A DNA stretch of 64,000 nucleotides from Macrostomum hystrix (taxonomy: Eukaryota; Animalia; Platyhelminthes): the NCBI GenBank assembly GCA_950097015.1, contig CATNEN010000001.1, positions 10,974,001-11,038,000 on the forward strand. The letters run 5' to 3'. How positions within the stretch are numbered: position 1 is the stretch's first letter; each line of letters starts with the position of its first letter. This document shows, piece by piece, positions 1 through 64,000 of this stretch. Under the pieces are notes generated by a model. The model had not been told where the DNA came from, did not search any database, and saw only the letters and a list, made by a program, of their open reading frames with translations. Made by a program: the position numbers and the translations under genes.

Positions 1-2233
1 CATCTCCCACTGTTCCCTCTCCCCCTGTTCCCTCTCCCCCTGTTCCCACTCCCACTGTTCCCTCTCCCCCTGTTCCCACTCCCCCTGTTCCCTCTCCCCC
101 TGTTCCCACTCCCCTTGTTCCCTCTCCCCCTGTTCCATCTCCCACTGTTCCCTCTCCCCCTGTTCCCTCTCCCCCTGTTCCCTCTCCCCCTGTTCCCTCT
201 CCCACTGTTCCCTCTACCCTTGTTCCCTCTCCCACTGTTCCCTCTCCCACTGTTCCCTCTCCCACTGTTCCCTCTCCCACTCTTCCCTCTCCCCCTGTTC
301 CCTCTCCCTCTGTTCCCTCTCCCCCTGTTCCCTCTCCCACTGTTCCCTCTACCCTTGTTCTCTCTCCCACTGTTCCCTCTCTCCCCTGTTCCCTCTCTCC
401 CCTGTTCCCTCTCCCCCTGTTCCCTCTCCCCCTGTTCCCTCTCCCCCTGTTCCCTCTCCCACTGTTCCCTCTCCCCCTGTTCTCTCTCTGTTCCCTCTTC
501 CCCTGTTCCCTCTCCCTCTGTTCCCTCTCCCACTGTTCCCTCTCCCCTGTTCCCTCTCCCCCTGTTCCCTCTCCCACTGTTCCCTCTCCCACTGTTCCCT
601 CTCCCCCTGTTCCCTCTCCCCCTGTTCCCTCTCCCTCTGTTCCCTCTCCCCCTGTTCCCTCTTCCCCTGTTCCCTCTCCCACTGTTCCCTCTCCCCCTGT
701 TCCCACTCCCCCTGTTCCCTCTCCCCCTGTTCCCACTCCCCCTGTTCCCTCTCCCCCTGTTCCATCTCCCACTGTTCCCTCTCCCCCTGTTCCCTCTCCC
801 CCTGTTCTCTCTCTGTTCCCTCTTCCCCTGTTCCCTCTCCCTCTGTTCCCTCTCCCACTGTTCCCTCTCCCACTGTTCCCTCTCCCCCTGTTCCCTCTCC
901 CTCTGTTCCCTCTCCCCCTGTTCCCTCTCCCCCTGTTCCCTCTCCCTCTGTTCCCTCTCCCCCTGTTCTCTCTCTGTTTCCTCTTCCCCTGTTCCCTCTC
1001 CCTCTGTTCCCTCTCCCACTGTTCCCTCTCCCACTGTTCCCTCTCCCACTGTTCCCTCTCCCCCTGTTCCCTCTCCCTCTGTTCCCTCTCCCCCTGTTCC
1101 CTCTCCCCCTGTTCCCTCTCCCTCTGTTCCCCCTCCCTGTGGTTCCTCTCCCACCGTTCCCTCCCCCTGTTACCTCTCCCTGTGTTCCCTCTCCCCCTGT
1201 TCCCTCTCCCCCTGTTCCCACTCCCACTGTTCCCTCTTCCCCTGTTCCCTCTCCCTCTGTTCCCTCTCCCCCTGTTCCCTCTCCCCCTGTTCCCTCTCCC
1301 ACTGTTCCCTCTACCCTTGTTCTCTCTCCCACTGTTCCCTCTCTCCCCTGTTCCCTCTCCCCCTGTTCCCTCTCCCCCTGTTCCCTCTCCCCCTGTTCCC
1401 TCTCCCCCTGTTCCCTCTCCCCCTGTTCCCACTCCCACTGTTCCCTCTCCCCCTGTTCCCACTCCCCCTGTTCCCTCTCCCCCTGTTCCCACTCCCCCTG
1501 TTCCCTCTCCCCCTGTTCCATCTCCCACTGTTCCCTCTCCCCCTGTTCCCTCTCCCCCTGTTCTCTCTCTGTTCCCTCTTCCCCTGTTCCCTCTCCCTCT
1601 GTTCCCTCTCCCCCTGTTCCCTCTCCCACTGTTCCCTCTCCCACTGTTCCCTCTCCCACTGTTCCCTCTCCCACTGTTCCCTCTCCCACTGTTCCCTCTC
1701 CCACTGTTCCCTCTCTCCCCTGTTCCCTCTCCCCCTGTTCCCTCTCCCCCTGTTCCCTCTCCCCCTGTTCCCTCTCCCCTGTTCCCTCTCCCCCTGTTCT
1801 CTCTCTGTTCCCTCTTCCCCTGTTCTCTCTCTCTGTTCCCTCTTCCCCTGTTCCCTCTCCCACTGTTCCCTCTCCCACTGTTCCCTCTACCCTTGTTCTC
1901 TCTCCCACTGTTCCCTCTCTCCCCTGTTCCCTCTCCCCCTGTTCCCTCTCCCCTGTTCCCTCTCCCCCTGTTCTCTCTCTGTTCCCTCTTCCCCTGTTCC
2001 CTCTCCCTCTGTTCCCTCTCCCACTGTTCCCTCTCCCACTGTTCCCTCTCCCACTGTTCCCTCTCCCCCTGTTCCCTCTCCCTCTGTTCCCTCTCCCCCT
2101 GTTCCCTCTCCCCCTGTTCCCTCTCCCTCTGTTCCCCCTCCCTGTGGTTCCTCTCCCACCGTTCCCTCCCCCTGTTACCTCTCCCTGTGTTCCCTCTCCC
2201 CCTGTTCCCTCTCCCCCTGTTCCGTCTCCCCCT
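1..2233. repeat. 15-bp pyrimidine-rich minisatellite (TTCCCTCTCCCCCTG)n, probably intronic
   Basis: Continuous tandem array with variant units (CCCACTG, CCCTCTG) and duplicated higher-order blocks. It ends about 55 bp before a 3' splice site. Confidence 0.95.
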
Positions 2234-2287
2234 GATCCTGACCAATTTCTCAGTTAATAAATCACAGCATCTTGTTTTGTTTCACAG

Positions 2288-2727
2288 CTAATCGTGCTGA
2301 GAGGCATAGCTATGTCAACAACAACAGCGGCAGTGCTGTTAACAATGGTGTCGACAATGACGACCATTACAGCCGTCGACGTCGACCTGACGGCTCGCCA
2401 AATCCGAGCGGTGGTGGCGGCGGTGGGAATCTGGCTAGCGACTCGTGCCTAGCTACTGGCGTAGTAGTCAAACCCGGCGACAATCATCGGCTACTTCACG
2501 GCTGCAGTAACAGCAGCGGCAGCAGCGACCATCGCCGGCGTCAGAAACATCGAAGTGTTGACGGAATCTTGGCCGCTGGTGAAACTGCAGTTGACAGCGC
2601 TGGCGGCGCCAACGCTGCTACTGCTGCTGCTGCTACCCGCAGTGACTCATCAGCCTCTCCAACCTCGTCGCAGCCGCCTCCTCTGCCGCTGCATCAGGGT
2701 CGGATATCTCATGTGCCATTCATTTGA
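2288..2727 (+). CDS. Probable terminal coding exon of an unidentified upstream gene (low-complexity Gly/Ser/Ala-rich C-terminus)
   Basis: Acceptor TTGTTTTGTTTCACAG ends at 2287. The GC-rich frame is open to TGA at 2725-2727. No recognisable domain. Confidence 0.55.
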
Positions 2728-2766
2728 AATTGACTGACTGAATAGGCTTGACTAGCAAAATCACCA

Positions 2767-3212
2767 AGCCTCCATTGGATTTAGGGTTAGAATGGATTGC
2801 TAGTCCAGCCTCCATTGGATTTAGGGTTAGAATGGATTGCTAGTCTAGCCTCCATTGGATTTAGGGTTAGAATGGATTGCTAGTCTAGCCTCCATTGGAT
2901 TTAGGGTTAGAATGGATTGCTAGTCTAGCCTCCATTGGATTTAGGGTTAGAATGGATTGCTAGTCTAGCCTCCATTGGATTTAGGGTTAGAATGGATTGC
3001 TAGTCTAGCATCCATTGGATTTAGGGTTAGAATGGATTGCTAGTCTAGCCTCCATTGGATTTAGGGTTAGAATGGATTGCTAGTCTAGCCTCCATTGGAT
3101 TTAGGGTTAGAATGGATTGCTAGTCTAGCCTCCATTGGATTTAGGGTTAGAATGGATTGCTAGTCCAGCCTCCATTGGATTTAGGGTTAGAATGGATTGC
3201 TAGTCCAGCCTC
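2767..3212. repeat. 40-bp minisatellite x~11 containing TTTAGGGTTAG
   Basis: Near-identical units AGCCTCCATTGGATTTAGGGTTAGAATGGATTGCTAGTCT. Confidence 0.95.
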
Positions 3213-4189
3213 TTGAGCAATGCCGATGCCAGTTTCTTTTTAAACCGAATTATTCCTCTCTAACTGATAATTATCGTGCCTAATGATTTATAATAAACAT
3301 ATCTAAAATTTGAGTATGCTTTGAAACTTTCCCATCTGATTTACAAAATATGTACACTCGCAAAGTAAAAACCATTTCGACTTAAAAATACATTTTCCTA
3401 GTTTTTTTACACATTTTGTTGCTACAATCTACAATTTGTTTCACTCACTTTTTCTTTCTGCTTCCAAATCAGCCGTTGCTTGTTTGCTTTTCTACTTCAG
3501 CTAAATTTTTAAATTGTTGGGTCTTTGAGACTGCTGCTGCTGCTGTTGCTGCTTTTTTGAAACTTTGTAGAGATGAAATATTGTGGAATTTAAGAAGCGT
3601 TCCTTGATGAATTAAAAGTACAACATTACGAATAGAAACAAAAAATGATTAAAAAATGAGATTTTTATCCAATAGAAATATTACTTTCAGTAGTAAGCTC
3701 CATGTAAATACTCAAGTTTAAAATCGCAATCGACTTTCAAAGTTTTATTGCTTATTTTCTATGCAACTATGTCATTTTCTTAATTTATCAAATAGAATTC
3801 AATAAAGGTTGTCAGTGCGCCACGATTTGCGAATTCCGATTGTCTGATTAATTTCCCTGATAAAAAATCCGAGTTATAAACCTCCTGAAACTGCTGATTT
3901 TTTATTTCGACAAAAGTTTATTTTTCTAAAGAAATTATCCAGTGTTTTTTTCACCCACACTCCTTATCGTAGCACGCGATTGTTAAGTTGAAATCAGAAA
4001 TAAATCTGTTTGTTTTCAAATTTATTTTGTGACTTGTTTTACTATTTTGTATTACCGTACGTTTAAAGTGACATTAGGTTGAAGAGACCGACAATAATAG
4101 AGTGACAATGGAGTGACAATAGAGTGACTGAGAATCGAGTGAAAATGGATAGACTAAGAATTGGGTTAAATTGAAGAGTGAGATTAGAG

Positions 4190-6781
4190 TAGCGATAGGG
4201 AGTGAGATTAGAGTGACAATGGAGACAGTGAGATTAGAGTGAGATTAGAGTGACAATGGAGACAGTGAGATTAGAGTCACAATGAAGACAGTGAGATTAG
4301 AGTCACAATGAAGACAGTGAGATTAGAGTGACAATGGAGACAGTGAGATTAGAGTCACAATGAAGACAGTGAGATTAGAGTGACAATGGAGACAGTGAGA
4401 TTAGAGTGACAATGGAGACAGTGCGATTAGAGTGGCAATGGAGACAGTGAGATTAGAGTCACAATGAAGACAGTGAGATTAGTGACAATGGAGACAGTGA
4501 GATTAGAGTGACAATGGAGACAGTGAGATCAGAGTGGCAATGGAGACAGTGAGATTAGAGTGACAATGGGGACAGTGAGATTAGAGTGGCAATGGAGACA
4601 GTGAGATTAGAGTGGCAATGGAGACAGTGAGATTAGAGTCACAATGAAGACAGTGAGATTAGTGACAATGGAGACAGTGAGATTAGAGTGACAATGGAGA
4701 CAGTGAGATTAGAGTCACAATGAAGACGGTGAGATTAGAGTCACAATGAAGACAGTGAGATTAGAGTGACAATGAAGACAGTGAGATTAGAGTCACAATG
4801 AAGACGGTGAGATTAGAGTGACAATGGAGACAGTGAGATTGGAGTGAAATTAGAGTGACAATGGAGACAGTGAGATTAGAGTGAAATTAGAGTGACAATG
4901 GAGACAGTGAGATTAGAGTGAGATTAGAGTGACAATGGAGACAGTGAGATTAGAGTGAGATTAGAGTGACAATGGAGACAGTGAGATTAGAGTGACAATG
5001 GAGACAGTGAGATTAGAGTGAGATTAGAGTGACAATGGAGACAGTGAGATTAGAGTCACAATGAAGACAGTGAGATTAGAGTCACAATGAAGACAGTGAG
5101 ATTAGAGTGACAATGGAGACAGTGAGATTAGAGTCACAATGAAGACGGTGAGATTAGAGTGACAATGGAGACAGTGAGATTAGAGTGAAATTAGAGTGAC
5201 AATGGAGACAGTGAGATTAGAGTCAGATTAGAGTGACAATGGAGACAGTGAGATTAGAGTGAGATTAGAGTGGCAATGGAGACAGTGAGATTAGAGTGAC
5301 AATGGAGACAGTGAGATTAGAGTGGCAATGGAGACAGTGAGATTAGAGTGGCAATGGAGACAGTGAGATTAGAGTGGCAATGGAGACAGTGAGATTAGAG
5401 TGGCAATGGAGACAGTGAGATTAGAGTGACAATGGAGACAGTGAGATTAGAGTCACAATGAAGACAGTGAGATTAGAGTCACAATGAAGACAGTGAGATT
5501 AGAGTGACAATGGAGACAGTGAGATTAGAGTGAGATTAGAGTGGCAATGGAGACAGTGAGATTAGAGTCACAATGAAGACGGTGAGATTAGAGTGACAAT
5601 GGAGACAGTGAGATTAGAGTCAGATTAGAGTGACAATGGAGACAGTGAGATTAGAGTGAGATTAGAGTGGCAATGGAGACAGTGAGATTAGAGTGACAAT
5701 GGAGACAGTGAGATTAGAGTGGCAATGGAGACAGTGAGATTAGAGTGGCAATGGAGACAGTGAGATTAGAGTCACAATGAAGACAGTGAGATTAGAGTGA
5801 CAATGAAGACAGTGAGATTAGAGTCACAATGAAGACGGTGAGATTAGAGTGACAATGGAGACAGTGAGATTGGAGTGAAATTAGAGTGACAATGGAGACA
5901 GTGAGATTAGAGTGAAATTAGAGTGACAATGGAGACAGTGAGATTAGAGTGAGATTAGAGTGACAATGGAGACAGTGAGATTAGAGTGAGATTAGAGTGA
6001 CAATGGAGACAGTGAGATTAGAGTGACAATGGAGACAGTGAGATTAGAGTGACAATGGAGACAGTGAGATTAGAGTGACAATGGAGACAGTGAGATTAGA
6101 GTGACAATGGAGACAGTGAGATTAGAGTCACAATGAAGACAGTGAGATTAGAGTCACAATGAAGACAGTGAGATTAGAGTGACAATGGAGACAGTGAGAT
6201 TAGAGTCACAATGAAGACGGTGAGATTAGAGTGACAATGGAGACAGTGAGATTAGAGTGAAATTAGAGTGACAATGGAGACAGTGAGATTAGAGTCAGAT
6301 TAGAGTGACAATGGAGACAGTGAGATTAGAGTCAGATTAGAGTGACAATGGAGACAGTGAGATTAGAGTGAGATTAGAGTGGCAATGGAGACAGTGAGAT
6401 TAGAGTGACAATGGAGACAGTGAGATTAGAGTGGCAATGGAGACAGTGAGATTAGAGTGACAATGGAGACAGTGAGATTAGAGTGGCAATGGAGACAGTG
6501 AGATTAGAGTGGCAATGGAGACAGTGAGATTAGAGTGGCAATGGAGACAGTGAGATTAGAGTGGCAATGGAGACAGTGAGATTAGAGTGGCAATGGAGAC
6601 AGTGAGATTAGAGTGACAATGGAGACAGTGAGATTAGAGTGGCAATGGAGACAGTGAGATTAGAGTGGCAATGGAGACAGTGAGATTAGAGTGGCAATGG
6701 AGACAGTGAGATTAGAGTGGCAATGGAGACAGTGAGATTAGAGTCACAATGGAGACAGTGGGATTAGAGTGGCAATGGAGA
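4190..6781. repeat. 26-bp minisatellite (AGTGAGATTAGAGTGACAATGGAGAC)n with 11-bp sub-duplications
   Basis: About 2.6 kb tandem array that ends just before the RNase H1 5' acceptor. Confidence 0.95.
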
Positions 6782-6863
6782 GAGTTCTGACTGATACTCA
6801 CTTGCCACCCATTGCAGCAGCAGTTTCATATTGGCATTCGTCATTCTGCAACGGCTCATCAAC

Positions 6864-9155
6864 ATGCCTTTCTACGCCGTTAAGCGCGGTTTAGTCACGG
6901 GCGTGTTTAACACCTGGCTGGAGTGCCAAGCTCAGGTGACAGGATTCGCAGGGGCCAGGTACAAGAAGTTCTCCACTGCTGAGGAGGCTCAGTGCTTCGT
7001 ATCGGCGCCGCACACGCCGCCTAGAGTGAGCTCCAGCGGCAAGTCAAAGGGACCGCCCACCATGGCAACCGTTGCTAAGGCAATTTCTAGCGGCTTCAAT
7101 TCGGGCAGCTTTGTTGCCGCCGTCTGTCAAGACGGAGCTGTAGTGGCTACGGTTGCTAAGCAGCAGAGGCAACAACCGCCGCAACAACAACAGCATCAGC
7201 AACCACAAAAGGTTTTCGTTGAAACTGCGTCTTTACATTTTTGTTGCAGACCATAATTCATGTCCTATTGAGCCATTTGAAATCCCCTCACTAGGCCACT
7301 CTCCCAGTTCCTTTATGTTCAATAGGCCCATCCAACCATTTTCAGAAATGCAACCCATAATCCTACAGTAACATCCACAAGATCCTTTAGGAGCACACAC
7401 TAGATCCTTCAGAAACACTGCTCAGGATCCTTCAAGAATAGTGCTCAGGATCTTTCAGAAGCACTGCTCAGGATGCCCCAGAAACACTGCTCAGGATCCT
7501 TCATAAAGACTGCTCAGGATCCATCAAAAGCACTGCTCAGGATCCTTCAGAAAGGCTGCTCAGGATCCATGATAAAGACTGCTCAGGATCCTTCATAAAG
7601 ACTGCTCAGGATCCATCAAAAGCACTGCTCAGGATCCTTCAGAAGGCTGCTCAGGATCCATGATAAAGACTGCTCAGGATCCTTCAGAAGGCTGCTCAGG
7701 ATCCATGATAAAGACTGCTCAGGATCCTTCAGAAGGCTGCTCAGGATCCATGATAAAGACTGCTCAGGATCCTTCAGAAAGACTGCTCAGGATCCCCATC
7801 AAAACCACTGCTCAGGATCCTTCAGAAAGGCTGCTCAGGATCCATGATAAAGACTGCTCAGGATCCATCAAAAACAGTGCTCAGGATCCTTCATAAAGAC
7901 TGCTCAGTATCCATCAAAACACTGCTCAGGATTCTTCAGAAACACTGCTCAGGATTCTTCAGAAACACTGCTCAGGATTCTTCTGAAACACTGCTCAGGA
8001 TCATTTAGGACCATTATCTAACCTAATCTAATCTCCTGGCAACAAAAAACTCACCTTTGTCAGGCAACAAAGCGCAAGCGGTCACCAACTCCGCCGCCAA
8101 CAGCGAATCCGCCGCTGATAGTGTACACAGACGGCGCCTGCCATAGCAACGGTCGCGACAACGCCCGGGCAGGCATAGGGGTGTACTTCGGCGACTCGCA
8201 TCCCTGGAATGTGGCTGAGCGGCATCCGGGCCGGCAGACTAACAATGCCGCTGAGATCGCCGCCGCCAAGAGGGCCGTTGAAATTGCCGAAAGAGAGGGC
8301 GTGGAAAATCTGGAGGTTTGATCTGGCCCCTTTTTCTTAGTATGAGATATGAGAATGTGAGACTAGATATCAAAATTGTTAGATTAGATATGAGATTGTG
8401 AGACTAGATATGGGAATGTGAGACTAGATATCAAGATTGTTAGGTTAGATATGAGATTGTGAGACTAGATATGGGAATGTGAGACTAGATATCAAGATTG
8501 TTAGGTTAGATATGGGAATTTTGCACTAGATATGAGATTGTGAGATTAGATATCAAGATTGTTGGATTAGATATGAGAATTTTGGACTAGATATGAGATT
8601 GTGAGATTAGATATAAAATTTGAGACTAGATATGAAACTTTTGGACTAGATATGAGATTGTGAGATTAGACATCACGATTGACAGACTACATATTAGACT
8701 GTGAGACAAGATAGAGTTGGTGAGACTGAGTATGAGATGTAGAGTTGATTTTGAATTAGATTTATCAAATAAGATTGAGACTTTGTTACTAGAGACATGT
8801 GCTGTGATGTCAGAATACGAGAGTTGTACGCCGCAGTGCAAAATGGGCTGAATAAGGCGAAACCTGTGAATTTCAGGTGCGCACAGACAGCCAGTTTCTG
8901 ATCAGCTGCCTGACTGCCTGGCTGCCGAAATGGCGCCGGAACGGCTTCCGCCTAGCCGACGGCGGCCCGGTGCGAGTCAGGCAGGAAGTCGAAGCCCTGG
9001 CCGACCTGCTGGAACAGACCAGGGTTCGGGTGCATTTTAGGCACGTTCGCGGCCACTCTGGTAACCATGGCAACGAGATGGCCGACCGGCTGGCCAATCA
9101 GGGCGCCGACGCGCCGTTGCTAGGCGACGGTGGCAACGGCGACGCTACTGTCTGA
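6864..9155 (+). CDS. RNASEH1: Ribonuclease H1 (3 coding exons: 6864-7211, 8064-8315, 8877-9155)
   Basis: N-terminal hybrid-binding domain [45 protein letters not shown]-like motif. Catalytic motifs [36 protein letters not shown] (D-E-D-D). Both introns are GT-AG and phase 0. Confidence 0.95.
7415..8005. repeat. ~22-23-bp degenerate minisatellite (ACTGCTCAGGATCCTTCAGAAA) in RNASEH1 intron 1
   Basis: Repeated CTGCTCAGGATCC core. Confidence 0.9.
8340..8740. repeat. ~20-bp degenerate minisatellite (GAGACTAGATATGAGATTGT) in RNASEH1 intron 2
   Basis: Periodic TAGATATGAGATTGTGAGA units. Confidence 0.8.
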
Positions 9156-9173
9156 TGACTGCGGCTTTGAGTG

Positions 9174-9174
<1 letters not shown>

Positions 9175-9208
<34 letters not shown>
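9175..9208. repeat. (GATT)n microsatellite in the RNASEH1 3' UTR
   Basis: About 8 GATT units followed by TATAAA. Confidence 0.9.
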
Positions 9209-9369
9209 TATAAATATTCTGCCATGCCTTTATTCTCTGCGTCATTAACCCTACCTCCTCCTTTACCCTGATTCATTCTACAGTTCTCATCACTTGACTT
9301 TCTAGTCTTAGCACGCTACTCTGCACCCTCTAAGGTCTTGTCTGCTCTCAATTGTCTACTCCATACCCC

Positions 9370-10445
9370 ACCTCTACCAATAATCTACTCTCTACTCCAC
9401 CTCTACCAATAATCTACTCTCTACTCCACCTCTACCAATAATCTACTCTCTACTCCACATCTATCAATCTACTCTCTACTCCACATCTACCAGTCTACTC
9501 TCTACTCCACATCTATCAATCTACTCTCTACTCCACATCTATCAATCTACTCTCTACTCCACATCTACCAGTCTACTCTCTACTCCACATCTATCAATCT
9601 ACTCTCTACTCCACATCTATCAATCTACTCCTACTCCACATCTATCAATCTACTCTCTACTCCAACATCTGCTAATCTACTCTCTACTCCACATCTATCA
9701 ATCTACTCTCTACTCCAACATCTGCTAATCTACTCTCTACTCCACATCTATCAATCTACTCTCTACTCCAACATCTGCTAATCTACTCTCTACTCCAACA
9801 TCTACCAATCTACTCTCTACTCCACATCTACCAATCTACTCTCTACTCCACATCTACCAATCTACTCTCTACTCCACATCTACCAATCTACTCTCTACTC
9901 CAAATCTGCTAATCTACTCTCTACTCCAAATCTGCTAATCTACTCTCTACTCCAAATCTGCTAATCTACTCTCTACTCCAAATCTGCTAATCTACTCTCT
10001 ACTCCAAATCTGCTAATCTACTCTCTACTCCAAATCTGCTAATCTACTCTCTACTCCACATCTACCAATCTACTCTCTACTCCACATCTACCAATCTACT
10101 CTCTACTCCACATCTACCGATCTACTCTCTACTCCAAATCTGCTAATATACTCTCTACTCCACATCTACCAATCTACTCTCTACTCCACATCTACCGATC
10201 TACTCACTACTCCAAATCTGCTAATATACTCTCTACTCCACATCTACCAATCTACTCTCTACTCCACATCTACTAATCTACTCTCTACTCCACATCTACC
10301 AATCTACTCTCTACTCCACATCTACCAATCTACTCTCTACTCCACATCTACTAATCTACTCTCTACTCCACATCTACCAATCTGCTCTCTACTTCACATC
10401 TGCCAATCTACTCTCTACTCCAAATCTACCAATCTACTCTCTAAT
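9370..10445. repeat. 26-bp minisatellite (TCTACTCTCTACTCCACATCTACCAA)n
   Basis: Tandem array of about 40 units. Confidence 0.95.
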
Positions 10446-10716
10446 CTCTACACTATTTTATTTTTCTAGTTCTAGTTTACTCTCGTCTGCAACTAGTAAA
10501 TGAACCGGTACCAACGCTAAATCACATCTATTAGATTGCGGAACATGCAGAATTAGACAAGTTTCATCATCGATCATTGCAATACTTACTAAATATTTTT
10601 ATCAATCCATTCTATTTTTCTACTCGTATCGGTAGTTATAACAGGCCAATTCTGGCTGCTAATACAATGCAGTATCTGTTGCTGTTATTTGTAAAGGCTT
10701 ATGTCACCTGTTGTTA

Positions 10717-10936
10717 ATAATAATGATAATAATTATTGATTGCACCTGCCTGGACTGGACTGGGGAGCGCGCCTCACCCAACCTCAATCATCCATTTAAC
10801 AGCTGGGTTAACTGAAGCAACGCTGAGTTTAAGTGTCTTGCTAAAGCACACAAATTGTTACAGTTGAGTCGGGAATCGAACCCCCGACCTTCAAATCGTG
10901 AATGCGACACCCTAACCACTAGGCTACGACCCCCAG
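10717..10936 (-). mobile_element. tRNA-derived SINE with CORE-like central domain and 8-bp TSD
   Basis: On the minus strand: A box TAGCCTAGTGGTTAGG, B box GGTTCGATTCCC, then GTGTGCTTTAGCAAGACACTTAAACTCAG..CTTCAGTT...CTGTTAAATGG (CORE-like) and an (ATT)n tail. Flanked by TGTTGTTA at 10709-10716 and 10937-10944. Confidence 0.85.
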
Positions 10937-11069
10937 TGTTGTTAGCAATAATCATGAAGCTATTTATATGAATTATAATTGTATAAATATATATTCAAGT
11001 ATGATTAAGTACAGATTTTTCTATCGTGTTGTTACTTAGTTCTCATTTAATACTATTAGCACTAATCCA

Positions 11070-14000
11070 ATGGTTTCTGTAGGGTGGGACTTCCAATGCT
11101 TCAACTTGTCAAAAAAAACTATTTTTTCAGGCGTTCTCTCAGGAAGGCGGGCTCGACCTGTACAACTCGGTGTCTGCCGGGCCGGATTCTCTGCAGCTGC
11201 TGGACAGCGGCGAGTGCCTTTTCCTGGCTGCGGCTCATCGCACCTGCGCCAACCTGCTGGTGCTGGATAGGCGCGGCCAGGTGCTGCAGCAGAGACAGGC
11301 GAGTTCCGACACCTCACACTGGCGCTGGATTTTTAATCCAGTTCAACTTCATTTAATTCCATCCTATTCTAATCCGTTCCGATCTATTCAATTCCAATCC
11401 AATCCACTCCATTCCAATCCAAAAAATTCCAATCCAATCCATTCCATTCCAATCTATTCCAATCCAATTCAACAAATTCCAATCCAATCCATTCCATTCC
11501 GATCTATTCCAATGCAATCCATTCCAATCCATTCCAATCCAATCCATTCCAATCCAATCCAACAAATTCCAATCCAATCCATTCCATTCCAATTGTAGCA
11601 GACCTCTCAGCTCTCTCTCTCTATTTATTGGATTTGGGATTGGTGAGCTGAGTATTTGGGGGGGATGGTAGCGTAATTTATGAGGATGAGAGTAGGTATC
11701 TTCCACGAGTTCGGGTATACCCAAGGTAGCGCTAATGCCCGAGCGGCAAGACACTAGCTACTAAGGGGAACGGAATTTACTGCTGCTGGCACGAGGGCTA
11801 AGGTTACTGATCTGGGGCACACAGTCCGTGGGGCGTATTAGGATGGATTGAAGTTGCCTAGTGAGCGCTTTCACACTCTCACTTATTTTCTTCTATGGAG
11901 TCCGGGATTAGTATAATCTCATAAGGAGGATATAGGCTGAGTTTGGGACTTCAGGGGGGTATTTAGGGACTTCAGGTGGATTTCAGATAGACTTCAGGTG
12001 GATTGTAGGCAGGATTTTAGGATGGTATACCGGGATTTCAAAAGGATCGTAGGGTGGGTTTGGGTAAGGAAGGCCGACGAGAGATCTTTTGGGAGAGGAT
12101 TGGGAAGGTAAAGGAATTTAACTGTTATTCCTATTAGGAAAATGACTGAGGAACTCGGTTTATTTAACAGCAAAACACGGAAATAAGTAGGAAATGTTAT
12201 TGCTTGAGTTTATTATCGCTGAGAACGGGGGGAAGTCGGTTATCAGAGGGTTTAACATCGCATTGCATATATACACAAAAATGGGGTGGGTGCATAACCA
12301 GCAGGGGCGCATATAACGAGCAACGAGCGCTGCGTGATAAAACGATTAAAAGTTAGAGCATAAAAATGGCGGGAATTTAAATGATAAAAATCCTAATTTC
12401 TACACTGCCTCACAATCTATTCCATTCCAATCCATCCCAATCCATTCCAATCTATTCCATTCCATTCCAATCTATTCCATTCCAATCCATTCCAATCCAT
12501 TCCATTCCATTCCAATCCATCCCAATCCATTCCAATTCAATCCAATCCATCCCAATCCATTCCAATCTATTCCATTCCATTCCAATCTATTCCATTCCAT
12601 CCCAATCCAATCCAATCCATTCCATTCCAATCCATTCCAATCCATCCCAATCCAATCCAATCCATTCCATTCCAATCTATTCCATTCCAATCCATTCCAA
12701 TCCATCCCAATCCAATCCAATCCATTCCATTCCAATCCATTCCAATCCATCCCAATCCAATCCAATCCATTCCATTCCAATCCATTCCAATCCATCCCAA
12801 TCCATTCCAATCCAATCCATTCCAATCCAATCCAATCCATCCCAATCCATTCCAATCTATTCCATTCCATTCCAATCTATTCCATTCCAATCCATTCCAA
12901 TCCATCCCAATCCAATTCAATCCATTCCATTCCAATCCATTCCAATCCATCCCAATCCATTCCAATCCAATCCATTCCAATCCAATCCAATCCAATCCAT
13001 TCCATTCCAATCCATTCCAATCCATCCCAATCCATTCCAATCCAATCCATTCCAATCCAATCCAATCCATCCCAATCCATTCCAATCTATTCCATTCCAT
13101 CCCAATCCATTCCATTCCAATCCATTCCAATCCATCCCAATCCAATCCAATCCATTCCATTCCAATCCATTCCAATCCATCCCAATCCATTCCAATCCAA
13201 TCCATTCCAATCCAATCCAATCCATCCCAATCCATTCCAATCTATTCCATTCCATTCCAATCTATTCCATTCCAATCCATCCCAATCCAATTCAATCCAT
13301 TCCATTCCAATCCATTCCAATCCATCCCAATCCATTCCAATCCAATCCATTCCAATCCAATCCAATCCATCCCAATCCATTCCAATCTATTCCATTCCAT
13401 TCCAATCCAATCCATTCCAATCCAATCCAATCCATCCCAATCCATTCCAATCTATTCCATTCCATTCCAATCTATTCCATTCCAATCCATTCCAATCCAT
13501 CCCAATCCAATTCAATCCATTCCATTCCAATCCATTCCAATCCATCCCAATCCATTCCAATCCAATCCATTCCATTCCAATCTAATACATTCCAATCCAT
13601 TCCAATCCAATCCATTCCATTCTAATCTATTCCATTCCAATCCAATCCATTCCATTCCAATCTATTCCAATTCAATCCGTTCCAATCTATTCCAATCCAA
13701 CAAATTCCAATCTAACAAATTCCAATCCAACAAATTACAATCCAACAAATTACAATCCAACAAATTCCAATCCAATCCAATCCAGGTGGCTCCCCAGCCG
13801 GACGGTGTGACCTCGAGCGTCTCCACGGCCCCCCTGCTGCAGTGCCGCCTGGTGTCCGCCAACAGTCGCCACTTCCTGGTCCTGCTGACTCATCGGTCCG
13901 CCCAGTTCTTCGACGCCGATGGCACCGCCCTGCTGCTCTGCCACACAGTCAAAGGCGCCGCCGCGGCCGCCTCGCTGCCGTTGAAAGGTGTCTGCGGCCT

Positions 14001-15825
14001 GCCTGAGGCTGGCATCCTGTGCGTCGGCTCCGCCACCGGCGAGCTGCTGATTTTCGACTGTCCGCCAGGAGCCGGCCCGCTGTCATATCGCGGCAATCAG
14101 CCACTGGACGGTGCCAGTTCCTCCGTCAGCGTCCTGGTCTCGCTGGAGAATTCGCCGATTGGTGTCGGCGGCTTCGCTGCCGGCTTCGCAGACGGTCTCA
14201 TCTGCGTTGGCGCGATCAGCAGCGGCGGCAAGGCGCGAGTGCTGGCCAAGTGTCAGGCCGGAGCTGGCGCCGGCTGGCCTGTCAACGCGCTGGGACTGTT
14301 CAACGAAGGCGAGTACCTGATGGCCGGCTGCGGTGACGGCGGCCTGCGGGCCTTCCGCTGCGAAGGACTGGAGGTGATTCGATGCTTGACTCCTGGATAA
14401 ATTCAATTCAATACTTGCTCTGCTATGGGTTGAAGTCTCCGGGTAGGGTCACGAGTTCGAATCTGAAATGAGAACGAATTTTAATATAGTAAACTATCTT
14501 ATCTAAATGAGTATTATAATAATAATAATTGCAGGAGGGCTGCGGGCAATGGCACATCATTTAGTGACACTAGACCCGCAGCCAGCGAGAAGGCAATTCT
14601 GTCCAATTTCGCTGACTCCTGAGCACACACTCACACAGACTTTTTCATCGTCAGGCAGTGTACACTCTCACTGTGCCTTGGAGGTTTGCCCTCACATGCG
14701 TAACTTGCACGACAAGCCCCCAAGCCTTCTCTCCGCGGCTGCGCCCCAAATAAACGTGGCCTCGCCGCGGAATCGAACTTAGGGACCGTGGTGCCACTCA
14801 CCCCTTAAATAATTATCAAGTTCTATCCATTGGCTTTATATTTATAAGAGACAAATGGATCATCAAATCCTTCTCACCTGTCTAGCTGATGGCAGAAATC
14901 GGCGCCCACGCTCGCCTCATCACCGGCCTAGCCGTGTGCGACAAGACCGGCCTAATGATCACCTGCAGCGAGGATACCTCGTTCCGCGCCTGGCAGCTAT
15001 CCGACGAGGGTGGAAACCTGCTGGTTAGTGATCATGCTGTTCTCAAACCCTGTTTCCTAGTAGTTAGGACCTAACTACGACACTAAATACACACGGTGCT
15101 TTAAAACATGATAGTTTTTTAAAAAGAAAAGCATTTGTTTATTATCTTTGTGAAGTTGTCAATCCGATATGTGTTGAAAAGATACAACTACTGTCACCCA
15201 AAACAGGATTTGAATATTCTTCCGATATAGTAAAATTATGTTAAAACGTAACTGCATTCATTCATTAATTGGGGGTTCGGTGGCAGAGCGGTTATCGCGT
15301 TTGCCTCTCGCACCAAGGTCCGTAAGTTCGATTCCACTGCGAGGCCACATTTATTTGGGGCGCAGCCGCGGAGAGAAGGCTTGGTGGCTTGTCGTGCAAT
15401 TTACGCCATCGAGGGCCAACCTCCAAGGCACAGTAGGCACCGCCTGACACGCACACCTGTGTGCGTGTGTGCTCAGGAGTCAGCGTTGTGGGCAGAATTG
15501 CCTCCTCGCTGGCTGCGAGTCGAGTGTCACCAAATGATGCATGTTTAGAAAAAAGCATCTTCTGCTGTCCGATATGTATCGAAAAAAACTAAAATTTGAA
15601 GATCAAATGCATCAGAATTACGAATCTCCCATCCGATATGAATCGAATGAATGAACAAATCGAATCACAATTTACTGCCCATCGCGAATGCTCCAGATCA
15701 AGCACCTGAGCTGCACGGTGGTGCCCAACCAGATGCTGCAGGGCTGCGCCTTCATGCTGTCGGACCGTCGGCTGCTGACCGTGGCCTTCGAGAGCAACGA
15801 GATTCGAATCTTTGTGCGCAAATAA
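11070..15825 (+). CDS. WDR54: WD repeat-containing protein 54 (exons 11070-11072, 11131-11298, 13786-14373, 14886-15023, 15697-15825; ~341 aa)
   Basis: The spliced protein follows the WDR54 pattern as I recall it (QRQ; LVLLTHRS.Q.F..DG; ILCVGS..GELLIFD; IGAHARLI.GL; SEDTSF..WQLS; QMLQGCAF; EIRIF). All introns are phase 0. Intron 2 is GC-AG. Confidence 0.88.
11330..13785. repeat. Pentamer satellite (ATTCC/AATCC)n filling WDR54 intron 2, interrupted by an ~0.8 kb insert
   Basis: TCCAA/TCCAT units at 11330-11593 and 12413-13785. Confidence 0.95.
11594..12404 (-). mobile_element. Probable solo LTR inserted in the pentamer satellite
   Basis: Unique sequence bounded by TGTAG...CTACA, with a minus-strand AATAAA about 30 bp from the end. 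The TSD is ambiguous because the flanks are satellite. Confidence 0.5.
14514..14804 (-). mobile_element. tRNA-derived SINE family 2, copy A (WDR54 intron 3)
   Basis: Reverse complement of the copy at 15271. B box and (ATT)n tail are present; the head is partly deleted. Confidence 0.85.
15271..15543 (+). mobile_element. tRNA-derived SINE family 2, copy B (WDR54 intron 4)
   Basis: GGGGGTTCGG, A box TGGCAGAGCGG, B box GTTCGATTCC. The body is shared with the copies at 14514, 28391 and 35100. Confidence 0.85.
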
Positions 15826-16289
15826 TGCCGGCTGAAATTATCCTACTAGGTGGAGGCGGAAAATTCACAACTAACTGTTCCTTTGGCTTTTTCTGCAATA
15901 ATTGTTTTTGTTAGTTTTGTTCTGACATTCTCTCGTTTTTTCGTGTTCACAAATTTCGTGTTCACAAATAGCTTTGCTATTTTGTTCGGGCTGTGTGTCT
16001 GAAATCAAGTTTTCTAGATTTCGTTCTAGATTATTTTGAACTTTTAGAATCTTGTACTAGTTTTACATTTTCACCTGTTTTAATCCGTCCGCAAAATAGT
16101 GGTGTGTTTTTTTAACTCAATAGAGTCACAACTCCTGTTTTATAATCAATACTTTTTTCTAACTTTTCTTATAACAAAATAATACGATCAAGACTGAGGA
16201 TTACAAAATACCGCTACAGCTTAAAATAAATGTTTTTAATAGTTAAATTGTTGTTACTTTCTAAATCAAGCGAAACTTTCTAATTCTAC

Positions 16290-16443
16290 GATGAGTAGAG
16301 AATGAGTCGTTGAGTAGAGAATGAGTCGTTGAGTAGAGAATGAGTCGTTGAGTAGAGAATGAGTCGTTGAGTAGAGAATGAGTCGTTGAGTAGAGAATGA
16401 GTCGTTGAGTAGAGAATGAGTCGACGAGTAGAGAATGAGTCGA
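16290..16443. repeat. 19-bp minisatellite (GAGTAGAGAATGAGTCGTT)x~8
   Basis: Direct tandem copies. Confidence 0.95.
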
Positions 16444-16659
16444 TAAGTTAGAGAAAGGGACACAGGCCCAAACGGGAGGACTCAAAGTCTGATCAGTCAA
16501 AACCGAGTGGCAGAAATAAGTAACAGCACCAGCACTATGGTTGCTATGGAACGCTTTCTATAAATGAATGTTTGTTAAACCACGGTAAGATAAACTTGCA
16601 TTACAGCCAGTATAGAATCTCATCACACTTTGGAATCAACAAGAAGTTGACAGAAGCAA

Positions 16660-17680
16660 CAACAGGAGACACCTGTCTAACCTTAGACACACATGTCTAA
16701 AAGTAGGCACACCTGTCTAACAGCAGGCACACCTGCCTAACAGCAGGCACATTTCTCTAACAGTAGGCACACCTGCCTAACCTTAGACACACATGTCTAA
16801 CAGTAGGCACACCTGTCTAACAGCAGGCACACCTGTCTAACAGCAGGTAAACCTGTCTAACAGTAGGCACATTTCTCTAACAGTAGGCACACCTGTCTAA
16901 CAGCAGGCACACCTGTCTAACAGTAGGCACACCTGTCTAACAGCAGGCACACCTGTCTAACAGTAGGAACATTTCTCTAACAGTAGGCCCACCTGTCTAA
17001 CAGCAGGCACACCTAACAGTAGGTACACCTGTCTAACAGTAGGCCCACCTGTCTAACAGCAGGCCCACCTGTATAACAGCAGGCACACCTGTCTAACAGT
17101 AGGCCCACCTGTCTAACAGCAGGCCCACCTGTATAACAGCAGGCACACCTGTCTAACAGCAGGCACACCTGTCTAACAGTAGGTACACCTGTCTAACAGT
17201 AGTCACATTTGTCTAACAGCAGGTAAACCTGTCTAACAGTAGGCACATTTCTCTAACAGTAGGCACACCTGTCTAACAGTAGGCACACCTGTCTAACAGT
17301 AGGCACATTTCTCTAACAGTAGGCACACCTGTCTAACAGCAGGCACATTTCTCTAACAGTAGGCACACCTGTCTAACAGTAGGCACACCTGTCTAACAGC
17401 AGGTAAACCTGTCTAACAGTAGGCACATTTCTCTAACAGTAGGCACACCTGTCTAACAGCAGGCACACCTGTCTAACAGTAGGCACATTTCTCTAACAGT
17501 AGGCACACCTGTCTAACAGTAGGTACACCTGTCTAACAGTAGGCACATTTCTCTAACAGTAGGTACACCTGTCTAACAGTAGGCACATTTGTCTAACAGT
17601 AGGCACACCTGTCTAACAGTAGGCACACCTGTCTAACAGTAGGCACATTTGTCTAACAGCAGGTACAACTGTCTAAAAGT
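16660..17680. repeat. 20-bp minisatellite (AACAGTAGGCACACCTGTCT)n
   Basis: About 50 units. Confidence 0.95.
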
Positions 17681-18344
17681 TAAACTAACTTTATAGAAAC
17701 ACGGTCCTTTATAGGACAGAAAAACTTTCCGGTAAAATCAAATGGCCTATTATAGATGCGTTAAACTACGAAGTATTAGAAATTCATACCTATCTAATAT
17801 ATGCACCTGCTTATATTTTTTCCGTTTAAGTGCTGCAGATTTACAGTATTATGCAGTGCAGTACAGTTCTGGAAACGTGAGTTCTGAACTCTAACGTGAA
17901 CTAACCGTGAGGCGCGAGTACTTTCTCTAATCAATCGGTCTACTGCTATCGCTGCTAGCATCACCCGATTTATCTATTTGTCTTTAGTCATCTTTACTTC
18001 ATTGGTAAAATGTTGAAACAATTCAAGTCCATAGAATGGAAATCTGAAGTGAGATTCAGTGAGTATAGTTAACTAGATAGTTAAGAGGTTTGTATGCACA
18101 GTTGCACAGATCTGCAACGCATGCATTTAAATTTCCTGAAATAGAAAACTGAATTCAAGAAAACTTACTGAGCAGTTTTTTTATTTTCTTTTGTTCCTTT
18201 TAATGTTTGCTCAGCTTTTCAAGCTTTGGTAGGCTACGAAGTATGTTCTTGAATCAATAATCGATTGTTTGAAGCGGCTAACCAATGGATTTTAGTACGG
18301 CCATCAATTGGCAAAGTTCTGGTATAGACGTGATGAAGATTAAC

Positions 18345-18863
18345 AACACTGGCGGCTAGGCCTTTGATGATGCCGACTGCAATGAATCTACACTGACAGC
18401 TAGGCCTTTGATGATGCTGACTGCAATGAATCTACACTGACAGCTAGGCCTTTGATGATGCCGACTGCAATGAATCTACACTGACAGCTAGGCCTAGTTG
18501 ATGATGCCGACTGCAATGAATCACACTGACAGCTAGGCCTTTGATGATGCCGACTGCAATGAATCTACACTGACAGCTAGGCCTTTGATGATGCCGACTG
18601 CAATGAATCTACACTGACAGCTAGGCCTTTGATGATGCCGACTGCAATGAATCGACACTGACAGCTAGGCCTTTGATGATGCCGACTGCAATGAATCGAC
18701 ACTGACAGCTAGGCCTTTGATGATGCCGACTGCAATGAATCTACACTGACAGCTAGGCCTTTGATGATGCCGACTGCAATGAATCTACACTGACAGCTAG
18801 GCCTTTGATGATGCCGACTGCAATGAATCTACACTGACAGCTAGGCCTTTGATGATGCCGACT
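18345..18863. repeat. 44-bp minisatellite (ACACTGACAGCTAGGCCTTTGATGATGCCGACTGCAATGAATCT)x~12
   Basis: Direct tandem copies with no spacers. Confidence 0.95.
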
Positions 18864-19449
18864 TAAGTTCATAAGAACACCATAAATAAAAGTCAAACAA
18901 AAGTCGTTATGTTTTCACCGCTAAACTTGATTGCACTTTTTTAATCAAGGAATATAGTAGATAAAAGTGTAATTATTAGCATACATATCTGCTAAAAATT
19001 AATTTCAGGTTCGAGCTTAAATAGTTCATAATTCATAAAAAATGGTCAAAAAATCAACACTTAACTAAGCATATTGTACATAAATAAAAGATTATAAATC
19101 AACTAGATGGAAAGATATCAATTAGATATAAATTAACAAGAAATACAAAATATTGTAAATCAACAGGTAAGGCATCGTCAAAGCAATCGAATATGCAAAA
19201 AATATGCACAGTTTTGACAAAGAGAACAGTCTGCAAGAAATCTGAAGCCTCTAACATTTAGCAAATGCGCGAAAAACTACGTTATAAAGCCAGTCAGTCC
19301 GTATGGTTTGAGTTCATAAATATAAATATAAACAGCGACTTTGACAATTAAAAGAGTATTAAAAAACTATAAACAATTCATGATTGTAAATTGATTTCGT
19401 TTAGCATAAGCCAGAACTAAAAGGAGACAGAATTGAAAACTGTAATATA

Positions 19450-21325
19450 TAGGGATTGGAGGGCTGAGAGGAGCGAGTGTACATTGTGATCGATAGGGAT
19501 TGGAGGGCTGAGAGGAGCGAGTGTACATTGTGATCGATAGGGATTGGAGGGCTGAGAGGAGCGAGTGTACATTGTGATCGATAGGGATTGGAGGGCTGAG
19601 AGGAGCGAGTGTACATTGTGATCGATAGGGATTGGAGGGCTGAGAGGAGCGAGTGTACATTGTGATCGATAGGGATTGGAGGGCTGAGAGGAGCGAGTGT
19701 ACATTGTGATCGATAGGGATTGGAGGGCTGAGAGGAGCGAGTGTACATTGTGATCGATAGGGATTGGAGGGCTGAGAGGAGCGAGTGTACATTGTGATCG
19801 ATAGGGATTGGAGGGCTGAGGAGCGAGTGTACATTGTGATCGATAGGGATTGGAGGGCTGAGAGGAGCGAGTGTACATTGTGATCGATAGGGATTGGAGG
19901 GCTGAGAGGAGCGAGTGTACATTGTGATCGATAGGGATTGGAGGGCTGAGAGGAGCGAGTGTACATTGTGATCGATAGGGATTGGAGGGCTGAGAGGAGC
20001 GAGTGTACATTGTGATCGATAGGGATTGTAGGGCTGAGAGGAGCGAGTGTACATTGTGATCGATAGGGATTGGAGGGCTGAGAGGAGCGAGTGTACATTG
20101 TGATCGATAGGGATTGGAGGGCTGAGAGGAGCGAGTGTACATTGTGATCGATAGGGATTGGAGGGCTGAGAGGAGCGAGTGTACATTGTGATCGATAGGG
20201 ATTGGAGGGCTGAGAGGAGCGAGTGTACATTGTGATCGATAGGGATTGGAGGGCTGAGAGGAGCGAGTGTACATTGTGATCGATAGGGATTGGAGGGCTG
20301 AGAGGAGCGAGTGTACATTGTGATCGATGAAGATTGGAGGGCTGAGGAGCGAGTGTACATTGGGATCGATAGGGATTGGAGGGCTGAGGAGCGAGTGTAC
20401 ATTGGGATCGATGAAGATTGGAGGGCTGAGAGGAGCGAGTGTACATTGGGATCGATGAAGATTGGAGGGCTGAGAGGAGCGAGTGTACATTGGGATCGAT
20501 GAAGATTGGAGGGCTGAGAGGAGCGAGTGTACATTGGGATCGATAGGGATTGGAGGGCTGAGGAGCGAGTGTACATTGTGATCGATAGGGATTGGAGGGC
20601 TGAGGAGCGAGTGTACATTGTGATCGATAGGGATTGGAGGGCTGAGAGGAGCGAGTGTACATTGTGATCGATAGGGATTGGAGGGCTGAGAGGAGCGAGT
20701 GTACATTGTGATCGATAGGGATTGGAGGGCTGAGAGGAGCGAGTGTACATTGTGATCGATGAAGATTGGAGGGCTGAGGAGCGAGTGTACATTGGGATCG
20801 ATAGGGATTGGAGGGCTGAGAGGAGCGAGTGTACATTGGGATCGATGAAGATTGGAGGGCTGAGAGGAGCGAGTGTACATTGGGATCGATGAAGATTGGA
20901 GGGCTGAGAGGAGCGAGTGTACATTGGGATCGATAGGGATTGGAGGGCTGAGGAGCGAGTGTACATTGTGATCGATAGGGATTGGAGGGCTGAGGAGCGA
21001 GTGTACATTGTGATCGATAGGGATTGGAGGGCTGAGAGGAGCGAGTGTACATTGTGATCGATAGGGATTGGAGGGCTGAGAGGAGCGAGTGTACATTGTG
21101 ATCGATAGGGATTGGAGGGCTGAGAGGAGCGAGTGTACATTGTGATCGATGAAGATTGGAGGGCTGAGGAGCGAGTGTACATTGGGATCGATAGGGATTG
21201 GAGGGCTGAGAGGAGCGAGTCTACATTGGGATCGATAGGGATTGGAGGGCTGAGAGGAGCAAGTGTACATTGGGATCGTTAGGGATTGGAGGGCTAAGGA
21301 GCGAGTGTACATTGGGATCGATAGG
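19450..21325. repeat. 44/42-bp minisatellite (GATAGGGATTGGAGGGCTGAGAGGAGCGAGTGTACATTGTGATC)n downstream of the GT92 stop
   Basis: About 43 units with a higher-order pattern of variants. Confidence 0.95.
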
Positions 21326-21401
21326 TCGGGACAGTGTAAAATGTATCTAGTACTCGTGGTAGAAGCAATTCAACGAAATTCTCAAGACTTTAGCGCATAA
21401 A

Positions 21402-24400
21402 TCACAAGCAGATATCGACGCCAAACAGATTCTTGATTCGTTTCCTGGCGTCGCCAATGGCAGCAATAATCCCTGCCCTAAATGGATCAATAGAAGTGTC
21501 TTCAAGCATATCTCCAGCAGACCATTGGCGCATGTGGTGCAGCAGGCCTCCAGTGCTGGGGTCCAGCTGTTTGGTGCGACAATCATGCCAGCTCTTCCAA
21601 ACAAAATGAATGCCAATCTCTTTGATCTGTCTGGCCACCACTAGCAATTTGCTGCGCTCTGTGAATGGCAGCACAGCCTTGATGCGCTGCCGCCTGAGCA
21701 GGTTGGCGATCTGCAAGTCAAGGCGCATTGTCTGCGTGCAGGTCTTTGATCCAACCATGCTAAGTCCCAGATCCCACCATGCTAGTCCCAGATCCCACCA
21801 TGATAGTCCCAGATCCCACCATGATAGTCCCAGATCCCACCATGATAGTCCCAGATCCCACCATGCTATTCCCAGATCCCACCATGATAGTCCCAGATCC
21901 CACCATGATAGTCCCAGATCCCACCATGATAGTCCCAGATCCCACCATAATAGTCCCAGATCCCACCATGATAGTCCCAGATCCCACCATGATAGTCCCA
22001 GATCCAACCATGCTAAGTCCCAGATCCCACCATGCTAGTCCCAGATCCCACCATGGTAGTCCCAGATCCCACCATGCTATTCCCAGATCCCACCATGATA
22101 GTCCCAGATCCCACCATGATAGTCCCAGATCCCACCATGATAGTCCCAGATCCCACCATGCTATTCCCAGATCCCACCATGCTAGTCCCAGATCCCACCA
22201 TGCTATTCCCAGATCCCACCATGCTAGTCCCAGATCCCACCATGATAGTCCCAGATCCCACCATGCTATTCCCAGATCCCACCATGATAGTCCCAGATCC
22301 CACCATGCTAGTCCCAGATCCCACCATGCTATTCCCAGATCCCACCATGCTAGTCCCAGATCCCACCATGCTAGTCCCAGATCCCACCATGATAGTCCCA
22401 GATCCCACCATGATAGTCCCAGATCCCACCATGATAGTCCCAGATCCCACCATGATAGTCCCAGATCCCACCATGATAGTCCCAGATCCCACCATGATAG
22501 TCCCAGATCCCACCATAATAGTCCCAGATCCCACCATGATAGTCCCAGATCCCACCATGATAGTCCCAGATCCCACCATGCTAAGTCCCAGATCCCACCA
22601 TGCTAGTCCCAGATCCCACCATGCTAGTCCCAGATCCCACCATGCTATTCCCAGATCCCACCATGATAGTCCCAGATCCCACCATGATAGTCCCAGATCC
22701 CACCATGATAGTCCCAGATCCCACCATGATAGTCCCAGATCCCACCATGCTATTCCCAGATCCCACCATGCTAGTCCCAGATCCCACCATGCTAGTCCCA
22801 GATCCCACCATGATAGTCCCAGATCCCACCATGCTATTCCCAGATCCCACCATGATAGTCCCAGATCCCACCATGCTATTCCCAGATCCCACCATGCTAT
22901 TCCCAGATCCCACCATGCTAGTCCCAGATCCCACCGTGATAGTCCCAGATCCCACCATGCTAGTCCCAGATCCCACCATGCTATTCCCAGATCCCACCGT
23001 GATAGTCCCAGATCCCACCATGCTAATCCCAGATCCCACCATGCTAGTCCCAGATCCCACCATGCTATTCCCAGATCCCACCATGCTATTCCCAGATCCC
23101 ACCATGATAGTCCCAGATCCCACCATGATAGTCCCAGATCCCACCATGATAGTCCCAGATCCCACCATGATAGTCCCAGATCCCACCGTTATAGTCCCAG
23201 ATCCCACCATGATAGTCCCAGATCCCATGCTAGTCCCAGATCCCACCATGCTATTCCCAGATCCCACCGTGAATGTCCCAGATCCCATGCTAGTTCCAAA
23301 ATCCCACTAAGAGCTTACGATGATTGCGGGTTCAAAAATTACATGTCTCACCTTGCAGCCAGCAATATCGGCGGACAAGCCACCGGCCTCTTTAGAAGCT
23401 AAAGCAGCATTTGCAGCAGCACCCGGTGCCAGAGGCTGCTGCTGCTGCGGTGGAAAGACTCCATTGCGAAATCCCAAAGCACAGTAGCCTCCCATATCTT
23501 GAAGTGCATGAATTGTGGCGGCATTGCCCAGCGTTATAGCCTTCTGTTGTGGACCAACTGGCACAATGAATTCGTCAATGTCAATGAATGCAACCAGGCG
23601 ATATTTGTCTCTGGCTGAGTACAGACAGTCGTTCATGATCAGCATTTGGCCATGGTAGTGAATATCTTCGGTGTCAACCCCAGCAGCCAGAGACCAGGGA
23701 GTGAGACTGGCCCAGCCTAGACCAATGTAGTGCTTCAACACCCTGCTAGCGTGCATGGGCAGGCTCATGTTGTAAAAGAAGAAATGTTCCACACCCAGCA
23801 GGTGATTAACTTCAATGAATTCCACAAGGCGCATCGTGAATTGCATTTGTGTCTCCTCCTGGGCCACATAGCGCAGGGCGGTGATGCAAGCGGCTACACC
23901 GCTGCTGAAACCGGACACGTCAACCAATTGAACTGGCAAAGTCAGACTATTGCCTTTGGATCGGCTCGATGAAGCACCGTCGGCAGCTATTTGCACCTGG
24001 TAATAATTCGGATAATCGAATTTTACTGATGACGCTCCGCTATGTTTATTAATGAACTCTTTAGCAGGACAAAAGTACAACACGCCATCATAGGGCATTG
24101 AATGTCCTTCGTGCATTGCGTAATCATCCGCCAGCTGCCATTGCTGCTGTTGAATAACTAGAGCAGACTTACTACTAGTTAGTAGTAAGCAACAATGGAC
24201 TCTAGGCGGACTGGAAGATAAGCGATTGTTGAAATAGCCTACAATGACCACGGAGCCGAGGCTGGAGTCGTAGCGTGCTGAGAACAGAACAAGTAGAGGC
24301 TTGCCGCCAGGGCCGCTCAGCGCAACCCGAGGCTCGGGCTGCTTCGGTTGGAGCAGCAGCGCAGAGGATATTGTGACAGAGGAGACATTTGTGAGCAGCG

Positions 24401-24533
24401 GTGGCAGCGGAGGAATCGAATTGAAACTGTTAACGCTGACGAAATCGTAATGCAGGTACAGCAGATAGATTATGATGGAGGCAGCTAAAAACACGACTAG
24501 GAAAAGTACGCGCCTCCATTTTAGTGCTTTCAT
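21402..24533 (-). CDS. Glycosyltransferase family 92 (DUF23) type II Golgi protein; exons 24533-23352 and ~21743 (or 21710)-21402
   Basis: N-terminal signal anchor. Motifs LVEFIEVNHLLGVEHFFFYN, HYHGQMLIMNDCLY, VAFIDIDEFIVP (DxD), then RSKLLV, EIGIH and LLHHMR in exon 2. Donor AAG|GTGAGA is phase 0; several in-frame acceptors are possible. Confidence 0.88.
21745..23296. repeat. 21-bp minisatellite (CCCAGATCCCACCATGATAGT)n filling the GT92 intron
   Basis: About 73 units. Confidence 0.95.
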
Positions 24534-24613
24534 GGACTGGAATTGTAATTAGTTATTAAATCCATTAAACCTATTTACTCTCATCTAGTCCCTAACAACT
24601 TACACGCAGCTAA

Positions 24614-24786
24614 GATGGGTCAGCGAGTGAGTCAATAAATCGCAGATGGGTCAGCGAGTGAGTCAAGAAATCGCAGATGGGTCAGCGAGTGAGTCAATAA
24701 ATCGCAGATGGGTCAGCGAGTGAGTCAAGAAATCGCAGATGGGTCAGCGAGTGAGTCAAGAAATCGCAGATGGGTCAGAGAGTCAA
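24614..24786. repeat. 31-bp tandem repeat (GATGGGTCAGCGAGTGAGTCAAGAAATCGCA)x~5.5 just 5' of the GT92 start
   Basis: Direct tandem copies. Confidence 0.9.
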
Positions 24787-25349
24787 ACGAGACGTTGAGT
24801 TACGGAGAGTGATACATTGTTCCGAAAGTATGACAGTATGATAATACAAAAGTATGATATTTAGTCGCTACTTTGAACCTAAAAGTACACAAAAAGGAGA
24901 TAAAAATGCCAATTTCAGAGACAAACATTTCTTTGGTTGCGTCAATAAATAAAAACGCATGGGTGTTAGGTTTCGCTTCCGTGATATCTGAAGCGATTGT
25001 GTTGAAAGCATATTTTTTCTATTTAAAAGGCAAACCAGAGATGGTACTGCATTATACGATCAGGATTTTTTTTAATCAAAGCAGAATATAAAAAACAAAA
25101 GTAAGAAGTCAAGATTTTGCAGACATTAGATTTTTATTTGTAAGGTATAAATATTTTTTAACACAGACATGACAGCGACCGACAGTGTGAAAACAAAACT
25201 TATTGTGCAGCAAAGAAAGGATAAGTTTTTTTGACAGAAATATAACTCCTGCACACGAGAGCACTTATTATGGGATAAAATATATGAACATGCTACTGTA
25301 TGGCTCACATAAGTTGCATAAATTTGACAGTCTATTCAAGAAGTATATA

Positions 25350-26535
25350 TCTTTTCCCTAGCAACTAACTGTAAGGAATATTTGCCCTAGCAACTAACTG
25401 GAAGGAATATTTGCCCTAGCAACTAACTGTAAGGAATATTTGCCCTAGCAACTAACTGGAAGGATCTTTTCCCTAGCAACTAACTGGAAAGATCCTTTTC
25501 CCTAGCAACTAACTGGAAGGATCGTTTCCCTAGCAACTAACTGGAAGGATCTTTTCCCTAGCAACTAACTGGAAGGATCTTTTCCCTAGCAACTAACTGG
25601 AAGGATCTTTTCCCTAGCAACTAACTGGAAAGATCTTTTCCCTAGCAACTAACTGGAAAGATCTTTTCCCTAGCAACTAACTGGAAAGATCTTTTCCCTA
25701 GCAACTAACTGGAAGGATCTTTTCCCTAGCAACTAACTGGAAGGATCTTTTCCCTAGCAACTAACTGGAAGGATCTTTTCCCTAGCAACTAACTGGAAGG
25801 ATCTTTTCCCTAGCAACTAACTGGAAGGATCTTTTCCCTAGCAACTAACTGGAAAGATCTTTTCCATAGCAACTAACTGGAAGGATCTTTTCCCTAGCAA
25901 CTAACTGGAAGGATCTTTCCCTAGCAACAAACTGGGAGGGATATTTTCCCTAGCAACAAACTGGAAGGATCTTTTCCTTAGCAACTAACTGAGGGGGGTA
26001 TTTTCCCTAGCAACAAACTGGAAGGATCTTTTCCTTAGCAACTAACTGAGTGGGGTATTTTCCCTAGCAACAAACTGGGAGGGATATTTTCCCTAGCAAC
26101 AAACTGGGAGGGATATTTTCCCTAGCAACAAACTGGGAGGGATATTTTCCCTAGCAACAAACTGGGAGGGATATTTTCCCTAGCAACTAACTGGAAGGAT
26201 CTTTTCCCTAGCAACAAACTGGAAGGATCTTTTCCTTAGCAACTAACTGAGGGGGGTATTTTCCCTAGCAACAAACTGGGAGGGATATTTTCCCTAGCAA
26301 CAAACTGGGAGGGATATTTTCCCTAGCAACAAACTGGGAGGGATATTTTCCCTAGCAACAAACTGGGAGGGATATTTTCCCTAGCAACAAACTGAGAGGG
26401 TATTTTCCCTAACAACAAACTGGGAGGGATATTTTCCCTAGCAACTAACTGAGGGGGGTATTTTCCCTAGCAACAAACTGGGAGGGATATTTTCCCTAGC
26501 AACAAACTGGGAGCGATATTTTCTCTAGTAACAAA
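25350..26535. repeat. 29-bp minisatellite (TTTTCCCTAGCAACTAACTGGAAGGATCT)n
   Basis: About 40 units, with a gradient of variants along the array. Confidence 0.95.
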
Positions 26536-27162
26536 CAAGAAGAGATTGATTTCGTTTTCAAGAAGAAACAAATATTGTTTCCTTGCTAGCTGCTCCAATA
26601 GAACAAGAGTTCAGTTTGGACCTAAAAGCAAAGAAAAATGTCGAGCTGCTAATATTGTCTGTAGGTTTATTGGTACAGGTTGCATCACGAAAGAGAGAAA
26701 AGTTTTGCCAAATTCGTTCAACCAGGAATATAAAAAATAGTTGAATAAATATAAGAAGAAAAACAGCAGAACAGACAGTGATGCGCCATTAAATAGATCT
26801 TCTGCACCAGATACTTGTAATAAGCGCACAGCCAATGATAATGAACAGAACATATAGGACCAGAGGGAGACATTTTCATTGAAAATCGAAAATCTATTTA
26901 AGCAACAAAAAACTAGGGACTGTGAGCTACCAGTCCTTGTGATCAGACTTCAGATGAAGAGTTTGAAGTTTGAAGGGAGTTTGAATCTCATACCAATCAA
27001 ATCATGTGTATCCTTGAGCAGGGCACTTCCCGGTCTAACTAGATTAGGCGCCATATCCAGGCCATAGACAAAACGGTAGTTTTCCGCTAGACCAGGCCTT
27101 CAAACAACCTTTAACTTCACCTCCTGCTCAAGGTATGAGGTTCATACATCAAGAAAAAATCC

Positions 27163-27506
27163 AAGAACCATTAGAAGGAGGGGACACTTCGTTTCTTGGA
27201 AATAATTATCAAGGACTAATTTTCACGCCAAACTGTACCGGCGAGACTGGAACTTTTCGCTTTTTTACATTAGAATATTGATAACTTTTCATTAGAAGCA
27301 GATCCAATGCTGTTCTTTTAATAAATATATCTTGCAAAACATGTTGCTTTAACGACTTATTTAATTTTTAAAGAAAGCTTCATTCTTGAATAATCTTGAA
27401 AATAAGTGAAAAGTTTCTATCTCGCCAGTGCATTTTCCGTGAAAATCTGCCTTTAACAAATTTTCCAAGAAACGAAGTGTCCGGCCGTTCTTCTAGTGGT
27501 CCTTAA
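27163..27506. mobile_element. Degenerate MITE with long imperfect TIRs (Kolobok-like TTAA/GG end)
   Basis: GGACACTTCGTTTCTTGGAAA..TTTTCACG..GGCGAGA..AACTTTTC is mirrored by GAAAAGTT..TCTCGCC..CGTGAAAA..TTCCAAGAAACGAAGTGTCC. The right end is GGTCCTTAA. Confidence 0.7.
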
Positions 27507-27572
27507 GAATATCTTGCATGGAAAAAATGGCCGAATAAAGTCGTGTGCTGAATGGCATGCTCTCGCTGTTCT

Positions 27573-30500
27573 CTAAGAATTGGACTCAGGCCCAATAACT
27601 AAAGCGGACAGGGCGAACAATAGAAAGATCACGCCGCCGCACAGCGTGACAGTGCGCACCGAGATTCTTTGGGCTATGAATCGACCGCCCAGTACGGCCA
27701 GGCCAGTGCACAGGGCGTGGCCGAGAGTGCCGCCGACAATCACACCGACAACATCGTCTCTAGCGGCCAGAATTATAGTGGCAATCTGGGATCGATCGCC
27801 CCATTCAGCTAAGAATGTTAGCGTGAATGACTCAATCAGCACTTTGCTAACCACATTGTAGATGAAGGAGCGTCGGGGACTGCGAATAACGCCAGTCTCC
27901 GCGTCCTGTTCGGTGGCAGCAGCCTGGGATTTGCAATATTCTTCGTCGCGTTTCTTTAAATCGGCCTGCACCTCTTCGTATTCTTCTAGGCCCTCGTCCG
28001 GCTTCATATAATAGCCTTCGCGCAGCATCTTTAAGCCGAAGATGGCGAATAGGGCGCTGCTAACATAGTAGGTGAACCAGCGCGGAATGACTGTGGTGGC
28101 ATAGCCCAACACGGCCGATAGGATAGTCATTGTGGCCAGGGCTAGGATGGCTCCGGTGAATACAACCAGCCTGGAGTGCCGCATAGCCATGATGGCGGCA
28201 ATGAAGAAGGTTTTATCGCCTAGCTCGGATACAATGATAACAGACAGGCTGGCTAGGAATGCGTGGATGAAGCCGAAGCGAGAATTCGACGATTCGATTG
28301 AGCCAGCCTTTGGATCGCCCTTTAGGTAGCGCTGTGCACAAGAGATGAGGAGAGGTAGATATTAGAAATTGTCTGTCACTGTAGCAGATTAATAATAACA
28401 TAATAATAATTGCAGGAGGGATGCGGGCAATGACACATTATTTGGTGACACTAGACCCGCAGCCAGCGAGGAGGCAATTCTGCCCATTCCGCTGACTGCT
28501 AAGCACACACGCACATAGGTGTACATCTGCCCTGACTTTCTCATCGTCAGGAAGTGCACACTCTCACTGTGTCTTGGAGGTTGGCTCTAAAGGGCGTAAA
28601 TTGCGCGACTGAGCCTAAAATGAATGCGGTCTCGCCGCGGAATCGAGCTCGGGGACCTTGGTGTGAGAGGCAAACACTTTAGACAGCTCTGTCACTTATC
28701 CCCTCTGTAAGCAGATTGGTAGATGAATTAAATCATTTAATATGGATTTCCATTCGTGACTGTGTAACAAAAAAATCTGGAAGGCAAAATATTATTTTTC
28801 CGATTGTGTCAGATTAATTTTATACTGTTATAATGTGGGATGATGCCCTTTTTACAAAAGTAAAGCTGGCCTTTGTATTTTTGTGCAGAAGATTAGGACA
28901 AGAAAATGACAATCATAAAATATAGTTCAGAATTGTTTTCGTATTTAAAATCAGGTGAGATTCTACAATTTTGATAAAAATAAAGAATGCAAGAAAAATA
29001 TCTAGCAAGCCAAACTATATGTTGAAGTAGAAAACTAGTAATTAAAAAACTGGATAAAAGACAAGAGTATTTATGACTAATAATAAGAAAAAGAAAATTG
29101 AGTCTCTCTCTGCCGTCTGAATTGGTGAGTCTTTAGAACAATGGCTCCAAAGCGAACAATAGAAAGAACAGACCGCCGCAAAATGTGACCAGGCGAACAG
29201 ACAGTCGCTTAGCAACTAGACTGCCGCACAGGACAGCCAAACCGGTGCATAGGGCGTGGCCAATAGTGCCGCCGACAATCACGCCGACGGTGCTGTCTCT
29301 GGCGGAGAGCAGCAGAGCGGACGCCTGCGATCTATCGCCCCATTCGGCTAGGAAAGTGAGCACGAACGACTCAACTAGAGCGGATCTGTTGCTGTGCTTA
29401 GATTGGCGCAGGTCTAGTTCAGCCTCGCGCCACTCTTTCATAGCCTTGCCTGGCGACATTCGCCAAGCTTGCAGCAATAGGCTAATGCCGAATATAGTGA
29501 ATATGATAATGCCTATAGCGGCTATGCACCAGTGGGGCAGGCGGCCGAGTCCACTAAACAGGTAGCCTAGGCCAGCTGAGATCACATTAATGCCAGCCTC
29601 AGCTGCTAGGGAGCCAGAAAACACAGCTAGTTTGGCATTGTGTTTGACAGCCAATAGGCAGGCTAAGAAGAATGTGTTGTCGCCGATTTCCGAGACAGCG
29701 ATGGCTGAAGCGGCGGACAGAGCTGCTGAGATGATCGACTGGTGCTCAGACTGACAACGATTTAAGCAGCAACAGAGGAGAGGTTGACAACAGAAAAGGG
29801 GAAACACCTTGCTTTAAACAGCACGATTCTCACACCAACAAACACAGACAAGGAACTAAGTAGTTACTGTCTACTGTGTGCAACTGATGTCGCTTGCACT
29901 ATTCTTTAGAAAATTAAGAAAATCCCAATATAAATCGCCAGATATCAGTGGGTGGGTATGATAGGTTGATCTGAGGGTGAGGCTGGTGAATCAGTGGGTG
30001 AGGCTGGTGAATCTGAGGGTGAGGCTGGTGAATCAGTGGGTGAGGCTGGTGAATCAGTGGGTGAGGCTGGTGGGTCTGTGGGTGAGGCTGGTGAATCATA
30101 GAGTGAGGCTGATTGGTCTGTGGGTGAGGCTGATGAATCTGTGGGTGAGGCTGATGAATCTGTGGGTGAGGCTGGTGAATCAGTGGGTGAGGCTGGTGAA
30201 TCAGTGGGTGAGGCTTGTGAATCAGTGGGTGAGGCTGGTGAATCAGTGGGTGAGACTGGTGAATCAGTGGGTGAGGCTGGTGAATCAGTGGGTGAGGCTT
30301 GTGAATCAGTGGGTGAGGCTGGTGAATCAGTGGGTGAGACTGGTGAATCAGTGGGTGAGGCTGCTGAATCAGTGGGTGAGACTGGTGAATCAGTGGGTGA
30401 GACTGGTGAATCAGTGGGTGAGGCTGCTGAATCAGTGGGTGAGACTGGTGAATCAGTGGGTGAGACTGGTGAATCAGTGGGTGAGACTGGTGAATCAGTG

Positions 30501-32925
30501 GGTGAGGCTGGTGAATCAGTGGGTGAGGCTTGTGAATCAGTGGGTGAGGCTGGTGAATCAGTGGGTGAGACTGGTGAATCAGTGGGTGAGGCTGCTGAAT
30601 CAGTGGGTGAGACTGGTGAATCAGTGGGTGAGACTGGTGAATCAGTGGGTGAGGCTGCTGAATCAGTGGGTGAGACTGGTGAATCAGTGGGTGAGACTGG
30701 TGAATCAGTGGGTGAGGCTTGTAAATGTTTGTATGTGAGGGAAAAGTTTGTAATTTTGTAATTGTGTACATTTTTGTAAATTTATCTTGATCAAAAAACT
30801 CAACTGCCAAGGGGCAAAAATAATTTATTTTGTAGCTGACACCACAAAGCAGAACATAGGTTTAGTCAATAAGTATTTATTATCAAGTAAATAGAAAAAT
30901 AATATACTAATAATATAAAAAAAATATTTATTATGACGCTATTGATCATGGAAATGACAGTCACTAGATATATGAGAGATTAATAAGAAATAAGAAATTA
31001 TTTTGTCCTAATCAATCACTGACCTATGAACATTGATATAATTTATGCCAAGAAACCATTATTTCATAGTCTTTAGATTGTTTTTGAGAGTGTTCAAGAT
31101 ACACTGTTGGTGGCACACTATTGTTAGAACCTGCACACTTCTATGATGTTGCCTTTGTACTATCTAAATATATTTTATAGCATATTTTTGGCAGTGTTAT
31201 AAAGCAACAGCAAGTCCTATAAAGTTGATAGTCATAGTCAGGAGTACATAAAAGTTGGGATAAAAAATACAAGTACAAAAAACAAGGAAATTAAGCATTT
31301 ATTATATAAACAAACATACATGCGCAACCTCCCAAATCTTAAGCCGGCCATGCAACTTAGTTTTTGCTCTATTTACGACTTAGTTTGCTCTCATTTGCGA
31401 CGTAGTTTGTTTCAGTGCTCTATTTATGACTTAGTTTGCTCTCATTTGCTCTCTTTTTCTCTCCCTTTTTTCCTTTTCTTCATGCCTTCCTTTTTTGTCC
31501 CTTGGCCCCCCTTTGATTTTTTTGTGCTTGGTTGATTGGTTTTTGCCACATACCTTGCTTGGCCCTTGTTTCACCCAGCCGGCCAGGTGTTGCGCATGTA
31601 TGTAAACAAAGCCAAAATATGAATGTCTTTTAACATTTCAGATGAATCAACTAACTGTAAAACTCTATCAATGTTGAAGAGAAACATATTATACATCATT
31701 ATACTATTATACTAATTTGAAAGTTGAATAAATTATCTGCAAGCTGAGGCATGATATGCAATGAAGCATTAAAGGGAAAGAAAGATATTGATGTTTCAGC
31801 AGAAATTTTTATCACAAAAGCATACTTTTTAACAGCGTTTTTTCAGTATATACTTTAGACGAAGATTGTATGTGGTTGCTTTCCAATTAAATTACCATAA
31901 ATGTAGTTATTTATACAGCATGAAAAATGCTTTCAAATGACATAATTCATGATAGATCACTCTTTAAAATAAGATTAAACCACTCACTCAAATTTTAAAA
32001 CCGAACATCAAATTCTCTGTTTGGTTTGAAGATACATGAAAATCATTGTTTGGTTTTAGATGAAAAACATGAATAACTTTTTTCTATTTGACAAAATTGC
32101 AAAAGCAGATACTATTTAGAAAGACAAAACTGTTTTCTATAACTTGGCTTTTGATTTATCATGATATCTTAAATAGAGAATCTGTAGCTTAGGTTTGAAG
32201 TTAAAAAAATGCATATTCTTGTTCGGTTGATGATACATTACCCGATTTAATTAATTCTTTATAAGTGTGCATAGTTAAAATGGAAGGCTGTTTTTTAGCA
32301 TATTTAGGTGAAAAAATAGTTGTCACCAATCTGACTAATTGTGTCACTGAAATGACTGTCACCAAAATGTCTTGTCACCGAAATGACCTGGGACCAAAAA
32401 CTACAAATTTGAATCAAATAGTTCACATTTGTCTACATATATATGAAGTTCAATACCATGACTAAGAAATAAAAAACCAAATTAGCAATTAGTAATTACC
32501 CATCTCAATATTTAAATTAGGCAAAACATTAGGAGACATTAAGGAGGTTATAGTTGAAATTTATATTATTGTATATTGAGGAGATCATGACATAAAAAGA
32601 CCCTGATATGCAGTCTTGACTTCTATACAAAGTAAAAATAATGCGTTAAACAGCACCAAATAATAATTAAATAGAAACCATAGAAATGAGTAATAAAATG
32701 GAAGAAAAACTAACTTACTTCTGCTTTCTCATTTGCTTTCAGGGCATTCTTAATTTTGTTTTTGACATTGTAGAAAAAAGAGTTTGCCTCGGACTTTGTA
32801 TCTTCTTGCTTGTCACTGTTTTGAGAACCTTTGTCATTTTCTTTGGCTTTAACATGGGATATGATAGAAACAAGAAATAAGGCTGTTATCAGAACTACAA
32901 CAGCGCGACGAAAGTAACACACCAT
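27573..32925 (-). CDS. TMEM165: TMEM165/GDT1 Golgi Ca2+/Mn2+ transporter (exon 1 32925-32719; canonical exon 2 28331-27573; ~321 aa)
   Basis: Exon 1 encodes a signal peptide (MVCYFRRAVVVLITALFLVSIISHVKA) and ends at the donor GAA|GTAAGT. Exon 2 follows the acceptor CACAG| and encodes IVSELGDKTFFIAAIMAMRH, an acidic loop and LAEWGDRSQ. The join is phase 0. Confidence 0.92.
28391..28704 (-). mobile_element. tRNA-derived SINE family 2, copy C (TMEM165 intron)
   Basis: Same body and (ATT)n tail as copies A and B. Confidence 0.8.
29133..29750 (-). CDS. Second, divergent GDT1/TMEM165 membrane-domain exon (alternative terminal exon nested in the TMEM165 intron)
   Basis: Intact frame with EIGDNT and EWGDRS motifs. 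It is preceded by a pyrimidine tract and a phase-0 acceptor TTGTCAG|TCT, and has no ATG of its own ahead of the domain. Confidence 0.8.
   Translation of the reverse strand, partial: SEHQSIISAALSAASAIAVSEIGDNTFFLACLLAVKHNAKLAVFSGSLAAEAGINVISAGLGYLFSGLGRLPHWCIAAIGIIIFTIFGISLLLQAWRMSPGKAMKEWREAELDLRQSKHSNRSALVESFVLTFLAEWGDRSQASALLLSARDSTVGVIVGGTIGHALCTGLAVLCGSLVAKRLSVRLVTFCGGLFFLLFALEPLF
29975..30722. repeat. 21-bp minisatellite (TGGGTGAGGCTGGTGAATCAG)n
   Basis: About 35 units in the TMEM165 intron. Confidence 0.95.
31315..31602. mobile_element. hAT-type MITE (14-bp TIR, 8-bp TSD)
   Basis: TIR CATACATGCGCAAC / GTTGCGCATGTATG. TSD TAAACAAA at 31307-31314 and 31603-31610. Confidence 0.9.
31968..32245 (+). 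repeat. Dispersed repeat, second copy at ~58960-59150
   Basis: Shared AATAAGATT.AACCACTCACTCAAATT.TAAAACCGAACA..TTTGGTTTGAAGATACATGAAAA and ATCTGTAGCTTAGGTTTGAAGT...GATGATACATTACCC. Confidence 0.75.
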
Positions 32926-33344
32926 GTTGAGTTTCGGGAATAAACTGATTTATAGAAGTATTCAAGTTTTTAAACTAATTAGTAACGAATGAAAATCTAT
33001 TAAACTAACTATTTTTTACTGTCGAAAACCTGTGCTGATTCTGTTGAAGTGGATGTAAGTGCTAGGTAGGACAAGTTTGTATTCGTTACGAAGTTACCAA
33101 TCAAGCACTTTTTACGTATTAATTTCCCGATTGACATTTACATTCACATTCACATTCAAACAAGAGTATTGTAACTTAAAAAATAACCATTCAATAACAG
33201 CGAAACTTACAAGATCTTCTGATGCAACTAAGATAACGTTCCAAAATAAATATACTTTATTTTTGTCAATGCATAAAATAATTACACAGCTTTGAAGTTT
33301 GTTCCTATCTCCGCAGTGTATTTTCTTGTACTTTCAAAAAGACA

Positions 33345-33585
33345 CTACTGCGTCAATCGCAATGAAAATTTACAAATTTACGAATCTGTTTCGTATCTCC
33401 GTGTCTGCCAGCGAATGTCAAGCTGGCTCCCAAAAATACACTTACGGAGATACGAAACACACTTTAACCTTGAATAACCCACAGACGCTTTTATGAATCA
33501 GTCTGAAATTTTACACATCTAAATCTAATCAACTCGATTGTATCAGAGGTTTTGTAAATTTTCATTTCGATTGACGCAATACTCG
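33345..33585. repeat. Inverted-repeat element (MITE-like) upstream of TMEM165
   Basis: TACTGCGTCAATCGCAATGAAAATTTACAAA is mirrored by TTTGTAAATTTTCATTTCGATTGACGCAATA. Confidence 0.55.
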
Positions 33586-34258
33586 TAGAAGTGTTCGGAT
33601 GAGTTCAAACCGCTCACAATGGTTTCTTCAGTCCTAGCTGACTGAAAATCCCTGCTGCATGTAGTCGCCCAATTAGTACAGGTGACCCTCACACTGTATG
33701 ACAAATAATAGCCAGCAACAGGGCAAAAGGAATGCACTTTAAGAAACATGAGACTGGTCTGGCTTATTTTGTGTAAATTGGGTACTTATGATGATGAGCA
33801 AGAAGCAGTGCTGATTTTGGACCCATAAGACGTCTGATCGACTGCCTAAGGCTGCACGAGTTGCATGGTCTAACTAAGGAAACTGTGCTGCATTTCTTCG
33901 TCAGAGATGGGCCAAGTCAGGACCAAATTTTGAGATGTCTCAATGAGATGTCTTGGACCTGAAATACAAGCTAGAAGTAGGTAAAAATCTTTAAAATTAA
34001 AGAAAGGAAATGTTTAAACCTATTTTTAATTGCATGCTTCGAAAAACTGTTCTCACACACTCCCTGTTTTCAGAGAGTGTTTTGTTTCGTCCAGTCCATA
34101 GCAACAGGTCGTCGGTAACAGATTCGACAAGAACTGAGTGGGTCGAAACAATGATAAAGGCGAGAGCGCATCAGAGCTGCTTGGATTGGAAAGTGTCAGT
34201 TGAGACGCAGAACTCTGCCAAATTCCTTATAAATTTCAGCTGAGCAGCAACCAGCGAA

Positions 34259-34397
34259 TCTAGCAACTCGACTGAAACCCTAGCAACTCGACTCGAACCC
34301 TAGCAACTCGACTCAAACCCTAGCAACTCGACTCAAACCCTAGCAACTCGACTCAAACCCTAGCAACTCGACTCAAACCCCAGCAACTGGACTCAAA
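34259..34397. repeat. 20-bp tandem repeat (CTAGCAACTCGACTCAAACC)x~7
   Basis: Direct tandem copies. Confidence 0.9.
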
Positions 34398-34927
34398 GGT
34401 TCCGGCTAGCGAACAGTCGAGCCAAGACTCGAAGAGCAGATCCGAAAGAAGCGAAAGCAACTACGACTTCAATTTCATGGCTGTTTAACCAGCTCATAAC
34501 TCTACTATGTCCTATCAAACATTGACTGCTTGCGAATCTGGGAGTAGCGAATAGTTAAAAAAGTCAAACAGCAGCTACTTTCAGTGCTGTTTGCTGCTGC
34601 CTGTGGGAATTCTCCTTTGACGGTTCTGCCTTGCGAGGGCCGCTGGGCCCGCTCTGCTCAAACAGAAGGCAATCACGCCTCTGCAATGCATCCTACAGAA
34701 AATGTACGAGCGTAGGACTGTTCCAGATTTGCTCAGAAGGCTTGCAAATAAAGTTCCATTAACTTTCAGCAGTTCCTATTTCGCAGATGAAACTCAAATC
34801 CATTTGATGCTGGGACCCCGACAACTCAATGCTATTTAATGCGTATGGCAGAGACCGCTTACCTGTCTTCATGCAGTCGCACTCTGACACCACCAGAGTC
34901 CGATTTGAGCTGACTGCGAAATTCACA

Positions 34928-57085: not shown

Positions 57086-60000
57086 GGTAGCAGGGGTGGT
57101 GGGGTAGCAGGGGCCATCAGATTAACGAGTTTAAAAAAACATGTTTATCCAGACGCAAATGTACTTTATCTTAAAGGGCAATAAATTTCGAAGGTCCCAG
57201 CGAAAAAGTACATTTCTATGTGCATCCGTTTAAAAAAAACATCGTTTAGATAGTGGCCTTTATTAAAACTTACATAGTCTTTAAGTGTCGCGTCCTTCTA
57301 CTCTAGTAGTCCTTGCAAATAACTGCAAATTTTAACTATACTAACTAAACTTTTCCGTTTAGCTTCCAGTGCAGATGGTGCTATATAGGGGTCCTTTGAC
57401 TAAACCCTTCTCACACCGAGCCAAACTAACAGTTTAATTTATTGATTCGCCATGTTACGAGCTATCCTTCCAAAACAAAAAGACTTGCCATTCCTTTAAT
57501 GACACACCCACCCCATTACCCAAACCCCATATTCGCGTGTGATTCGCTGTGATTCATTTAATGGCACACCCACCCCATTCCCCAAACCCCATAATCGCGT
57601 GTCCTCACTGTCTTGAGGCTCCTGGCTTGCCTAATAGTGTCCTGCATATCACACCTTCTATTTAACACAAGACCAGAACAAAGAAACTTTCGTTCAGTCT
57701 CGACTCTCAAACTATTTTGTCATTAGGACTTGTTGATTCTACTAAGAAAGAAAATTGTTAATCGAATCTAATAAACTTCAGTCCATCTTTATTTTAATAA
57801 CGTTCAGTTTGCAAATACTCTCTGAGATTGAGAAAAACAGAGAACTCTGAGAAAAACAGATTCTCATCGCATTCTCCCTAACTCTCCTCTTTATTAAAGA
57901 CCAAGGAACAAGTTAACATTGTTATTTCGTTTTTTATAAAAAATGGCTAATTTTGTTGGCTATATTATTGACTATATCCGTATTGTTCATGGATTGTGGA
58001 TTGTTCATATTGTTCATTGTTCAATTCGGGCAGACAGGAGGGAGTGAGGGGCAGAGAGGAGAGACAAGAGAGTGAGAGGGCAGAGAGGAGGGAAGTGAGG
58101 GGGCAGAGAGGAGAGAATTGAGATCATGGGATTGGAATTGAGATCATGGGATTATTTAAAGTTGGAAATAAAGGGAAAGCGGAAGGGGATTGTGGGATTG
58201 GAAAGTGGTCAGTGCCCCCCTGTTATAGAGGGAACCTGTGCCCTCAGGCAAGCAGGCAGGTATGCCGACAGACAGGATAGACAGACAGGAAGGTAGGTGA
58301 GCAGATATCTACCTCATACCTTGAAATGGTATACCTTGGGGCTTACTAAATCTACCCCAAATCTACCATACCCAACCCCAAACCTACACAATGCAGCCTC
58401 CTCTCCACCCTCTAAGCTTCTACTCTTCTACTTCCACTTCTTCCATGTGCTCATGAGCCATGAGCCATGTGCACAAATCTCTATTTGGCCTACAAGATAA
58501 AAAGGGTTACCAACCCTGTCCTAATAGGTCAGTGTCCATAGATCTTATATTCCCTAGATAACCTACTCCCCATTCAAGCAATGTGAAAAATGTGACCCCA
58601 CGAAAAAACAAGAAATATTTAATAAACCTGACCATGCTCACTCAGAGCTCAGGTTCAGTAGCTATGGGACATATTCATTTATTTTTGTTTGGATGGCATT
58701 AAAAAGATAAAGCAGAAATTTCTTTTGTTGCCAATATTTCCCACCTGTGTGAGCTAGGCTTAGTAGCAAATAGATGGTACCAGAGTATTAAACTCATCTA
58801 GCTGCGGCATGAGGGGCTACGGCACCCAACTGCCACAGGGCCACATGGATCCATTTCCCTTCCTCCCATTCCTATTCACTCACATTCCCATCCCTCACAT
58901 TCCTATCCTTCTAGCCTACACAGAATTGTAGTCTACACTTTGACAGCACTTCATATGGCAAAATAAGATTTAACCACTCACTCAAATTGTAAAACCGAAC
59001 ACCAACTTCTCCATTTGGTTTGAAGATACATGAAAATTATCATACCTTAATTATTATTATATTATTATCATATATTAAATAGAAAATCTGTAGCTTAGGT
59101 TTGAAGTAAATAAATACACATTCTTGTTGGGTTGATGATACATTACCCTATAGATAACATATGTTAGACTTTGGTAACAATTGTCTTATTACTTCCCCTC
59201 ATGTTATTCGATCTTTCTTTTAAAAGCACAATTCTTTTAAATCTGTGACCTATGAAGCGGGTGCAAATTGGCAAGTATACCATACTGACCATACCATTTT
59301 TGGAATTGGATATACGATAGTCAATTAGCTTACTTTGGATTACATATTCCACTAATTATCAATTCAATCATAGAATAAAGCCCTGCGGAATTTTTTTAGG
59401 GCTACAGAAAAAAAGCCAAACTGCAATGGCAACACTAGTCCTTGATCCTAGGCTCCCAGCTCATAGATCCCATATCCCAGTAGTTGCTTGGAAATCTTAA
59501 TAAGAATTTATATTCCTGGGTCCCAATTTTATTTAGAATAATGCATTGTTTCTGCCAAGAGTGGCCAGCCAATAAGCTATGTGTATAGACCCAATATACA
59601 GGTTTTTTATTCTAATATTAAGACTTATTAAGATAAGCATAAACTTTGCAGCCTATGTAAAAAGGCTTGTATAGCTCACTATTTATAACACACAAACTTT
59701 ATACTCTTAGAGGTCTACATTTTACATGAATGGAATGTGGGTGCATTCATTTAGTGATGATCATAGCAGGTCACATATTAGCTATGAGCCAAGCTGACAA
59801 GTTAGGATAGTGGCACTGGGTTGAGAGCAGTAGATTCATATTGTTTGAGTTAGGGCCTAAACAATTCGACTGTGCAAGTCAAACATAAAACAAACAACAT
59901 ACTCATATTGCCTCCCCAAGCCTGTGATTAGCAGTAACGAGCTCTTGTCCAGCTCTACACATTACTTCATATTGTATTCTGCTAAATTTCAATATTCTCC

Positions 60001-61358
60001 GCTTTCACATTGTGCCTCGCTTTTATACTGTGAAACAAGCAATTTATAACTTGACGTACCCTTGTCTTCATAGAAATTGACCGCGAAACGTTAATTTAAA
60101 TGGTCCTCATAACATACGGTGTAGAAACCATCTTTCCTAAAAAGCAAGTCGTTTCATAACGTAACTGTTGTTGCTCGGTCGTATAAAATCTCATTTTAAT
60201 TCTACGACTTTCCGATGCTCATTTAAATGGGCCTACTTTTCCACAGAGCATGCTTTACAACACAGTTATTGCTCACTTATAAAAAATACTCGCTCCGGGA
60301 AACTGTCAACTTTCATTGCCTCCCAATCATCATTCTAATTTTCGAAACTATTCCTTTAAGTTGGAATTCTAATTTCCTAATTGAAATTTCCTCGTAATGT
60401 TTAATTGCATTTAATGCATTTAATGCAAAATTGCAGAATATAGGATATGGTAGAAGCACCGCCGCCGCCGCCGCCGACGCCGCCAGTCGCTGCTGAACGG
60501 CGGCGCAGATTCAGACGCCTAAGATCGGGAAATCTTCGGATTAAGATCTGCGGAGCTTCAATTAATTATAAATAAAAAATAAGAAATAACAAATAATAAT
60601 TAATTTTTGTCGCGTAAAATACCCAAGAAACAGTTGCTGATTATCGCGTCGAAATTTCCACTGCTATTGTCGCAGAAACTTCCATAGAAACAATCGCTGA
60701 TAATCGTGGACATTTCCACTGTTATTGTCGCGGAAACTTCCATAGATACAATTGTTGATTATCGTGTCGAATTTTTGACATTGATGCCTAGAGGCCTATT
60801 TTTGGATAATTGTGTTGCCTTTAATCTTCTTTCCTTTGCTAACAGCGAAGCTACGGAGTCATTTTATCGCAGTACTTCATTCACTTTGATTTGACATTAA
60901 TAATACGTTGTGCTAAAGCCTGTACCATTCCAGTGTCTGTCTGTCTGATTAACCTGTGTCTGACGGCAGCTGCTGACTCTTGTTGTGCAATTCTGCCTAG
61001 TGCACTAGCCACGTGGCTACCTCTCTTTGACCTGTGGTCTAGATCAGTGATGTGCCTGCATTTCCAGTGAGTTACTTGACATTTTCTAATGTGAATATGA
61101 ATGAAGATCAAGTCCTGTTTCAATCTGTCCATCACTTGTCATTCTGGAATTCATTTGTCATTCCAAATCTGTCATTCTGGAATTCTTTGTGTTAGAAATA
61201 CCTGTTAGACCAAATGCGTCATTTGTTAGGCCGACAGCGTCAACTGTTAGACAGAGAGCCTGTGATCACCTGTTCTGTTAGACACAGTGTTCACCTGTTC
61301 TGCTTGGCATGGTACCTGTTAGACATCAAGCCCGTACTCACCTGCACTACTCAAACAG

Positions 61359-61714
61359 GCATACCGACACGTATGGCCTTCATCAGACGCATCAACGGGC
61401 TCTCAAACTTGGTTGTCAATTTGTACAATCCATCAGCTCCAGGCTTGTCCCGTCAGGACCTGCTACAGGAGATGCTGCAGACCAACCTGATCACGGAGCT
61501 GCGCTCGAAACTGGAGGTCAAGCGAATGGGCCTGGACGTCTGCTGCCTGGGTTGGCGGCTTCGGTGGCGGAGGCGGCGTCGCAGCGGAAGCGGCGGTGGC
61601 GCCACCGGCAGATGGAAGCAGGGCCAGGTGACACCCGTGCTGCCGATATTGGATCCGCAGACTGCCTCACCGACGCCTGACTTGCGTGTTGAGAAAGTGC
61701 AAACCCTGGACTGA
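61359..61714 (+). CDS. Possible terminal coding exon of an unidentified gene
   Basis: Acceptor CTCAAACAG| follows a degenerate repeat. The GC-rich frame GIPTRMAFIRRINGLSNLVVNLYNP...LRSKLEVKRMGLDVCC...VQTLD is open to a stop. Confidence 0.4.
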
Positions 61715-61856
61715 CCTCAGCGAGACAGGTGGCAAGCTGTCTCGCCGATTACTTGCCGATTGAGAGGGGAAATTCGTGACTGACTTCCACATGTAGTCAG
61801 TAATTAATACATTAATACAATTATATATATAATCGTTTGATATATATATATCGTTT

Positions 61857-61955
61857 CTTCTCTGTGCTCATTATTGCTTGTCTGTGCTCATTATTGCTTA
61901 TCTGTGCTCATTATTGCTTCTCTGTGCTCATTATTGCTTCTCTGTGCTCATTCTT
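61857..61955. repeat. 20-bp tandem repeat (TCTGTGCTCATTATTGCTTC)x~5
   Basis: Direct copies. Confidence 0.85.
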
Positions 61956-63333
61956 GTACTGCTGTGCTTCGATTCTGGCTACTATTCCTGCTATGGCTTA
62001 TGCTACGAATCTATGAGCCTATGAGCCTTTGATTCAACATGCCGCTCATCTTATAAACGAGATATTTTTCCGTCACCCTGTCAAACCCCTTTTTTGCTTA
62101 TCTGCTCACTCTTGCTTATCTGTGCTTTTTATTGTGTTTTTGTGTTTTTTAATTACAAAAATAACAGAAAGCGACTCATGCCTGATTGCGAGTATAAAGT
62201 TAAGCAACTGCTCATGCAACGTGTAAAAGAGAAAATTCTGAGATGCTTTGTTTTATTCAGATTGCTTCTAGTCTCGAATCGCGACCCCCAACGACCCAAC
62301 GATTATTCACGACCCCCAACATTTCTTTTATTTGGAGAGGCAACTGAATTTGAAATTGAATACATAAGTGAATCCACCAGGTGGATTCCACCAGGTGGAA
62401 AAATGCATCCATCAGAGTGGGACCACTGACAGTCTGACTCTCTCCTCTGACCATCGCTGCCACACCAGTGCTAAATTTCGTCGAAGCTGCACTATATGGC
62501 CTAATATTAATAACATCTCGGATTTATCTACTGACAGACATATAAAGTACGGTACAGTAGTTGTAGTGACTTTAGGTTAAGCCAAATACACATATATTTA
62601 TTATTTTGATATGGTCAGTGTTCGTTAAACTCGGACTTACCTCACTATTGGCTTCGTTGCACACCTCATTTTGCTCATAGATGAGTATAAGTTCATGACG
62701 AATGCTTCCCTTTAATTTCCGTTTCTCTGAGGGATGTCATATCCGTGTGGCATTCACAAAATGGTGCTGTGCATCCACAAGCTCCATGTATATATCTTAC
62801 TGATAATTTGTAAACGGCTTCTTAAATAAGTTGTAGTAACTCAAAGGCAGAAGTAAGGCCAGAATTGAAACACAGTAAAGAACCAGTCTGATATCGCGGC
62901 TCCTTATATTTGCGTTCATGCAGTCTAATTTCCAGACCCTGGGGCTGGGGTTTTGGGGGGATCTGGGGATCCCAGACAGACGGCCCACCCCAGTTGCACG
63001 CAAACCAATTGCATGAGACACAAACAACATCAACGGCGGCGGGTGCAGGCAGACAGTGGTGACAAGTGCATGCAAACGAGCTAAGCTAACATTGAATGTC
63101 ACATTGAATAACAAAAAGTAATGTCACATAAGTAATTTGCAATTCCAAAAATTAAAGCCCGTCTATTGACAATACATACAGTACAGCACAATTTACACTT
63201 TACAGTGTGAGTGATTCCAAGAAAGAAGCTGAAATATGGGCTGGGCTGGGCTGGGTTGAGAGGCCGCGGGACAGAGCTGGATGAAAAGAAACTCGGAAAT
63301 AGGGCTGGGAGGCTGGGATGATTAAAAGAGACG

Positions 63334-63618
63334 AGCGTGGCACCAATTTTTGGGTTCTTGAATTTTCCTAAACAACAATAGGTGCCCACAAGCTCCAGTT
63401 CAAGTTTATAAATCTGGCTACATAGTAATAATTAAGTAGTCTGTGTGGTGGGAAACGCATGCAGGTAAGGCCAAGCGTGGCACCAATTGTTGGTTTCTTG
63501 AATTTTCCTAAACGACAATAGGTGCCCACAAGCTCCAGTTCAAGTTTATAAATCTGGCTACATAGTAATAATTAAGTAGTCTGTGTGGTGGGAAACGCAT
63601 GCAGTTAAAGGCCAAGCG
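63334..63618. repeat. 140-bp tandem duplication
   Basis: Two near-identical copies starting AGCGTGGCACCAATT at ~63334 and ~63474. Confidence 0.9.
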
Positions 63619-64000
63619 TTTTAAGGGCAAGGCGTAAAAAATTTAGCTAAGCAAAATCAGTAGATATAACCTTGGCAAAAATTTAAACATGATACATGTA
63701 TAACAATTGCTGTACCATTGCACATATATATTCATATTTTAAACGGTATCCATTCGTACTACAGTAAATAGTATATGGCTGTCGTCGGTGTCCCAAGAGA
63801 TTTGAGCACAATTTATCGAGTCGGATTCAATTGAAAATCAATCTAGAAATGATTTCCTACACGACTGAGTCGGTTTTATGATTTCAAATGATTTCTACTT
63901 GAACTTATTAACCTGGAAAGTCACCTAGAAAATTTGACGAAATAAACAGGGGCGATACACTGCTGACATTCTGAGGCCGCAGGCTGTCTTTTAGACCCCA

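What the first reader, a model, noticed from the sequence alone, without database searches (positions are those of the whole stretch)
27573..32925. One signal-peptide exon, two complete GDT1/TMEM165 transporter bodies: mutually exclusive duplicated terminal exons
Seen: exon 1 (32925-32719, signal peptide plus luminal segment) ends in a phase-0 GTAAGT donor. Downstream on the same strand are two intact exons, each encoding the full two-repeat GDT1 membrane domain. The proximal exon (29750-29133) has a pyrimidine tract and a phase-0 TTGTCAG acceptor. The distal exon (28331-27573) has a phase-0 CACAG acceptor. The proximal exon has no start codon of its own: the track's GTG start lies in the pyrimidine tract, with an in-frame TAA just upstream. 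It can therefore be expressed only by splicing to a leader exon, most simply exon 1. Known: GDT1/UPF0016 proteins are Golgi Ca2+/Mn2+ transporters, usually single-copy in animals. Inference: one promoter makes two transporter isoforms (~274 and ~321 aa) through alternative 3' exon or poly(A) choice.
Basis: partly seen in the sequence, partly recalled or inferred. Interest (0 to 1): 0.82.

Follow-up and report, generated by a model that had tools for sequence, protein, structure and literature searches.

The report
Second transporter gene nested in TMEM165
In the flatworm Macrostomum hystrix, the only intron of the Golgi calcium/manganese transporter gene TMEM165 holds a second, very divergent but intact copy of the transporter with no start codon, which must get one by splicing, either from the shared first exon or from the spliced leader that ends in AUG.

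Summary
On the minus strand there is a leader exon (32925-32719, GTAAGT donor) and two complete two-repeat GDT1 bodies: proximal 29750-29133 and distal 28331-27573.

- **Organism:** the assembly size and contig count match Macrostomum hystrix exactly.
- **Distal body:** exon 1 plus the distal body is the TMEM165 orthologue. The M. lignano protein shows the same junction.
- **Proximal body:** it is only 44% identical to the distal body, and no protein in the 15-billion-protein collection searched is more than 47% identical to it. It looks like selected coding sequence. Synonymous sites are saturated but the frame is open, second codon positions and hydropathy are conserved, the acidic cation-site tetrad is intact, and the AlphaFold pLDDT is 90. 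Its first repeat is remodelled: EIGDNT, a Glu in TM2, and a loop 29 residues shorter.
the claim that it can be expressed only through exon 1 overlooks flatworm biology. The M. hystrix spliced leader ends in ATG. Trans-splicing at the same phase-0 acceptor would give a leaderless 206-aa protein whose Met falls exactly where the most similar short "GDNT" homologues start.

I slightly favour the trans-spliced route. Cis-splicing from exon 1 is a near-equal rival and may coexist with it. No RNA data were reachable, so the route stays open. The scan had already noted spliced-leader-donated start codons elsewhere in this genome. Interest is moderate.

The parts
32719..32925 (-). Exon 1 of the TMEM165 orthologue: ATG, signal peptide and luminal linker (69 aa), ending in phase 0 before a GTAAGT donor (32718-32713).
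   Evidence: It is 65% identical to residues 26-73 of M. lignano P0002, which continues directly into the distal-type body.
29751..29806 (-). Pyrimidine tract and 3' splice site (...TTGTCAG) of the proximal body. It is phase 0 with respect to both the exon 1 donor and a spliced-leader AUG.
   Evidence: It partly fits the M. lignano trans-acceptor motif [T/C]TNCAG; position -5 is G.
29133..29750 (-). Proximal GDT1 body: 205 codons plus TAA, no usable ATG. It is a divergent paralogue with EIGDNT in motif 1, Glu51 and Ile54 in TM2, an intact EWGDRSQ motif 2, and a central loop 29 aa shorter.
   Evidence: Pfam PF01169 x2. 44% identical to the distal body. Selection tests. Conserved-column audit 54/74. 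AF2 pLDDT 90.3.
28332..29132 (-). Spacer between the two bodies. It would be the 3' UTR and poly(A) region of the proximal body and the last part of the intron for the distal one. It has no AATAAA; ATTAAA lies 392 nt after the stop. A GC-rich block of unknown nature lies at about 28400-28700.
27573..28331 (-). Distal GDT1 body: 252 codons plus TAG, after a ...GTGCACAG acceptor. This is the conserved TMEM165 orthologue exon.
   Evidence: 92% identical to M. lignano P0002 and 70-76% to annelid and nemertean TMEM165. It keeps 74/74 family-conserved columns.
29975..30726 (.). 21-bp minisatellite (36 copies) inside the intron, about 225 bp upstream of the proximal acceptor. Probably not coding.
   Evidence: ORFs are open in several frames only because of the repeat. 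No Pfam match.

Best explanation
The locus is the M. hystrix TMEM165 orthologue (exon 1 plus the distal exon). A second complete GDT1-type transporter body is nested, on the same strand, in its single intron. Selection has kept this nested body as coding sequence, but its first repeat and central loop are remodelled. Shown: it has no start codon and begins at a phase-0 3' splice site, so its AUG must arrive by splicing. Inferred, and slightly favoured: the supplier is the spliced leader, whose last three bases are AUG. Trans-splicing at 29751|29750 would give a leaderless 206-aa protein starting M-SEHQS. That protein would insert through its first membrane helix as a signal anchor and act as a variant Golgi/ER cation-proton exchanger. 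Its altered cation site (Lys to Asn in motif 1, an extra Glu in TM2) and shortened regulatory loop would change its properties. Cis-splicing of exon 1 to the same acceptor may occur on transcripts from the TMEM165 promoter and may coexist with the trans route.
For: Organism and leader: the assembly size and contig count equal M. hystrix. The 35-nt leader ending in ATG is present in 23 or more exact copies, followed by GTAAG in an SL RNA gene. The M. hystrix transcriptome-derived leader also ends in ATG. About 20% of genes are trans-spliced. Use of the leader AUG as initiator is established in flatworms.
Frame and N-terminus: the acceptor is in phase 0. In BLASTP and MAFFT alignments the Met of the most similar short homologues falls exactly in the slot before proximal residue 1. 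These are Physella acuta TMEM165-like (220 aa) and Logan P0296. They have no leader and share GDNT, a polar residue at the Glu51 column, an MSxxKA..E..EA short loop and AKR(I/L)SVR.
A leaderless form is viable: human delta78-TMEM165 is Golgi-localised, correctly oriented and partly functional.
Selected coding sequence: pS 0.66 against pN 0.19 in the C half and 0.42 in the N half. Codon-position identity is 0.64/0.92/0.53 in the C half. Under neutral drift to the observed amino-acid divergence, P(no stop) is about 0.003. Hydropathy at replaced N-half residues correlates at r 0.52 against 0.12 +/- 0.13 under neutral drift. GC3 is 0.60 against 0.30-0.41 in the introns. The acidic tetrad and T/F/S/Q neighbours are kept. 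AF2 gives pLDDT 90.3 with the family's broken TM1 and TM4.
No other leader exon or second copy of exon 1 lies in the intron.
Against: No transcript data could be reached, so neither junction was seen. A strong donor (exon 1) lies upstream in cis. By the rule cited (Conrad et al. 1993), that favours cis-splicing on host transcripts. The acceptor does not match the [T/C]TNCAG trans-acceptor motif at position -5, though only 44% of M. lignano sites match it. The simplest origin, a tandem duplicate of the terminal exon, would start life as an alternative terminal exon of exon 1. The register match with the short homologues could be coincidence or shared ancestry, and the phylogeny is unresolved. 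No clear poly(A) signal follows the stop. No proximal-type protein is annotated in M. lignano.
Confidence: 0.42

Rival explanations
1. One reading: exon 1 is cis-spliced either to the proximal or to the distal body. One promoter and one signal peptide then serve two alternative terminal exons, giving 274-aa and 321-aa proteins, with little or no trans-splicing at the proximal acceptor.
For: The body lies on the same strand inside the intron. The donor GAA|GTAAGT is strong, and the first downstream acceptor has a good pyrimidine tract and a compatible phase. An upstream cis donor normally wins over the spliced leader. Tandem duplication of a terminal exon gives this architecture at once, which explains how the copy stayed under selection. 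The C half of the proximal body matches Macrostomum TMEM165 best: 0.70 and 0.68 against at most 0.65 elsewhere. The AU test does not reject a Macrostomum-specific duplication, p 0.18. Flatworm acceptors are often shared between cis- and trans-splicing.
Against: The proximal exon lacks the first 16 codons of the distal exon and starts just 5 residues before TM1. That is where leaderless homologues start. The model does not predict this trimming, though it allows it. The M. lignano annotation shows only the exon 1 to distal product. There is no canonical poly(A) signal close to the stop. There are no transcript data.
Confidence: 0.36
2. The proximal body is a recently inactivated or never-expressed duplicate (pseudo-exon) whose open frame is a leftover.
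For: It has no start codon of its own and an extremely long branch in trees. It has lost 20 of 74 family-conserved residues, including the motif-1 Lys. No orthologue appears in any protein collection. The poly(A) signal is weak.
Against: Neutral drift to the observed divergence leaves an open 205-codon frame in only about 0.3% of simulations, even ignoring indels. All indels are in frame. Second codon positions are 92% conserved in the C half while third positions are saturated. Replacements in the N half keep hydropathy, p about 0.001. GC3 has not decayed toward intron composition. The changes are patterned (cation-site neighbours and loop) and recur in independent short homologues. Only very recent death cannot be excluded.
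Confidence: 0.12
3. The proximal body has its own unrecognised upstream coding exon, or starts at a non-AUG codon such as the GTG at 29807.
For: The ORF stays open for 19 codons upstream of the acceptor.
Against: No ATG-started segment with a decent phase-0 donor (5 codons or more, at least 7 of 9 consensus positions) lies between 29751 and 32718. There is no second copy of exon 1 in the window. The 19 upstream codons are simply the pyrimidine tract (MFPLFCCQPLLCCCLNRCQ) and an in-frame TAA precedes them.
Confidence: 0.05

Closest known systems
TMEM165 / Gdt1 (UPF0016, CaCA2, Pfam PF01169) Golgi Ca2+/Mn2+-proton exchangers
   Same: Both bodies have the two-repeat architecture. The distal one is a textbook orthologue. 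The proximal one keeps the acidic tetrad (human E108, D111, E248, D251), T113, F114, S253, Q254 and the broken TM1/TM4 helices.
   Different: The proximal body has Asn for the motif-1 Lys/Arg, Glu at human L137 and Ile at M140 in TM2, a loop 29 aa shorter and no leader of its own. It is at most 47% identical to any known protein.
Short leaderless 'GDNT' TMEM165-like proteins (Physella acuta XP_059178426, 220 aa; two unnamed metagenome/Logan proteins)
   Same: They share the same start position, GDNT, a polar residue at the Glu51 column, the short MSxxKA..E..EA loop and similar length.
   Different: They are only 38-44% identical. The Physella gene has its own ATG and lies on a different contig from Physella TMEM165. 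Common ancestry is neither shown nor rejected. A profile search found no further members.
Flatworm genes that take their initiator Met from the spliced leader's 3'-terminal AUG (Cheng et al. 2006, J Biol Chem 281:733)
   Same: The first coding exon has no ATG and starts at an in-frame acceptor, in an animal whose leader ends in AUG.
   Different: Here the acceptor lies inside another gene's intron, downstream of a strong cis donor. Use of the leader at this site was not observed.
Shared 5' exon with alternative complete downstream units: the cholinergic locus (unc-17/VAChT nested in the first intron of cha-1/ChAT) and alternative 3' terminal exon genes such as lola and mod(mdg4) (my own knowledge, not tested here)
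   Same: One upstream exon and donor, with two downstream alternative terminal coding units on the same strand.
   Different: In the cholinergic locus the shared exon is non-coding and the two products are unrelated. Here the shared exon would encode the signal peptide and the two bodies are paralogues. Known TMEM165 isoforms in moths differ only in the first exon and a loop cassette.

Membership tests
GDT1/UPF0016 (PF01169) transporter family, proximal body | Two PF01169 repeats above the Pfam gathering score | tested here: met
   123.4 bits against a cut-off of 27, two stretches.
GDT1/UPF0016 (PF01169) transporter family, proximal body | Two E-phi-G-D-[KR]-[ST] motifs | tested here: inconclusive
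   Motif 2 (EWGDRS) is met. Motif 1 is EIGDNT, with Asn instead of Lys/Arg. Asn occurs in 6 of 350 aligned homologues and Glu in 6 others. The four acidic residues are all present.
GDT1/UPF0016 (PF01169) transporter family, proximal body | Six-helix inverted-repeat fold with broken TM1 and TM4 | tested here: met
   AF2 with a 60-sequence alignment gives pLDDT 90.3 and pTM 0.83, with helix breaks at IGD and WGD. Caveat: the alignment drives the model. No solved structure of the family is available for comparison.
GDT1/UPF0016 (PF01169) transporter family, proximal body | Ca2+/Mn2+ transport activity | not testable with these tools
   Needs complementation of gdt1-delta yeast or TMEM165-KO cells.
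TMEM165 orthologue, exon 1 plus distal body | Best matches are animal TMEM165, all conserved columns kept, same exon junction as the congener | tested here: met
   92% identical to M. lignano P0002 with the junction KANEKAE|RYLKGD, and 74/74 conserved columns kept.
Alternative 3' terminal exons sharing one 5' exon | Upstream donor and both acceptors phase-compatible with consensus signals | tested here: met
Alternative 3' terminal exons sharing one 5' exon | A separate poly(A) site after the proximal exon | tested here: inconclusive
   There is no AATAAA. ATTAAA lies at +392 and weaker variants lie nearer. The distal exon likewise has only ATTAAA, at +208 and +251.
Alternative 3' terminal exons sharing one 5' exon | Transcripts with both junctions | not testable with these tools
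M. hystrix is not in the protein collections. The paper supplements hold no data for this locus.
Spliced-leader-AUG-dependent flatworm gene | The organism's leader ends in AUG, with functional SL RNA genes | tested here: met
Spliced-leader-AUG-dependent flatworm gene | ATG-less first coding exon beginning at an acceptor in frame with the leader AUG, rebuilding a homologous N-terminus | tested here: met
   Phase 0. The Met slot equals Met1 of Physella P0219 and Logan P0296.
Spliced-leader-AUG-dependent flatworm gene | Acceptor lies in an outron, with no cis donor upstream in the primary transcript | tested here: inconclusive
   The condition fails on transcripts from the TMEM165 promoter, because the exon 1 donor lies 2968 nt upstream. 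It would be met only with an intronic promoter, which cannot be tested here.
Spliced-leader-AUG-dependent flatworm gene | Leader-bearing reads at the acceptor | not testable with these tools
   No RNA data were reachable.

The most novel reading that the evidence does not exclude
On each primary transcript of this one transcription unit, the proximal acceptor is used either by the exon 1 donor or by the spliced leader, or it is skipped for the distal acceptor. The outcome would be two paralogous cation transporters: the housekeeping TMEM165, and a leaderless or signal-peptide-bearing variant with a remodelled cation site whose start codon is supplied in trans. The variant would also belong to a so far undescribed, recurrently evolving subclass of GDT1 proteins (no leader, short loop, Lys to Asn in motif 1, polar or acidic residue in TM2) with altered selectivity or regulation.
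Probability: 0.25. Interest if true: 0.6.

Novelty: new variant of a known kind. Interest (0 to 1): 0.4.

Why it matters
TMEM165/Gdt1 is the Golgi manganese/calcium exchanger whose loss causes a human glycosylation disorder, and no experimental structure of the family was found. This locus offers a natural variant that keeps the acidic cage but changes three things: the motif-1 lysine, which a published model pairs with the regulatory loop; the length of that loop; and a TM2 position next to the cation site, which becomes a glutamate. The same combination appears in a snail paralogue. Comparing the two Macrostomum proteins in yeast or knockout cells could show what these elements do. For genome annotation, the case shows that an 'exon without a start codon' in a flatworm has two legitimate sources of an AUG. 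Nested genes of this kind are easily mis-modelled as isoforms or missed altogether.

Tried and rejected
**Routes that were closed or empty**
- The look-up of encoding contigs (for the M. lignano locus of P0002 and for transcripts) was closed. I could not test synteny or dN/dS of the proximal body in another Macrostomum species, or look at RNA contigs.
- Three searches of the 5.8-billion-protein collection and one search of the 15-billion-protein representatives found no orthologue of the proximal body. M. hystrix itself is absent from these collections, because neither body found itself, so this says little about expression.
- Paper supplements (M. lignano transcriptome, trans-splicing paper, M. 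hystrix genome paper) hold no entry for TMEM165/GDT1.
- Rfam and tRNA scans of the locus found nothing.

**Hypotheses tested**
- Recent gene conversion as the reason for the conserved C half: rejected, because pS is 0.59 there.
- A second leader exon or a relic of exon 1 in the intron: none found. DNA similarity between the two copies is limited to 223 nt of coding sequence, so the duplication boundaries are erased.
- Poly(A) signals are uninformative.
- Phylogeny could not decide between a Macrostomum-specific duplicate and an old 'short GDNT' subfamily, because of long-branch effects. Support is 78/99 for the first without the short proteins, the proximal body groups with the short proteins when they are added, and the AU test gives p 0.18.
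- Moth TMEM165 isoforms were checked as a possible precedent for alternative bodies. They differ only in the first exon and a loop cassette.

All searches were done exon by exon.


Full report
**What is there.**
- Exon 1 (32925-32719) starts with ATG and encodes 69 residues: a signal peptide and a hydrophilic linker. It ends in phase 0 before GTAAGT.
- The proximal block (29750-29133) follows a long pyrimidine tract and TTGTCAG. It is open for 205 codons and ends in TAA. Its only upstream 'start' is a GTG inside the pyrimidine tract, preceded by an in-frame TAA, and its first ATG is at codon 98.
- The distal block (28331-27573) follows GTGCACAG and is open for 252 codons.
- Each block contains both repeats of Pfam PF01169 (GDT1), at E 4.7e-36 and 4e-46.
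- The two blocks are GC-rich islands (0.54) in AT-rich surroundings (0.30-0.41).
- They are the only GDT1 matches in the whole assembly.

**Whose genome.** The assembly has 220,453,370 bases in 42 contigs. These are exactly the figures published for Macrostomum hystrix (PMC10468722). The best protein match of the distal block is a Macrostomum lignano protein (P0002, 324 aa, 92% identical). That protein reads ...KANEKAE|RYLKGD.... This is the exon 1 to distal junction, and its leader is 65% identical to exon 1. The distal block also keeps all 74 columns that are at least 85% conserved among 350 homologues. Exon 1 plus the distal block is the ordinary TMEM165 orthologue.

**The proximal block is old, divergent and selected.**
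- It is 44% identical to the distal block, with 37% in the first repeat and 70% in the second.
- No protein in the 5.8-billion-protein collection or the 15-billion-protein representative set is more than 47% identical to it.
- Synonymous sites between the two blocks are saturated in both halves (pS 0.71 and 0.59), so the better-conserved C half is not due to recent gene conversion.
- Non-synonymous differences are far fewer (pN 0.42 and 0.19). In the C half the codon positions are 64%, 92% and 53% identical.
- I simulated neutral decay of the distal sequence under intron base composition, stopping at the observed amino-acid divergence. A 205-codon frame stayed open in about 0.3% of runs, before counting indels. 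All real indels are in frame.
- In the poorly conserved N half, replaced residues keep their hydropathy: r 0.52 against 0.12 +/- 0.13 in stop-free neutral simulations of equal identity, p about 0.001.
- GC3 is 0.60, like the distal block (0.63) and unlike the introns.
- AlphaFold2 with a 60-sequence alignment gives pLDDT 90.3 and pTM 0.83, with TM1 and TM4 broken at IGD and WGD as in the published TMEM165 model. This model leans on the alignment.

A long-dead pseudo-exon is therefore very unlikely. Very recent inactivation cannot be excluded.

**What has changed in it.** The proximal block keeps 54 of the 74 conserved columns.
- It retains the four acidic residues of the proposed cation cage (human E108, D111, E248, D251) and T113, F114, S253 and Q254, all reported as functionally important.
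- It retains the two loop glutamates (human E189, E192).
- Motif 1 reads EIGDNT, so the Lys/Arg has become Asn. In the published model this lysine pairs with E189 and E192 of the cytosolic loop.
- In TM2, the Leu at human position 137 is Glu, and the Met at 140 is Ile. Residue 140 is the one whose Arg substitution reaches the cation site in that model. These positions are assigned by a constant offset from the motif.
- The central loop is 29 residues shorter.
- My inference is that the coupling between loop and site, and possibly ion selectivity, have changed.

**A small set of look-alikes.** Six of 350 homologues also have GDNT.
- Three are short and leaderless: Physella acuta 'transmembrane protein 165-like' (220 aa, three XP accessions), one JGI metagenome protein and one Logan protein.
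- These three also share a polar residue (Gln, Asn, Asn) at the Glu51 column, the short MSxxKA..E..EA loop and AKR(I/L)SVR.
- A profile built from the four sequences finds no more members.
- In trees the proximal branch is extremely long. Without the short proteins it sits with Macrostomum TMEM165 (78/99). With them it sits among them with negligible support. An AU test does not reject a Macrostomum-specific origin, p 0.18.
- The C half is most similar to the Macrostomum orthologues: 0.70 and 0.68 against at most 0.65 elsewhere.
- Physical adjacency favours a local tandem duplication of the body exon, followed by convergence on the short type. An old subfamily is not excluded.

**How it can be expressed.** The block needs an imported AUG.
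- Its 35-nt spliced leader ends in ATG (PMC8629364).
- That exact sequence occurs at least 23 times in this assembly, partly in arrays.
- In an SL RNA gene it is followed by GTAAG.
- The leader assembled from M. hystrix transcripts also ends in ATG.
- About 20% of M. hystrix genes are trans-spliced.
- Flatworm leader AUGs are documented initiator codons: in frame in 28% of trans-spliced Schistosoma mRNAs and required by more than 40 cDNAs (Cheng et al. 2006, as summarised).
- Earlier notes of this scan report such genes elsewhere in this genome. I reached the idea before reading them and did not re-check their cases.

The proximal acceptor is in phase 0 for the leader AUG as well. The product would be M-SEHQSIIS..., 206 aa. 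In both MAFFT and BLASTP alignments, the initiator Met of the Physella and Logan short proteins falls exactly in that slot. The proximal exon lacks the first 16 codons of the distal exon and starts five residues before the TM1 helix. A recent preprint shows that human TMEM165 lacking only its signal peptide is misoriented. The delta78 form, which starts shortly before TM1, is Golgi-localised, correctly oriented and partly functional. A short N-tail is what a leaderless version needs.

**The case for the cis route.**
- A strong donor lies upstream in cis, and such donors normally outcompete the leader.
- The acceptor misses the trans-acceptor motif at position -5.
- A tandem duplicate of a terminal exon is born as an alternative terminal exon.
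- Flatworm acceptors are often used both ways, sometimes through alternative promoters.
- No other leader exon or relic of exon 1 lies in the intron.
- Poly(A) signals do not discriminate between the routes.

**Verdict.** I give the trans-spliced, leaderless product 0.42, the purely cis-spliced alternative terminal exon 0.36, a pseudo-exon 0.12 and other starts 0.05. The first two may coexist.

**Limits.**
- M. hystrix is not in the protein collections.
- The paper supplements have nothing on this locus.
- No junction was therefore observed, and no second Macrostomum genome could be compared.

**Comparison with what is known.** GDT1 transporters, leader-donated start codons, nested same-strand genes and alternative terminal exons are each known. 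Annotated TMEM165 isoforms, for example in Spodoptera, differ only in the first exon and a loop cassette. What is new is the combination. A complete, fast-evolving paralogue sits inside the parent gene's only intron, has no ATG, and carries a patterned remodelling of the cation site that recurs in a snail paralogue. This is a new variant of known kinds and of moderate interest.

Noticed in passing
window 29975-30726: A 21-bp minisatellite of 36 copies at 92% match, strongly C-rich on the gene strand. It lies about 225 bp upstream of the proximal acceptor. It creates long ORFs in several frames that are not coding.
   Followed up: partly
window 31314-31603: A MITE-like 290-bp element with perfect 15-nt terminal inverted repeats (ACATACATGCGCAAC) inside the TMEM165 intron.
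   Followed up: no
window 28400-28700: A GC-rich block (0.45-0.48) in the AT-rich spacer between the two bodies. It looks like an inserted repeat. ARAGORN finds no tRNA and Rfam finds no match.
   Followed up: partly
window 23307-24533 (-): The next gene downstream on the same strand encodes a type II membrane protein with a glycosyltransferase family 92 domain (PF01697, E 2.4e-24). This is a Golgi glycosyltransferase next to the Golgi Mn2+/Ca2+ exchanger. From my own knowledge, GT92 enzymes such as C. elegans GALT-1 need Mn2+.
   Followed up: no
window 19367-23400: Several kilobases of minisatellite arrays give 200-630-aa repeat ORFs on both strands.
   Followed up: no
G000 C15, C17, C42 (e.g. 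L008 1501-1535): Spliced-leader RNA genes lie in tandem arrays with about 11.6-kb spacing. Many diverged leader-like copies are scattered over the genome: 149 matches with up to 3 mismatches, including a roughly 927-bp-spaced array of a 3-mismatch variant on C39.
   Followed up: no
proteins P0219, P0227, P0296 (not in the window): A sporadic group of short, leaderless GDT1 proteins (Physella acuta and two environmental or Logan sequences). They have GDNT in motif 1, a polar residue in TM2 and a short loop. I did not look for a description of this subclass in the literature.
   Followed up: partly
proteins P0026, P0028, P0029, P0081 (Spodoptera frugiperda): Annotated moth TMEM165 isoforms use alternative first exons (one with a signal peptide, one without) and skip a 52-aa cassette in the central loop. 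The leader and the loop are therefore the variable parts of this protein elsewhere too.
   Followed up: partly
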